A stretch of DNA of 64,000 nt from an uncultured delta proteobacterium (GTDB lineage Bacteria > Desulfobacterota > Desulfobaccia > Desulfobaccales > 0-14-0-80-60-11): contig CAWETI010000003.1 in assembly GCA_963812015.1 (NCBI GenBank), positions 1 to 64,000 of the forward strand. Direction: 5' to 3'. Both the position numbers and the translations under genes were made by a program. Each line of letters opens with the position of its first letter. Position 1 is the first letter of the stretch. The notes under the pieces are model-generated. The model did no database searches, had not been told where the DNA came from, and saw nothing but the letters and a program-made list of their open reading frames with translations. Shown one piece after another: positions 1 to 64,000 of this stretch.

Positions 1-494
1 TTGGCCCTGGCTATGGAGGCGCCGGAGCCGGATATCATGACGCGCCCCCCCCCGGGATCCCCAGCGGCCGATCTTTAACCGGTCCGACTTCAAGCGGATG
101 AGCTTCGAGGGGCGCGGCCATGACGGCGGGGCCCTGGGGGCCTTCGGTTACGGGATCATGCGCTACGGCATGGGCGCCCGGGCCAGCACCCTGGCCTTCC
201 ACGGCCTCACGACCGGCCAGCTCCTCCACGCCCTCAGTTGCCGTTCGGAACAGCACAGTCTGCTGGGCCCCGGCAGCCTGCCCCCCAACCGCTACCTGAC
301 CCTGGCCCTGGGGGGCTCCCTGGCGGTACAGGCATTAACCGCGGTGGTCCCCTGGTTCCGGACCATACTCGGTCTGACCCCCCTCGGCCTGGTGGATGCC
401 CTGGTGGTGGCCGGCGCCGCGGTCCTGCCCCTTTTTGGTGAATGAGGCCACCAAGCAGCCCCCCGCCGAGGCAGAGGAAGAAGAAATCTCGTGA
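1..494 (+). CDS. Cation-transporting P-type ATPase, C-terminal part (5'-truncated by window; apparent homopolymer indels)
   Basis: Frame 1 reads LALAMEAPEPDIMTRPP, a typical P-type II ATPase C-terminal motif. The downstream ...QLLHALSCRSE...NRYL...LQALTAVVP matches the same domain. Frame continuity needs 1-nt corrections in C, G and T runs (~45-53, ~108-131, ~431-437). The corrected frame ends ...EEEEIS* at 494. Confidence 0.75.
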
Positions 495-581
495 GGCGTT
501 GAAAAACGGTTAGTCACCCTGAGCATGCTTCCTTGGCCGGGAAGCCACCCCGCATGATGAAAAATTTACAGGATTTTCCTT

Positions 582-1781
582 ATGAGAAAAGACTTTGTGT
601 TCAATTCCGAGTCCGTTACCGAGGGGCACCCGGATAAACTGTGTGATCAGATCAGCGATGCCATCGTGGACCACTTTCTGACCCAGGACCCCTTTGCCCG
701 GGTGCGGGCCGAGTGCGCCATCTCCACCTCGATTCTGTTCATTGCCGCCCGGTTTGCCTCAGAAATCAAAGCGGATATCCCCAACCTGGCCCGCAAGGTA
801 ATCGGGCAGGTAGGCTATGTCCAGCCTGACTTTGACGCCCGGACCTGCAGCATCTTGACCAGTCTCCAGGAGTATCCCTCCGACGCCGATCTCTTTTTCC
901 ATGAAAACCGGCTGTCGGAAGCCGAGATGGACCGGATCCTCGTGCGACAGCAGGCCACGGTCTTCGGCTATGCCTGCCGGCAGACCGAGGTCTTGATGCC
1001 CCTGCCCATCTGGTTGGCCCATAAGCTGGCCCGCCAGTTGATCGCGGCCCGGCTCCAGCACCTGATTCCATACCTGTCCCCCGACGGCAAAACCCAGGTG
1101 GGCGTGGAATACCGGAACCGCAAACCCCGCCGGATCCACAGTATCACCATCATCGCCAGCCGCTCCAAATCCGCCGCGGCTAGCGTCAATATGAAGCAGC
1201 TCCATGACGATGTGATGGAAGCGGTGATCCGGCCAACCTTTGTCGGCGAAGCCATCCGGCCGGATGACCAGACCATGATATTCATCAATCCGGTGGATAA
1301 TCTCATGGTCGGGGGCCCGTCAGTGCATTCCGGTCTCACCGGCCGCAAAACCGACGTGGACCTGTACGGCGATTACGCCCGGCAGGGCGGCAATGCCCTC
1401 AGCGGCAAGGACCCCATGCGGATTGATCGGGTGGGAACGTATGCGGCCCGCTATGCCGCCAAGAACCTGGTGGCCGCCGGCCTGGCGGAAGAATGTGAGG
1501 TGCAGCTCAGCTATTCCATCGGCCAGCCCCGGCCGGTGAGCATCATGGTGGAGACCTTCGGCACCGGCAAGCTCCCGGATGACGACCTGGCCCATTTGGT
1601 GGAGCAACACTTCGATTTTCGTCTGGCCGGCATCCTCAAGCGCTTTCAGCTCCGGCAGTTGCCGGCCCTCCACAAAGGCAAATTTTACCAGAAACTGGCG
1701 GCTTACGGACAGGTGGGGAGGGTGGACCTGAAGCTTCCCTGGGAAGAAACCGACAAAATCAGCCTGCTCCAAGAGCAATAA
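582..1781 (+). CDS. metK: Methionine adenosyltransferase (divergent MetK homologue)
   Basis: SESVTEGHPDKLCDQISD, DGKTQV, GLTGRK and SGKD motifs are present; the GAGDQG motif is altered. Confidence 0.88.
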   Translation: MRKDFVFNSESVTEGHPDKLCDQISDAIVDHFLTQDPFARVRAECAISTSILFIAARFASEIKADIPNLARKVIGQVGYVQPDFDARTCSILTSLQEYPSDADLFFHENRLSEAEMDRILVRQQATVFGYACRQTEVLMPLPIWLAHKLARQLIAARLQHLIPYLSPDGKTQVGVEYRNRKPRRIHSITIIASRSKSAAASVNMKQLHDDVMEAVIRPTFVGEAIRPDDQTMIFINPVDNLMVGGPSVHSGLTGRKTDVDLYGDYARQGGNALSGKDPMRIDRVGTYAARYAAKNLVAAGLAEECEVQLSYSIGQPRPVSIMVETFGTGKLPDDDLAHLVEQHFDFRLAGILKRFQLRQLPALHKGKFYQKLAAYGQVGRVDLKLPWEETDKISLLQEQ

Positions 1782-1842
1782 CGATGTCCCCGGAAAGTCT
1801 TCCGGTAGCGGAGGCGAAGGCTTAGGTGCCCAAGTTTCACAT

Positions 1843-1871
1843 AAAAAAGGCAACCCGGATTCTGGGTTGCC
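1843..1871 (-). terminator. Intrinsic terminator for tmRNA (possibly bidirectional with metK)
   Basis: GGCAACCC/GGGTTGCC stem with an A6 run on the + strand, i.e. a U-tract on the minus strand. Confidence 0.65.
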
Positions 1872-1900
1872 TGGTTAATTGATCAACTTGTTTAAGTAAT

Positions 1901-2247
1901 TGGTGGAGGCGGCGGGAGTCGAACCCGCGTCCGCCAATAGTCCCTGGAAGCTTCTACATGCTTAGCCGGTGTTTTAGTTTCGCCCCCGAAGACTTCCACT
2001 GGCAGAATTCCCAGAGGCTATCCCGCTTGAGTTTTCGTCCGCCAACCCGCAGGCCTTATTGGCAGCTTTGCCAGGATGCCGTCATCTGGAGCCCTCTCCC
2101 GGCGTCGAGTTCCAGATGCTAGCCTTAAGCGGCTAGAGCGTAGCCGTAGTTGTCGGCAATTATGGTTTTCCTACCCGTTTAACGAGCGGACAGGACCTCG
2201 GCATGCAACTTACAGTTCTCCATTCACGTCGAAGCCGTTACGCCCCC
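1901..2247 (-). ncRNA. ssrA: tmRNA; tag peptide (A)ADNYGYALAA* encoded at 2157..2125
   Basis: 5' GGGGGCGTAACGGCTTCGAC; 3' GGACGCGGGTTCGACTCCCGCCGCCTCCACCA; internal tag ORF ends YALAA-stop. Confidence 0.96.
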
Positions 2248-2320
2248 GTATTTAAATTATAATCATTACTTGAGGTTTCCGCAAGCCCCCCTGCCCGGCG
2301 ATTAAACGGTACCGGGCGCC

Positions 2321-2959
2321 CTAGCGGTTCGCCTGGAATTGCCGGGCCGCCCCCATCAAACGGTAGACCGAAGCGCCGGAGAGAGCGGCGATGTCCTCGG
2401 TGGGCAAATACCCGGGGATGGTTTCATCGAAGAGGATATTGGCCTCGGGGGGAAATTCCTCGTCTCCGCCCCAGAGGATGTGGGTGATGGGCACCTTGGG
2501 AAAGGCCAGGAATCGGGCCGCGGCATCCCCCAGGGGCTGGGGCTCGCCTCCCAGGCTCGCCGCCACCTTGACGTAGAGCGCCAGATCGTGGCCGAAGGTC
2601 TCCAGCAAGGGCTTTTTGGCCCGGGAGACGAAGGCGGACCAGTAAAACCCGCCTTCCGGAACCTGGCGGAAATCGATGCTCCGGCCGGAGGGGGGCTCTC
2701 CCGAGGCGTTGAGCAGGTAGTGGAGGATGAGGATTTGCTCCGGCAGGGAAATCTCGCCGGCGCCGTTGACCGGGGTCACGCCGATCTCGGGCCAGGAGAT
2801 GCGCCGCGCCTGCCCGAAATAGGGCACGATGAGGCCCTCGTGGGCCGCTTCGACAAAGTGTTGAGCGCCGGTGCGGTTCTCCAGCCGCTTGGGATTTATC
2901 TTCTGCAATTCCGCCACGGCCAGGGCGATGGCTGTCTTATAATCATCGATGCGGGGCAT
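2321..2959 (-). CDS. DUF3786 family protein
   Basis: QILILHYL, FRQVPEGGFY, FPKVPI and WGGDEEFPPEANILFD...LPTED motifs. Confidence 0.8.
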   Translation of the reverse strand: MPRIDDYKTAIALAVAELQKINPKRLENRTGAQHFVEAAHEGLIVPYFGQARRISWPEIGVTPVNGAGEISLPEQILILHYLLNASGEPPSGRSIDFRQVPEGGFYWSAFVSRAKKPLLETFGHDLALYVKVAASLGGEPQPLGDAAARFLAFPKVPITHILWGGDEEFPPEANILFDETIPGYLPTEDIAALSGASVYRLMGAARQFQANR

Positions 2960-3129
2960 ACCGCCTCCCTTCAGTAATAGGTGCCGGATCGAGGCGGGCG
3001 GGTGCGGCAGCCGGCCACAGCCCGGCAGTGGCCCGGGGGGCGCCTTAATCCCGGTCCGGTCCGAGCTGCCGGTGAGGCACCTTCAGGGAAAAGCATATCA
3101 TACTTGGCGTTTAGGCCAAAAAATTTCTA

Positions 3130-3158
3130 TTGACACGGCGAAGGGAATATTTTAGGCT
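3130..3158 (+). promoter_or_regulatory. Sigma70 promoter of the aromatic amino acid operon
   Basis: TTGACA (3130-3135), 17 nt spacer, TAGGCT (3153-3158). Confidence 0.65.
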
Positions 3159-3182
3159 GATTTAAGGTCGAGGGAATCAAAA

Positions 3183-3269
3183 ATGTCATCCTGCTGGGTC
3201 CGGTACTTTTATTTTAGCTTTTATTATTATCCGGGCCAGGAGTGCGCCTCGACTTTTAAAAGAATGTAG
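3183..3269 (+). CDS. Aromatic-amino-acid leader peptide MSSCWVRYFYFSFYYYPGQECASTFKRM
   Basis: Preceded by a GAGGGA SD. 9 of 12 consecutive codons are Trp/Tyr/Phe. It is followed by a terminator hairpin and lies upstream of the aro/phe operon. Confidence 0.85.
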   Translation: MSSCWVRYFYFSFYYYPGQECASTFKRM

Positions 3270-3290
3270 GCACAACGAAAAAAATCTTTT

Positions 3291-3329
3291 AAAAGCCGTG
3301 GCGCAGGCGAGGCGACCACGGCTTTTTTT
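3291..3329 (+). terminator. Attenuator terminator
   Basis: AAAAGCCGTGG / CCACGGCTTTT stem followed by a T run, lying between the leader peptide and the first gene. Confidence 0.8.
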
Positions 3330-3385
3330 ATCCGGCGGCTGTGGGGTCTCAAAGCCTTTCAGGCGGCGCGGCGAGGGAGGAGCAA

Positions 3386-4183
3386 GTGGTCGGCAAACAG
3401 ATTCGCATGGAACGCATTATGAACCGGGACACGGGGCGCACGGTGATCGTGCCCATGGATCACGGCGTCACGGTTGGCCCCATTGAAGGCCTGATCGACA
3501 TGAAGACCACCGTCAACGCGGTGGCCAGCGGCGGGGCCAATGCCATTCTGATCCACAAGGGGCTGGTGTCCAGCGGCCATCGCCGCCGGGGCAAGGACGT
3601 GGGGTTGATCATTCACCTGTCGGCCTCCACCGCCCTGTCACCCTACCCCAATGCCAAGACCCTGGTATGCACCGTGGAGGAAGCCATAAAGTTGGGGGCG
3701 GACGCCCTCTCCATTCACGTCAACGTGGGGAACGGCTCCGATCAGGAGATGCTGGCCGACTTGGGCCGGGTGTCCCGGGAAGCCCGGGAATGGGGCATGC
3801 CGCTCTTGGCCATGATGTACCCCCGGGGCGAAAAGATTAAGGATGAATATGATCCCCAGGCCATCAAGCACGTGGCCCGGTTGGGGGCGGAGCTGGGGGC
3901 GGACATCGTCAAGGTGTCATACACCGGTTCGGTGGAGTCATTCCGCCAGGTGGTGGCCGGCTGTCCGGTGCCGGTGGTCATTGCCGGCGGCGCCAAGATG
4001 AATTCGGACCGGGACATCCTGGAGATGGTGCAGGGAGCCATCGAGGCCGGGGGGGCCGGGGTGTCCATCGGGCGCAATGTCTTCCAACACCGGGACCCCA
4101 GCCGGATGGTGGGGGCGATGAGCATGCTGGTGAATGAAAACTCCGGGGTCGAAGAGGCCCTGTCCTTTCTCCAGGCCGTGTGA
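3386..4183 (+). CDS. 2-amino-3,7-dideoxy-D-threo-hept-6-ulosonate (ADH) synthase, DhnA-type class I aldolase (AroA')
   Basis: [20 protein letters not shown] and SIGRNVFQ motifs; adjacent to DHQ synthase II. GTG start at 3386 follows a GGAGG SD (the ORF track start 3341 is probably too early). Confidence 0.88.
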
Positions 4184-4197
4184 GCCAGGACGCCGCC

Positions 4198-5190
4198 ATG
4201 AAAAAACTATGGGTCAAAATTGATCCCTGGGACAAAAAGCTCGTGACCACCGCCCTGGAGAGCGGGGTGGACGCGGTGTGGGTTCCCCCGGGCCGGAGCG
4301 GCGACGTTAAGGCCCTGGGGCTCATCACCGTGGTGGCCCCGGATGGCGATCTGGTGCCGGGCCAGGATGTCCATGAAGTCGCCATTCAAAGCACCGCCGA
4401 CGAAGCCGAAGTCGTCCGTCTGGCCCGTGGCGGGCCGGTGGTGGTGCGCACTCCGGACTGGACCATCATTCCCCTGGAAAACCTGGTGGCCCAGAGCCGC
4501 AATATTTTCGTGGAAGTGGGCGAGGTGGACGAGGCCCGCACCGCCCTGGGCGTGCTGGAAAAGGGCGTGGACGGCCTGGTGGTCACCAATCCCACCCCGG
4601 CCCTGATCAAACAAATCGCCCGCCTGGTGAAAGAGGCCTCGCCGCCGGTGGAGTTGACCACGGCCCGCATCACCGGCTTGCGGCCCCTGGGCATGGGCGA
4701 CCGGGTCTGCGTGGATACCTGCAGCAACCTGGGCCTGGGGGAAGGGATGCTGGTGGGCAACTCTTCCGGGGGCCTGTTTTTGGTGCATGCCGAATCCCTG
4801 GAAAACCCTTACGTCGCCCCCCGGCCCTTCCGGGTGAACGCCGGGCCCGTGCATGCCTACATCCGGGTCACCGGGGATAAGACCAGGTACCTGGGGGAAC
4901 TGGCGGCCGGGGACGAAGTTCTCGTCGTCAATCACCAGGGGCGCACCACTGCCGCGGTGGTGGGCCGGGTCAAGGTGGAGCGCCGCCCCTTGATGCTGGT
5001 GAATGCTGAGGCCGGCGGCCGGGAGATTGCCACGATTTTGCAAAACGCCGAGACGATCCGCCTCACCCGCGCCAGCGGCGAGGCCGTGTCCATCGTCACG
5101 CTCAAACCTGGGGATGAGGTGCTGGTGGCCCTGGAAGAGACGGGCCGCCACTTCGGCCACAAAATCCAGGAAACCATCCTGGAGAAATGA
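4198..5190 (+). CDS. 3-dehydroquinate synthase II (AroB')
   Basis: [34 protein letters not shown] and RHFG motifs. Alternative GTG start at 4180. Confidence 0.92.
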
Positions 5191-6278
5191 CCATGACGGA
5201 AAAAGAAGCCATTCGCAATCAGATTGACGCCCTGGACCGGGAAATCCTGAAACTGCTGAACCAGCGCCAGACCCAGGCCCAGGCCATCGGCCGCATCAAG
5301 AACCAGGAAGGGCGGGGCACCCTGGATTTTCAGCGGGAAGAAGAAGTCCTGGCCCATCTCATGCATCTGAACCCCGGCCCCTTGAGCCCCTCGGCCCTGC
5401 GCAATATTTTTCGGGAGATCATCTCCGCCGCCCGGGAGGTCCAGATTCCCTTCGGGGTGGCGTTCCTGGGGCCCGAGGCCACCTTCTCCCACCTGGCGGC
5501 CTTGAAAAAATTCGGCCGGGCCACCCGCTTCGGCCCCATGGCCACCATCCAGGAGGTCTTTGCCGAAGTGGAGAAGGGCAAATATCAGTACGGGGTGGTG
5601 CCCATCGAGAATTCCACCGAAGGCATCGTGAATATCTCCTTGGACCTGTTTGCCGAGACCTCGGTGAAGATCTGCGGGGAGATCTACCTGGAGGTCTCCC
5701 ACGACCTGGTGTCCAAATCCGGGCAGCGGGCCGATATCGAGGTCATCTACACCCACCCCCAGGCTTACGCCCAGTGCCGCCGCTGGCTGGGGACGCACCT
5801 GGGGGAGATTCCCATCCTGGAGGTGGCCTCCACCGGGGTGGCGGCCCAGAAGGCGGCCAAAAACCCCAACGCCGCCGCCATTGCCAGCGCCTTCGCGGCG
5901 CCCCTCTATGACCTCAGGGTGGTGGAGTCCCGCATCGAGGATAACCCCGGCAACGTCACCCACTTCTTTGTCATCGGCATGGATGCCCCCGGACCCACCG
6001 GCAAGGACAAGACCTCCATCATCTTTGCGGTGGACAATATCCCCGGGGCCCTCCATAAGACCCTGCGGCCCCTGGCGGACCGGGACCTCAACATGACCCG
6101 GATCATTTCCCGGCCCGCCAAAAACGAGGCCTGGCGCTACCTCTTCTTCGTGGACGTGGACGGCCACATAACCGAGCCCAAAGTGGGAGAAGCGATGGCG
6201 GAAGTGGAGAACATCAGCGCCCACTTCAAGCTCCTGGGCTCCTTCCCCCGGGCCGCCGGCGTGGAGAATTTGAGTTGA
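5187..6278 (+). CDS. pheA: Chorismate mutase / prephenate dehydratase
   Basis: N-terminal chorismate mutase (IRNQIDALD), FLGPEATFS, VPIENSTEG, C-terminal ACT domain. Confidence 0.93.
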   Translation: MTMTEKEAIRNQIDALDREILKLLNQRQTQAQAIGRIKNQEGRGTLDFQREEEVLAHLMHLNPGPLSPSALRNIFREIISAAREVQIPFGVAFLGPEATFSHLAALKKFGRATRFGPMATIQEVFAEVEKGKYQYGVVPIENSTEGIVNISLDLFAETSVKICGEIYLEVSHDLVSKSGQRADIEVIYTHPQAYAQCRRWLGTHLGEIPILEVASTGVAAQKAAKNPNAAAIASAFAAPLYDLRVVESRIEDNPGNVTHFFVIGMDAPGPTGKDKTSIIFAVDNIPGALHKTLRPLADRDLNMTRIISRPAKNEAWRYLFFVDVDGHITEPKVGEAMAEVENISAHFKLLGSFPRAAGVENLS

Positions 6279-7117
6279 AGGCGAGAGATGATTTTGGGAA
6301 AGGGGGCCAGGGGCGGCAAGCCCCTGCCCCCTCTCCCAAGCCCTCACCCCCAACCCCTTACAGGGGGCTGGGAGGGGAGTTTGAGGGGAGGGCGGGGGAC
6401 TCGACGTCCCCCGGCTCTCCCCTCAAATCAAAATCGAAACCCCTCCGCATTTGCGTGCCGGTGGTGGAGGCCACGGTCAACCGGGCCCGGGGCAAATATC
6501 AGCGGGCCGCCCGGAAGGGGTTGTGGACCGAGATCCGCCTGGACTATCTCGAGGAGCCGGCCCCGAATCTGGCGCGCCTGTTTCGGACCCTGCCGGGGCC
6601 GGTGATCGCCACCAACCGCCTGGCTGCGGAAGGTGGCCGCTGGCAAGGGGATGAGCTGGACCGCCTTAACCTCCTTTCGGAGGCCCTGGATCTTGGCGTG
6701 ACCTGCCTGGACGTGGAGCTGGCCGCGGACCCCGCCTGGCGCCGTGAGATCGCGGCCCGCCGGGGGGCCACCCGCCTCATCCTGTCCTGGCACGATTTTG
6801 CCGGCACCCCGGAGACGGCCCGGCTGGAGGCGGTCCTGGCGGAAATGCTGAATGCCGAGGCGGACATCGTCAAACTGGTCACCCTGGCCCGGCAGCCGGA
6901 AGACAATGTGCGCCTCTTGTCCCTCATCCCCCGGGCCAAAGCCCAGGGCAAGGAAATCATTGCCTTTTGCATGGGGCCTCTGGGAAAATGGTCCCGGGTG
7001 GCGGCGCCCCTGATGGGGAGCTGGCTCAGCTTCGCTCCTTTCAGTAAACACGGGGCCTCGGCCCCGGGCCAGCTCACGGTGAACGACCTCAAGCGGGTGT
7101 GGAACACTTTGAAATAG
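6275..7117 (+). CDS. aroD: Type I 3-dehydroquinate dehydratase with repeat-derived N-terminal extension
   Basis: ICVP, EIRLD, EGG, SWHDF, DIVKLV, FCMG..GKWSR and SAPGQ motifs. TTG start overlaps the pheA stop. Confidence 0.88.
   Translation: MKARDDFGKGGQGRQAPAPSPKPSPPTPYRGLGGEFEGRAGDSTSPGSPLKSKSKPLRICVPVVEATVNRARGKYQRAARKGLWTEIRLDYLEEPAPNLARLFRTLPGPVIATNRLAAEGGRWQGDELDRLNLLSEALDLGVTCLDVELAADPAWRREIAARRGATRLILSWHDFAGTPETARLEAVLAEMLNAEADIVKLVTLARQPEDNVRLLSLIPRAKAQGKEIIAFCMGPLGKWSRVAAPLMGSWLSFAPFSKHGASAPGQLTVNDLKRVWNTLK
6294..6428. repeat. ~135-bp multi-hairpin palindromic repeat (family A), within aroD 5' end
   Basis: Similar copies at ~42917-43050 (inverted) and ~44590-44688. Partial copies at ~18200-18265, ~22452-22511, ~26222-26285 and ~30400-30475. 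Confidence 0.8.
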
Positions 7118-7122
7118 CTCCT

Positions 7123-7180
7123 ATGTAGGGCGGGCACTGCCCGCCATCCTTTTAATCGTAGGGTGCGCACCGCGCACCAT
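7123..7180. repeat. Two GTAG-type REP palindromes
   Basis: GTAGGGCGGGCACTGCCCGCC and GTAGGGTGCGCACCGCGCACC. Confidence 0.75.
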
Positions 7181-7200
7181 AAATATACTGAGCACGCCAA

Positions 7201-8013
7201 ATGACCATCGACGGCCATACCAAAATCTTCGGCATCCTGGGGCGGCCCGTGACCCATTCCCTGAGCCCCGCCATGCACAACGCCGCCTATCGCCACCTGG
7301 GAATCAACGCGGTCTATGTGGCCTTTCCGGTGACCGACCTGGCCCCGGCCGTCGCGGGCTTAAGGGGTCTGGGGATCGGCGGGGTGAGCGTCACCATCCC
7401 CTTCAAGGAAGAGATCATCCCCCTGCTGGATGACCTGGACCCCCAAGCCGCTAAAATCGGCGCGGTGAACACCGTGGTCAACCGGGACGGCCGGCTCACC
7501 GGCTACAACACCGACTGGATCGGGGCGATGACCGCGCTCACGGCCAAAATCAGCCTCAAGAGCCGGCACGTCCTCATCCTGGGCGCCGGGGGGGCCTCCC
7601 GGGCCATCGCCTACGGCATTTTTCATCAGGGGGGTAAAGTTACCTTGACGGACATCGATACCGCCCGGGCCGCGGCTATGGCCGGGGACCTGGGGGCCGA
7701 GGCCATCCCCCCGGACGCCCTGGACCGCTGCCCCGCCACCATCCTGGTGAACGCCACCCCGGTGGGCATGACCCCGGACCTGGACGGGATTCCCCTAGAC
7801 CCGGACCTGCTGGGCCGCTTCGGGGTCGTCATGGACATCGTCTACCAGCCCCTGGCCACCCGGTTGCTCAAGGAAGCCCAAGCCCGGGGCGCCGCCACCA
7901 TCGACGGCCTCCAAATGCTCATCCACCAGGCCACGGCGCAGTTTGAGCTGTTCACCGGCCAGGAAGCGCCCGCGGAGGTCATGTCCCGGGCGGCGTATGC
8001 GGCCCTAGTTTAA
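7201..8013 (+). CDS. aroE: Shikimate dehydrogenase
   Basis: HSLSPAMHN, VTIPFKE, GAVNT, NTD, GAGGA, DIVYQP and GLQMLIHQA motifs. Confidence 0.95.
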   Translation: MTIDGHTKIFGILGRPVTHSLSPAMHNAAYRHLGINAVYVAFPVTDLAPAVAGLRGLGIGGVSVTIPFKEEIIPLLDDLDPQAAKIGAVNTVVNRDGRLTGYNTDWIGAMTALTAKISLKSRHVLILGAGGASRAIAYGIFHQGGKVTLTDIDTARAAAMAGDLGAEAIPPDALDRCPATILVNATPVGMTPDLDGIPLDPDLLGRFGVVMDIVYQPLATRLLKEAQARGAATIDGLQMLIHQATAQFELFTGQEAPAEVMSRAAYAALV

Positions 8014-8051
8014 TGATTTTTGGATCAACAATCTGAGAGCGGGGCAGTGTT

Positions 8052-8881
8052 ATGGAGCCTATTCCGATTCGTAATTGGATACAATTAATTGAGAACCTGA
8101 ATGAGTTAAAAAATACAAACGATAATTGGATTTTCCGGGGACAATCACATTATGATTCTTTAAAAACAAGCCTCGAGCGAGCGCTTGATGACTACGGTAT
8201 TTGTTTAAATAGAGCCCCGGAGATCGAGGAACAATTAATAAGAGACTTTCAGAGAAGGTATCAAGGACCTGATCTTGCCCTCGTCTTAAGTGATACCTTG
8301 TATTGTCTCTCCTTAATGCGCCATCATGGTGCTCCAACGAGGCTGTTGGACTGGACTTATTCACCATATGCTGCCGCATTCTTTGCATTGGAGGAAGGGT
8401 TGAAGCATAAGGGATATATGTGGTGTTTAAATGAAAAATGGATAAGTGATAAAGCAAAATCAATAGCAGGAGATGAATTGATAGGGAGGCGTAACCAAGA
8501 CGTTAATCGTTGTGATAATTCTTTTAGAGAGCTTTACATGAATAGGAAAAATAGTAAACCATACCAGATAGTTTTCGCCGAAAATCCATTCATGCTTAAC
8601 GAACGCTTAATTGTACAGAAAGGGGATTTCTCTGTCCTGGAGATGTATCGGAGAGCTTCGAATATAATTTTAAAACTTTAAGCGAGTGTAATGACAAATC
8701 TAGAATAAGAATATTATGTTTTGAGATGCTAAGCGTAGATCATATTTTCGCAATCGAGCAATTATTATTAATGAATATAAGTCGTGATAGTTTGTTCCCG
8801 GGATTAGATGGGTTTGCTCAATCTCTTAAACAAAAATTGCCACTCTATACAAAAATGGCAGAAAACCAAGTCGGACAATAA
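8052..8881 (+). pseudogene. FRG-domain protein, frameshifted near 8625 (AT-rich insert)
   Basis: IFRGQ, RHHGAPTRLLDWT and NERLIVQKG motifs. The -1 frame continues FLCPGD...SLFPGLDGFA...GQ* to 8881. Confidence 0.8.
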
Positions 8882-8918
8882 AAGGGTGCCCATAACGATC
8901 TAATTTGCTTACTGTGTT

Positions 8919-10190
8919 ATGATAAAAAAATCGATTAAAGAAATTTATCCCTTAGTTCAAGTCCAGGCCACTCTCACCCTGCCCGGCTCCAAGAGCTACA
9001 CCCACCGGGCCCTCATGGCCGCGGCCCTGGCCGCGGGGGAGAGCGTCCTCACCAATGCCCTCACGGCCGAAGACACCGAGCTCACGGCCCAGGCCCTGGC
9101 GCAGTTGGGCGCGGGCCTCGACTGGCAGGGCAGCACTATCCGGGTGACGGGCCGGGCAGGCCGCTGGCTGCCGGTGCCGTTGCCCATTTACCTGGGCAAC
9201 TCCGGCACCTCCATGCGCTTCCTCACGGCCCTGGCGGCCTTGGGAGAGGGCGAGTACCTCCTCACCGGCACCGAGCGCCTCTGCCAGCGGCCCCTGGGGG
9301 AACTGCTCACCGCCCTGGGACAGATCGGGGTCAAAGCTGCCTCCGAGAAAGGCGACGGCTGCCCCCCGGTGCGGGTGGTGGGCGGCCTCACCGGCGGCCG
9401 GGCGCAGCTCTCCGGCTCCATCAGCAGCCAGTACCTCTCGGCCCTACTCTTCATCGGGCCCCTGGCTCCTAAAGGCCTCGAGATCGACATCACCGGCGAC
9501 CTGGTGTCCCGGCCCTATGTGGACCTGACCCTGGAGGTCCTCAGCGACTTCGGCATTACGTATTACCGGGAGGGGTACCGGTTTTTTCAGCTCCCCGGCG
9601 GCCAGGGTTATCTCCCCCAGGACTACGAGATCGAGGCCGACGCCTCCAGCGCCTCGTATTTCTGGGCCGCCGCGGCCTTAACGGGGGGCAGGGTCACCAT
9701 CACTAACCTGAGTCTGGAATCCAGCCAGGGGGACGCGGCCTTCCCGAAGGTGCTGGAGCGCCTGGGCTGCGCCATCGAGTCCACCCCGGCGGGGCTCACC
9801 GTGACAGGCGGGCCCTTAAAGGGGGTGACAGTGGACATGGCGACCATGCCGGATCTCGTCCCCACCCTGGCGGTGCTGGCCGCCTTTGCCCAGGGCGACA
9901 CCGTCATCACCGGGGTGGCTCACCTGCGCCACAAGGAGTCGGACCGTCTGGCCGCGGTGGCGGCGGAACTTGCCAAGCTGGGCATCGAGGCCCGGGAGAC
10001 CGAAGACGGCCTGGTCATCCGGGGCGGGGCGCCCCGGGGCGCGGTCATTCACACCTATAACGACCACCGCCTCGCCATGAGCTTCGCGGTGGCCGGGCTT
10101 AAGGCCGCAGGGATGCGGATCGCCGACCCCGACTGCGTGGCCAAGTCCTTCCCGGACTTCTGGGAGTTTTTCGCCCGGCTATCTAGTTAA
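8919..10190 (+). CDS. aroA: 3-phosphoshikimate 1-carboxyvinyltransferase (EPSP synthase)
   Basis: PGSKSYTHR, GNSGTSMR, SSQYLS, LRHKESDR, DHRLAM and KSFP motifs. Confidence 0.96.
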   Translation: MIKKSIKEIYPLVQVQATLTLPGSKSYTHRALMAAALAAGESVLTNALTAEDTELTAQALAQLGAGLDWQGSTIRVTGRAGRWLPVPLPIYLGNSGTSMRFLTALAALGEGEYLLTGTERLCQRPLGELLTALGQIGVKAASEKGDGCPPVRVVGGLTGGRAQLSGSISSQYLSALLFIGPLAPKGLEIDITGDLVSRPYVDLTLEVLSDFGITYYREGYRFFQLPGGQGYLPQDYEIEADASSASYFWAAAALTGGRVTITNLSLESSQGDAAFPKVLERLGCAIESTPAGLTVTGGPLKGVTVDMATMPDLVPTLAVLAAFAQGDTVITGVAHLRHKESDRLAAVAAELAKLGIEARETEDGLVIRGGAPRGAVIHTYNDHRLAMSFAVAGLKAAGMRIADPDCVAKSFPDFWEFFARLSS

Positions 10191-10232
10191 TTTTGTAAGG
10201 ATAATATAGAATTGCGCTCGGGGTAATGTGAC

Positions 10233-10844
10233 GTGGAATGGCCGGTAATCTTAGATAAGATTATTTATTGGATCAATCAATATGGTTACGTTGCCATTTT
10301 TTGTCTGCTGATGTTCGGTATTGCCGGATTGCCGTTTCCCGACGAGATCATGTTGACCTTTGTCGGCTACCTGATATTTAAAGGGTTGATACGGCCTTTG
10401 CCCGCGCTTATCGTTACCTTTTCGGGAAGCGTCTGCGGCATTAGTTTAAGTTATTTGCTGGGGCGGACCGTCGGGTTAAATATAATCGAAAAATACGGCA
10501 GGGTCATTCGTATTGATATGGATAAAATTCAAAAGGTTCACGACTGGTTTAACCGTATCGGCAAATGGACCCTGCTTATTGGCTATTTTATACCGGGGGT
10601 GAAACATTTCACCGGATTTGTGGCGGGCATGTCTCGACTGGAGCTGCTGATATTTGCCAGGTATGCTTACATCGGGGCCTTTTGTTGGTCCTTCACCTTC
10701 CTCTCCATCGGGTTTATTTTAGGTAAACAGTGGTATAAGATTCATTCCTACCTGCATCTCATTGCCATTTTTAGTATTTTATTGTTGATTATCGTAGTCC
10801 CAACCTATTATTTTCTGTTGCACCGGAAAATAAGGCAAAAATAA
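10233..10844 (+). CDS. DedA family membrane protein
   Basis: GLPFPDE, YLLGR and GYFIPGVKH motifs; hydrophobic; AT-richer than neighbours. Confidence 0.88.
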   Translation: MEWPVILDKIIYWINQYGYVAIFCLLMFGIAGLPFPDEIMLTFVGYLIFKGLIRPLPALIVTFSGSVCGISLSYLLGRTVGLNIIEKYGRVIRIDMDKIQKVHDWFNRIGKWTLLIGYFIPGVKHFTGFVAGMSRLELLIFARYAYIGAFCWSFTFLSIGFILGKQWYKIHSYLHLIAIFSILLLIIVVPTYYFLLHRKIRQK

Positions 10845-10875
10845 TTTTTGAGGTAATCAATTTCTTTCTTCAATC

Positions 10876-12138
10876 ATGTCCCTACCCCTCGCCACCCGGG
10901 CCCTGCTCATCCTGGCCTCCCTCAACCTCTTGGACTACCTGGACCGCTACTTGGTGGCCTCCCTGGGCAGCTTGGTGAAGGCCGATTTGCACTTGAGCGA
11001 CAAGGCCTTCGGATTTTTGGGCACCGCCTTTTTCCTGGTGTATTTCCTGACGTCGCCCCTGTTCGGCTATTTGGGGGACCGCTTCGGCCGCCTCCGCCTC
11101 ATGGCCGGGGGGGCGGCGGTGTGGAGCCTGGCCACCAGCCTCACCTTCTGGGTGCCCTCTTACCCCTTCCTGGTGGCGGCCCGAGGCTTGGTGGGGGTGG
11201 GAGAGGCCTCCTTCGGCACCCTGGCGCCGGCTTACCTGGCGGACCTCCTGCCCTTGAACCGCCGGTCCTGGGTCCTGGGCCTGTTCTACCTGGCTCTGCC
11301 GGTGGGCACCGCCCTGGCTTACCTGGTGGGGGGCCTGGTGGGCAGCCACTGGGGCTGGCGCCCGGCCTTCCTGCTGGCGGGGTTGCCGGGCCTGGCCATG
11401 GCCGGGCTGATTTATCGCCTGAGGGATGTTCGCCCCGAGTCCCCGGCCGCGCCGGCCCCCCCGGCCCTGGGGACCCCCCTGACCGCGTACTGGCGTCTTT
11501 TCCAGGTGCCCACCCTGCGGTGGGTAACTTTGGGCTACGGTATGGTGACTTTTGCTTTGGGGGGCCTGGCGTTCTGGATGCCCCGCTACCTGGAAGTGGC
11601 TAAGGGGCTCAGCCTGTCCCAGGCCAACCTCCTCTTGTTCGGCTCCGTGACCCTGGCCGGGGGCCTGGGGACCTTGACCGGCGGGTTTTTGGGGTCTCGG
11701 CTGCTCACCTATACCCTGGGGGCTCCCCTGTGGGTAAGTGGCCTGGGGATTGTACTGGCTTTGCCCCTGGCGGCCGTCACCATCTTTGCCGCCGCCCCCG
11801 TTCTCTATGTCCCGGCCCTGGCCGGAGCCATATTCCTTCTGTTCCTCAACCCCGGGGTGCTCACTGCGGTGGTGGTGAGCGTGGCCGGCCCCTGGCGCCG
11901 GGCCCAGGCCGTGGCCCTGAACATTGTGGTCATTCACCTGGTGGGGGATGTGCCTTCCCCCTTTCTCATCGGCTGGGTTTCGGACCTGGGCAGCCTCAAA
12001 TGGGGCGTCTCCCTCACCCTGGTGGCGCTGGCCGCCGGGGCGGTGTTGATCTTCGCGGCGCTGCCCCATCTGGCCGGCGACCTGGCTGCGGCCGGGGAAA
12101 TTAGTCTTCCGGATGAGACTCCCGGGCTACGGCCCTAG
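10876..12138 (+). CDS. MFS transporter, spinster-like
   Basis: NLLDYLDR, GYLGDRFGR and RGLVGVGEA motifs; about 12 hydrophobic segments. Confidence 0.88.
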   Translation: MSLPLATRALLILASLNLLDYLDRYLVASLGSLVKADLHLSDKAFGFLGTAFFLVYFLTSPLFGYLGDRFGRLRLMAGGAAVWSLATSLTFWVPSYPFLVAARGLVGVGEASFGTLAPAYLADLLPLNRRSWVLGLFYLALPVGTALAYLVGGLVGSHWGWRPAFLLAGLPGLAMAGLIYRLRDVRPESPAAPAPPALGTPLTAYWRLFQVPTLRWVTLGYGMVTFALGGLAFWMPRYLEVAKGLSLSQANLLLFGSVTLAGGLGTLTGGFLGSRLLTYTLGAPLWVSGLGIVLALPLAAVTIFAAAPVLYVPALAGAIFLLFLNPGVLTAVVVSVAGPWRRAQAVALNIVVIHLVGDVPSPFLIGWVSDLGSLKWGVSLTLVALAAGAVLIFAALPHLAGDLAAAGEISLPDETPGLRP

Positions 12139-12282
12139 AAAGTTTGTAGGAAAATTAATAAAAAAACCAATAGGTTAATCTAGTTATGCTCATGTCCCCC
12201 ATCCGGCCCTCTCCGGTTAAGGGATTTTGCCATTGACTGGCCAAAGTTAAATTGTTATAAATATAAAATCGATCGTCAATGA

Positions 12283-12359
<77 letters not shown>

Positions 12360-12368
12360 AATCAAATC

Positions 12369-12399
12369 AAGGGGTTAGCCGAAAAGCTAACCCCTTTTT
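12369..12399 (+). terminator. Intrinsic terminator after tRNA-fMet
   Basis: AAGGGGTTAGC-CGAAAA-GCTAACCCCTT followed by a T run. Confidence 0.75.
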
Positions 12400-12593
12400 C
12401 TTTGCCTACCGATGTTTTGTTATGCCCAAGATCCGGAGAATATTGATTTTTGAGAAAGATTTGTGTACCGTGGTTGCCGGGATAATGACTGCCTTTGCTA
12501 AAAGAGTCGTTATGCGTCTCGACTCGGGGGCAGGGGGCCCAGGCACCACCTTGAGGCATGCGTAGCTAACTATACCGAATAATTTTATATACT

Positions 12594-14234
12594 ATGATAC
12601 CACATCTGCATCGCATGGTGACCGTACTGGGCTGCATTTTGTGTATGATCAGCCTTACCGCACGCATAACCTCAGCTCAGCAAGAGAAAAAAAGTGAGAT
12701 TCCCGACGGCTGGGAGTTATTTCCCCGGATTGGGATTTCTGTAGAATATGGTGGATATATAGCCCAGCAAGATAATTACACCAGCCTGTTGCGCCGGCAT
12801 TTGGAAATGGACCTTATTCAGTACCGCCGCCATATCTTTTATCTTGACTTTAATGAACAATTTTATCTAGGAATCCCCGGCAATAAGCGGGAATTTAATT
12901 TGATGAAATATGACATTTCCCTGCTGGGGTATCGTTATGATTTTGGAGATTATTACCTTGGCCTTCTCCTTCATCACCAGTGTAACAATCCTATTCGTTC
13001 ACAAACTTACCATAACGTGATCGACCGGGAAAGATCTAATACCTATGATTTGGGGATAGAGTTTTTAACCAAGAATATGCGGACGGGGATGAAAGACCGT
13101 GGCATTAATTTTGACTCCCCCGATAATTTTGAATTCTTAGGGCGCTTAGGCGGGAAATTTTGGGCCAGTAAAATCCTCTCTTCGGAAAGAATTAACCTGG
13201 ATTGGCTCATCGATGGCCAGGTACGCTATGATATATTGCGCTACCGGCGCTTGGTGCCGTACCTAGAGGTGACGGGAGAGGTACTGGCAGGGCCGGTTAC
13301 CAGGCTGGCCCCATCAGTTGAATTGGGCACCCGCTATCATCTCGACAAGATGGATATCACCCCCTTCTTTCAGTGGAGTCGAAGCCAGGAAGCCTTGTTG
13401 GTATCTCTTACTCCCATCCAAACACCCTTCATAGCAAAGAATTATCTCTTAGCGGGAATCAGGCTGGAGACTCTTTTGGATGCGGATAATTTTAAGGGTC
13501 CCGAAGGCGACGGGCTGCAACTTTTTCCAGAAACCCACGGCCAGGCAGGTTACGCCCTTTTCGTAAATAACCCCAATTTTAAAGGCAATGGCTTTTTGGA
13601 GATAGATTTTGAGGCATTGCGTTATAAGCCGTGGACCATCTTCTTTTATACGGGCTTGAATTACAATACTGGCCATCAGGATTTCAGGCCGGAAAAGATC
13701 AATTACTGGGTCCAATACGGACTTACCTACGCCTGGGACAGGTACTTTATCGAGGGCTTCCTGGTCAATAGCTGGCATCTTGATAGCGACGTATACCGGG
13801 GGACCTCTGAGCGAGCCAACCTGGGGGGAGGGCGCGCCGGTACCAAAGGGATGAAGCCTGGGCACTACAATGACGGAATCTCTTTTGAGGGTCCCGAGAC
13901 TTTCCAATGGCTCAATCACTGGAATGCTCAAGGCAGTGCGGGCCATTATTTTCAGAACCGAGACTGGCAGTATCTCTGGGATTTAGCGGCCCAGGCGAGA
14001 TGGGATGTCCTGCGCTGGCACTTTATGGTGCCCTATGTTCAGGCTGAGGTAGACTGGATGACAGGCGGAGGCCAGACCAGGAATGCGGTGGAGTATGCGT
14101 TTGAACCTGGCCTGCGCTTCCACGGGGTTTTGGACCTGGCCATCTATTATCGCTTCCAACATCGAGAGAATATCCTCTTTTTCCGGGGACCTGCCGAAAA
14201 TGAAAATTTAATCGGTTTCAAGACCTTATTTTAA
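12594..14234 (+). CDS. Putative outer-membrane beta-barrel protein with internal tandem duplication
   Basis: Signal peptide, alternating aromatic beta-strands, C-terminal Phe, and two similar ~260-aa halves. Confidence 0.6.
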   Translation: MIPHLHRMVTVLGCILCMISLTARITSAQQEKKSEIPDGWELFPRIGISVEYGGYIAQQDNYTSLLRRHLEMDLIQYRRHIFYLDFNEQFYLGIPGNKREFNLMKYDISLLGYRYDFGDYYLGLLLHHQCNNPIRSQTYHNVIDRERSNTYDLGIEFLTKNMRTGMKDRGINFDSPDNFEFLGRLGGKFWASKILSSERINLDWLIDGQVRYDILRYRRLVPYLEVTGEVLAGPVTRLAPSVELGTRYHLDKMDITPFFQWSRSQEALLVSLTPIQTPFIAKNYLLAGIRLETLLDADNFKGPEGDGLQLFPETHGQAGYALFVNNPNFKGNGFLEIDFEALRYKPWTIFFYTGLNYNTGHQDFRPEKINYWVQYGLTYAWDRYFIEGFLVNSWHLDSDVYRGTSERANLGGGRAGTKGMKPGHYNDGISFEGPETFQWLNHWNAQGSAGHYFQNRDWQYLWDLAAQARWDVLRWHFMVPYVQAEVDWMTGGGQTRNAVEYAFEPGLRFHGVLDLAIYYRFQHRENILFFRGPAENENLIGFKTLF

Positions 14235-14309
14235 AAAATTCGGGCCGAGCCACTTCCCGGACGAGAGCCCGCATTATTGCGCCGAAAATAAGTCTTCTAT
14301 AACCCTACA

Positions 14310-14440
14310 AGACATTTCAAAACCTGGATTGATAGAGAATTGTCATTCTGAGCGTAGCGAAAAATCTCGTAAATTCAATAAGTTGAGATCCTTCGCTCCG
14401 TTCAGGATGACAAAAAAGCAGGTTTTGCAATGGCTTATAG
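14310..14440. repeat. Nested palindromic element (TGTCATTCTGAG...CAGGATGACA family) inside an outer inverted repeat
   Basis: Inner element 14341-14411 has a second copy at ~30508-30585. Outer IR is CATTTCAAAACCTG / CAGGTTTTGCAATG. Confidence 0.65.
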
Positions 14441-14490
14441 CCTACCCCTCAGCAACTCGGCCTGATTTCCCGGTCCAAACCATTCTTGCC

Positions 14491-14613
14491 CCTAATACCA
14501 AGTTGCCGTCAAAAAGGTAATTTTAGCTTTATAATAGCAACCCATGTAGGGGCGTTCGCGAACCGCCCCTACCATTCGAATAGTTACTTGTGTGACGGCA
14601 CCTTGGTATTAGG
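14491..14613. mobile_element. MITE-like element with 21-bp terminal inverted repeats enclosing a GTAG REP
   Basis: CCTAATACCAAGTTGCCGTCA (14491-14511) vs TGACGGCACCTTGGTATTAGG (14593-14613), 20/21 match. Internal GTAGGGGCG...CGCCCCTAC. Confidence 0.6.
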
Positions 14614-14733
14614 TTATGAAGCGGGTAAAAATTGGCTCGCCTCATGTTAAAAATATCCCCGCACTTAAATGGCTAGTAACCACCGGACAACCGAACCTTT
14701 TAATTTTTCACCATTTTTGATAGGCTTGCCGGT

Positions 14734-15612
14734 ATGGTGCCCGCAGTCAGCGTCATCATCCCCACTTACAACCGGGCCGCCCTGGTGGGGCAGGCCCTGG
14801 CGTCGGTCCAGGCCCAAAGCTTCCGGGACTTCGAGGTCCTGGTGGTGGATGACGGCTCCACCGATGCCACCCCTGAGGTCCTGGCCGGCTGGCGGGAAGT
14901 CAGAGTGCTCCGGCACCCCCGGCGCCGGGGGGTGAGCGCCGCCCGGAATACCGGCGTGGCCTGCGCCCGGGGGGAGTGGCTGGCCTTCCTGGATTCCGAC
15001 GACCTGTGGCGGCCCGCTAAGCTGGCCCGGCAAATGGCCTATCTGGCGGACCGGCCGGATCTCCGCCTGTGCCAGACCGACGAGACCTGGGTGCGCCGGG
15101 GGGTCAGGGTGAACCAACCCCTGACTCACCGGAAAGTGGCGGGATGGATCTTTGGGCCCTCCCTGGAGCGCTGTATGGTGAGCCCTTCGGCGGTGGTCCT
15201 GCACCGGCGTGTGTTCGAGGACCACGGCGGGTTCGATACAACGCTGGCCGCCGGGGAAGACTACGATCTCTGGCTGCGTCTCACCTGGCGCTACGAGGTG
15301 GGCTTGGTGGACGAGCCCCTGGTCATCAAGCGGGGCGGCCACCCGGACCAGCTCTCCGGCCAATGGGGCATCGACCGGTTCCGTATCCGGGCCCTGGTCA
15401 AACTGCTGGCCGAGCCGGACCTGCCCGAGCCCTGCGCCGGGGCGGCCCGCCGCACCCTGGCCGCCAAGTGCGCCATTTACGCCCAGGGCTGCGAAAAAAG
15501 GGGCAGGCCGCAAGAAGCCGCCTGGTATCGGAACCTGAACCGGCGAGGGGCCGGATTAAAGCCGGGCCCAGGCGCCGGTCCCGATCCTGCCGCCTTCGGA
15601 ATGACCGGATAA
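14734..15612 (+). CDS. Glycosyltransferase family 2
   Basis: VSVIIPTYNR, VVDDGSTD, AARNTG, FLDSDD and EDYDLWLR motifs. Confidence 0.92.
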   Translation: MVPAVSVIIPTYNRAALVGQALASVQAQSFRDFEVLVVDDGSTDATPEVLAGWREVRVLRHPRRRGVSAARNTGVACARGEWLAFLDSDDLWRPAKLARQMAYLADRPDLRLCQTDETWVRRGVRVNQPLTHRKVAGWIFGPSLERCMVSPSAVVLHRRVFEDHGGFDTTLAAGEDYDLWLRLTWRYEVGLVDEPLVIKRGGHPDQLSGQWGIDRFRIRALVKLLAEPDLPEPCAGAARRTLAAKCAIYAQGCEKRGRPQEAAWYRNLNRRGAGLKPGPGAGPDPAAFGMTG

Positions 15613-15727
15613 TACGGTTTTCCGTGGAATTAATCAGCGTTGTTGATGAGTTACAGATTAAGTCAATGGGATTTATTCGGGTAAATAGGAGAAAAACCCT
15701 GGGCGATCCCAACGGGAGGAACTTGAC

Positions 15728-16111
15728 TTGATAACCTGTTATGGTAAAAAAGCTCAATTTGACACCTGGTTTACCAACGGTAAGCACGAAGGGCATTGCG
15801 ACGCGCCGGTGGAAAAGGGCGGCGGCGATTCCGGCTTCAATCCCCATGAGCTTTTGGAAGCTGCTTTGGCCGGTTGTATCAATATCTGGCTCAGGCTGTA
15901 TGCCACCGGTCATGACATTCCCCTGGCCGGCATTTTAACCGAGGTGACCCTGGACCGGCAGACCCCCGGAGAGGCCGTGTTTCGCTATGCCCTGGACCTG
16001 AAGGGGCCTCTGACTGAGGGCCACCGCCGGGAGTTACTTGAGGCCGTCCACTCATGTCCCCTCCACCAAACCTTAGCCGGGAAACTCTCATTTACCTGCT
16101 TGTCGGCATAA
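15728..16111 (+). CDS. OsmC family protein
   Basis: GFNPHELLEAALAGC ... CPLHQTL; two conserved Cys. Confidence 0.85.
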   Translation: MITCYGKKAQFDTWFTNGKHEGHCDAPVEKGGGDSGFNPHELLEAALAGCINIWLRLYATGHDIPLAGILTEVTLDRQTPGEAVFRYALDLKGPLTEGHRRELLEAVHSCPLHQTLAGKLSFTCLSA

Positions 16112-16145
16112 ACGAACGGTAACCCCAGAGCCTCAGGAGGTAATC

Positions 16146-16718
16146 ATGGACGTTTACGAAGCCATTCACCAACGCCGCAGTCACCGGATGTACAAACCCG
16201 AGATCCCGCCCCAAGAGGTCCTGGAAAGGGTGATCGAAGCCGCCCTCTGGGCCCCTTCCGGGACCAACGCCCAGGCCTGGGAGATCACCGTCATGGCCGG
16301 CAAGGTCCGGGATGAATTCGTGGAGCTGACCAGCCAGGCCATCAAAAACCTGGTGCCCATCATGCAAAAGGCCCAGGTGCCGGAAAAAGGCCAGGAGATG
16401 GTCATGAAGTTCTTTAAAAACCTGGGGGGCGCCCCGGTGGTCATCGCAGTGACCGTGTCCAAGAACCCAGACGACCCCACCAATTTAACCAATATTCAGA
16501 GCGGCGCCGCCCTGTTTGAGAACCTGCTCCTGGCAGCCCAGGCCGAGGGCCTGGGCACCTGCTGGATGACCGGGGCCCACTCTTTGGAAAAAGAGATTTT
16601 GAAGTTTTTGGGGAAAGAGAACCAGCAACTCCTGGCCATCACCCCCATCGGCTACTCCGCCAAGGAACCGCCGGCGCCGCCCCGGAAAGGGCGGGAAGTC
16701 CGCTGGCTGGGGTTTTAG
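16146..16718 (+). CDS. Nitroreductase family protein
   Basis: RRSHR, APSGTNAQAW and LAAQAEGLGTCW motifs. Confidence 0.9.
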   Translation: MDVYEAIHQRRSHRMYKPEIPPQEVLERVIEAALWAPSGTNAQAWEITVMAGKVRDEFVELTSQAIKNLVPIMQKAQVPEKGQEMVMKFFKNLGGAPVVIAVTVSKNPDDPTNLTNIQSGAALFENLLLAAQAEGLGTCWMTGAHSLEKEILKFLGKENQQLLAITPIGYSAKEPPAPPRKGREVRWLGF

Positions 16719-16873
16719 GAGCAGGGGCCAGGGGTTAGGGGTCAGTAGTCAGATAACCGCTGGGTAAAATGGTCGTTTATCAGATGGTGGGGCGGGCCTC
16801 CGGGCCCGCCGCCATCCTGTTAAGACGGAGCGCGGTACGAACCTTTTAATAATATTTTTGGAGAGTCAACTTA

Positions 16874-18091
16874 GTGAAACCAGTAGCTGAACAGATGGCC
16901 ATTATCAGGCAGGGTTGCCATGACATTATTCGGGAAGAAGACCTGAAAGCCCGCCTGGAGAAGGCCCGGGCCACGGGGAAACCCCTCCGGGTCAAGGCCG
17001 GGTTCGACCCCACCGCCCCGGACTTGCACCTGGGCCACACCGTGCTCATCCAAAAGCTCAAGAATTTTCAGGACCTGGGCCACCAGGTGATCTTTCTCAT
17101 CGGCGACTTCACCGGCCTGATCGGCGACCCCTCCGGCAAAAGCGAGACCCGGCCGCCCCTGACGGAAGAACAGGTGAAGGCCAACGCCGCCACCTACGAG
17201 CGCCAGATCTTCAAGGTGTTGGACCCGGCCAAGACCATCGTCGACTTCAACAGCCGCTGGATGAAGGAAATGCACGCCCATGACCTCATCCGCCTGGCGG
17301 CCCGGCACACCGTGGCCCGGATGCTGGAACGGGAGGATTTTCATAAGCGCTATACCAGCCAGACTCCCATCAGTATCCACGAGTTCCTTTACCCCCTGAT
17401 TCAGGGTTATGATTCCGTGGCCCTGGAGGCCGACGTGGAGTTGGGGGGCACCGACCAGACTTTTAACCTGTTGGTGGGGCGCGATTTGCAACGGGAGTAC
17501 GGGCAGCAGCCCCAGGTGGTGATCACCCTGCCCTTACTGGAAGGTCTGGACGGGGTCCGGAAAATGAGCAAGTCCCTGGGCAACTATGTGGGGATCGACG
17601 AGCCGGCCAAAGAGATGTTCGGCAAGCTCATGTCCACTTCGGATGAGCTGATGCTGCGTTATTATGAACTCTTGACTGACATTGCCCCTGATGCGTTGGC
17701 CAGGCTGAAAGAAGACTTGGCCTCGGGAGCCAAACATCCTCGCCAGGTAAAAGAAGATTTGGCCAAGGCCATCGTGGCCCGCTACCACAGCCAGGCGGCG
17801 GCGGAGCATGAAGCCCTCGAGTTTATTCGCGTCCTGCGTGAGCGGGAGGTGCCTGAGGAGATCGAGGCGGTGACCCTGAAGGTGAGCGAGGCGACCCTGT
17901 GGCTGCCGCGCCTCTTGGTGGACTCGGGTCTGGCGGGCAGCACTTCCGAGGCCCGGCGTCTCATCACCCAGGGTGGGGTCCAGGTGGAGGGCGAAAAAGT
18001 CACGGATGCCAGCCTGGCATTGGCCGCGGGAAAAACCTATCTTTTGAAAGTGGGGAAGCGGCGGTTTAAGCGGGTGAAGCTCTCGGATTAA
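16874..18091 (+). CDS. tyrS: Tyrosine--tRNA ligase
   Basis: [18 protein letters not shown] and a C-terminal S4 domain. Confidence 0.97.
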
Positions 18092-18093
18092 GG

Positions 18094-18265
18094 AGCACAG
18101 GCTGGAAAGCCTGTGCCACCGCGCTTTTCATATCATAGGGGCGGACCTGCATGTCCGCCCGTCTTGTGGGCGCACACATGGGTGCGCCCCTACAATTTCT
18201 TAAGGGATTGGGAGAGGGGGTCTGGGGGAGAGGGTAAGGGCCTCCGCCCTTAGCCCTCTCCCCCA
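18094..18265. repeat. Cluster of REP-like palindromes between convergent tyrS and pcnB
   Basis: GCACAGGCTGGAAAGCCTGTGC (also ~22363), GGGCGGACCTGCATGTCCGCCC, a GTAG REP on the minus strand, and a family A fragment overlapping the pcnB stop. Confidence 0.7.
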
Positions 18266-19509
18266 GCCTTTTTTCCCCGTCCCCGGGGGCGGCGGCGGCG
18301 CACCCGGCGGCGTTTGGCCGGGGGTGGCGGGATGGGGATGGCCTCGGGCCGGCAGCGTTCCAGCAGTTCGGTCTCCGGGGCGGTCTTGATTTCATGGAGT
18401 AGCCAGGTCACCGGATAGAGGGTCAGGCGGGTCAGGCGGGCCGGGATGGGCTGGCGCTTGGCCAACAGGGGCGTCACCCGCTGTTCCAGGGCCAGCATCT
18501 GGGAGACTTCGTCCTGCCGCTGCCGGGGGAATTCGATGCCCCCCAGGGCCTCCTTGATCCTCTCCTGGATGAACTCCCGGAGCTCTTTGAAGTCCCGGGG
18601 CTGGAGTTCCGGCTCCAGGAAGGCGGACAGAAACACGGCCCAGACGAGGCTGTCGGACAGGGGGTAGCCGCTTTGGACCAGGAGGTCCAGACGGTGAATC
18701 AACTCTAACAGGCGGGCTTCCCCCGACTCCCCCAGCCGGCCGACCCAGGCCGGGAAGATGGCATAGAACAGTCCCGAAGCCAGCATCAGCTTAAAGAACG
18801 GCTCGGCGGCGCCGCTCCGGAAATCCTTGAGGATTTCATCCCGCACCCGGGCCGGCGGGCAGACACGGATGAGGTGGCCCTTAACCAGGATTTCCTCCCA
18901 GGCCTGCCGGTCGATGGTGAAGCCGATGCGGGCGGCGTGGCGCAGCACCCGGAGCATGCGCACCGGGTCGCGCACGAAGCGCGCCGCCGGCTCCCCGATA
19001 ACCCGGATCCGCTTGGCTGCCAGGTCTTCCATGCCCCCCACGTAGTCCACCAGGGAAAAGTCGGCGATGTTGTAAAACAGGCCGTTGATGGTCAGATCCC
19101 GGCGCTGGGCATCCTCCGCCGGGGTGCCATAGGTGTTGTCCCGGGAGGGAGAGCCTTCGACCTCAGGCAGTTCGTCGAATTCGGAACGGCTCCGAAAGGT
19201 GGAAACCTCGACGATGTGCCCGCCCTTGAAAAAGACCTGGACCAGCCGGAAGCGCTTGCCGATGATCCGGCTGTTGCGGAAGAGTTTCCGCAGCTCACCG
19301 GGCCGGGCGTCGGTCACCACGTCGAAATCTTTGGGGGTCTTGCCCAGCAGCAGATCCCGGACCCCGCCGCCCACCAGGTAGGCGGTGTAGCCGGCATGGA
19401 GGAGGCGGTAGAGGACCTTGAGGGCCTCCACGTCGATGTCTCTCCGGGAGACGGTATGTTCAGGCCGGGCAATAATCTGGGGCGGCGGCCCTGAGGCTTC
19501 GGACTGCAT
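18250..19509 (-). CDS. pcnB: Poly(A) polymerase I
   Basis: VGGGVRDLL, DFDV, IIGKRFRLVQV (PAP-type signature), RRDLTIN and DPVRMLR motifs; Arg-rich tail. Start set at MQSEAS. Confidence 0.88.
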   Translation of the reverse strand: MQSEASGPPPQIIARPEHTVSRRDIDVEALKVLYRLLHAGYTAYLVGGGVRDLLLGKTPKDFDVVTDARPGELRKLFRNSRIIGKRFRLVQVFFKGGHIVEVSTFRSRSEFDELPEVEGSPSRDNTYGTPAEDAQRRDLTINGLFYNIADFSLVDYVGGMEDLAAKRIRVIGEPAARFVRDPVRMLRVLRHAARIGFTIDRQAWEEILVKGHLIRVCPPARVRDEILKDFRSGAAEPFFKLMLASGLFYAIFPAWVGRLGESGEARLLELIHRLDLLVQSGYPLSDSLVWAVFLSAFLEPELQPRDFKELREFIQERIKEALGGIEFPRQRQDEVSQMLALEQRVTPLLAKRQPIPARLTRLTLYPVTWLLHEIKTAPETELLERCRPEAIPIPPPPAKRRRVRRRRPRGRGKKAGGEG

Positions 19510-19674
19510 GGAAGGATTATAGTGAAATTCGCAACATTTTTTAACCCCTAAATCCTTAAAAATATGAAATACCTCCTGAATTGCGCCGCCGCCAGGAAAA
19601 CAGCGGCGGGAAAGGGGAATTATTGACAAGCGCGCTGAATCCATATATTTCTAAACTGGAAGAGGTGTAAGCCT

Positions 19675-20160
19675 TTGGGGGCGGAAAACCGGGGGTATCG
19701 CAGACTGATCCTGGCCCTGGCCACCTGGGGCGGGGTTGGTTATCTGCCCGTGGCGCCCGGCACCTGGGGAACCCTGGCAGCCCTGCCGCTCTGGTATCTT
19801 CTGGCCCAGACCGGCCCCTGGGTCTATGGCCTGGGGGTGGCGGCCTTGCTGATCCTGGGCCTCAAGGTCGCGGGCCCCGCCCAGGGGATGTTAGGGCGGA
19901 CGGACCACGGGGCCATCGTGGTGGATGAAGTGGTGGGGCTGCTCATCACCCTGGCCGGCGTCCCCCCGACCTGGCAGGCCGCGCTCCTGGGCTTTGTCGT
20001 GTTCCGGACCCTGGACATCCTGAAACCGTTTCCCATCCGCTGGTTCGGCGCCGGCGGCACCGGCGGCCTGGAAGTGATGGTCGACGACGTGGCCGCGGGG
20101 GTGATCGGCCGGGTGGTGGTGGAGATGGTTATGATTGTTTGGGGGAGGGGTTTTTCGTAA
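19675..20160 (+). CDS. pgpA: Phosphatidylglycerophosphatase A
   Basis: APGTWGT, IVVDEVVG, FRTLDILKP and VMVDDVAAG motifs. Confidence 0.93.
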   Translation: MGAENRGYRRLILALATWGGVGYLPVAPGTWGTLAALPLWYLLAQTGPWVYGLGVAALLILGLKVAGPAQGMLGRTDHGAIVVDEVVGLLITLAGVPPTWQAALLGFVVFRTLDILKPFPIRWFGAGGTGGLEVMVDDVAAGVIGRVVVEMVMIVWGRGFS

Positions 20161-20168
20161 GGGCGGAA

Positions 20169-20270
20169 TAGTTATCAGTGGCCAGTTATCAGTTGTCAGA
20201 AAAACAACTGCCTTTTTACTGATCACTGACCACTGATCACTGACCACTGACCACTGACCACTGGCAACTG
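20169..20270. repeat. Heptamer tandem repeats in inverted arrangement (ACTGACC-like)
   Basis: AGTTATC/AGTGGCC units face about 7 ACTGA(T/C)C units. Confidence 0.7.
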
Positions 20271-20272
20271 CT

Positions 20273-21511
20273 ATGATGCAAGGCGAGATCATCACCACCG
20301 GCACGGAGTTGCTCACCGGCCGGGTGGGCGATTGCAACGCCCGCTATGCCGCCCGGCGACTCCATGAGGCCGGCTTGGGGGTGGTGCGGATCACCACGGT
20401 GGGCGACCGGGCCCCGTTGATCCGGGAAGTCCTGGCCGAGGGGTTGGGCCGGTCGCAGTTTATCATTATTACCGGCGGCCTGGGGCCCACGGAAGACGAT
20501 GTCACCCTCCCGGCGGCGGCCCTGGCTTTGGACCGGCGGCTGGTGGTCCATGCAGGTCTGTTGGACCGTATCCGGCGTTGCCTGGGAGAGCGGCAAATCC
20601 CCTGGGAAGACCGCTACGCTCGCCTGGCCCTCATCCCCGAAGGCGCCCAGGTTTTGGACCCCGGCGGCATGGCTTGCGGTTTTGCCTTGAAGCAGGGGGG
20701 CGCCCGTCTCTTTTTCCTGCCCGGGGTGCCCGAAGAGATGCAGACCCTGTTCGATGGCTTCGTGCTGCCCGCCCTGGTGCACGAGGCCGGCGGCCGTGGA
20801 TTTCTGGCCCAGCGAACCCTCCGGCTCTTTGGCATTTCGGAAACCCAGCTCCAGGAAGTGATCCACGACTTGCCGGAATTCCGGCAAGGGGTGGAGGTGG
20901 GATATTATCCCAATTTCCCCGAGAATCATCTCACCCTGACGGTGCGGGGGCAGGATCAGGCGGCCTTAGAGATCGCCCTGGACCGCCTCACCGCGGCCCT
21001 GGGGCGGGAGGTGGGTGAGGTGCTGTTGGGGCCGGATGAAATGACCCTGGAAGAACTGGTGGGGCGCCGCCTCAATGCCGGCAAGCTTACCCTGGCGGTG
21101 GCGGAGTCTTGTACGGGGGGCCTCATCGGGCACCGCCTCACTAACGTGCCCGGCTCCTCGGACTATTTCCTGGGCGGGGTGGTGAGTTACAGCAATGAGG
21201 CCAAACGAGACCTGCTCCGGGTGCCCGGGGACATCCTGGCCCAAACCGGGGCGGTGAGCCCGGAGACGGCCCGGGACATGGCCCGGGGGGTGAGGGAGGT
21301 CTTCCACGCCGCCATCGGCCTGGCGGTAACCGGCATCGCCGGACCCAGCGGCGGCAGTCCCGGAAAGCCGGTGGGCACCGTGTATATCGGCCTGGCCACC
21401 CGCCAGGGGGAAGACGTGTGGCACTATCAATTTCACGGCAACCGGACGGAAATCAAAACCCTGACCGCCGAGACCGCCCTGGACCGGTTGCGCCGAATGC
21501 TTAAGCCTTAA
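20273..21511 (+). CDS. cinA: CinA family nicotinamide-nucleotide amidohydrolase
   Basis: GTELLTG, TGGLGPTEDD, LPGVP, AESCTGG and TGIAGPSGG motifs. Confidence 0.93.
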   Translation: MMQGEIITTGTELLTGRVGDCNARYAARRLHEAGLGVVRITTVGDRAPLIREVLAEGLGRSQFIIITGGLGPTEDDVTLPAAALALDRRLVVHAGLLDRIRRCLGERQIPWEDRYARLALIPEGAQVLDPGGMACGFALKQGGARLFFLPGVPEEMQTLFDGFVLPALVHEAGGRGFLAQRTLRLFGISETQLQEVIHDLPEFRQGVEVGYYPNFPENHLTLTVRGQDQAALEIALDRLTAALGREVGEVLLGPDEMTLEELVGRRLNAGKLTLAVAESCTGGLIGHRLTNVPGSSDYFLGGVVSYSNEAKRDLLRVPGDILAQTGAVSPETARDMARGVREVFHAAIGLAVTGIAGPSGGSPGKPVGTVYIGLATRQGEDVWHYQFHGNRTEIKTLTAETALDRLRRMLKP

Positions 21512-21558
21512 GGGTATTAATCAGGGTCTGAATAGATTACTGTTAACCGAACCTTTTA

Positions 21559-21651
21559 GAAATCCCCCCTCCCCCCCTTTGTCAAAGGGGGGGAAATGAG
21601 TGGCTCCTTGAGAAAGTCCCCCTTTGAAAAAGGGGGATTTAGGGGGATTTT
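21559..21651. repeat. CCCCCTTT..AAAGGGGG palindromic repeat (family C)
   Basis: CCCCCTTTGAAAAAGGGGGATTTAGGGGGATTT; a second copy lies at ~40197-40272. Confidence 0.7.
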
Positions 21652-21763
21652 CAATCAGGCTATTTCTGCCGGTGGAATCTATTCAACTCTTCCCAAATTA
21701 CTCTTGGGAACGAGGCGAATGTACGAAACTGAAAGCTGACTGCTGAAAGCTGAGAGCCCTAAA

Positions 21764-22327
21764 ATGATCCGCGCCTTTCTGGCCATTGAGCTGCCCGATA
21801 GCCTGCGTCCCGGTCTGGCCCAGGTCCAGGGGGAGCTGAAAAGGAGCCGCGCCGAGGTACGCTGGGTGCCGGTGGGCAACATTCATCTCACCATGAAATT
21901 TTTCGGCAACGTCCCGGATGATGAAATCGGCTCTTTGACCCTGGCGGCCCGGGAGGTGGCGGCGGCCGCGGCCCCCTTTCAGCTCCAGGTGACCGGCGCC
22001 GGCGCCTTTCCGTCCTCCAAGGCTCCCCGGGTGGTGTGGGTGGGGCTCGGGGGTGACGTGGTCCCCCTGACCCAGCTCTTCTACCGGCTGGAAAAGGCGT
22101 TTGCCACCCTGGGGTATCTCCCGGAGGGCCGGGCCTTTAATCCCCATCTCACCCTGGGCCGGGTGAAATCCCCGGTGAACCGGGAACGGCTGGCGAAGAT
22201 GCTGGAAAAGCTGCCGCCGTTAAGCTGGCCGCCCTTTACGGTCAAGGAGTTGATCCTGTTTCAGAGTGTACTGTCGCCCCAGGGATCGAAGTATACGCCG
22301 TTGGAGGTGATTCCCTTAGGAGAATAA
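21764..22327 (+). CDS. thpR: RNA 2',3'-cyclic phosphodiesterase (2H family)
   Basis: Two HxT motifs (HLTMKF, HLTLGR) and PRVVW. Confidence 0.92.
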   Translation: MIRAFLAIELPDSLRPGLAQVQGELKRSRAEVRWVPVGNIHLTMKFFGNVPDDEIGSLTLAAREVAAAAAPFQLQVTGAGAFPSSKAPRVVWVGLGGDVVPLTQLFYRLEKAFATLGYLPEGRAFNPHLTLGRVKSPVNRERLAKMLEKLPPLSWPPFTVKELILFQSVLSPQGSKYTPLEVIPLGE

Positions 22328-22537
22328 TCGGGGCATGGTAGCCGCAGGCTTTAGCCTGTTTCGCACAGGCTGGAAAGCCCGTGCCACCAACAAAAAATTA
22401 TGAGGAATCCCAGGCTAAAGCCTGCGACAACAGAGCATCACAACCTTATCCAACCCTTATGGGGGTTTGGGGGAGGGGGCAGGGGCCGTCGGCCCCTGGT
22501 CCCCTCCCCAAAAACCAAAACTAAAAAGGAACCAATT

Positions 22538-23569
22538 ATGACCGACCAAAACTCCGCGGAGCGCACCAAGGCCCTGGACCAGGCCCTGGGGCAGATTGAA
22601 AAGAACTACGGCAAGGGCGCCATCATGCGCCTGGGGGCCGAGGAAAAAATAGATGTGGCCGTGATTCCCACCGGCTGTCTCTCCCTGGACCTGGCCTTGG
22701 GGATCGGCGGCGTGCCCCGGGGGCGGGTGATCGAGATCTACGGCCCGGAATCCTCGGGGAAAACCACCCTGGCCCTGCACGTCATTGCCGAAGCCCAGCG
22801 CAAAGGCGGGGTGGCGGCCTTCATCGACGCCGAGCACGCCCTGGACGTAACCTACGCCCGGAAGCTGGGGGTCAAGACCGAGGACCTCCTCATCTCCCAG
22901 CCCGATTCCGGGGAGCAGGCCATGGAAATCACCGAGATCCTGGTACGCTCCAATGCCATCGACGTGGCGGTGGTGGATTCGGTGGCCGCCCTGGTGCCCC
23001 GCTCCGAGATCGAAGGGGACATGGGGGACGCCCAGATGGGCTCCCAGGCCCGGCTCATGTCCCAGGCCCTGCGCAAGCTCACCTCGGCCATCAGCAAGTC
23101 CATGACCTCGGTGATCTTCATCAACCAGATCCGCCACAAGATCGGGGTGATGTTCGGCAACCCCGAGACCACCACCGGGGGCAACGCCTTGAAGTTCTAC
23201 GCCTCCATGCGCCTGGACATCCGTAAGATGGCCGCCATCAAGCAGGCCGACGAAGTTATCGGGGTCCACGCCCGGGTCAAGGTGGTGAAAAACAAGCTGG
23301 CCCCGCCCTTTAGAGAAGCGGAATTCGACATTATCTACGGCCAGGGCATCTCCCGGGAAGGCGACCTGCTGGACCTGGCCTCGGCCCAGGGCCTCATCGC
23401 CAAGAGCGGCGCCTGGTACAGCCACGGCTCCGAGCGCATCGCCCAGGGACGGGAGAATGCCAAGACCTATCTCAAGGAGCACCAGGAACTGGCCGACGAC
23501 CTGGAGAAACAAATCCGGGCTTTTCACGGCTTGCTGCCCGGCGACGCCCCAGCCCAGCCACAGGAGTAG
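22538..23569 (+). CDS. recA: Recombinase A
   Basis: [16 protein letters not shown] and [10 protein letters not shown] motifs. ATG at 22538 follows an AAGGA SD. Confidence 0.98.
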
Positions 23570-23572
23570 GCC

Positions 23573-26215
23573 ATGACCAGCCGCGAGATCCGGGAAACCT
23601 TTTTGCGCTTCTTTGAATCCCAGGGGCACACCAGGGTGTCCAGCGCATCCCTGGTGCCCGCCGGGGACCCCACCCTGCTGTTCACCAATGCCGGGATGGT
23701 GCAGTTTAAAAAGGTGTTCCTGGGAGAAGAATCCCGGCCCTACAGCCGGGCCGCCAGTTCCCAGAAGTGCGTCCGGGCCGGCGGCAAGCACAATGACCTG
23801 GAAAACGTGGGCTTCACCGCCCGGCACCACACCTTCTTCGAAATGCTGGGGAACTTCTCCTTCGGCGATTATTTCAAGGAGGGGGCCATCGAGATGGCCT
23901 GGGAGCTCCTGACCCGGCACTATCATTTGCCCCCGGAGAAATTGTGGGCCACCGTCTTCCATGAGGACGAAGCCGCGGCCCGCCTCTGGGAGAAGATCGC
24001 TGGGCTGCCGCCTTCCCGTATCATCGGCATGGGCGAAAAAGACAATTTCTGGGCCATGGGCGACACCGGCCCCTGCGGCCCCTGCTCCGAAATTCTCATC
24101 GACCAGGGCGAGGCGATGTCCTGCGGCCCGGACTGCGGTATCGGCAAGTGCGAGTGCGACCGGTATCTGGAAATCTGGAACCTGGTCTTCATGCAGTACA
24201 ACCGCACGGCGGACGGCGTCCTTAACCCCCTGCCCAAACCCAGCATCGACACCGGCATGGGCCTGGAGCGCCTCTGCGCCGTCATCCAGGGGGTCAAGAG
24301 CAATTTCGACTGCGACCTGCTGCGGCCGGTGATCGCCGGGGTCGAGGCCCTGGCCGGCCAGTCGTATGGCGCCAGCGAAACCCAGAACGTGCCCTTCCGG
24401 GTCATCGCCGATCATTCCCGAGCCGCCGCCTTCCTGATTGCCGACGGGGTGCTGCCGTCCAACGAAGGCCGGGGCTACGTGCTCCGGCGGATCATGCGCC
24501 GGGCCATCCGGTTCGGGCGGCTCCTGAACCTGCCCACCCCGTTCCTGTCCCGGGTCTGCGATGGGGTGGTGGATTTGATGGGCGAGATTTATCCCGAACT
24601 CCATGATATGCACCAGATCATGACCCGGGTGGTGGCCGGCGAGGAAGAGCGTTTCGCCGACACCCTGGACCACGGCCTCAAGCTCTTGGGCGAGGAGTTG
24701 GACTACCTCAAGACCCACAGCGAGAAGATCCTGCCGGGGGAAGTGGCCTTCAAGCTTCATGACACTTACGGCTTTCCCCTGGACCTGGTCCAGGACACCC
24801 TACGGGAAGAGGGCCTGGTGCTGGATCTGGAGGGCTTCGAAGCCCACATGCGGGCCCAACGGGAAGCCTCCCGGCAGTCCTGGAAGGGTGGCCCCGGGGA
24901 GGAAATCCCCGCGGTCTACCAGGAATTGGCGGAATGGCCGCCCACTCAATTTCTGGGCTACGAGGCCATGGAAGGGGACAGCGACATCCTGGCCCTCATC
25001 GTGGAGTCCGGCCACAATGCCCAGGCCGAGGCCGGTGAAGAGGTGGAGGTGATCACCGGGGCCACCCCCTTCTACGGCGAGTCCGGCGGCCAGGTGGGGG
25101 ACACGGGCCTCATTTCCGGCGAGGGCTGGCGCGTCCGGGTGACCGCCACCCAGAAGCTGCCCAACGACCTCATCGTGCACCAGGGGAAGGTGGAGGAGGG
25201 CGTGGTCCGGGTCAACGACCCGGCGCATCTTGCCGTGGACGCCGGGCGCCGCCGCCGCATCATGAGCCATCACACCGCCACCCACCTCCTCCAGGCGGTC
25301 TTGCGGCGTCACCTGGGGGACCACGTCAAGCAATCCGGCTCTTTGGTCTCACCGGAGCGCCTCCGCTTCGACTTCACCCACTACCAGGCCATCAGCCCCG
25401 GGGAGTTGGAGGCCATCGAACTGGACCTGAACCAGGCGGTGGCGGCCAACCTGCCGGTGCACACCGACCAGATGTCCATGGACCAGGCCCTGGAGCTGGG
25501 CGCCACCGCCCTGTTCGAGGAAAAATACGGCGAGGCCGTCCGGGTGGTGGCCATCCCCGAGGTCAGCCAGGAGCTCTGCGGCGGCACCCACGTGGAGCGC
25601 ACCGGTGACTTGGGCCTGTGCAAAATCACCACCGAGACCTCCATCGCCGCGGGCATCCGGCGCATCGAGGCGGTGTGCGGCGTCGACGCGGTGAAACTCA
25701 CCCAGGAGCAGGCCCGGGAGCTGGATCAGGCCGCGGCCCTGGTGAAGGGCAGCCGGGCCGACCTGGTGGCCCGCCTGGAAAAGATGCTGGCTCACCAGAA
25801 GAAACTGGAAAAAGACCTGGAGGCCCTCAAGGGGCGCCTGGCCTCGACCCAGGCCAAAGACCTCATGGACCAGGTGCGCCAGGTGGAGGGCGTGGCGGTC
25901 CTGGCGCTCTCGGTGGACGCCGCCGACCCCAAGACCCTCCGGGATTTTGCAGTGAAGTTCCAGGATAAGCTCAAAAGCGGCATCGTGGTCCTGGGCAGCG
26001 CCGCCGGCGAAAAGGCCATGCTTATTACCCTGGTGAGCAAGGACCTGACCAAACGCTTCCCCGCCGGAGAGATCATTAAAGCCATCGCTCCCAGCATCGG
26101 CGGCAGCGGCGGCGGCCGGCCCGACATGGCCCAGGCCGGCGGCCCGGACAAAGATAAACTCCCCGTTGCCCTGGAACAGGTCTACGAGGTCATTGCCAAA
26201 AAGGCGAAGGGGTAA
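23573..26215 (+). CDS. alaS: Alanine--tRNA ligase
   Basis: LLFTNAGM, HHTFFEMLGNFSFGDY, HTATHLL, ELCGGTH and GGGRP motifs. Confidence 0.98.
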   Translation: MTSREIRETFLRFFESQGHTRVSSASLVPAGDPTLLFTNAGMVQFKKVFLGEESRPYSRAASSQKCVRAGGKHNDLENVGFTARHHTFFEMLGNFSFGDYFKEGAIEMAWELLTRHYHLPPEKLWATVFHEDEAAARLWEKIAGLPPSRIIGMGEKDNFWAMGDTGPCGPCSEILIDQGEAMSCGPDCGIGKCECDRYLEIWNLVFMQYNRTADGVLNPLPKPSIDTGMGLERLCAVIQGVKSNFDCDLLRPVIAGVEALAGQSYGASETQNVPFRVIADHSRAAAFLIADGVLPSNEGRGYVLRRIMRRAIRFGRLLNLPTPFLSRVCDGVVDLMGEIYPELHDMHQIMTRVVAGEEERFADTLDHGLKLLGEELDYLKTHSEKILPGEVAFKLHDTYGFPLDLVQDTLREEGLVLDLEGFEAHMRAQREASRQSWKGGPGEEIPAVYQELAEWPPTQFLGYEAMEGDSDILALIVESGHNAQAEAGEEVEVITGATPFYGESGGQVGDTGLISGEGWRVRVTATQKLPNDLIVHQGKVEEGVVRVNDPAHLAVDAGRRRRIMSHHTATHLLQAVLRRHLGDHVKQSGSLVSPERLRFDFTHYQAISPGELEAIELDLNQAVAANLPVHTDQMSMDQALELGATALFEEKYGEAVRVVAIPEVSQELCGGTHVERTGDLGLCKITTETSIAAGIRRIEAVCGVDAVKLTQEQARELDQAAALVKGSRADLVARLEKMLAHQKKLEKDLEALKGRLASTQAKDLMDQVRQVEGVAVLALSVDAADPKTLRDFAVKFQDKLKSGIVVLGSAAGEKAMLITLVSKDLTKRFPAGEIIKAIAPSIGGSGGGRPDMAQAGGPDKDKLPVALEQVYEVIAKKAKG

Positions 26216-26291
26216 AAGATTGTGGGGGAGGGGGCTAAGGGCGGGTGCCCTTACCCCCTGCCCCCACACCCCCTCCCCCAATCCCGTAAGA

Positions 26292-26315
26292 AATGTAGGG
26301 TGGGCACTGCCCACC
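26292..26315 (+). repeat. GTAG REP, 24-bp direct repeat left of the TIR gene
   Basis: AATGTAGGGTGGGCACTGCCCACC, identical to 27297-27320. Confidence 0.8.
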
Positions 26316-26331
26316 CTAATGGATTTAATCT

Positions 26332-27275
26332 ATGGCCACTGAGGAAAAACAATTTGAAGTTGCTCTTTCTTTTGCTGGCGAAGGCCGCCAGTATGTCGAA
26401 GAAGTTGCGTCAAATCTAAGGAAAATGGGGATTAAGGTTTTTTACGATAAATATGAAATAGTCACTTTATTGGGTAAAAATCTATATGATCATTTGCAAG
26501 ATGTTTATCAAAACAAAGCAAGATATACGGTAATGTTCATTTCTAAACATTATGCAGAAAAAGTATGGACAAACCATGAGAGAAAAAGTGCACAAGCTAA
26601 GGCATTCGTTTCAAATCAAGAATGTATATTGCCCGCTCGCTTTGATGATACAGAAATTCCCGGCCTACTTCCCACAGTTGGCTATATTAATGCCTCAGAT
26701 TATTCTCCAAAGGAGCTCGCTAACTTAATAAAGGAAAAAATTGGACCTATTCGAAGAGTAGAATTTTTCCCCGAAGAACCTGATGTTTTATTTACCGAAT
26801 TAAAGATTAAAAGCAAGAAATATAAAAATGAAGTAAAATTATTAGCACAACACCTATTTGAACAGTTAAAGCTAATGACTATTGAAGAACGAAATTTGTT
26901 ATTTGCAACTGTCGCAAACTCATGCCCGGCAGGATATCCAGATAACGTACATTTAAATATTGAATTTTTAAGCAGAATTGTTGGCAAATCAATTGATGAA
27001 ATTGAGACAATGTATTCTAGGCTTGACTGTCTAGGAATAAAATCAATAATTAAATTAGAAAAAGAAGAAGATAATATTTGTAAAGAATTTCATGTCATTC
27101 AGATTGAATATCAACCTCTTTTGGTATCATTGCCTGATATTGAAAATGCACCCTTGTATTAATTGCAATAGTGAAAATTTTTGGTGAAAAATTATGTCCT
27201 AATTGCAGAGAAATAGCTTTTGAGAATCTTGACTTTTCAATACTTAGTGCTTTAACTGGATTCCCTGAGCAATAA
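26332..27275 (+). CDS. TIR-domain protein (AT-rich); ORF stops at 27162, -1 frame continues to 27275
   Basis: FEVALSFAGE, VFYD, FISKHY, WTNHE (putative catalytic Glu) and ILPARFDD motifs. Confidence 0.82.
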
Positions 27276-27296
27276 CCAAATTAAAACACCAAGAGT

Positions 27297-27320
27297 AATG
27301 TAGGGTGGGCACTGCCCACC
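27297..27320 (+). repeat. GTAG REP, 24-bp direct repeat right of the TIR gene
   Basis: Identical to 26292-26315. Confidence 0.8.
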
Positions 27321-27348
27321 ACAGATTATAGCTTTCCTGGAGAACCCT

Positions 27349-27561
27349 ATGAAAAAACATCGGTTCACCGTATTAATCGAACGGGATGAAGATGGTTACT
27401 TAGTGGCCACGGTTCCGGCCCTCAAGAGTTGCTATACTCAGGCGAAAACCATGGAAAAGCTCATGCCCCGGATCAAGGAAGTTATCGAACTTTGCCTCCA
27501 AGAAGAGGAACCGGTGCCTATGAGCTTCGAGGCGGTGCAACATATTGAGATCATGGCATGA
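27349..27561 (+). CDS. hicB: HicB family antitoxin (short form)
   Basis: IERDEDGY..VPALKSCYTQAKTMEK..IKEVIEL. Confidence 0.85.
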   Translation: MKKHRFTVLIERDEDGYLVATVPALKSCYTQAKTMEKLMPRIKEVIELCLQEEEPVPMSFEAVQHIEIMA

Positions 27562-27797
27562 GCCGCCTGCCTACCATCAGCCCCAGCTTGATGGTCAAAT
27601 TTCTAAAAGAAATGGGGTTTGAAAAGAGCCGCCAACGTGGAAGTCATATCTTTTTCCGCCATATTGACGGACGCACTGCGACAGTCCCGTTCCATAAAGG
27701 CGAGGATTTGGGCCGTGGTCTGACGAATAAAATTCTCCACGATCTAGATGTATCTCGTGATTTCTTTCTGGCATGGTTAGAGAAAAATAAGGGTTAA
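27558..27797 (+). CDS. hicA: HicA family toxin
   Basis: GF..RQRGSH..F.H.DG..TVPFH motif; ATGA overlap with hicB. Confidence 0.88.
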   Translation: MSRLPTISPSLMVKFLKEMGFEKSRQRGSHIFFRHIDGRTATVPFHKGEDLGRGLTNKILHDLDVSRDFFLAWLEKNKG

Positions 27798-27884
27798 TTT
27801 ATGCCCCAACCTATTTTTTGGGAACGATTTCATTCCGACCGATAAGAAAGTAACCCTAAATACACTTCGATTTGAGGCTAAGAT

Positions 27885-28439
27885 ATGACCGGATACATTC
27901 TCCTGGGCGTGGTGGTGGTCCTGCTTCTCGGGGCCATGACGATTTACAACAAGCTGGTGACCAACAAGAACATGGTGGCCGAGGGCTGGAGCGGCATCGA
28001 CGTGCAGCTCAAACGCCGGGCCGACCTCATCCCCAACCTGATTGAATCGGTGAAGGGCTACATGGGCCACGAGCGGGGCGTCCTGGACCAGGTGACCGAA
28101 CTCCGGACCAAGAGCCTGGCGGCCCAGGGCGTGGGCGACAAGGCCAAGGTGGAAGGGGCCCTGGGCGCGGCCTTGGGGAATCTCTTCGCGGTGGCCGAAA
28201 ATTATCCCGATTTGAAGGCCAGCCAGAATTTTATAGAGTTACAAAAATCCCTGGCCGACATCGAGGACCAGATCCAGCTGTCCCGGCGCTACTACAACGG
28301 CGCCGCCCGGAACTTCAACATCCTGATCCAGTCCTTTCCCAGCAACCTGTTAGCCTCCGCCTTCCACTTCACCACGGTGGAATACTTCGAAATCGAGGCC
28401 GCCGCCGACCGGGCCGTGCCCAAGGTTGCCTTTCCCTAA
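27885..28439 (+). CDS. lemA: LemA family protein
   Basis: IDVQLKRRADLIPNL, ENYPDLKA and RRYYN motifs. Confidence 0.93.
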   Translation: MTGYILLGVVVVLLLGAMTIYNKLVTNKNMVAEGWSGIDVQLKRRADLIPNLIESVKGYMGHERGVLDQVTELRTKSLAAQGVGDKAKVEGALGAALGNLFAVAENYPDLKASQNFIELQKSLADIEDQIQLSRRYYNGAARNFNILIQSFPSNLLASAFHFTTVEYFEIEAAADRAVPKVAFP

Positions 28440-28457
28440 GTGGACGGGTACGCCAAT

Positions 28458-30374
28458 ATGAAGCGTCACGCCTTTCTCCTGATCATAGCTGCCGTTGCGG
28501 TCCTGGCCCTCCTGGCCGGAGCCGCCCCCGCCTCGGCCCAGTCCGAGCGCATCCTCAATTTTAAAAGCGTCATCACAGTCCATCCCGACGCCTCCCTCAC
28601 CGTTACCGAGGACATCACGGTGCAGGCCACCGGCCGGGAGATCAGGCGGGGCATCATCCGGGATTTCCCCACCACCTACCGGGACCGGATGGGCAACACC
28701 GTTACCGTGGGCTTTGCCGTGGAGGAGGTTCGGCGGGACGGCCGGGTCGAGCCCTATCACACCCAGAGCGTCGCCAACGGCGTCAAGATCTTCATCGGCA
28801 ACCAGGATGTCTTTCTGCAGCCCGGGGTCTATACCTACACCATCAGGTACCGCGCCGAGCGGGAACTGGGGTTTTTTAAGGACTTTGACGAGCTCTACTG
28901 GAACGTCACCGGCAACGGTTGGACCTTCCCCATCGACCGGGCCGAAGCCTTCATCAACCTGCCGCCGGGGGCCAAAATCCTCCGTTATGCCGCCTACACC
29001 GGTTTTCAAGGGCAGCAGGGCCGGGATTTTACCGTGCACGCCGGCGACCGTGACATCAGTTTCCGGACCACCCGGGGGTTGGCGCCTAAAGAAGGCCTGA
29101 CCGTGGCGGTGTCCTGGCCCAAGGGCGTGGTGCACCAGCCCTCCAGCCAGGAACGTCTGGGGTTCTTCCTCCGGGACAACGTCGCGGTGGGCGTCGGGCT
29201 CATCTGGCTGGCCGTGCTCCTCATCTTCTATCTCTGGGCCTGGTTCCGGGTGGGCCGGGACCCGGCCGCCGGCACCATCATTCCCCTGTACGCCCCGCCC
29301 GCCGGTTTTTCCCCCGCCGGGGTGCGCTTCCTCAGCCGCATGGGGTATGACGACAAGGCCTTCGCCGCCGCGGTGGTGGACATGGCGGTGAAAGGGGGGG
29401 TGCTGATCCAGGAAGACGGCGGCGATTACACCCTGGTCCCCCGGGACGCCAAAGGAGCCCTGTCCCGGGACGAGCAGCTCGTCACCGCCCAACTCTTCCC
29501 CCGGGGCGGGTCGGTTAAATTGGAAAACACCAACCATACCGTAATCAAAGCCGCCATTGATGTCTTGAAGAAAAATCTGAAGACGGAATTTGAAAAGATC
29601 TACTTCGTCACCAACTCGGGCTATCTGGCCCCCGGCATTGTCATTACCCTCCTGGGGGTGGCCTTTGTCATCCTCACGGCCCGGGACCGGGCGGCCGCGG
29701 CCTTTGGCTCCCTGTGGCTCACGGTCTGGACGGTGGCCTGCTACTTCCTGGCGGTCCAGGTCTATAAGAAGTGGCAGGCCCTGACAGGCGGCGGCGGCCT
29801 GGGGAAAATCGGCGCTGCCCTGCTTACCACCCTGTTTGCCCTACCCTTTTTTGCCGGAGAGATCTTTGGGGCGGTCATGGTAAGCGCGGCCGTGTCCATC
29901 CCCGCGACCGTAACCCTGGCCGCCATGGGTTTCCTGAACGCCCTGTTCTACCACCTGCTCAAGGCCCCCACCCTGTCGGGCCGCAAGATCATGGACCAGA
30001 TCGAGGGTTTTAAGCTCTACCTGTCGGTGGCGGAAAAAGACCGCCTCAACCTTCTCAATCCCCCGGAAAAGACCCCGGCGCTCTTCGAAAAATACCTGCC
30101 CTATGCCCTGGCCCTGGATGTGGAGAACGCCTGGAGCGAGCAGTTCGCCGAGGTGCTGGCCCAGGCCGGGACCGAGACCCAGCCCTACTCCCCCGTCTGG
30201 TACTCCGGCAGTTCCTGGGACCGCTTCCACACCTCCCGGTTCACCGACAGCCTGGGCGGCGCCTTTGCCGGCGCCATCTCGTCATCCTCGTCCCCCCCGG
30301 GCTCCTCCTCGGGGAGCGGCGGCGGCGGCTTCTCCGGCGGCGGTGGCGGGGGTGGCGGCGGCAGCGGCTGGTAG
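28458..30374 (+). CDS. DUF2207 membrane protein
   Basis: Signal peptide, DELYWNVTG, LPYALAL and a Gly-rich tail ending GGSGW; adjacent to lemA. Confidence 0.88.
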   Translation: MKRHAFLLIIAAVAVLALLAGAAPASAQSERILNFKSVITVHPDASLTVTEDITVQATGREIRRGIIRDFPTTYRDRMGNTVTVGFAVEEVRRDGRVEPYHTQSVANGVKIFIGNQDVFLQPGVYTYTIRYRAERELGFFKDFDELYWNVTGNGWTFPIDRAEAFINLPPGAKILRYAAYTGFQGQQGRDFTVHAGDRDISFRTTRGLAPKEGLTVAVSWPKGVVHQPSSQERLGFFLRDNVAVGVGLIWLAVLLIFYLWAWFRVGRDPAAGTIIPLYAPPAGFSPAGVRFLSRMGYDDKAFAAAVVDMAVKGGVLIQEDGGDYTLVPRDAKGALSRDEQLVTAQLFPRGGSVKLENTNHTVIKAAIDVLKKNLKTEFEKIYFVTNSGYLAPGIVITLLGVAFVILTARDRAAAAFGSLWLTVWTVACYFLAVQVYKKWQALTGGGGLGKIGAALLTTLFALPFFAGEIFGAVMVSAAVSIPATVTLAAMGFLNALFYHLLKAPTLSGRKIMDQIEGFKLYLSVAEKDRLNLLNPPEKTPALFEKYLPYALALDVENAWSEQFAEVLAQAGTETQPYSPVWYSGSSWDRFHTSRFTDSLGGAFAGAISSSSSPPGSSSGSGGGGFSGGGGGGGGGSGW

Positions 30375-30507
30375 GAGTGGGGGAAGACCTTCTGAAAAAG
30401 GGTTTTGAGGGGAGGGCCGGGGGATTTTTCGTAAGGCACTCCCCCGCCTTCTTCTCCAACTATCCCCCCATCCCCCTAGATAAGCCCTCTGCTAAAGTCT
30501 ACTCATC

Positions 30508-30585
30508 TGTCATTCTGAGGGAGCGGAGCGACCGAAGAATCTCATGAACACGAGAAAATGCGAGATCGCTTCGCTCAGGATGACA
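30508..30585. repeat. TGTCATTCTGAG...CAGGATGACA palindromic element, second copy
   Basis: Matches the element at 14341-14411. Confidence 0.65.
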
Positions 30586-30692
30586 AAATGCCTTTGCGCA
30601 GAGCTCTCCTAGATGGGGGGTGGGGGAGACGGATGGTAAGCGGCCGTAAGCCCACTTACCATCTCTTTCCCCAAGGCTTTTTTACCGAGATC

Positions 30693-31595
30693 TCAGCTCA
30701 ACTTTTCCCCGGTGAGGGTCTGCAAGGCCTGGAGATACCGGGCCCGGGTGTTGGCGATGACGTCGGCCGGCAGGGGCGGCGGCGGGGGTTGCTTGTTCCA
30801 GCCCAGGGATTCCAGGTAGTCCCGAAGATACTGCTTGTCGTAGCTCTTCTGGGGGCCGCCGGGCCGGTAGTCCTCCTGGGGCCAGAAGCGGGAGGAGTCC
30901 GGGGTCAGGACCTCGTCGATAAGCACCAATTTTTCGTAAGTGCCGTCGGCCAGGCCGAACTCGAACTTGGTGTCGGCGATGATGATGCCCCGGGGTTCGG
31001 CCCATTCCTGGGCGCGGTGGTAGATGGCCAGGCTCAAGTCCCTGACCCGGGCCGCCAGTTCCGCCCCGATCCGGTCGGCCATGGCGGCAAAGGAGATGTT
31101 TTCGTCGTGGGTGCCCAGCTCGGCCTTGGTGGAAGGCGTAAAGATGGGCTCCGGCAGCTTCTGGGACTCCACCAGCCCCGGGGGCAGGCGCAATCCGCCG
31201 ATGGCCCCGGCTTGCCGGTACTCCGCCCAACCTGAACCGGACAAATAACCCCGGACGATGCACTCCACCGGCAGGGGCTTGCATTTGCGCACCAGCATGG
31301 TGCGCCCCGCCAGCAGCTCCCGGAAGGGCTGGCAGGCCGGAGGGAATTCCTCCACCGCCAGGCTAATCAGGTGATTGGGGGTCAGGTCGGCCAGGCGCCG
31401 GAACCAGAAGGCGGATAACTGGGTGAGGATGCGGCCCTTATCGGGGATGGGCTCGGCCATCACCACGTCGAAGGCCGACATGCGGTCCGTGGCCACCAGG
31501 AGCAATTTGTCCCCCAGGTCATAGATGTCCCGCACCTTGCCCTGGTGCCGGGGACCCAGTCCGGGAAAAGCAGTGGTCATAACCGGCGGATTCAT
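30693..31595 (-). CDS. purC: SAICAR synthetase
   Basis: [42 protein letters not shown] and DKQYLRD motifs. Confidence 0.96.
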
Positions 31596-33106
31596 CGGGA
31601 CGGCCTCCTGTTATTGGCGCCGGCGGGTCGGGACGCCTGTTTCACGACTTTGGGGGTGATCTTTTCCTGGGCCTTGATGCGGCCGGCTTCGTCTTCGGCG
31701 GCCTTGGCGCCGGTGAGGGGGCCCACCTGGACCTGATACTGGGTCTTGTCGCCGGTCTTATGGGTGATGACCACCGCCTTGTGGTGGTTGGCCCGGAGGC
31801 GTTGCTGGAGAGCCTGGGCCGACTTCAGATTGGGGTAGGTGGCGACCACCAGAAGATAGCGCTCTTCCTTAGCCACCGGGGTGGCCCCGGCCGGGGGCTG
31901 GCCGGCCGCGGCTCTGGGGGCCGGGCCCGCTTCCCGGGGGGCGACGGCCTCGCCGGTCTCCACCAGGGGCGGGACGCCCCCGGCCGGCGGCAGGGCGACG
32001 GGCGCCGCCACCGTGGCGGGCTGAGGCGGTGACGCCGGCCGGGGGCCGACTTTGACCCCGACGATGATGACGGCCACCATCAGGACGGCCAGGCCCACGC
32101 TCCACCAGAGGCGCCGGGGCACCAGCTTGAGGGTGCTCCAATGGGTCAGGGCCGCGTCCTTGGCCCTTTGGACCCGGGGCTTATTGTCCTCCCAGACTTT
32201 CTGGAGCCGCGGCCCGGCCTGGGCCAGGGGCTGCCAGCGGCGCCGGGGTTTTTCCGGCCGCCCGGCGGCCCGGGGTTTCTTGGAAACTCCGTGCATGAGG
32301 TCCAGGGCCTGGCGCAATTGACCGACCAGGGCCCCGGCATGGGGCAGCCGCTCCTCGGGGTCCTCCGACAGGCACCGCAACAGCACATTCTGGAGGGGAA
32401 CGGGGATATCCTCCAGGTCCATCGGCGGGTATTCCAGGCGATAGGGAAAGGGCTCATCAAAGGTCAAGGGATAGGGCAGGCTGCCGGCCGCCAGCCGGAA
32501 CCCCAGCACCCCCAGGGAAAACACGTTGCCGGCGGGTGTGAGCCGGTCCCCGTGGATGACCTCGGGGGGGGCATACGCCTTGAGCTCCAGATGCAGCGGC
32601 TGATCGTCATAGGCCGGGGCAAAGGCAAAATTGGCGAGACGCAGGTCTTCCCCATTGAGGAGGATATTGAGGGGACTGAGGCACTGGTGCACGGTCCCAT
32701 GCTGGTGGGCGCAGGCCAGGGCCTGGCCCAGGAGTTCCAGCAGGTGCAGCGCCTGGGGCATGGTGAACCGCTCTTTCCGGCCCAATTGGACCATCAAGCT
32801 CTCGCCGGGAAAAGGTTCCTCCACCAGGTAAAGAAATTTTTCGGCCTTGTCCACATGGAACACCCCCAGGATCTGGGGGTGCAGCAGTTTCAGTCCCAGG
32901 ACCGCCGCATGTTCATACATATCCCGGCCCGCGGCCCATTCCGGGTCGTCCCGGGCCAGGAGTTTCAGGCTGACCTCGGTCCTCAGGAGATTATCCTGGG
33001 CCAGCCACACCCCGCCCCAGGGCTCTTCCCGGAGCTGGCGCACGATCAGGTATCTTTGCCCGATCATCTCGTTGATCTCGGGATGATCCGGACGATTGTA
33101 GGTCAT
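31592..33106 (-). CDS. Ser/Thr kinase-fold (pseudokinase) - TM - SPOR domain protein
   Basis: Hanks-type subdomain order with degenerate motifs ([11 protein letters not shown]). One TM segment, a Pro/Ala linker and a C-terminal SPOR-like YQVQVGPL. Confidence 0.75.
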
Positions 33107-33356
33107 CTGGAGGCCTGCCTTGGCTTGAGAAATCGGCCTGAGAAACGGCCCAATTCACCATACCACAAAACCCACCGGCAAAAAAGCCCTTTCGAGGCAG
33201 GGCGACGCCGAGGAAATCGATGGTCTCCAGGCTGATGCGGCCGCGCAACCATCTTGACCTTGCCGGCCAAATTGCGCCCACGCTGAGATAAAATTGCAAG
33301 GCGAAGATTATTTTGATAATTTCACGGTTACAAACCTTGTTGCCGGGATTCTTTCC

Positions 33357-33959
33357 ATGTCCATAGCCAACCTCATCACCCTGGCCCGCTTGCCCCTGTT
33401 GTTGATCCTGGTGGGGTTGCTGTTTGTCCCCAGTTTCGGGGTGCGGCTGGCCGGCCTGGCGCTGCTCATCGTCCTGTTTCTCATGGATTGGTTTGACGGC
33501 TACGTGGCCCGGCTGCGCCAGGAGGTCACCGAAATCGGGGCGGTGCTGGATATCGCCCTGGACCGGTCCGTGGAAAATATCCTGTGGATCACCTTTATGT
33601 ACCTGGGACTGGTGCCTTTGTGGGTCCCCATCGTCTTTTTAATCCGCTCCTTTGTGGTGGACGGCATTCGGGGCGTGGCCCTGGCCCGGGGCCAATCCGG
33701 TTTCGGGATGATGTACTCCCCCCTGGGGCGCTTCCTGGTGGCTTCCCGCTTCATGCGGGCCCTCTATGGCCTGGCCAAGGGCGTGGTCTTCGGCCTCCTC
33801 TACCTTGCCTGGGCCCTGGCCTTCAAGGACCCGCAAATTCTCATCACCTTGCATCCGCTGAATCAGAGTCTTATATTCTTTACCACGGCACTGTGCATCA
33901 TTCGGGGCCTCCCGGTAATTCAGGATGGCCGCGACTTGTTCAGGTCCGATAAGGCCTGA
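33357..33959 (+). CDS. CDP-alcohol phosphatidyltransferase
   Basis: ANLITLAR and DWFDGYVAR...GAVLDIALD motifs. Confidence 0.9.
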   Translation: MSIANLITLARLPLLLILVGLLFVPSFGVRLAGLALLIVLFLMDWFDGYVARLRQEVTEIGAVLDIALDRSVENILWITFMYLGLVPLWVPIVFLIRSFVVDGIRGVALARGQSGFGMMYSPLGRFLVASRFMRALYGLAKGVVFGLLYLAWALAFKDPQILITLHPLNQSLIFFTTALCIIRGLPVIQDGRDLFRSDKA

Positions 33960-33994
33960 GCTGCACCACCAGAATCTTGCCGCCGGAGGATGTC

Positions 33995-34633
33995 ATGAGC
34001 CGGGTGGTTGCCATTTTTGATGTGGATCAGACTCTGGTTCAGGGGTACACGGAGCGACTTTTTTTCCGGTATCTGGTGCGACAGAATCTGATCAGCCTGC
34101 CCCAGGCCCTGTTTTTCCTCGGTCAGTTAGCCCGCCGTCCCCAGGGCCGGTTCCGGGACAAGCGTTACCTCGAGGGGCTGGAGGTGGAGGAAGTGGCCCG
34201 CCTGGCCCGGCGATGCTACCAGGAAGACATCGTTCCCCGGGTGAGTACGGGGGGAATGGCCTGTGTCCTGGAGCATCAGGCCCAGGGCCATGCCATTGCC
34301 CTGCTGAGCGGCTCCCTGTCCGTACTCCTGACGCCGTTGCAGGAGGAGTTGGGGGCCGATTGGCTCATTGCCACGGAATTGCAACGGCACAACGGCCGAT
34401 TTACCGGGGAAATCACCGGCCTCCACCCCCGGGGGCGCAATAAATTGTGTTTGCTCCAGGAACTGTCCCGGACCCATGGCTTTGATTTATCCCGATCCTA
34501 CGCCTACGCCGACCATATCCAGGACTCCTATCTCTTCCGTTCCATCGGGCATCCGGTGGCGGTCAACCCTTCCTGGCGCCTCAAGCTCCAGGCCCGCAAA
34601 CATCGCTGGCCGATCCGGTATTTTAGGGCTTAA
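33995..34633 (+). CDS. HAD-IB family hydrolase (SerB-like)
   Basis: FDVDQTL, LLSGS, YAYADHIQD and AVNP motifs. Confidence 0.85.
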   Translation: MSRVVAIFDVDQTLVQGYTERLFFRYLVRQNLISLPQALFFLGQLARRPQGRFRDKRYLEGLEVEEVARLARRCYQEDIVPRVSTGGMACVLEHQAQGHAIALLSGSLSVLLTPLQEELGADWLIATELQRHNGRFTGEITGLHPRGRNKLCLLQELSRTHGFDLSRSYAYADHIQDSYLFRSIGHPVAVNPSWRLKLQARKHRWPIRYFRA

Positions 34634-34664
34634 TATATGATTTCATAATTATGGCAACGTATTT

Positions 34665-34716
34665 ACCCCCCCTCACCCCGCCCCTCTCCCCCCGCAAGCG
34701 GGTGGAGAGGGGGTAG
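34665..34716. repeat. Family B palindromic repeat (CCCCCTCACCC...CTCTCCCC...GGAGAGGGG)
   Basis: Similar to 44435-44474 and to the IS110-interrupted copy. Confidence 0.65.
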
Positions 34717-34808
34717 GGTAGTTCACCGGGTTTAATAACCACAAAGCCTTAAATCAGTTCCATTTTTTTCCCCTCTCCCCCAATGGGGGAGAGCGACTGT
34801 GTTAGATG

Positions 34809-35965
<1,157 letters not shown>

Positions 35966-36198
35966 CCTTTAACATACAAGGGTTAGGGTGAGGGGGAAAT
36001 AATCTTCACAGGCTAAGAAATACGTTACCGTATTTATAAAAAGCTGTACTTAGCCGCCCACGTTAACCCAAAACTCGGTGGGGAGAAAGGCGGGAAGGCC
36101 GTGCCGGGAGAGCCTGGTTTGGCCATGAAATTTTTTCTGATCATCAGGCGAATAATTGACAGGATAGAACTTTTAGAGTAGTCAATATTAGGGGTATT

Positions 36199-36408
36199 AT
36201 GGACGCCGCGCTGATCAAACAGTTGAAAAACCGGGTGGAAGAAGAACTGCGGCAGCGCGAAGTGGCGCTCCTGGAGTTTTGGCTGGAGGAATTTAAAACC
36301 ATCATGGGCAAGCGCCACAAAGAACTGGCGGCATTGCAGACCGACGTGAAAAGCTTTATCGCCCGCATGGAGACCCGGCTCCGCACCCTCAAAGGGAGCC
36401 AGAAATAA
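36199..36408 (+). CDS. Small coiled-coil hypothetical protein
   Basis: GGGG SD-like motif; ends 1 nt before the queD start. Confidence 0.7.
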   Translation: MDAALIKQLKNRVEEELRQREVALLEFWLEEFKTIMGKRHKELAALQTDVKSFIARMETRLRTLKGSQK

Positions 36409-36409
36409 T

Positions 36410-36781
36410 ATGTATGAAGTGAAAATCGTCACCCAGTTTGCCGCCGCGCACCGGTTGGAAAACTTCTATGGGAAATGTGAGGCCCTCCACGGCCACAACT
36501 GGAAGGTGGAAGTGTTCCTGGTAGGGAACAATCTGGATGCCGCCGGGCTGCTGATGGATTTTGGCGTGGTCAAGGCCCGGACCAAAGAGCTGCTGGAGGA
36601 GATCGACCATAAGTATTTGAATGAACTGGCGGCCTTTCAGGACCGCAACCCCTCGTCGGAGAATCTGGCCTGCTACCTGTATGAGCGCCTGGGGGCTATC
36701 TTTAATGGCGACAAGGTGAAAATCCATCGGGTCAACGTCTGGGAATCCGATAACTCCTGCGCCTCCTATTATCAGGACTGA
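36410..36781 (+). CDS. queD: 6-carboxytetrahydropterin synthase
   Basis: FAAAHRL, CEALHGHNW, DHKYLN, PSSENLA and VWES motifs. Confidence 0.94.
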   Translation: MYEVKIVTQFAAAHRLENFYGKCEALHGHNWKVEVFLVGNNLDAAGLLMDFGVVKARTKELLEEIDHKYLNELAAFQDRNPSSENLACYLYERLGAIFNGDKVKIHRVNVWESDNSCASYYQD

Positions 36782-36788
36782 AGCGGCG

Positions 36789-37310
36789 TTGACCAGAGGC
36801 TGCCGTTTAGCCTGGGTGGCGGGACTGATCCTGGGGATGCTGGGCGTCTTAGGGGCTCATGCCGGGTCTCGCACCGAGCCCCCGGGGACCAGCCTCCTGA
36901 GGATCCCCGTGCCGGGTCCCCGGCATAAGCCGCCGGTGAAATTCAGCCACCGGCTGCACGCCGACCGACGGGTGGCCTGCACCCAGTGCCATCACGAATA
37001 TCAGGGGAGACGCAACGTCTGGCATGAAGGGCTGCCGGTGGAGAAGTGCCAGGCCTGCCACGGCGTAAGGCCGGAAGCCCGCCGCCTGGACCTGAAGAAT
37101 GCCTATCATCGCCAGTGTAAAGGGTGCCACCTGCGGTTACGGCAACAGGGACGGCCGTCAGGCCCCATTGAGTGCCAGGGCTGCCATCGCCCCCTGAACG
37201 GGGCGGGATCGGCTAAAGCGGGGAGGCGAAGTCCGGGGTTCAGTGGGCCCGTCTTGCCCCCCATCACCCATGGACACTTGCTGGCAATGGGGCGGCACTC
37301 CCCAGCCTGA
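36789..37310 (+). CDS. Tetrahaem cytochrome c3-family protein
   Basis: Signal peptide, PVKFSH..H, and four CxxCH motifs (CTQCH, CQACH, CKGCH, CQGCH). Confidence 0.85.
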   Translation: MTRGCRLAWVAGLILGMLGVLGAHAGSRTEPPGTSLLRIPVPGPRHKPPVKFSHRLHADRRVACTQCHHEYQGRRNVWHEGLPVEKCQACHGVRPEARRLDLKNAYHRQCKGCHLRLRQQGRPSGPIECQGCHRPLNGAGSAKAGRRSPGFSGPVLPPITHGHLLAMGRHSPA

Positions 37311-37316
37311 GGAGTC

Positions 37317-38486
37317 GTGATTAAAGATTCCATCACCTCCCTAATCCGGACGCTCCAGCGGGAACGGGTCTTTGCCCTGGTCCTGACGCTGATGGTGATC
37401 CTGCTGCTGGGAGCCATCGGCTTCAGCCTGGTCGAACCCGCCGAGGGGCCGTGGTTCGATCGGTTCGGCCGGGCCGTGTGGTGGGGTCTGGTAACCATGA
37501 CCACCGTGGGGTATGGGGATGTGGTTCCCGTCACCTTCCTGGGCCGGCTGTTGGCCACCGGCATCATGGTGATCGGATTTGTCAGCCTGTCCCTCGTCAC
37601 CGCCACCGTGGCCTCCGTCTTCATTGAGCGCAAATTTCGCCAGGAGAAAGGTTTGGAAGCCATTAAAGCCGCACAGCATATCCTGATCCTGGGGTGGCCG
37701 GAAGATGCCGAGGCCCTGTTGGACCAGTTGCTCAAACGCCTGCCCCCCGCCATCCCGGTGGTCCTGATCAACAAGGCCCCCCCGGAGCAGATGGACGCCA
37801 TCAGAGAAAAATATCCCCAGCACACGGTGCTCTATCTCCGGGGGGATTATTCCCGGGAAGAAATCCTCATGAAGGCCAATGTCCAGGGGGCCATCAAGGC
37901 CATCATCCTGGCCGACCGGCAACCGGGGGAAACCGCGGCCCAGGTGGACCAACGCACCCTGTTCACCGCCCTCACCTTAAAGGCCGTCCATGCCAAAATT
38001 CGCATCATGGCGGAACTGCTGCGGCCGGAAAACCGCTCCTACCTGGAGCGGTCCGGGGCCGAGGAGGTTTTGATCCGGGGACAATACGACAGCTCGCTCC
38101 TGGCGGGGGCCATCGCCTCCCCGGCTCTGTTCCGCGTCTACACCTCCCTGTTAATGGGGGAGGGACAGACCTTATGGGAAGTGGCCGTGCCCAGCCAGTT
38201 CTTCGGGCGTCCCCTGGGGGAATTCGCCGCCTACCTCCAGGAGCAGCACCAGGGGATTCTCATCGGCCTCTATACCGAGGGCCGGACCCTGAGCCTCGAA
38301 GACTTGCTGTCCGAAGAACCTTCCGCCATCGATGACTTCATCCGGCGGAAGTTCGCCGAGACCAAGATGACCCATCTCCTGGGCCGCACCAAGGTGGACT
38401 ACCAGATCAATCCCCCCCATACCCAGACCCTGGGGCCCCAACAGCATGCCGTGGTCATCGCCCCGCAGAGGCCGAACCTTTCATGA
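37317..38486 (+). CDS. Potassium channel with RCK domain
   Basis: TMTTVGYGD selectivity filter followed by a TrkA-N/RCK-like region. Confidence 0.92.
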   Translation: MIKDSITSLIRTLQRERVFALVLTLMVILLLGAIGFSLVEPAEGPWFDRFGRAVWWGLVTMTTVGYGDVVPVTFLGRLLATGIMVIGFVSLSLVTATVASVFIERKFRQEKGLEAIKAAQHILILGWPEDAEALLDQLLKRLPPAIPVVLINKAPPEQMDAIREKYPQHTVLYLRGDYSREEILMKANVQGAIKAIILADRQPGETAAQVDQRTLFTALTLKAVHAKIRIMAELLRPENRSYLERSGAEEVLIRGQYDSSLLAGAIASPALFRVYTSLLMGEGQTLWEVAVPSQFFGRPLGEFAAYLQEQHQGILIGLYTEGRTLSLEDLLSEEPSAIDDFIRRKFAETKMTHLLGRTKVDYQINPPHTQTLGPQQHAVVIAPQRPNLS

Positions 38487-38980
38487 TGGACGCCGCCCTG
38501 TTCCAGAAAATCTACCTCTTCCAGGACCTGGGAGAAGATGAACTCCAGCAGGTGCTGAACCGCACCGCCCTCCGGGAATTTTCTGCCGGGGCCGTCATCA
38601 TTCAGGAAGGCGAGCCCGGGGATAGCCTCTTCATCATGGCCGCCGGGGAAGTGGAGATCACCAAGCAGCTTACCCTGGTGCTGGATGAAGACACCCCCAA
38701 AGAGCGGGTGATGATCCGCCTGAAGGCGGAAAACGGGGTCTATTTCGGGGAGATGGCCCTGTTGGAAAGCGAAACCCGGTCGGCTACGGTGACCGCCTCC
38801 ACCGACTGTTCCCTGCTGGAACTGCACCAAAAGGATTTCTTGAACTTGATTGAGCAGAACCCGGCCATGGGGGTCAAGCTGCTCTTGCGCCTGGCCCAGG
38901 TCCTGTCCCAGCATCTGCGCAAGACCAACCAGGACGTGGTGAAACTCACCACGGCCCTGGCCGTTTCCCTGGGGGGATAG
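38483..38980 (+). CDS. Cyclic nucleotide-binding domain protein
   Basis: EGEPGD, GEVEI and FGEMALL..RSATV motifs. Confidence 0.9.
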   Translation: MMDAALFQKIYLFQDLGEDELQQVLNRTALREFSAGAVIIQEGEPGDSLFIMAAGEVEITKQLTLVLDEDTPKERVMIRLKAENGVYFGEMALLESETRSATVTASTDCSLLELHQKDFLNLIEQNPAMGVKLLLRLAQVLSQHLRKTNQDVVKLTTALAVSLGG

Positions 38981-38987
38981 CGCGCTT

Positions 38988-39155
38988 CATATAAACACCA
39001 TAGATAGTTTTTGGTCTACGATTAAACGTGGTATCGTTGCAACATTCCATAAGGTTAGCATAAAGTATCTCCAACTTTATGTTGCCGAATTTGAGTTCCG
39101 CTATAACAACCGCAAGAACCAGGACATTTTCGGGGCGGCGATAAGGTTATGTTAA
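38988..39155 (+). pseudogene. IS1595-family transposase C-terminal remnant
   Basis: Translates HINTIDSFWSTIKRGIVATFHKVSIKYLQLYVAEFEFRYNNR, the ISXO2-like C-terminal motif. No start or N-terminal part. Confidence 0.8.
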
Positions 39156-40113
39156 AAAAGTTTTCCTGTTTAATAATTATAATCATATTGCTTGGATTTG
39201 CGGTGATTGCACAATCACAACCGCCTATCCCGATAGGCACACAACAAAATTATCAATATCCAACCAAAAGCACCGATGAACAGCCCTATAAAGACAAATA
39301 TAACACTGAATCGCTCAAAACCACGCTTAAAGAAATAACCTCTAAATATCAAAACCAAAATATAAAAAACACAGGAAGCCAAGAACATCATTGGTACGAT
39401 ACTTTTTTGGATAACACTACTAATTGGCTTCTCGTGCTTTTCAATTTATTGCTTGTTGTAGTTACGAGCTTGCTTGTTCTCTATAATTATCGTTTGTGGA
39501 AAGCTAATGTTGGTCTGTGGGAAGTATCCCAAGAGCAGTCCCGACACATGGAGACTTCCATCGGTGTTGCCCATAAAGCCGCTGATGCTGCTACAGCAAC
39601 GGTTAAAACCATGAGGGATACTGCTGGAAGACAACTGCGGGCATATTTGTCCGCTCGTTTCGAGACTATATTTATTTTCAGTCCAACAATCCGGGTAACA
39701 ATTAAATTCATAATGCTGAATCACGGGCAAACTCCTGCTTATAATGTAACTCATTCGTCCTTGGTTGAGGTATTGCCTTATCCGTTGCCGATTAATTATC
39801 AGCTCCCGAGTATCTCTCCCCCCCAGACACCACCTTTGTTTTGCACCCAACAGCCACTCTCGATGGATATAGTCTTGCCGCTCGTAATTTTTCTAAAGAA
39901 GAGATCAGCCGAATCGTTAATAATGACGGCTATCGCATATATACATTCGGGGTGGTTAAATACAAGGATACTTTTGGTAGAAGTCGCCAAACTAAATTTT
40001 GTTATTCCGTAATCGGAGATAATAACCTCTCTACTATCGCTACGGGCAACCAGACAAAAGTCGGCCTTCGCATCATGTTTGAACCATGTAGTCAATACAA
40101 TGAAGCAAATTAA
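39149..40113 (+). CDS. AT-rich membrane-anchored hypothetical protein, frameshifted at C7 tract 39818-39824
   Basis: Signal peptide, TM, QLRAYL and NHGQTPA. The alternative frame 39841..40113 (YTFGVVKYKDTFG..TKFCY) reads as the natural C-terminus. Confidence 0.6.
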
Positions 40114-40366
40114 CCCTTGTTTTAATAACTTACCCCTTAATTGCATCGCCTTCCCCCTTCAAAAAGGCGACTTCTTGTGTCAAGAAGTGCATAATCGCCT
40201 TTCCAAAGGGGGGAACTTAGCGAAATTCCGTTGAAAGCCCCCCTTTGCAAAAGGGGGATTTAGGGGGATTTAAAAATCAGCAAGCGGAATGAATTTGTGG
40301 CATACGCGATAACCAAATCTGACCTGCTATCTCCCTCCCCCTGGAGGGGGGAGGGTGGGCTTTTCC

Positions 40367-40786
40367 ATGCTGGATGAAACGCAGCGACAGCAGCTCATCG
40401 ACGCAGCCCGGCGGGCCCGGGAGGCGGCCTATGCCCCTTACTCCAACTTCAAGGTGGGTGCCGCGGTTTTGACCGCGGCCGGGGAGATCTTCTCCGGCTG
40501 CAACATCGAGAACGCCTCCTTCGGGGCCACGATCTGCGCCGAACGGGTGGCCATCTTTACGGCCGTCGCCGGGGGCTGCCGCGGCTTGACAGCCCTGGCG
40601 GTCATCGCCGACACCCCCGAGCCCGTCGCCCCCTGCGGAATGTGCCGCCAGGTGCTGGCCGAATTCAGCCCGGATTGCCGGATAATCATGGCCAACCTGG
40701 CCGGGCAAAAGCGGTTGGTGAACCTCAAGGAGCTGCTCCCCCTGGCCTTCCGGTTGCCGCCCCGGGAAAGCGGCGAGGGCGGCTAA
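40367..40786 (+). CDS. cdd: Cytidine deaminase
   Basis: AYAPYSNFKVGAA, NIENAS, CAER and PCGMCRQ motifs. Confidence 0.95.
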   Translation: MLDETQRQQLIDAARRAREAAYAPYSNFKVGAAVLTAAGEIFSGCNIENASFGATICAERVAIFTAVAGGCRGLTALAVIADTPEPVAPCGMCRQVLAEFSPDCRIIMANLAGQKRLVNLKELLPLAFRLPPRESGEGG

Positions 40787-42096
40787 TACCCCTGTACCCA
40801 GGCCGGCCCCTTATCCTTTAGCCAGACGCGGATTTCCTGAAACCCCCGGGCCAGAACTTCCCTGGCCTCAAGGAGGCTCGCCGGCAGGGCCTCCGGAGAG
40901 CTGCCCAGCATCAGGCGCGCCTCGATCTCGGCCGGGGTGTCCTCCCAGGTTCTCACCGCCAGCAGCAGGGCCCTGAAGTCCCGGCCCCGGACCCGGTGGG
41001 CCAGAATCCCCGGCTCCACCAACCCGTCCCAATGGTAATCCTCGCCCCGATCCCACCCCCGGCTGTGAAGGGCGGCCCGGCGCATCAGGCAGGGATAGCA
41101 GTAGCCGCAGGCGCCGGCCTTACCTCCCTGCCAGCGGGACACCACCGGCCGGGCGCAGGAAACGCTCTCCCCAAAGAGTCGGCCCAGGAGTTCTGGGTTG
41201 CGGCAATCCCGCACCATTTCCCCTTTGGTGAGGTTTTTGTAGGGGTTGACCAAGGGGTGAGCCAGGCCCGCGTCCCGCCAGAGGCCCCTGAGCTCCTCCA
41301 GAAAATAAGGATGCGTGGTCCGGGTGCTGCAACTGCCCAGGCGGTTGAGCGTGAGGGGGGGATTGAGGCTGATCCAGCCGTTTTCCGGGAGGATGATGGG
41401 GGTGGCGGGGCCAAAGCCCGCAGCCGCAGTCAGCCCCAGGGCCAGGTACAGGAGGGATCGGCTCCGCAGGGACATTTCCGGGGCCTCGGGAAACTGCACC
41501 CTGATCCCCAGATGGTGCACCCGGGTGGGGCCGTAATGGCGGATCAGCGCCGCCGCCAGGGACTGCTGGATGGCGGCCAGCTGCCCGAAATCATAGTGGC
41601 TCACCAGGAGCAGGCGCTGCCCGGCCTCTAACCGATCCAGGGCCCCCACCAGGGAATCGAGGCCCCCGGAGAACAGCATCACCCCGTCCGGGCGCCAGGC
41701 GTGGGGCCACGCCTCCTTCAGGCCCACCTCAAGGGGCGCTTCCCGCACCTTTAGGGTCCAGTCGTCCCCGGTGAGAAAATTGAGGAGCCCGCCCAGGCGG
41801 GGGGCCAGGGGCGCCCACCGGGGGCTGACCGGCAGGTGCAGAATAAGCGATCTCGTCCAGGCATCGGGCGCGGCCCGGCGTGGCGACCATTTATCCCCGG
41901 CCCAGACTCCCAGGGCCGCCAGCAGGAAGGCCTGGACCTCCTGACCCGGCAGCCCGCCGGAGACCGGCAGCCGGGAAAGATTGTGGTGCAGGGGATAGCC
42001 GGGCTGGCCCGGCTCATCCAGGTGAATGACCGCGGCCATGCCCGGCGGCGGCCGACGTTTTTCATTAGGGGCCTTCAGGTAGAGTTCAACGGCCAT
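40783..42096 (-). CDS. qatC: QueC-like protein of QatC type
   Basis: LFSGGLDS PP-loop, RSRSLLY, PENGWISLN, STRTTHP, NPY..LTKGEM and CGYCYPCLMRR; N-terminal D..W.R and LNFLTGDDW segments. Confidence 0.82.
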   Translation of the reverse strand: MAVELYLKAPNEKRRPPPGMAAVIHLDEPGQPGYPLHHNLSRLPVSGGLPGQEVQAFLLAALGVWAGDKWSPRRAAPDAWTRSLILHLPVSPRWAPLAPRLGGLLNFLTGDDWTLKVREAPLEVGLKEAWPHAWRPDGVMLFSGGLDSLVGALDRLEAGQRLLLVSHYDFGQLAAIQQSLAAALIRHYGPTRVHHLGIRVQFPEAPEMSLRSRSLLYLALGLTAAAGFGPATPIILPENGWISLNPPLTLNRLGSCSTRTTHPYFLEELRGLWRDAGLAHPLVNPYKNLTKGEMVRDCRNPELLGRLFGESVSCARPVVSRWQGGKAGACGYCYPCLMRRAALHSRGWDRGEDYHWDGLVEPGILAHRVRGRDFRALLLAVRTWEDTPAEIEARLMLGSSPEALPASLLEAREVLARGFQEIRVWLKDKGPAWVQGY

Positions 42097-42212
42097 GGTG
42101 GGGCCTCGCCCCTGCCAACCACAAAAGGGCGTTTCAGAGAATCTGCCGTATACTTCTTTTTATGCCAACCGGGTATATCAGGCCGAACCCTAGGGCGACC
42201 CGGTGAGTTGCC

Positions 42213-42899
42213 CTATTTGAGGTTCTGCATCAATCCAGCCATAATTTCCGTGACCCAGATCCAACCCGGGAGCCCCCGCCAATGGACCGGGGTGGCCGGA
42301 GACTCGGGTTCGCCTCCTGCTGCCGCGGCGCCGGCCTCGATCACCGCCTGGATGCGACTCAATCCGTCCCGGAGGCGCCCATAACCGCCGGCCGCGGCTT
42401 CCAGGGGCTCCCCCAGGTCCAGGGCCAGGCGCAGACGCACCGCCGTGGCCAGAAACTGCCGCACCAGGTGAGCCGAGTCCGGCTTATCCTCAGCGGGAAC
42501 CGCCGGCCCCATCGCCAGGGCCAGGGAAGTCCGAACCACGGCCTCCTCCAATCCGCCGCCGCTCCCGTCCAACAGCCCGCTCACCCCGGAGGCCAGCATC
42601 TCCGCCGGTCCCGGCGCCAGCGCCGACAGGCCCCGCGCGCCTAATGCCGCCTCCCACCCCCGGGCCTGCACCTCATCCCAGAACGCCCCCAAATCCTGGG
42701 CCACCTTCCGGGTAAAACGGAAGGCCGCCAACCGGTCCCCCTGCCCCGGAGTCTCCTCCAAAGCCGCCAGATACCGAACCACCACCTCCCGAGCCTCCAC
42801 CGCGCCCTGGCCTTCAGGCGACAGATACCGGGTGGCGGCCCCCTTGGCCGCCCGCCATAACCCCGTGGTGGGCCCCCGCCGGGCACTGGACGTTCCCAT
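42213..42899 (-). CDS. qatB: QatB-like protein
   Basis: N-terminus MGTSSARRGP...W..AK..AT; helical; directly upstream of qatC. Confidence 0.65.
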   Translation of the reverse strand: MGTSSARRGPTTGLWRAAKGAATRYLSPEGQGAVEAREVVVRYLAALEETPGQGDRLAAFRFTRKVAQDLGAFWDEVQARGWEAALGARGLSALAPGPAEMLASGVSGLLDGSGGGLEEAVVRTSLALAMGPAVPAEDKPDSAHLVRQFLATAVRLRLALDLGEPLEAAAGGYGRLRDGLSRIQAVIEAGAAAAGGEPESPATPVHWRGLPGWIWVTEIMAGLMQNLK

Positions 42900-42916
42900 A
42901 AGTTACCTCTGCGAGT

Positions 42917-43050
42917 AAGTTGAGGGGAGAGCCGGGGGAAGGCAATTCCCCCGCCCTCCCCTCAAACTCCCCTCCCAACCCCCTGTAAGGGGTTGGGGAT
43001 GGGGGTCTGGGGGAAGGGGTAGGGGCCGTGGGCCCCTAGCCCCTTCCCCC
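42917..43050. repeat. Family A repeat (inverted copy)
   Basis: Close reverse-complement match to 6294-6428. Confidence 0.8.
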
Positions 43051-43071
43051 AGCACAACCCTACCACAACTT

Positions 43072-44391
43072 TTACCCGGCGGCCAGGCGTTTGAGGCGGG
43101 TGTAGCGGTCCCAGGAGAACTGGGGCCAGCAGGGGAACAGGGAGTTGTTATGGTACAGGGGGTCGGCGCTCAGGTCGTAGCGGGAGCAGGCCAGCGCCCG
43201 GGGCCACAGGGCGGTGCCGGGGATGGGAGAGTACGAGGCCAGGACCGGGGTGGCTCCCAGTTCCTTGACCCTGCGGATGGAGGCGGCCACCTCCGCCTCC
43301 TCCTGGTCCGGGAGGCCGATGAGGAGGTAGACCCCGATCTCTGCCGGGGAAAACCCGGCTTGCCCCAGGTGGGCCAGGGCGGCCTCCAACTCGCCCGCCT
43401 GGAGTTTGGCGTCCAGGCGGGCCGCGCCCAGGGCGGTGGTTTCCACCCCCAGGCGCAGGGTGGCAAAATTGGCCCGTTTGAGCCAGGAGGCCACCTCCCG
43501 GGTGATGAGGCGGGCATGGAGGCCGTTGGGGGTATGGAACCGGAAGGTACGGCCGCGCCGTTCCAGTTCCTCCAGGATCACCAGCAGGTGGTCTGCCGCC
43601 CCTAGCAACAGGGCGTCGTCATAGAAGGCCGCGTCCCTGAGGCCCAATTGATCCTGCCAGTGGCACAATTCTTCCACTACGGCCCGGGGCTGCCGTCGCC
43701 GATACGCGGGTTGCAGCAGGCGGGAGGCGCAGTAAGCGCAATCCAGGGGGCAGCCCCGGGAGGTGAGGACGGGGATATAAGAAGGGTAGTCCAGGAGATG
43801 GAGGGCCGGATAGGGCAGGGAGTCCAAATCCTCCGGGGCTGGGAGGTCCGGCCCGGGCGGGGGAAAACCGGTAACCTCCTCCAGGACGCCCCGGATGGTT
43901 CCTTCCCCCGGCCCGGTAACCACCCGGTGGGCGCCGCTGTGCTCTTTGGCGTGCTCCCGGCACAGGCTGGCGTAGATCCCTCCCAGGATGACCGGCGCCC
44001 CCGGGAAGTGCTCCCGGGCCAGGCCGATGGCCGCGGCCACCCCGGGGTACCAGTAAGTCATGAGGGAGGTCACCAGGATGGCCGCGGGCCGGGGGATGTT
44101 GGCCAAACGGGCCCGAAACGCCGCTTCGCTGATGCCATAACGTCCGTAGCGCCGGGTGATCCCCGCAAGGGCCGGGGGTGGCGGCATGATCTCCTTGGGG
44201 TAGCGGCCGGTGCCGAAGGGGCCGGACCGGGCGTGGGGCGTGTCCAGGCAATCCAGCCAATGGACCGCATAGCCCTGAGCCTCCAACAACCCCGCCAGAG
44301 AAAGCAACCCCAGGGGCCGGGCGAAAAAATCGTAGGCCGCGAAATCATCGATCCAGGGGTTGATCAGGAGGAGGGGGCCGGACTTGGGCAA
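43072..44391 (-). CDS. B12-binding-domain radical SAM protein
   Basis: INPWIDDFAAYD..PLGL, ILGGIYAS, TSRGCPLDCAYC (CX3CX2C) and FYDDAL motifs. Confidence 0.88.
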   Translation of the reverse strand: MPKSGPLLLINPWIDDFAAYDFFARPLGLLSLAGLLEAQGYAVHWLDCLDTPHARSGPFGTGRYPKEIMPPPPALAGITRRYGRYGISEAAFRARLANIPRPAAILVTSLMTYWYPGVAAAIGLAREHFPGAPVILGGIYASLCREHAKEHSGAHRVVTGPGEGTIRGVLEEVTGFPPPGPDLPAPEDLDSLPYPALHLLDYPSYIPVLTSRGCPLDCAYCASRLLQPAYRRRQPRAVVEELCHWQDQLGLRDAAFYDDALLLGAADHLLVILEELERRGRTFRFHTPNGLHARLITREVASWLKRANFATLRLGVETTALGAARLDAKLQAGELEAALAHLGQAGFSPAEIGVYLLIGLPDQEEAEVAASIRRVKELGATPVLASYSPIPGTALWPRALACSRYDLSADPLYHNNSLFPCWPQFSWDRYTRLKRLAAG

Positions 44392-44434
44392 AAGAAACGA
44401 CCTCTTATAATTCGGAGCGGAAAAGGGATTACTT

Positions 44435-44474
44435 CCCCCTCACCCTGACCCTCTCCCCCATTGGGGGAGAGGGG
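44435..44474. repeat. Family B repeat, intact (unoccupied IS110 target-like site)
   Basis: CCCCCTCACCCTGACCCTCTCCCCCATTGGGGGAGAGGGG. Confidence 0.75.
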
Positions 44475-44589
44475 ATAAAGATGTAGCTCCTTTTATGCTC
44501 CATTAATAAGTCGAACCGCAACTTGTGGAACCCAGGGAGATCCTTTGGCAAAAGGCACCTGGGACTTTTTCGTAAGAGGGCCTCACCCC

Positions 44590-44688
44590 CCCCTCCCAAA
44601 CCCTCTCCCCCAACCCCTTATAGGGGTATGGGAGGGGAGTTTGAGGGGAGGGCGGGGGAATTGACTTCCCCCGGCCCTCCCCTCAAAA
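44590..44688. repeat. Family A repeat
   Basis: Translates PKPSPPTPYRGMGGEFEGRAGELTSPGPPLK, nearly the same as the AroD N-terminal extension. Confidence 0.8.
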
Positions 44689-44701
44689 TACGTTTTTCAC
44701 C

Positions 44702-46183
44702 TTAAAGTCCCCGCACCCGGCGGAGGATTTCCCAGATGCGGCTTGTGTCGGCGTTGGCGGGGGTCACCGTAATTTCCAGCCTTTCCCGGCTGGCCGGAAG
44801 GAGCTTCACCGGGTCGGCGACCCTGACGCCCGCCAGCCAGACAATCTCCCCGGCGGCGGCCACCAGGGGCAGGTGGGGCCTGAGCCAGCGGGGAATTTTC
44901 GCATCCACCAGAAAATCCTGGAGTTTTTTTGGGCCCGGGGCGCCCTGGGGCCAGAAGCGGTCTCCGGGCTCCCAGAAGCGCGCCATAAGGGGCAGGGTGA
45001 GCCGGTCCGGGTCCAGCCAGGCTACCTCCGGGGGCGGCCAGGGGTCGTCGGCCCGGCAGGCGCGCCGAGTAAGCCGCCAGCGCCAGCCGGCGGGAGACTC
45101 CACCTCTCCCGGGCAGTCCGGCAGGAAAGTGGCCTCCCGGGGCGGCGCCGGCAGGGCTTTCATAAGGTGCAACCTTGAGCCCGCCCGGGCCACCTGGACA
45201 TTTTCCCCCTTTTCCCCCAGGGATATAAGGCCGCCGCTTCTCTCACTCCGGGCCAGATTCACCAGGGACGCCACCTGGGCGGCGGTGAGGCTCACCTCCC
45301 CACCGACTTCGGCCACCCCCAACCTGAGCACCCGCCTCTGCAAACCCGGCTCCAGGCTGAAAAACCGGTCCAGGTCCAGGGCAAAGCAGTCTCTCGCCAG
45401 TGGGTGGGCCAACCGGTCCCAGGCCGCATTCGCGTCCCGGGCCAGGAGACGCTCGTCCTCCTGGAGGAGGGTCTGGGTCCGCCAGATGGTCTGGGCCAGG
45501 CGAGGGTTATAGGATCGGGTCAGGTGGGGCAGGAGGTCAAGACGCACCCGGTTGCGCAGATAAGCCCGGCTCAGGTTGCTGGCGTCAACGCGGTAAGGCA
45601 GGGCCTCCTGCTCAAGCCAGGCCAGCAGCGGGGCCTTGCCAACCGCCAGGAGGGGCCGCACCAGCCCTCCGGGGGTGGCTGGCCACATGCCCTTCAACCC
45701 CTCCAGCCCTGCGCCCCGGAGCAGACGCAGCCAGAAAAGCTCCACCTGATCATCGGCGGTGTGACCCAGGGCCAACCGGGTATAGGCGTGACGGCGGCGG
45801 GTGTCCTGGAGAAACTGGAGCCGCAGCTTTCGGGCCGCCATCTGGAGAGAGACCTTGTCCCGGTGGGCCGCGGCTTTCACCTCGCCCCGCCCCAGATGGC
45901 AAGGGAGGTCCAGGCTCCGGGCCAGATCGGCGACAAAGTCAACGTCGCCCCGGGAGTCTGCTCCCCTGAGGCCGTGGTCGTAGTGCGCCAGGCCCAGGTC
46001 CAGCTCCAGCCTCGGGCGCAGCCGCACCAGGAGGTGGAGGAGGGCCACCGAATCCGGGCCGCCGGAGACTGCCACCAGGACCCGGTCGCCGGGGGTGAAC
46101 AGGCGCTCCCGGCGGGCATAGGCAAGCACCCACTCCGGAAGATCTCCGGCCGCGGCGGGATCTTCAAGAAAGGCGGGGCTCAC
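44702..46183 (-). CDS. tilS: tRNA(Ile)-lysidine synthetase
   Basis: VAVSGGPDS, DHGLR, GHTADDQ, RPLL, RNRVR and KKLQDFL motifs. GTG start overlaps the upstream stop. Confidence 0.94.
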   Translation of the reverse strand: MSPAFLEDPAAAGDLPEWVLAYARRERLFTPGDRVLVAVSGGPDSVALLHLLVRLRPRLELDLGLAHYDHGLRGADSRGDVDFVADLARSLDLPCHLGRGEVKAAAHRDKVSLQMAARKLRLQFLQDTRRRHAYTRLALGHTADDQVELFWLRLLRGAGLEGLKGMWPATPGGLVRPLLAVGKAPLLAWLEQEALPYRVDASNLSRAYLRNRVRLDLLPHLTRSYNPRLAQTIWRTQTLLQEDERLLARDANAAWDRLAHPLARDCFALDLDRFFSLEPGLQRRVLRLGVAEVGGEVSLTAAQVASLVNLARSERSGGLISLGEKGENVQVARAGSRLHLMKALPAPPREATFLPDCPGEVESPAGWRWRLTRRACRADDPWPPPEVAWLDPDRLTLPLMARFWEPGDRFWPQGAPGPKKLQDFLVDAKIPRWLRPHLPLVAAAGEIVWLAGVRVADPVKLLPASRERLEITVTPANADTSRIWEILRRVRGL

Positions 46184-46596
46184 GGAGGCGGGGCCGGACA
46201 AAGCTGGGCGATCACCTCCAGGATGGCGTCTTTGGAAAACGGCTTGGCCAGGAATCGGTCCACCACGGCCTCGTTTTCGGTAAGTTCGGCCAGGTTGGGA
46301 AGCTCGGAGGAAATCATGACGATGCGGCAATCCGGCTGGAAGCGTTTCAAGCGCCGGGCCACCTCCAGGCCGTTGAGGTGGGGGAGGTGATAATCCAAGA
46401 CGGCCACCTGATAAGGCTCGGGGAAATGATCGGCTGCCAATTCCCGGTCAAACCTCTCGAGGGTCGTGACCTGGTAACCGGCCCGGCGCAGTATGGACAC
46501 CAGGGCTTCCCGGGTCCAGCGGTCGTCATCGATTACCAAAATCCAGGGGCTCGGATCCACTGCGGCCTCCCATCGACCTGCCGCGTCCAGGTGCAC
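46180..46596 (-). CDS. Single-domain response regulator
   Basis: ILVIDDD, LDYHLP..NG, MISS and KPF motifs. Start uncertain. Confidence 0.9.
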   Translation of the reverse strand: MHLDAAGRWEAAVDPSPWILVIDDDRWTREALVSILRRAGYQVTTLERFDRELAADHFPEPYQVAVLDYHLPHLNGLEVARRLKRFQPDCRIVMISSELPNLAELTENEAVVDRFLAKPFSKDAILEVIAQLCPAPPP

Positions 46597-46738
46597 GTTA
46601 AAGGTTGACCATCCTCCCGTCAGGGAGCCCGGTGCCAGATTTGGGGGGGAAAACGCCTCAGAATTGTTTAATTAATTGTATCTGACGCATTCCCGTTTGC
46701 GCAAGTCCGAGATTTGAGGTTTTCGGAGCACCCCGGCA

Positions 46739-48529
46739 TTAGGCCTGTAACTCGGGCGCATCCTCATCTTTCGGGGCGGCGGGCAAGGCCAGATGAAAGG
46801 CGGCTCCTTGCCCCCCGCTGCTCTCCACCCAGATCCGGCCTTGATTGGCCTCCACCAGGGTCTTGCAGATATAGAGCCCTAAACCCGACCCGTCATGTTT
46901 GCTACTGGAAAGGCGGTATTTTTCGAAGAGGTGCTCCTGCTCCTCGGGGCTCAGGCCGGAACCCGTATCCGCCACGATGATTTCCACTTCCCCCCGGTCG
47001 GCCCCGGGGCGGGCTTTCACCTCAATTGCGCCACCCGGTGGCGTTGCGGCCAGGGCGTTGACCAGAAGATTGGCCAGGACGCGATCCAGGGAAGGCTCAT
47101 CTACCATGATGGGGGGAAGGTCCGGCGGCGGCGGCGGGGCCACCAGATTGACCCCCTGGTGTTGGGTCAGCGCCCCAAAGTGATGGATCAGGCGTTGGAT
47201 CATAAAGCCCGGGGGCACCGGCTCCGGCCTCAGGGCGAGACGCCCGGATTCAAACCGGCTCAAATCCAGCACATTATGGAGGTGCAGCAGGAGGCCTTCG
47301 CTCCGTTGGATGATGCCTTGCAATTTGTGATGGATTTCGGGGGGGAGGGTTTCATCCTCCAGGGCCTCGATGGTCAGGCGCACCCCGGTGAGGGGCGCCT
47401 TGATATCGTGGACGATCATGGCGAGAAAATCGGCGTTGGCCGCGACTCGGTCCCGCTCTTCCTGGAGCAGCAGGGTCTTGTCCCGCAGGGCCCGGATCAT
47501 GGTGTTGAAGGACTCCGCCAGTTCCCCCAACTCGTCCCGGCTGGTCACCGGGATATCCCCGGCCAGTTCCTCCAGGGCGGCTTTCCGGGTGCCCTCGGCC
47601 AGGTGGGTGATCTGGCGGCGCATGCCGGAAGAGAGCCAGAAACTGAGCAGCCCGCCGATGACCGCGGCGGCGCCCCCCACCCCGAAGATGACCAGCTTTA
47701 GGGTTAAGAGCGTGGGGTCCAGCTCCCGCCGATTGACCCCTACCACAATCAGGCTTTCCCAGGGTTGATCCCCTTCTTCCAGGGGAAGATAGGTGATGGT
47801 GTAGTCCTCATCCCCCAGCTGGAGTTGCTGGACCCGGTCAACCGGACCGGTGGCGCTGGCCGCCAGGTCGCGGTGGCGCAGCAACTGGTTCAGGGCGCTT
47901 TCCGGCAAGTCCTTAAAGGAATTGACCACCAGGCGTTTGCCATAGAACATGGCCACCTCGGCCCCGGGGCGAGACAGAGACTCCAGAAACCCCCGGTCGA
48001 TGAGGAGCCCGGTGAGGACCACCCCCACCACCTTGTCCTGGTACTGGATGGGAGCCGAGGCGCTCAGGGCGATGGAATCCTGCCAGTGGGTCATGCGGGA
48101 GGCTTCTTTGCCCTGGAGGCCGGCCCGCACCAGGGGATTGCTGGAAATATTGACACCCAAGGCCCCGGGATCGTGGGCCCGGACCTGGATAACCCCCTGG
48201 TAGTCGGTAATGGTGAGGATGTTGAGGCCGGTGGCCTTCATCATGGGGGTTACCAGGCTCCGGAGCGCCTCCACGTTGCCGCTGGCCAGCAGTTCCCCGT
48301 AGGTGGGGTTGTCGGCCAGGAGGCTGGCCGCCTGTTCCACCCGTTGAATCTTGCCCCGGTATTCGGCCAGCACCAGCCGGGTCACCAGTTCCACCCGCTG
48401 GCGGTGCCATTCCAGGATCTGCCGGGTGGCCAGGTATTGGATCACCAGGAGCAAACCCACCAGGGCCACCAACAGGGAGAGCAGGGTGACCCCCAACAGC
48501 TTGCTGCCGACTTTACTTCGCCGCCACAT
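46739..48529 (-). CDS. Sensor histidine kinase (periplasmic Cache-like, HAMP)
   Basis: Two TM segments, DELGELA..FN, HDIKAPL, NLLVNA, DTGSG and GSGLGL. Confidence 0.92.
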   Translation of the reverse strand: MWRRSKVGSKLLGVTLLSLLVALVGLLLVIQYLATRQILEWHRQRVELVTRLVLAEYRGKIQRVEQAASLLADNPTYGELLASGNVEALRSLVTPMMKATGLNILTITDYQGVIQVRAHDPGALGVNISSNPLVRAGLQGKEASRMTHWQDSIALSASAPIQYQDKVVGVVLTGLLIDRGFLESLSRPGAEVAMFYGKRLVVNSFKDLPESALNQLLRHRDLAASATGPVDRVQQLQLGDEDYTITYLPLEEGDQPWESLIVVGVNRRELDPTLLTLKLVIFGVGGAAAVIGGLLSFWLSSGMRRQITHLAEGTRKAALEELAGDIPVTSRDELGELAESFNTMIRALRDKTLLLQEERDRVAANADFLAMIVHDIKAPLTGVRLTIEALEDETLPPEIHHKLQGIIQRSEGLLLHLHNVLDLSRFESGRLALRPEPVPPGFMIQRLIHHFGALTQHQGVNLVAPPPPPDLPPIMVDEPSLDRVLANLLVNALAATPPGGAIEVKARPGADRGEVEIIVADTGSGLSPEEQEHLFEKYRLSSSKHDGSGLGLYICKTLVEANQGRIWVESSGGQGAAFHLALPAAPKDEDAPELQA

Positions 48530-48643
48530 GGGAGAAATAATAGCATATTCCAGAGGATAGGGAAATGGGGGGAGGGGGTCGGGGTAAGGGGGGCACTATA
48601 TAACGTTACGGTATCTATAAAAAACGGCACTTAGGGAGGCGGT

Positions 48644-49417
48644 TTATCCTGGAGGCGAGGCGCGAACCACCCCTAAATTCTCAAGCTCGGCGGTGTAGGA
48701 GGACAGCAGCCCGGCCACCGCCCGGGGCTTATCTTCATCGGCCAGGGGCATGACCCGGCGGATCCGGCCGGCGTCATAGACCACCACGGTTTGAGCCAGG
48801 GCGGCCACGTCTTCCGGGTCGTGGGTGATCAAAATCACCGGGATCGCAAACCGCTCCTGTACCCTGAGAAGTTCCTGGCGCATCTTGGCTCGCAGCAGGG
48901 CGTCCAGGGCTGAAAAGGGCTCATCCAGGAGCAGCAGGCTGGGGCGGCGGATGAGGGCCCGGGCCAGGGCCACCCGCTGGCGCTGGCCTCCGGAAAGGTC
49001 CCGGGGCAGGCTATGCCTGAGATTAGTGAGTTCAAAGATTCCCAAAAACTCGGCGACGCGACGCCGATCTTCCGGGCCCGGCCCCCACGGCCATCGGCTC
49101 GGCAACCCGAAACCGACGTTGTCGGCGACGCTCAAGTGCGGGAACAGGGCATAATCCTGGGGCACATAACCGATGGCGCGGCGCCGGGCCGGGACATTGA
49201 CGTTCTTTTCTTTATCAAAAAGGACCAGGTCGCCGACTATGATCCGGCCCGCGTCCGGCGTCAGCACTCCCGCCAGAAGCTGTAACGTCAGGGTCTTGCC
49301 CGAGCCGGAGGGACCGAAGAGCACCAGGCGCTCACTTTCGGCGACAAAATCGACTTCCAGGGCAAACACCCGTCCCTGGGAAGTCAACCGCTTTTTAACC
49401 TCAACTCGGATAAGCAT
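48644..49417 (-). CDS. modC: Molybdate ABC transporter ATPase
   Basis: GPSGSGKT, QDYALFPH, LSGGQRQR and LLDEPF motifs; next to modA and modB. Confidence 0.88.
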   Translation of the reverse strand: MLIRVEVKKRLTSQGRVFALEVDFVAESERLVLFGPSGSGKTLTLQLLAGVLTPDAGRIIVGDLVLFDKEKNVNVPARRRAIGYVPQDYALFPHLSVADNVGFGLPSRWPWGPGPEDRRRVAEFLGIFELTNLRHSLPRDLSGGQRQRVALARALIRRPSLLLLDEPFSALDALLRAKMRQELLRVQERFAIPVILITHDPEDVAALAQTVVVYDAGRIRRVMPLADEDKPRAVAGLLSSYTAELENLGVVRASPPG

Positions 49418-49487
49418 ATCAGGCCCGTTAAACCCTTAAAAAATTCCCCCGGCGATGACGTGCCGCAGTTTGATTCTGGGCCAACCG

Positions 49488-50258
49488 TCAAGGTTTGCCG
49501 AATCCGTATTTGCTGAGAACCGCTCCACTTTCAGGGGCAAACAGAAAATTCAGGAATTCTTGGGCCAGGGCTTGCTTCTGGCTGGCCGCCACCAGGGCCG
49601 CGGGATAGACAATGGGCTGATGCCCCTGGACCTCGGTCACTATTTTCACCTTTCCTTTGGCAATGGCCGCATCGGTGGAGTAGACCAGGCCCGCATCCAC
49701 CTCGCCCCGGCTGACATAGTCCAGCACCTGGCGCACCGACTCTGCGAGAATAAATTTGGGGGTCAATTTATCCCACAACCCCGCCTTTTCCAGGGCCTCT
49801 TTGGTATAGCGACCCGCCGGCACGCCGGCGGGATTGCCCACCGCCACCCTTTGGACCGCGGGTGAGAGCAGGTCTTTAGGGCCCGTGAGGGAAATCTTGG
49901 AGTCCTGGGGCACGATGAGCACCAGGGTATTGCTCACAAAATCCTTCCGGCTGGCCGGGACGATGAGCCCTTTCTCCTGGGCCTGGTTCATGGTCTTCTG
50001 GTCCGCCGCAGCAAAGACATCCACCGGGGCGCCTTGAGCGATTTGCTGGAGCAAGGGGCCGGAAGCGGCAAAATTGAAGATGACCTTGGTGCCGGGATGC
50101 TGCTGTTCGAAGCCCTTGCCGATTTCCGGAAAGGCGTTGGTCAAACTGGCGGCGGCGGAGACCGTCAACTCCTGGGCCCCCATGACCGGCGCCGGATGGA
50201 TCAGGGCCATTCCCCCAAGGGCCAAAAGCCCCAGGGCCATAATGCTAGGCCATTTCAT
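49488..50258 (-). CDS. modA: Molybdate ABC transporter substrate-binding protein
   Basis: Signal peptide, SAAASL, ASGPL, VPAGRY and VYSTDA motifs. Confidence 0.92.
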   Translation of the reverse strand: MKWPSIMALGLLALGGMALIHPAPVMGAQELTVSAAASLTNAFPEIGKGFEQQHPGTKVIFNFAASGPLLQQIAQGAPVDVFAAADQKTMNQAQEKGLIVPASRKDFVSNTLVLIVPQDSKISLTGPKDLLSPAVQRVAVGNPAGVPAGRYTKEALEKAGLWDKLTPKFILAESVRQVLDYVSRGEVDAGLVYSTDAAIAKGKVKIVTEVQGHQPIVYPAALVAASQKQALAQEFLNFLFAPESGAVLSKYGFGKP

Positions 50259-50280
50259 AACCTCTCCTTGCATGATCGAA

Positions 50281-50952
50281 TTATTTGAGACTGACCTTTA
50301 AGATTTTGCCGGAGGTCACCAGGATCAAGATACAGGCGCCGGAAGTGAGCAGCACCAAAGCCATGGCCAAGGTATCATTCCCCGCCTGCACCGCATCGTA
50401 GATCGCCAGGGACAGGGTCTGGGTCTTGCCGGGCAGGTTGCCGGCCACCATGAGGGTGGCCCCGAACTCACCCATGCCCCGGGCAAAGGCCAACATGGTC
50501 CCGGCCAGGATGCCCCTCAGCGCCAGGGGCAGCGACACCCGCCGGAACACCGCCGCCTCCGACAACCCCAGGGTCCGGGCCACGTTTTCCAGGCTCCGGT
50601 CCACTTCTTCAAAGGCGGCCCGGGCCGACTTAAAAACCAAAGGGAAAGAGACCAGGGCCGAGGCCATGACCGCGCCCTGCCAGGTAAACATCAAGGTGAT
50701 GCCCCAGACCTCCTGGAGCCAGTGCCCCAGCCAGCCGTTCCGCCCCCACACCACGATGAGGTAATACCCCAAGACCGTGGGGGGCAGCACCAGGGGCAGG
50801 GTGCAGAAGGCGTCCAGCCACTCCCGGCCCCAAAACCGGGTCCGGGCCATCAGGAAGGCCAGGCTCACCCCGATACCAAAGGCCACCAGGGTCGCCACCC
50901 CGGCTACCTTTAAGGTCAGCCACAGGGGGGTCAGATCCACGCCGAGATTCAC
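50281..50952 (-). CDS. modB: Molybdate ABC transporter permease
   Basis: LPLVLPPTVLGY and FARGMGEFGAT..AGNLPGKTQT motifs. Start uncertain (50940-51006). Confidence 0.92.
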   Translation of the reverse strand: MNLGVDLTPLWLTLKVAGVATLVAFGIGVSLAFLMARTRFWGREWLDAFCTLPLVLPPTVLGYYLIVVWGRNGWLGHWLQEVWGITLMFTWQGAVMASALVSFPLVFKSARAAFEEVDRSLENVARTLGLSEAAVFRRVSLPLALRGILAGTMLAFARGMGEFGATLMVAGNLPGKTQTLSLAIYDAVQAGNDTLAMALVLLTSGACILILVTSGKILKVSLK

Positions 50953-51229
50953 GCTGCCACCCGCTCCTTTATCGAAATTCTTTTCCCATAACAACGCAAG
51001 TCTCATACCATGTATCGAGCTAAATGAGCAACTATCTATAATTATTTATAAAATAAGTATTACCCTTAATCCGGCAAGCCACTTGGTTGCTATTTATTAA
51101 CAATATCGTATAATTTTATATAAATCCCTCTTGAGAAATTTTCATTATTGTATATTATGGGGCCAGCAGGTTTCCCCGCCGGCGGCCGGCCCGGTAACTC
51201 CAGTAAAAATCAGGCCTGAGCTCGATGAA

Positions 51230-52855
51230 TTATTTGCCGAAGGGGCACTTGGGAAAGGTGCAGACCTTGCACTCCAGGCAGAGGGCCCCATGGCCCAGTT
51301 TCGCCAGGTCCCGCCGGCTGGGAAAGAGCCCCGCCAGCAGCCGGGGCAACAGGAGGTCAAAGCTGGTGGTTTTAAAATACAGGGCGCAGGCGGGTACGCC
51401 CATGACCTGGACCGGGCCGATCCGGGCCAACAGGGTCATGGCCCCCGGCAGGATGGGCGCCCCGTAGCTCAGGTCTGTGGCCCCCGCCTCCACCAGGCCC
51501 TGGCGGGTGACGTCATCCGGGTCCACGGACAGGCCCGCGGTGGTCACCAACAGGTCGATCCCCGCGGCCAACAGTTCCTGCACCCCCTGCCGGATGGCCC
51601 CCCGGTCGTCCGGCACGATCAGGGATTTGACCACCTGTCCCTCCAGTTTCTCCACCTTGGTGGTGATGATGGGGATGAACCGGTCCTCCACCAGGCCCAG
51701 AAAGACCTCGGTGCCGGTGACCAGGACCCCCGCCCGGGGCCGCCGCAGGGGCAGGACCTGAAACAACGGCCCCTCCTCCAACACCGTGAGGGCCTTCCGG
51801 AAGTCGGCCCGGGGCAGGAACAGGGGAATGGCCCGGGTCCCGGCCAGGGTCCGGCCCCGGGTCATGAGGGTGTGGCCGGCCCGGGAGGCGGCCACCACCC
51901 CCGGCGCCAGGTTGAACCGCTCCAGGCGCGCCTCATCCACCACCAGCAACCCGTCCTGGGCCGCCAGCAGGTTGACCTTGCCTTCCCGGGGGGGCTCGGT
52001 AAAGGTCACCCCGTCCCCGGCCATGGCCCGGGCAAAGGCCAGGGCGGCCTCGTCTTCGTGGACCCACTCCGGGCCGGGGCCGTCTTCGCTCATCACATAG
52101 AGGTGTCTCCGCCCCATCTGTTGCAAGCGGCAGAGGTCCCCCACCCCGATCGTCTGCCCTTTCTCAAAGCCCGGGCCTTTGCTGGTCCCGGGAATGATCA
52201 TGGTCATATCATGCAAGGCCCGACGCCCCACCGCCTGCTCCATCGGCACCACCTGCAGGGGCGGCGCCCCGGTCCCTTCGGCCTGGGCCTCCTCCAGGTA
52301 AGGGGAATCCCCCTGGCAGCCCCGGCAGATGCCCCCATCTTGGGCCGGATAGGCCTCCCGGCAGAGGGGGCAGAGGACTATGCGGCCCCGGCTGCGCTTG
52401 CCCAGAAACTGCGGGCGGATCCGGACCCGCTGCCAGCCCAGGATTTCCGGCCCGGCCTGGCGGATTTGCTCCAGCAGCCGGCCGGAGTCTTGGTCCTTTT
52501 TAGGGGTGAGTTTGAGATACCACGCATGAATCTCCGGCCAGTCGGCCGTCTTGGCGGGGTCCAGGAAGACCCGCACGCCTTCTCCCTGGTATTTATCGTA
52601 TAGGGTGAGGGCGAAGCGGCCCAGGTTGACCACCTTGAGCCAGCCGTTCCCCGTGGTGCACAGGGTGAGCAGTTGCACCGCGTCCGGGAGACAATTCCGG
52701 GTTTCGCAGACGGCGTCGAACAAAACTTCCGGCGGCAGGCGTCGCCGGGCGGCATCCACCATGATCCCGCCGATAACCACCCCGGGGGCGATATAGCCAT
52801 GGAAAGACTTGACCAGCTCCAAAAATTCATCAAAGGAATAGGTGCCGATATTCAT
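51230..52855 (-). CDS. FmdE-domain / molybdopterin-binding (MoeA/MoCF-like) fusion protein
   Basis: FHGYIAPG, C..DAVQ, CTTGN and a CPLCRE Zn ribbon; C-terminal TGTEV, GLSVDPDD and GGLC-like GALCLEC..C.FP.C. Start set at MNIGTY. Confidence 0.82.
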   Translation of the reverse strand: MNIGTYSFDEFLELVKSFHGYIAPGVVIGGIMVDAARRRLPPEVLFDAVCETRNCLPDAVQLLTLCTTGNGWLKVVNLGRFALTLYDKYQGEGVRVFLDPAKTADWPEIHAWYLKLTPKKDQDSGRLLEQIRQAGPEILGWQRVRIRPQFLGKRSRGRIVLCPLCREAYPAQDGGICRGCQGDSPYLEEAQAEGTGAPPLQVVPMEQAVGRRALHDMTMIIPGTSKGPGFEKGQTIGVGDLCRLQQMGRRHLYVMSEDGPGPEWVHEDEAALAFARAMAGDGVTFTEPPREGKVNLLAAQDGLLVVDEARLERFNLAPGVVAASRAGHTLMTRGRTLAGTRAIPLFLPRADFRKALTVLEEGPLFQVLPLRRPRAGVLVTGTEVFLGLVEDRFIPIITTKVEKLEGQVVKSLIVPDDRGAIRQGVQELLAAGIDLLVTTAGLSVDPDDVTRQGLVEAGATDLSYGAPILPGAMTLLARIGPVQVMGVPACALYFKTTSFDLLLPRLLAGLFPSRRDLAKLGHGALCLECKVCTFPKCPFGK

Positions 52856-52965
52856 AATGTGAGCCGTGGGGGACTTTCTACTGAGACGTTCACCCCCACC
52901 CGGGGGAAGATGTGGGTGGGGGTGAGTAAAAGAGTCACGCCATCGTCGGTCGGGGACCGGGAGTT

Positions 52966-55665
52966 TTAGATTTTTTCGATCTGGACCGCACAGGCCTTGT
53001 ATTCGGCGGTCTGGGAGACCGGGTCGAACACCGGGTTGGTGAGCCAGTTGGCGCAGCCTTCCCGGAAATGGAAGGCCATCCACACCAGGCCCCGGGGCAC
53101 TTCCTTGGTAACTTTGGCCTTGACTCTGACTTCGCCGCGCCGGGACTTGACTTTGATGACCTCGCCGTGTTTGATGCCCAGCCTTTCGGCATCGACGGGA
53201 GAGATATCGGCGGTTTCTTCACCCAGAATATCGTTCAGTCCCAGGCAACGGCCCGTCTGCGTCCGGCTATGGTATTGATAGAGCCGCCGGCCGGTGCTGA
53301 GCACCAGGGGATATTCCTCATCCGGCACTTCCGCCGGCGGGGTCCAGTCTATTGGGGTGAAGCGGCCCTGACCGCAGGTGAAACAACCATCTTTGTGCAA
53401 AGTGCAGGTGCCGGGGTGCTCGAGGTCGGGCACCGGCCATTGGAGTCCGTCGCCCTCAATGCGGGCATACTTTACCCCCACCAGGGAGGGCGCCAGATGG
53501 GAGACTTCGTTATCCCAGATTTCCTGGCCGCCGTTGGCGGCCCACTCCTGGCCCAGACGTTTGGCCAGCTCTTTAAAGATCCACCAGTTGGGCTTGGCCT
53601 GCCCCGGCGGTTGCGAGACCTTACGCACCCGGTTGACCCGCCGTTCACTGTTGGTGAAGGTGCCGTCGTCCTCGCTCCAGGCCGCGGCCGGGAAGATGAC
53701 GTCGGCAAACCGGGTGGTCTCGGTGGGGAAGATGTCATGGCAGACCATAAATTCCGCCGATTCCAGGCAATGCTCCACGTGCCGGATATCGGGCTCGGTG
53801 TTGGCCAGATTTTCTCCGAACACATAGAAAAACTTGACCTTGCCGTCCACTAAGCCGTCCATCATCTGGGGCATCATCAGGCCGTTCTTCTCCGGGAGCT
53901 TCTTCACCCCCCAGGCCGCTTCGAACTTGGCCCGGGCGGCCGGGTCTTCCACCTTTTGATAGCCCGGGAAGACATTGGGCAGCGCCCCCATGTCACAGGC
54001 GCCCTGGACGTTGTTCTGTCCCCGGAGCGGGTTGACCCCGCCGCATTCAAAACCGACATTCCCCAACACCATCTGCAAGTTGGCGCAGCTCATGACGTTG
54101 TTGACCCCGCAAGTATGCTCGGTGATCCCCAGGGTATAGATGAGCATCAGGGGGCTGACCGCGGCCAGGCGCCGGGCGACATCGATGAGCATCTCCACGC
54201 TGATGCCGGCGATGGCCGCGGCCCGCTCCGGCGGATACTCCATGACCTTGGCCTTCAGGGCCTCGAAGCCGGTGCAGCAGCGTTCAACATACTCCTGGTC
54301 ATAGAGATTTTCGGTGATCAGGACATGCATCAAACCATTGAGGTAGGCCACGTCGGAGCCGACCTTAATGGGCACGTGGACATCAGCGAACTCGGCCAGC
54401 TTGGTGCGGCGCGGGTCGCTCACGATGAGGTGGGCCCCGTTGCGCACCGCGTTTTTCAGAAACGTCGCGGCCACCGGATGGGCCTCGGTCATATTGGAAC
54501 CAATCACGAAAAACATCTTGGCCTTGGCAAAATCGGCGAAGGAGTTGGTCATCGCTCCGGAACCGAATGAAGTCGCCAGCCCGGCGACGGTAGGAGCGTG
54601 TCAGGTACGGGCGCAGTGATCGATGTTGTTCGTACCGATCACGGCGCGGAATAACTTTTGCAATTGATAGGAATCTTCGTTAATACTTCGAGCGCAACTC
54701 ACGCCGGCGATGGCGTCCGGCCCGTGCTTGGCGATGGTCTCCTTCAGCTTGTCGGCCACCACATTCAGGGCTTCGTCCCAGGAGGCTTCCCGGAACTCGC
54801 CGTTGGTCTTGATCAGCGGCGTTGTCAGCCGTTCCGGCGAATAAATGAAATCATACCCGAAGCGGCCTTTGACACAGAGGCGGCCTTGATTGGGCGCCCC
54901 GCCTTCCACCCCGGTAACCTTGACGATTTTGCCGTTCTTGACGTGCAGCCACAACTGGCAGCCTACCCCGCAATAAGGACAGGTGGTGCGGACTTTCCTG
55001 GTTTCCCAGGGCCTGGCCAGGCCGATGGCCTTCTTCTCCACCAGGGCCCCCACCGGGCAGGACTGCACGCATTCACCGCAAAAGACGCAGTCCGAATCGC
55101 TATAGGCATGATCCGAGCGGGTCACGATCTTATTGTGCGCTCCCCGGTAGCCGATGCTGATGGCCTGATTGACCTGCTTTTCGTTGCAGGCCCGCACGCA
55201 CCGGCCGCACATGATGCATTTGGAAAAATCCCGCCGGATTAAATGCTTATTATCTTCTAGATAATACGGCGTCTCCGGCGGATTGGCGAAACTGGGGGTG
55301 GACAACTGATACCGGTACGCCAGGGCCTGCAGCTCGCAGACGCCGTTGGCCTCGCACACCAGGCAGTTATGGTTGCCGGAGGCCAACAGCAGCTCCAGGA
55401 CCATGGTGCGGGCCGCGTCGATCCGGGGCGATTCGGTGCGAATCACCATGCCCGGCGCCGCCGCGGTGGCGCAGGCCGGCAACAGGGTCCGGGCCCCTTC
55501 CACCTCCACCAGGCACATGCGGCATGATCCGGTGGCCGTGGTGTCTTTCAGGTAACACAGGGTGGGGATGGTGTAGATGCCTGCTCCCCGGGCCACATCC
55601 AAAAGGGTGTGCCCGGCCTGGAATTCTACGGTCATCCCATCGAGGTTTAAGGTGGGCTTGCTCAT
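52966..55665 (-). CDS. fdhF: Selenocysteine-containing formate dehydrogenase alpha subunit (FdhF-like, N-terminal Fe-S module)
   Basis: ORFs 54601..55665 and 52966..54552 are in frame across TGA 54603-54601, giving DHCART-U-HAPTVAGL. Also TCPYCGVGC and LRGQNNVQG. Confidence 0.93.
54572..54588 (-). promoter_or_regulatory. Bacterial SECIS hairpin
   Basis: GTCGCC-GGGCT-GGCGAC, starting 12 nt 3' of the UGA. Confidence 0.7.
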
Positions 55666-55765
55666 GTGCTTCTACAACCTCCATCTCACCTGGGGTGGAT
55701 AATGGTAATGCGGTAATTTTCCCGTGCTGGGGTGGTCAGATGCCGCCCGGCGCCAAAACTAGAAG

Positions 55766-55789
55766 CGCTATTTCTTTAAAAGGATAGCG
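55766..55789. promoter_or_regulatory. ModE-box-like operator upstream of fdh
   Basis: CGCTAT-N12-ATAGCG. Confidence 0.65.
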
Positions 55790-55817
55790 CCACCAAAAAA
55801 ATAAAGCCCGAATCTCT

Positions 55818-56201
55818 TTAAGCGTCTTGATTGTGGAGCCATTCCCGAAAATTGCCGGCCAGGTCCCAAAATTGGGCTATGGCCGACTCGCCGGCGGGGG
55901 TGAGCCAGGCTTTACCACCGTGACGGCCGCCGAAGCTCCGGGCCACCAGCTCTTCCCCGGCCAGGCGGTTCATGGTGACCACCAGGGACCAGGCATGGCT
56001 GTAGGCCATCTCCATGGCTCGGGCTGCCGCGGCGATGGAGCCGGTCTCCCTGATCTGCTCCAGGAGAACCACCCGACCCCAGCTCAAAAAGATTTCTCCC
56101 TGCTTTTCCAGCCAGACACGGCCTTTAATCTGCAATCCCTGGCATTCGGGGCTCTCCGCCAAGGCGGTCCCCCGGCCATGATTCGGTTTCTTGCCTTTCA
56201 T
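55818..56201 (-). CDS. ModE-like regulator (HTH domain only)
   Basis: GRVVLLEQI.ETGSIAAAARAMEMAYSHAW and GG.HGG.A.LT; no TOBE domains. Confidence 0.88.
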   Translation of the reverse strand: MKGKKPNHGRGTALAESPECQGLQIKGRVWLEKQGEIFLSWGRVVLLEQIRETGSIAAAARAMEMAYSHAWSLVVTMNRLAGEELVARSFGGRHGGKAWLTPAGESAIAQFWDLAGNFREWLHNQDA

Positions 56202-56203
56202 AA

Positions 56204-56227
56204 CGGTATTTTTAAAAAAGGATAGCG
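56204..56227. promoter_or_regulatory. ModE-box-like operator at the start of the modE-like gene
   Basis: CGGTAT-N12-ATAGCG. Confidence 0.6.
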
Positions 56228-56457
56228 AATCTCCCTAACGATGACAAGTATTTTTTCATGCCCCCTGCGCTTCTTCTCCCTCCAGGGGTTTCACGGCAGG
56301 GGCCGGGGCTCCCTGCCTTGGCCCGGCCGTTCCGGACCTTACGTGGGAAATGGCCTAAGCTCAACCAAGTATGGGTGCAAAGTTTGGGTGTCGGGCCCCG
56401 TCATCCCGAACCACGCAAACCACTGACCGCATAGGCTGACCCAGCGTCAAGAGAGGA

Positions 56458-56784
56458 TCACTTTCCCTCTTCCGCCAGAACGTCATAGACCCAGCTCAAG
56501 GCCGCGGACGTATGCGGGAAGCCGATGGTGCTGGTTAACAGGATGACGGCGTGATAGATCTCTTCCGGGGTCGCCCCGGCCTTTAAGGCCCTTCTCACGT
56601 GGCTGTGCACCGAGCCCTCTGAACGGCTGGCCGCCGCCCCCGCCAGCTGGATCAGGTGGGAGGTCTTCTCATCCAACGGCCCCTCCCGGCGCGCCGCTTC
56701 GCCCAGCTGCTCCAGGGCCTGGATAAATTTTCCGTGTTTTTCCTTAATGAAGGAGTACCAACCGGGATAAATTTCTGCGGACAT
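56458..56784 (-). CDS. Carboxymuconolactone decarboxylase family protein
   Basis: GPLDEKT.HLI, HVRRAL.AGATPEEI and GFP motifs. Confidence 0.88.
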   Translation of the reverse strand: MSAEIYPGWYSFIKEKHGKFIQALEQLGEAARREGPLDEKTSHLIQLAGAAASRSEGSVHSHVRRALKAGATPEEIYHAVILLTSTIGFPHTSAALSWVYDVLAEEGK

Positions 56785-57076
56785 GGTCTTAACCTCCGTG
56801 TCGTTTCAGCCTCATTCCTCGGTCCAGGATCAGCAATTTTTCGTACTAAAACTTATGATGCCCACCCCAAGCCCCAATGTCAAGTAACCCTCTCAGGAGG
56901 TCTCACCGCCGCCTGCCAGGCCTCTTCACTTCTGGCGGTAAGCCCCCCAAGCTTTCTGACCCAGGTTCCCCTGACCCTGGGTGCAGGCGTCCGGTTGCAC
57001 CTATACTGCCGGGCGGGCCTCCAGCTCTCTAATTTCAGGCCACTGAATTTATTAGTTAAATTAGCTTGCCGGCTAT

Positions 57077-57092
57077 TGGCATCAGGCTTGCA
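57077..57092 (+). promoter_or_regulatory. Sigma54 (-24/-12) promoter
   Basis: TGGCATCAGGCTTGCA has the GG-N10-GC spacing. Confidence 0.72.
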
Positions 57093-57129
57093 ATTAACTG
57101 GGACAATCTTAAATCGGGAAGGTGAGACG

Positions 57130-57888
57130 ATGAAGGCAGGGAAACTTCTGCTCATGGTACTGGTCCTCCTGGTGGGAATGGCGGTGGCGGCCCCTGCGGT
57201 TACCATTCATTCCCCGTGGCATTCCGGCCAACCCGAGGAGAATCTCTATCAAATTATCACCGCCTGGGGCTTTCCCGTTGATAATAACACCCTCCAGCAC
57301 GCCACTCCCCTGGAAAGCCTCCCGGCGGGCGCCTATTCGATTAGCCACTATGCCAGATACGCCGATATGACCCAATTCTTGGGAACCTATCCCCTGGGCC
57401 AAACGCCCCCGGCTCATGGCGACCGGATACCTGACGGTGGCATTACAATGCTTAACGTGAAGCAATCAGGAAATTGGGTCTGCGATATAATCTTTTCCCA
57501 AACCTCGCCCTTCGGTTTCTTTGATGCTGCCAATCAGAAAACCTTCCTCATGACCACCCAAAATCAAAACTCTGGCGCCGCCCCTTACCATCAGGCCAGC
57601 GGCTTAATCTTCGATCTGGGAGAGATTAATCCCCAGTATTTCGGGCAATACATCATTGCCTTTAATGATGGGGACAAGCGCCATCCTTATGGAGACCTGG
57701 ATTATAATGACCTGGTGGTTCACCTGTACTGTCAGAACCAAGGGAACCACGCGCCCCTTCCGGGAACCTTGCCGATGGCGGGCGGTGGGCTGCTTGGCCT
57801 CTGGATGTTGGGGCGTTATGCGCGGCTTTTCGCCTTAACGTCCGCGTTTTCTGGCCACCATCCCCCGAAAAGCGGCGGATCGACTTGA
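57130..57888 (+). CDS. Exported protein with DUF4114-like motif and PEP-CTERM/VPLPA-like sorting tail
   Basis: Signal peptide MKAGKLLL..., IAFND...DLDYNDLVV, then APLPG + hydrophobic segment + basic residues. ATG at 57130; the ORF-track 5' extension is rejected. Confidence 0.7.
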   Translation: MKAGKLLLMVLVLLVGMAVAAPAVTIHSPWHSGQPEENLYQIITAWGFPVDNNTLQHATPLESLPAGAYSISHYARYADMTQFLGTYPLGQTPPAHGDRIPDGGITMLNVKQSGNWVCDIIFSQTSPFGFFDAANQKTFLMTTQNQNSGAAPYHQASGLIFDLGEINPQYFGQYIIAFNDGDKRHPYGDLDYNDLVVHLYCQNQGNHAPLPGTLPMAGGGLLGLWMLGRYARLFALTSAFSGHHPPKSGGST

Positions 57889-58229
57889 AGAAATCACGCT
57901 AAGCCCTTAATGAAGCCAGATTTAGCCACGAGGGCGAACCCCTGATTTTCCCTGGTCATGAACCGCCGCCTGCCTGCGGTCCCTCTCACGCAAGCCGCCT
58001 GCTTTCGCCTGATCTTAATTTTCTTGCTTAATGAGGGTAACGATTATATTTTTCAGGGGATGCTTGTATCCCCCGCCTTTATCCGTAAAGGGGAATGGCG
58101 AAGGGCGAGCAGTCCGGGGAGTATCGGCATCGGGGGCCTCTTCCTCATCTCGCCGGCCCGGCCCCCCTGGATAGAGCGCATCCTGGCCCGGATGGCGGTA
58201 ATGCCTGATGAACCCTCAAAACTGGAGGC

Positions 58230-58676
58230 ATGATGTTCAGAATGATCCTCACCTCTTTGCTCCTGGCGGCCTTGATGGGTTGCGGCGGGGATAGCGCGGA
58301 CAAGTATATGCAGGAAGGATTTGTCAATTTTCAACAGCAGAAGTATGACGAGGCCATCGCCAACTACGAAAAGGCCGTCAAACTCCAACCCCGGGCCGCC
58401 GCCGCCTATAACATGATCGGCATGGCTTACCGTTTCAAATACAATCAGCTGGGGGTCCCGGAATTCCGTCAGAAAGAGATGGCGGCGTTTCAAAAGGCCG
58501 TGGAAATCGACCCGAAAAATTGGGTCGCGATGATCAATCTGGCCACCGATTACTCTGCCGACGGCCAGCCGGCCAAGGCGGCGCCCCTGTTCAAAAAAGC
58601 CCTGGAATTGAACCCCAATCATCCTGAAAAAGCCGAAATCCAGAAGATGATCGCGGCGGGCGAACCAAAGCCTTGA
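58230..58676 (+). CDS. TPR-repeat lipoprotein
   Basis: Lipobox LMGC; TPR patterns (YEKAVKLQP, FQKAVEIDP, FKKALELNP). Confidence 0.85.
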   Translation: MMFRMILTSLLLAALMGCGGDSADKYMQEGFVNFQQQKYDEAIANYEKAVKLQPRAAAAYNMIGMAYRFKYNQLGVPEFRQKEMAAFQKAVEIDPKNWVAMINLATDYSADGQPAKAAPLFKKALELNPNHPEKAEIQKMIAAGEPKP

Positions 58677-58990
58677 AAATGGCGGTGACCACCGGGGCGG
58701 CCCTGGCCTTCCTCCTGGCCTGCGCCTGGAGTTGGGCTCAGGCCCCGGGACCCCCGGGGGCGGATCTGGCCGGGCGTCTGGGCTGCTTTGCCTGCCACGC
58801 CCTGACGGGGCAGGGGGGGAAACCCGCCGCATCGTTAAATGGAGTCGGGGCCCGTTTAACGCCCCGAGAATTAGGGATTGCCATCGCCTTTCCCCGCCAA
58901 CTCCACCCCGGGGCCAAAATGCCCAGTTACGCCTATCTCCCCCTGGCGGAGCAGGAGGCCCTGGTGAACTTCTTAAAAACCCTCAAGTGA
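58673..58990 (+). CDS. Monohaem cytochrome c
   Basis: Signal peptide, CFACH, and MP axial Met motif. Confidence 0.82.
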   Translation: MKMAVTTGAALAFLLACAWSWAQAPGPPGADLAGRLGCFACHALTGQGGKPAASLNGVGARLTPRELGIAIAFPRQLHPGAKMPSYAYLPLAEQEALVNFLKTLK

Positions 58991-59245
58991 CCCCAGGGAC
59001 TTCTTCAGGTAGTTTCCAGTTTGGGGCATTCAGGGGGCATCTTGACATCTCCTGGCAAAACATTTTGGCCTGAGGGCAGTGGACGTGTAAAGATTGTATC
59101 GGAGGGGGGGTGGCAATTTCCCTTAAGGGTGAGTTGTGATTATCGGTCCCAAAGACCGCCGTGACCCGGCCCCGGTCATCAGGGCCCGGTCCTGAAGCCC
59201 AAACTCCAGAATGTTTTAGCGGCCGCAACTCGCAGCCCGGCGAAA

Positions 59246-59983
59246 TTATTCGCTATACCGCCGGATGATGATGATTCCCAAAACCAGGCAGAGCAGGCTA
59301 TAGGCCCCGAGGATGGCCAGAGAGCCCAGGCTTTCCAGATTCCAGGTGGGAAAACGGAGGAGGCGATTGGTCTGGGTCAAAGGCAACATCTTGATGATAT
59401 CCCTGATCAGCCAGGGCATCTCCTCCACCGGGAAAAAGGTGCCGCAGAAAAACGCCATGGGCATGATAAAAAAATTGGTGAACGTGGCCGTATCTTCATG
59501 GGACCGGGACTTCATCCCCACAATCACCCCAAAGGCGGCAAACACGAGGCAATTGAGGAGCAGGGCCAGGATGAATATGAGGTTGAAGTGAAAGCCGCTT
59601 CCCAGAAACAGCCCCATCCCCAGGAGGATAACCGAGGCGAACAACCCCCGGACCATGCCGGCCAGGATCTGGCCCACCACAATGTCGGCCGCGGTCACCG
59701 GGGCCTGGATATAGACCTGAAAAGTGCGGAAGTGAAGGCGCCCCACCGTCATGCTGGTGGCGATCCAGGTATACGAATTGGTCATGGAGGTCATGGCGAT
59801 GAGGCCAGGGAGCAAGTAGTCCAGGTAGGTGCCCCCCGAAATGGCCACGCGTTTTCCCAAACCCAGCCCAAAGGCCAGGAGATAGAGTAAGGGGGAAAAG
59901 AGGGCGGAAACCACATAGCCCAGCCTCAGCAACCGGCGTCGGAACAGCAGGATTTCACGGTAGAAGATGGGAAACCAGTTCAC
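59246..59983 (-). CDS. ABC-2 type transporter permease
   Basis: YLDYLLPG and PMAFFCGTFFP motifs; about 6 TM segments. Confidence 0.88.
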   Translation of the reverse strand: MNWFPIFYREILLFRRRLLRLGYVVSALFSPLLYLLAFGLGLGKRVAISGGTYLDYLLPGLIAMTSMTNSYTWIATSMTVGRLHFRTFQVYIQAPVTAADIVVGQILAGMVRGLFASVILLGMGLFLGSGFHFNLIFILALLLNCLVFAAFGVIVGMKSRSHEDTATFTNFFIMPMAFFCGTFFPVEEMPWLIRDIIKMLPLTQTNRLLRFPTWNLESLGSLAILGAYSLLCLVLGIIIIRRYSE

Positions 59984-60828
59984 TTGGTCAGCCTCTCCCC
60001 GGTGAGTTGGATAAACACGTCTTCCAGATTGACCTGGCGGATGATGACGCCGGAGGGTTCGGTTTGCGCCCGGGCATAGGCCGCCTCTTTATCCCGGACC
60101 AGCAGATACTGCCGCCGCCCGCTGTTGAGGGTTTCCACCACATACCCTCCCACCTTGGCCACCAGGGCCTGCGGGGTGTCCAGGGCGATGAGCCGGCCCC
60201 GGTTCAGGACCCCCACCCGGTCACAGAGCATTTCCGCTTCCTCGATATAGTGGGTGGTCAGGATAATAGTGATGCCCCCCAGCTTGAGTTCCTGGATGAG
60301 ACTCCAGAGTTGGCGCCGCACTTGGGGGTCAAGACCCACGGTGGGCTCATCTAAAAAAAGCACCCGAGGCCGGGACACCAGGGCCCGGAGTACCAGGAGC
60401 CGCCGCTGCATCCCCCCGGAGAAATCCCGCACCAGGCTGTCCGCTCGTTCCTGCAAGTCCCCGAACTCCAGGAGTTCCGCTATCCGGTGCCGCAGCGCCG
60501 GCATTCGGTACAACCGCCCGTAGATCCACAAGTTTTCAAACGCGGTCAGTTCCCGGTCCAGGTTGATTTCCTGGGGGCAGACCCCGATGAGCTTTTTCAC
60601 GTCCAACGGCTGGCGCACTACATCAAAGCCGTGAATCCGGGCCGTGCCCCGGGTGGGTTGGGCCAGAGTGGTCAAAATCTTAATGGTGGTGGTTTTGCCC
60701 GCCCCGTTGGGGCCCAGCAGGCCAAAGATCTCTCCCGGGGGAATCTGCAAAGATAAACCGTCCAGGGCCACAAGGTCCTGGTATTGCTTCCCCAGATTGT
60801 CAGTAAAAATCATGGTGTCCATAGCCAT
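59980..60828 (-). CDS. ABC transporter ATP-binding protein (DrrA/NodI-like)
   Basis: GPNGAGKTT, FSGGMQRR, LDEPTVGLD and TTHYIEEA motifs. Start approximate. Confidence 0.92.
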   Translation of the reverse strand: MAMDTMIFTDNLGKQYQDLVALDGLSLQIPPGEIFGLLGPNGAGKTTTIKILTTLAQPTRGTARIHGFDVVRQPLDVKKLIGVCPQEINLDRELTAFENLWIYGRLYRMPALRHRIAELLEFGDLQERADSLVRDFSGGMQRRLLVLRALVSRPRVLFLDEPTVGLDPQVRRQLWSLIQELKLGGITIILTTHYIEEAEMLCDRVGVLNRGRLIALDTPQALVAKVGGYVVETLNSGRRQYLLVRDKEAAYARAQTEPSGVIIRQVNLEDVFIQLTGERLTK

Positions 60829-60936
60829 ATCGGAGGCAAAAAACTTGCATAGAGTCACGCTGGCGGGGCTTGGCGCACGCCAGTCAACCCCGGCATGAAT
60901 ATTATAACCTGATTTTGGCAAAAGCGGGGGGGTAAG

Positions 60937-61110
60937 GGGGCTGCCGCATCATTTCCGGAATTCCCGGAGCAGACCAAATGCTCGAGGTCTCCGTAAACCG
61001 GCATCGAACAGTTGAGGCTGAAACCAACGGCAGGAGGTCAGGTATGAGGTCCCGGTGGCCGGGCCCTGGCCACCAGGGGTTGATTGGTCATCAAGGGGTG
61101 CGGCAGTCCC
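60937..61110. ncRNA. Candidate structured non-coding RNA (family unassigned)
   Basis: Closing stem GGGGCTGCCGCATC / GGTGCGGCAGTCCC, second helix GACCAA/TTGGTC, and internal hairpins. Confidence 0.35.
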
Positions 61111-61122
61111 GCCCCGGGTGCC

Positions 61123-62868
61123 TCAAAGGGGGGTGACTTTACCATCCTGGACCTGGTATCCCAGGGTTTTCAGGATGACTGCCTGCTGGTCAGTGACTTC
61201 CTCGATCACCCTCTTCAGTTTGCCGTCGGGGTCCTTGGCGTAGATGGCGGTCCGTAAAGCCCGCAATTCCTCCATGGCCTCGCTGGGGGTCATTTTGCTA
61301 CCGGCGGCAGCCAGCCGCTGGCAGAGCAGCGTGAGGTAAGTGAGGGCCGCCACACAGACGAACAGGTGAACCCGGACCTTCGAATCGGTCCAGTGGTATA
61401 AAGGCAACAGCGCTTTTTGGAAGAGACTGCGGTTATCTTTGGCGTTGCCGTGAGGCCGGATACCATTGCTGCCTTTGTCATTGCCCAACTCGGGTCCCAG
61501 GACGGCCTGGGTCATGCAGGTGTCATAAATCTCCTCCACGCCCCAGTCCATATGATCGGTGATGAGGATATTCTTCCCGAAATGGCGCACGACAGCGGCC
61601 ATCTCACCATGATCCAACTGGAACTCCAGGCGGGGCTGGCCTTTTTCTTCTTTGAAATTCAACTGGAAGAGAGCCGGACTGATTTTGAGGCGGTGGCAAA
61701 GTTGGGCCAGGTGAGTTTTGACGGAGTCAACCGCGTTCCCCTGGGTGGCTTCCTGGGCATAGCGCTGCTGCAACGCCACCATTTCCTTGCGCACCCTCGT
61801 CACTTTTTTGCCCAGCTCCTGGTAGCTCTTATGAAAGCTCTTGGGGTCAAAGGTGATGATTGCCCGGCGAGGACGGTTCCAAAAGGCCGCCTGAGTTTCA
61901 TAATACAGAATTTTTTCGTCTTCTTTGCCAACGTAAGAGGGCAGGGCCTCACGTTTCCCCGGGAGGGGGCGGAAATCTTTCAAAGAAATTTCGGTCAGCT
62001 CGGGGGCAAACTCCGGGGCGTAAGAGGCAATAAAGTGCATGCCTTCTTTGGCATCGATCTGCTCAATGAGGGGTGCGGTGTCCATTTGTTGGTTGACGAG
62101 CAAGGTGACATCCTGGATCTTCACCCCCAGGCTGGAGACTTTGGCCAGGAGGCGCTCCATATGATCAGAGAAGCCGGTGACGGGCAAGCCACCGGAAAAA
62201 CTCTGGTAATAAAACGGAACCCCGGCGCTCTTCTCGGCAATCAAGGCCAATCCCAACTGTTGTTGGGCATAATGTTCCGCCAGGAAATCCTGATCCGGCT
62301 GGGGAATCCCCTCAAAGGCCGACGGCTTGGGAGGAGAGGAAATATTGGCGGCCTCAATGACCAGGCGGTACGGCTGAGAAGGCAGGAGTGAATGGACCTT
62401 TTTAAAAAAGGCCGTCTTGATTTTGTCCAGGTCAGAATCACTGATCCGATCCCAGTGGTTCCAAAAATTTTGGGAGTTCAAAGATTCCAGCCTCAGGGGG
62501 CGAATCCTTTGAATATCTGTGGTTTCGTACCAGTTAGCCAGTTGCCTTTTGCTGGTGGGGGCGATGGCCCGGTTCAGCGCGGCATAGAAGACCAGTTCCC
62601 CCAGCGAGGGCCCCCGGACTCGTTTTTTGGGGGGGAGGATCTCATTAATCATCCCGGCCAAGTCCATGGCTCGATCAAGTTCGTTGAGGGCAAAAACCGA
62701 CCCGAACTCCTTGGGGGAGAACCCACCTTTTCCTAAAACCTCCTGGACCTTATCTGCGGTGCCCAGGTACACTTGGTTAATCGTGGTGGGTTTGCCATAG
62801 ACCCGCTGGGTTTCCCGAATATAAAAATATTCATGACCCTTTTTGACTTTCTTGTAGAGATGCGCCAT
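61123..62868 (-). CDS. IS1634-family transposase-like protein lacking recognisable DDE residues
   Basis: AHLYKK.KKG..Y.YIRE..RV.GKP...QVYLG, NRAIAP.SK, SQNFW, FGKNILITD and PLYHWTDSKVRVHLFVCV motifs. Expected acidic positions are degenerate. Confidence 0.75.
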   Translation of the reverse strand: MAHLYKKVKKGHEYFYIRETQRVYGKPTTINQVYLGTADKVQEVLGKGGFSPKEFGSVFALNELDRAMDLAGMINEILPPKKRVRGPSLGELVFYAALNRAIAPTSKRQLANWYETTDIQRIRPLRLESLNSQNFWNHWDRISDSDLDKIKTAFFKKVHSLLPSQPYRLVIEAANISSPPKPSAFEGIPQPDQDFLAEHYAQQQLGLALIAEKSAGVPFYYQSFSGGLPVTGFSDHMERLLAKVSSLGVKIQDVTLLVNQQMDTAPLIEQIDAKEGMHFIASYAPEFAPELTEISLKDFRPLPGKREALPSYVGKEDEKILYYETQAAFWNRPRRAIITFDPKSFHKSYQELGKKVTRVRKEMVALQQRYAQEATQGNAVDSVKTHLAQLCHRLKISPALFQLNFKEEKGQPRLEFQLDHGEMAAVVRHFGKNILITDHMDWGVEEIYDTCMTQAVLGPELGNDKGSNGIRPHGNAKDNRSLFQKALLPLYHWTDSKVRVHLFVCVAALTYLTLLCQRLAAAGSKMTPSEAMEELRALRTAIYAKDPDGKLKRVIEEVTDQQAVILKTLGYQVQDGKVTPL

Positions 62869-62955
62869 TTTCAATCCATTTTTTAATAAATTAAGTTAAT
62901 TTTTAAATTAACGCCGCTATTAATTTAACAAATTTTTTGTCACGAAGAAAATGAG

Positions 62956-62991
62956 GCAAAGTACTCTTTTTTATAGAGCAAAGTACTCTTT
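62956..62991. promoter_or_regulatory. 14-bp direct repeat GCAAAGTACTCTTT x2 (22-bp period), candidate regulator sites
   Basis: Copies at 62956-62969 and 62978-62991, upstream of the transposase-like gene. Confidence 0.5.
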
Positions 62992-63053
62992 CGCTAGTCT
63001 TTTGAGTAGAGAATTCAGTATCCTATCAACTAGGAGGGGGACTACTGTAGGGT

Positions 63054-63707
63054 TCAGGAAAGGGAAGAGGCCGTATATCCCATGCGGATGGCGTATTTCA
63101 CCAGGTCGGTATTTTTCTTGAGGTTTAATTTCTTCATAATTTTCGTGCGATGATTTTGAATGGTTCGGAAACTGAGAAACAGGATTTCCGCAATTTCTTT
63201 GCTCGATTTGCCCTCGGCGATCAGGGTGATAATCTCAATTTCCCGGGGGGAGAGTTGGTCGGAAGGTTCGACATTGTCCTGGCGCCGATTCTGGACATAG
63301 ATGGTTACCAGGTCACTGGAAAGCAAGGGGGACACGTAGATCATCCCCTGCCTGATCTGCTCGATGGCATAGAGAAGTTCTTTGGGGGCATCCTCTTTCA
63401 GCAGATAGCCGTCCACTCCGGCCGCCAGGGCATTATTCAGGTATTCGGTCTTTTTGTGCATGGTCAGAATCAACACTTTGACAGCCGGGTAGGCCTTCTT
63501 AATCTCTCGGGTGGCTTCTATCCCCGGGAGCGAAGGCATGGAGATATCGAGGATCACCATATCAACCGCCCGGCCTTTCAAAAGCTTCAGCAGCTCCAGT
63601 CCATCCCCCACTTCTCCCACGACTTCCAGTCCTGGTATTGCTTCAATGATTTTCTTAATCCCTTCGCGCACCAGAACGTGATCTTCGGCTAAGATAATTT
63701 TATACAT
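63054..63707 (-). CDS. NarL/FixJ-family response regulator
   Basis: ILAEDH, LDISMP, LTMH, and LuxR HTH LSPRE..IAEGKSSKEIA. Confidence 0.95.
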   Translation of the reverse strand: MYKIILAEDHVLVREGIKKIIEAIPGLEVVGEVGDGLELLKLLKGRAVDMVILDISMPSLPGIEATREIKKAYPAVKVLILTMHKKTEYLNNALAAGVDGYLLKEDAPKELLYAIEQIRQGMIYVSPLLSSDLVTIYVQNRRQDNVEPSDQLSPREIEIITLIAEGKSSKEIAEILFLSFRTIQNHRTKIMKKLNLKKNTDLVKYAIRMGYTASSLS

Positions 63708-63709
63708 GA

Positions 63710-64000
63710 CTATTTCCATGAATTACTCGTTGGAATAGAAAACCTGATGGTGGTCCCCTGACCCTGCCGGCTTGAGATCTGGAGCGAGCCTTCGGCCATG
63801 AGGGCCCTTTCATTCATGGCACTCAACCCCAGACTTTTTTGGGCGACCTTCCGGGACATGGCCCTCCTTAAATTAAACCCTCGGCCGTTATCTTTTATCA
63901 CAAAGGTTACTTGCCCGTTATCTCTTTTCACCTTCACCGAGACCAGGCTGGCCCTGGCATGCTTGACCACATTAGTCAAGGATTCCTGAAAAATGCGATA
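63710..64000 (-). CDS. NarX/UhpB-type sensor histidine kinase, C-terminal part (truncated by window)
   Basis: RIFQESLTNVVKHA, DNGRGF, LGL..MNER and GQGT motifs. Confidence 0.9.
   Translation of the reverse strand, partial: YRIFQESLTNVVKHARASLVSVKVKRDNGQVTFVIKDNGRGFNLRRAMSRKVAQKSLGLSAMNERALMAEGSLQISSRQGQGTTIRFSIPTSNSWK

Follow-up and report, generated by a model that had tools for sequence, protein, structure and literature searches.

The window, i.e., the whole 64,000-nucleotide stretch of DNA analysed here, comes from a genome of the order Desulfobaccales and comprises, on its minus strand, a gene coding for a 581-aa protein (61123–62868), assigned by a family profile, alignment, an AlphaFold2 (AF2) model, and Foldseek to the IS1634 transposases, as a domesticated member lacking the DDE triad. 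Directly upstream on the same strand lie a gene for a NarL/LuxR-type response regulator (63054–63704; Pfam Response_reg and GerE domains) and the 3' end of a gene for a PAS/GAF HisKA_3 sensor kinase (63710–64000), which continues past the window. The original prediction, made from the letters of the sequence, described an uninterrupted, full-length ORF of ca. 580 codons following a NarL-type pair and an AT-rich upstream region; the ORF is indeed uninterrupted, the pair is in place, and the upstream region has a G+C content of 36–39%. The host genome is 3.96 Mb in size and 99.9% complete, and the gene is present in it in a single copy (tblastn, blastn, and NF033559 profile searches).

The affiliation to IS1634, also predicted originally, agrees with the score of the protein against the family profile NCBIfam NF033559 (141 bits at a cut-off of 100) and with its fold. 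The AF2 model, built on a 146-row alignment, has a mean pLDDT of 87, and its best Foldseek matches are Tn5 transposases (E 1e-6, precisely 1.2e-6), which identifies an IS4/Tn5-like fold. A Pfam search of the protein gave no significant match, unlike the four intact relatives tested, all of which match DDE_Tnp_1. In the ESM Atlas it falls among clusters without names, the nearest named one being DUF4277 at 0.89, and the database names inspected are mostly "transposase" or "hypothetical protein". Only 5–10% of words were matched in the 17 wetland metatranscriptome runs searched; contigs of relatives from four runs span the gene, which, with no silent control, is no proof of transcription.

A GC-rich hairpin past the stop codon (61050–61076, minus strand), judged from its fold with no shuffle control, is the likely terminator; it was not called by a consensus terminator scan because it has no T-run. 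A strong hairpin of genus-specific sequence follows most of the genes of this type (ca. 19 of 25, by eye and with no control). The sequence downstream of them is not conserved between genera and contains no conserved RNA sequence, and an Rfam search gave no match. Elsewhere in the window, the ORF at 56656–57888 has no Pfam match; its C-terminal part, judged by eye, suggests a secreted protein ending in a PEP-CTERM-like tail.

The catalytic triad and the core

The catalytic positions were determined in an alignment of 183 proteins, and the triad was counted on 176 of them after removal of seven partial or duplicate rows. The D-D-E positions of the 581-aa protein are E172 (codon 62353–62355), N259 (codon 62092–62094), and G458 (codon 61495–61497; all minus strand), with YDTTNF of the other proteins aligned to IEAANI at E172, FDKGN to VNQQM at N259, and the IE of YxxQxxIE to G458. 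The mapping proposed originally holds against the 127 other IS1634-type proteins. A complete D-D-E is found in 125 of these 127 and in none of the 49 members of the clade to which the protein belongs (called dead proteins below). Position 1 is E in 48 of the 49 and W in one, compared with D in 126/127 of the others; position 2 is occupied by N, G, H, S, or P, and never by D (0/49), which is present there in 127/127 of the others; at position 3 the clade has G (24 proteins), E (16), or one of D, S, and A (nine), the others having E in 125/127. A second set of 48 loci, which partly overlaps the first, has E at position 1 in 45, D in two, and W in one, and again none has D at position 2. The loss of all three catalytic residues, as noted originally, applies to the host copy only; in the clade the Glu survives in 16 of 49, the first Asp is nearly always replaced by Glu, and the second Asp is always lost. 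In the available text of PMC2266710, the DDE motif is described as perfectly conserved in these families; the intact triad that marks an active IS1634 element there is absent from the dead gene.

The surroundings of the active site are altered as well. The RGxxKxxR-DLRQ stretch of the intact enzymes corresponds in the dead protein to a low-confidence loop (residues 184–200), and an insertion of ca. 15 residues follows triad position 3, with a pLDDT below 50 at residues 461–477. A rewired active site could nevertheless retain residual or altered metal-dependent chemistry, such as nicking, hairpin formation, or recombination, since the first position still has an acidic residue (E in 48/49; E or D in 47/48 of the second, partly overlapping set), R454 is present in 47 of the 49 orthologues, and the modelled fold is intact. 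This is very improbable in view of the second Asp being lost in all orthologues of both sets, the variability of the third position, the RGxxKxxR-DLRQ stretch being gone and modelled as disordered, and the core being the fastest-evolving region of the dead protein. A protein that does not cut DNA is the preferred reading.

Two full-length IS1634-like proteins outside the clade, P0167 (N/D/K) and P0216 (D/D/R), also have broken triads; each forms a single-member cluster, and they are possible independent inactivations or domestications.

Distribution, descent, and selection

The gene is carried by 54 of the 83 Desulfobaccales genomes, normally once: 48 of the carriers have a full-length copy, in two it is cut by contig ends, and in four (G014, G025, G049, and G076) it is frameshifted or truncated. 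It is present in all 17 other genomes of the host genus and in 9/9 genomes of genus g15, which belongs to the other family. No match was obtained with this query in genera g2–g7, g14, g16, and g17, many of whose genomes are more than 90% complete. Of 386 genomes sampled from the phylum outside the order, 16 had a match to the intact sister P0123 (E ≤ 1e-40), and the Glu characteristic of position 1 of the clade was found in none of the matched genomes in which this position was covered. In one bin, G047, the whole locus is found twice (L056 and L062; 96% identity), on different contigs and with one copy frameshifted; this bin is probably a mixture of strains.

The dead proteins group together as a single clade (SH-aLRT 100 in a quick IQ-TREE analysis of 24 dead and 22 intact rows; FastTree 1.0), to which the intact elements P0123, L192, and L194 are the sister group. 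Its branching, g15 | (g13, (g8, ((g10, g12), (g1, g9, g11)))), corresponds to that of an RpoB tree built from 41 genomes; only g13 differs, grouping weakly with non-carriers in the latter. At least six changes are needed on that tree, the gene being lost or undetected in 29 of the 83 genomes. The simplest reading of these trees would be a single domestication close to the root of the order, with losses thereafter; alternatively, the cassette may have been transferred early from one of the two families to the other.

No repeats flank the ORF, as had been noted originally, and IS ends of the sister type were found at none of the 81 distinct dead loci by a test that recovers 53 of 65 intact ends. 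The terminal inverted repeats and target duplication of an active element are missing, there is no MITE or IS-end population in the host genome, and no multiple copies bounded by inverted repeats exist. In place of the several copies, varied insertion sites, and patchy spread typical of a mobile element, the gene has conserved neighbours and a tree congruent with that of RpoB.

Selection was estimated as pairwise Nei–Gojobori dN/dS. Within the host genus (16 sequences, 120 pairs, mean dS 0.7) its median is 0.166 overall and 0.033 over residues 1–150. In six dead groups the values are 0.025–0.08 for residues 1–150, 0.19–0.41 for the core, and 0.09–0.26 for the C-terminus, and those for the whole gene are 0.12–0.30 at dS 0.5–1.1. 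In the intact sisters, estimated from the 28 of 276 pairs that are unsaturated, they are 0.27, 0.31, and 0.31 for the N-terminus, core, and C-terminus, respectively.

An ordinary IS remnant decaying neutrally, or an element that is still mobile, would agree with the IS1634 HMM cut-off being passed and with 4/54 copies being frameshifted or truncated. Both are refuted by the dN/dS values and the RpoB-congruent tree, to which the 48 full-length orthologues, the conserved synteny, and the absence of ends can be added, and the probability left to them is negligible. The gene is present in a single copy, is vertically inherited, persists, and has been under purifying selection since the loss of mobility, like domesticated transposases (the first three as described for RAYTs in the available text of PMC5581495). 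Domestication itself is practically certain, and the original preference for selection in a non-transposase role over random decay finds support in the purifying selection on syntenic, vertically inherited orthologues, in the missing triad, and in the lack of multiple copies bounded by inverted repeats.

The strongest selection acts on residues 1–150 (62419–62868, minus strand), predicted from dN/dS, conservation, and the model to be the nucleic-acid-binding part; this focus is a finding beyond the original prediction, as is the operator in the AT-rich upstream region described below. According to the model, residues 1–48 form a three-stranded beta-sheet and a helix, followed by a helical domain. 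Among pairs of 35–45% overall identity, dead proteins are 67–72% identical over residues 1–150 vs. 29% in the core, and the intact ones 41–42% vs. 41%. Of the 150 N-terminal positions, 78 are conserved in 47 or more of the 49 orthologues, and conserved Lys and Arg residues number 18 in this region compared with five in the 335-residue core. The first 40 residues still share 26–29 identities with the nearest intact elements. A conserved N-terminus next to a drifting core is the pattern that would be expected of a protein binding nucleic acids, not of a catalyst.

Such a protein need not recognise a sequence. It could be a structure-specific or non-specific binder or scaffold (of the nucleoid, of single-stranded DNA or RNA, or of the replication fork), induced when a given condition is sensed, in agreement with no sequence-specific sites having been found. 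Residues 1–48 are weakly similar to single-strand binders of the PC4/Pur type (Foldseek E 0.15; VIA Z 4.7), at values below the tools' own trust levels. Moreover, a Q-x-x-hydrophobic motif like the clamp motif of IS1634 (PMC4549789) is present at Q562 in 45 of 49 orthologues; Q562 lies, however, within a confidently modelled helix. The predicted complex of residues 486–581 with the host beta clamp scored 0.00, which is no verdict on an interaction. The near-invariance of ca. 80 N-terminal positions suggests a specific target, and a binder or scaffold of this kind is considered rather unlikely.

The upstream two-component pair and its putative operator

Of 81 loci, three are too short to be informative; in 61 of the other 78, the regulator gene lies directly upstream of the dead gene, an arrangement found in both families. 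The kinase gene (G000:C3:63710-68691) is split into two overlapping ORFs of 694 and 973 aa, which may be due to a sequencing frameshift; several relatives have a single kinase ORF of ca. 1720 aa, and the length in the genus varies from ca. 450 to 1720 aa. Further upstream there are genes coding for a DUF3786 protein and an acyl-CoA synthetase (ATP-grasp) (G000:C3:68778-71713), conserved at orthologous loci; where the kinase–regulator pair has been lost, the synthetase gene adjoins the dead transposase gene.

The region between the regulator gene and the dead gene contains two 19-bp imperfect inverted repeats (62951–62991), 22 bp apart, regarded here as a candidate operator of the NarL-type regulator: the proximal box AAAGAGTACTTTGCCTCAT at −101 (62951–62969) and the distal box AAAGAGTACTTTGCTCTAT at −123 (62973–62991), both on the minus strand. 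They are the only strong matches to the operator matrix in the host genome, with scores of 31–32; two other sites score ca. 15, and shuffled sequences give four to six matches above 15. The strict tandem pattern is found 13 times in the 83 genomes, in 13/13 cases at the promoter of the dead gene, and not once in the control. Of the family f1 loci, 50 of the 51 that have the regulator gene show two strong boxes, compared with none of the 17 that lack it. The matrix was trained mostly on sites of g1, g10, g11, and g12, so the scores of these genera are partly circular; in g15 the motif is only loosely similar and 0/10 pass the same cut-off.

Genus g9 includes genomes of both kinds, and its boxes are decayed where a close regulator orthologue was not found (the best match being ca. 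57%, the level of a paralogue). Among its nine genomes without the regulator, the gene is intact in four, broken in two, and absent from three, while it is intact in all six genomes with the regulator; whole-gene dN/dS is 0.30 without the regulator vs. 0.18 with it. The link between the two is not obligatory, as the gene has been kept under selection in g8 and in those g9 genomes where it is intact but the regulator is missing. Since the boxes are strong where the regulator is present and lost where it is not, the PAS/GAF kinase–regulator pair likely controls the gene, with the regulator presumably binding the tandem boxes and activating transcription. According to the available text of PMC4549865, operators of the NarL family consist of inverted heptamers with a preferred 7-2-7 spacing; the half-sites found here are heptamer-like (TACTCTT and TGCTCTA) and of alternating orientation, but are spaced by 3 and 5 bp, not 7-2-7. 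No sigma-70 consensus promoter was found on the coding strand.

The possibility that the tandem boxes are a binding site of the dead protein itself or a relic of IS ends was rejected, because they decay with the loss of the regulator while the gene stays; they do not resemble the sister ends either. A separate element, GTAGTCCCC (63037–63045, minus strand), is kept in most genomes of the host genus and has a weak likeness to the internal box of the intact sisters described below. In g8 (L106–L111 and L125), a conserved TGTAATACCCAC motif lies ca. 90 bp upstream of the gene, just 5' of a TTGCAA hexamer. It is found at the gene's own promoter in 5/5 g8 genomes, with four other matches vs. four control matches, and could be a relic, a box bound by the protein itself, or half of the palindrome of another regulator.

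Predicted function and relation to known systems

The nearest intact IS1634 elements are P0123, whose cluster includes VBB44866.1 of an uncultured Desulfatiglans, L192, and L194. Intact sisters have the same length and fold as the dead protein and are 40% identical to it overall and 57% over residues 1–150. They have kept the D-D-E triad, terminal repeats, and internal boxes, all of which are missing from the dead gene, and they are scattered or multi-copy and evolve evenly along the protein, while the dead gene does neither. The terminal repeats of the sisters are CAGGAGTTT-like or CTCGASTTTAC-like. A box of the GTARGACCC type is located internally in the sisters at three places: at ca. −107, within the 3' end of the ORF, and at −27, where it sits between a TTGACA and a −10 hexamer. 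An internal box is common to the intact elements of this IS1634 branch (L170–L230, which are the intact sisters, L131–L137, and L168); besides the copy at ca. −107, they have one in the transposase promoter, which lies just 5' of the start codon and is apparently leaderless, and one inside the ORF's 3' end or close to it. The box varies with the sequence of the N-terminal strands (GTAAGACCC, GTAGGACCC, GTATGACCT, and GTATACAC). It is a candidate site for both transposase binding and self-repression, and the ancestor of the dead protein was probably a self-repressor, because the box separates the −35 hexamer of the promoter from the −10 hexamer.

The host genome is not enriched in the ancestral box (170 matches vs. 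304–325 in shuffled sequences; 49 vs. 60–74 for intergenic ones), and its 92 GTARTMCCC matches, 15 of them intergenic, have no pattern. The strict pattern has 14 matches in the 54 carriers, in unrelated contexts and with no conserved sites. With the box neither enriched nor conserved, either the specificity has shifted or the targets are foreign.

Of the two roles proposed originally, a DNA-binding regulator and a transposition inhibitor, both are still the leading candidates. The preferred reading, to which a probability of ca. 45% is given, is that the protein regulates a few host promoters by binding DNA without cutting it and is itself turned on by the adjacent pair. The PAS/GAF kinase and the NarL-type regulator would turn the gene on through the tandem upstream operator, and residues 1–150 would bind DNA as they did in the ancestor, which may already have repressed its own promoter via the −27 GTARGACCC-type box. 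The C-terminal part may, with the dead RNase H-like core, provide a scaffold or dimer surface, and the product would act as a sequence-specific, non-cutting regulator of the host promoters. The step from self-repression to the control of host promoters would be short, because the ancestor was probably self-repressing and the first 40 residues are still close to those of intact elements. The presence of a multi-PAS sensor with its only detectable operator here fits a regulatory cascade, and a dedicated sensor system would seem more in keeping with a physiological output than with a defence that is always on. Somewhat more tentatively, a DDE transposase may have turned into a transcription factor once, at or near the root of Desulfobaccales, by retaining its operator-binding N-terminus, and become the only detectable output of a dedicated two-component system.

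If the targets are foreign, the protein could provide inducible immunity against its own IS1634 subgroup by binding the GTARGACCC box and the ends of incoming elements, silencing their transposase promoter and/or, as a dead partner, poisoning synaptic complexes. The N-terminal strands remain close to those of the nearest intact elements, no host sites were found for the ancestral box, and the box and ends are common to elements only ca. 40% alike in protein, so that a single repressor could act on many of them. Intact sister genes or ends are found in five of 29 non-carriers vs. none of 54 carriers (Fisher p 0.004), and other IS1634 subgroups do live in carriers. The five genomes come, however, from two genera only, so the test overstates the difference; the background outside the order is 16/386, not far from 0/54, and IS are under-assembled in metagenome bins. 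Moreover, it is difficult to see why an immunity system would be controlled by a multi-PAS sensor, and a PADLOC search gave no match. Immunity, the main rival of the host-regulator reading, is on balance rather unlikely.

The dead gene resembles those of TldR, the nuclease-dead TnpB repressors, in that a transposon gene for a nuclease has become non-catalytic and, in the case of the dead gene presumably, has been turned to DNA binding and gene control. TldR proteins, according to the available text of 10.1101/2023.11.30.569447, are RuvC/TnpB-type and RNA-guided; the dead gene codes for a DDE transposase fold, and it has neither an Rfam match nor a downstream sequence conserved between genera. 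RAYT (TnpA-REP) genes are likewise single-copy, vertically inherited, housekeeping-like bacterial transposase genes, but, as described in the available texts of PMC5581495 and PMC8266576, they code for HUH enzymes still processing REP repeats. The dead protein has a DDE fold without the triad, and no repeat family associated with it was found. In the portion of the open-access literature covered, no description of the dead gene or of any other domesticated IS1634 or bacterial DDE transposase was found, the bacterial cases there being RAYT (HUH) and TldR (TnpB). The locus represents a real, old, order-wide, and cleanly delimited domestication of a kind rarely described in bacteria, with a predicted switch upstream and an inferred function. 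The "transposase" label inflates IS counts and hides a likely regulator. The predicted switch, the DNA-binding region, and the candidate ancestral box make the role of dead bacterial transposases directly testable.

The inhibitor of Tn5 is a non-functional partner that dampens transposition, as the dead protein could also be; it is a product of the element itself and lacks the DNA-binding domain at the N-terminus. The Tn5 transposase (PDB 1muh and 1b7e are among the Foldseek matches) has the same IS4-like fold as the dead protein, in which, unlike in the inhibitor, the N-terminus is the best-kept part, and whose gene is fixed in the host. If the proposed role is true, then together with P0167 and P0216 it suggests that IS1634 has been a repeated source of bacterial regulators. 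DDE transposases tamed into regulators are familiar in eukaryotes, and the dead protein would be a prokaryotic counterpart of the eukaryotic transposase-derived transcription factors.
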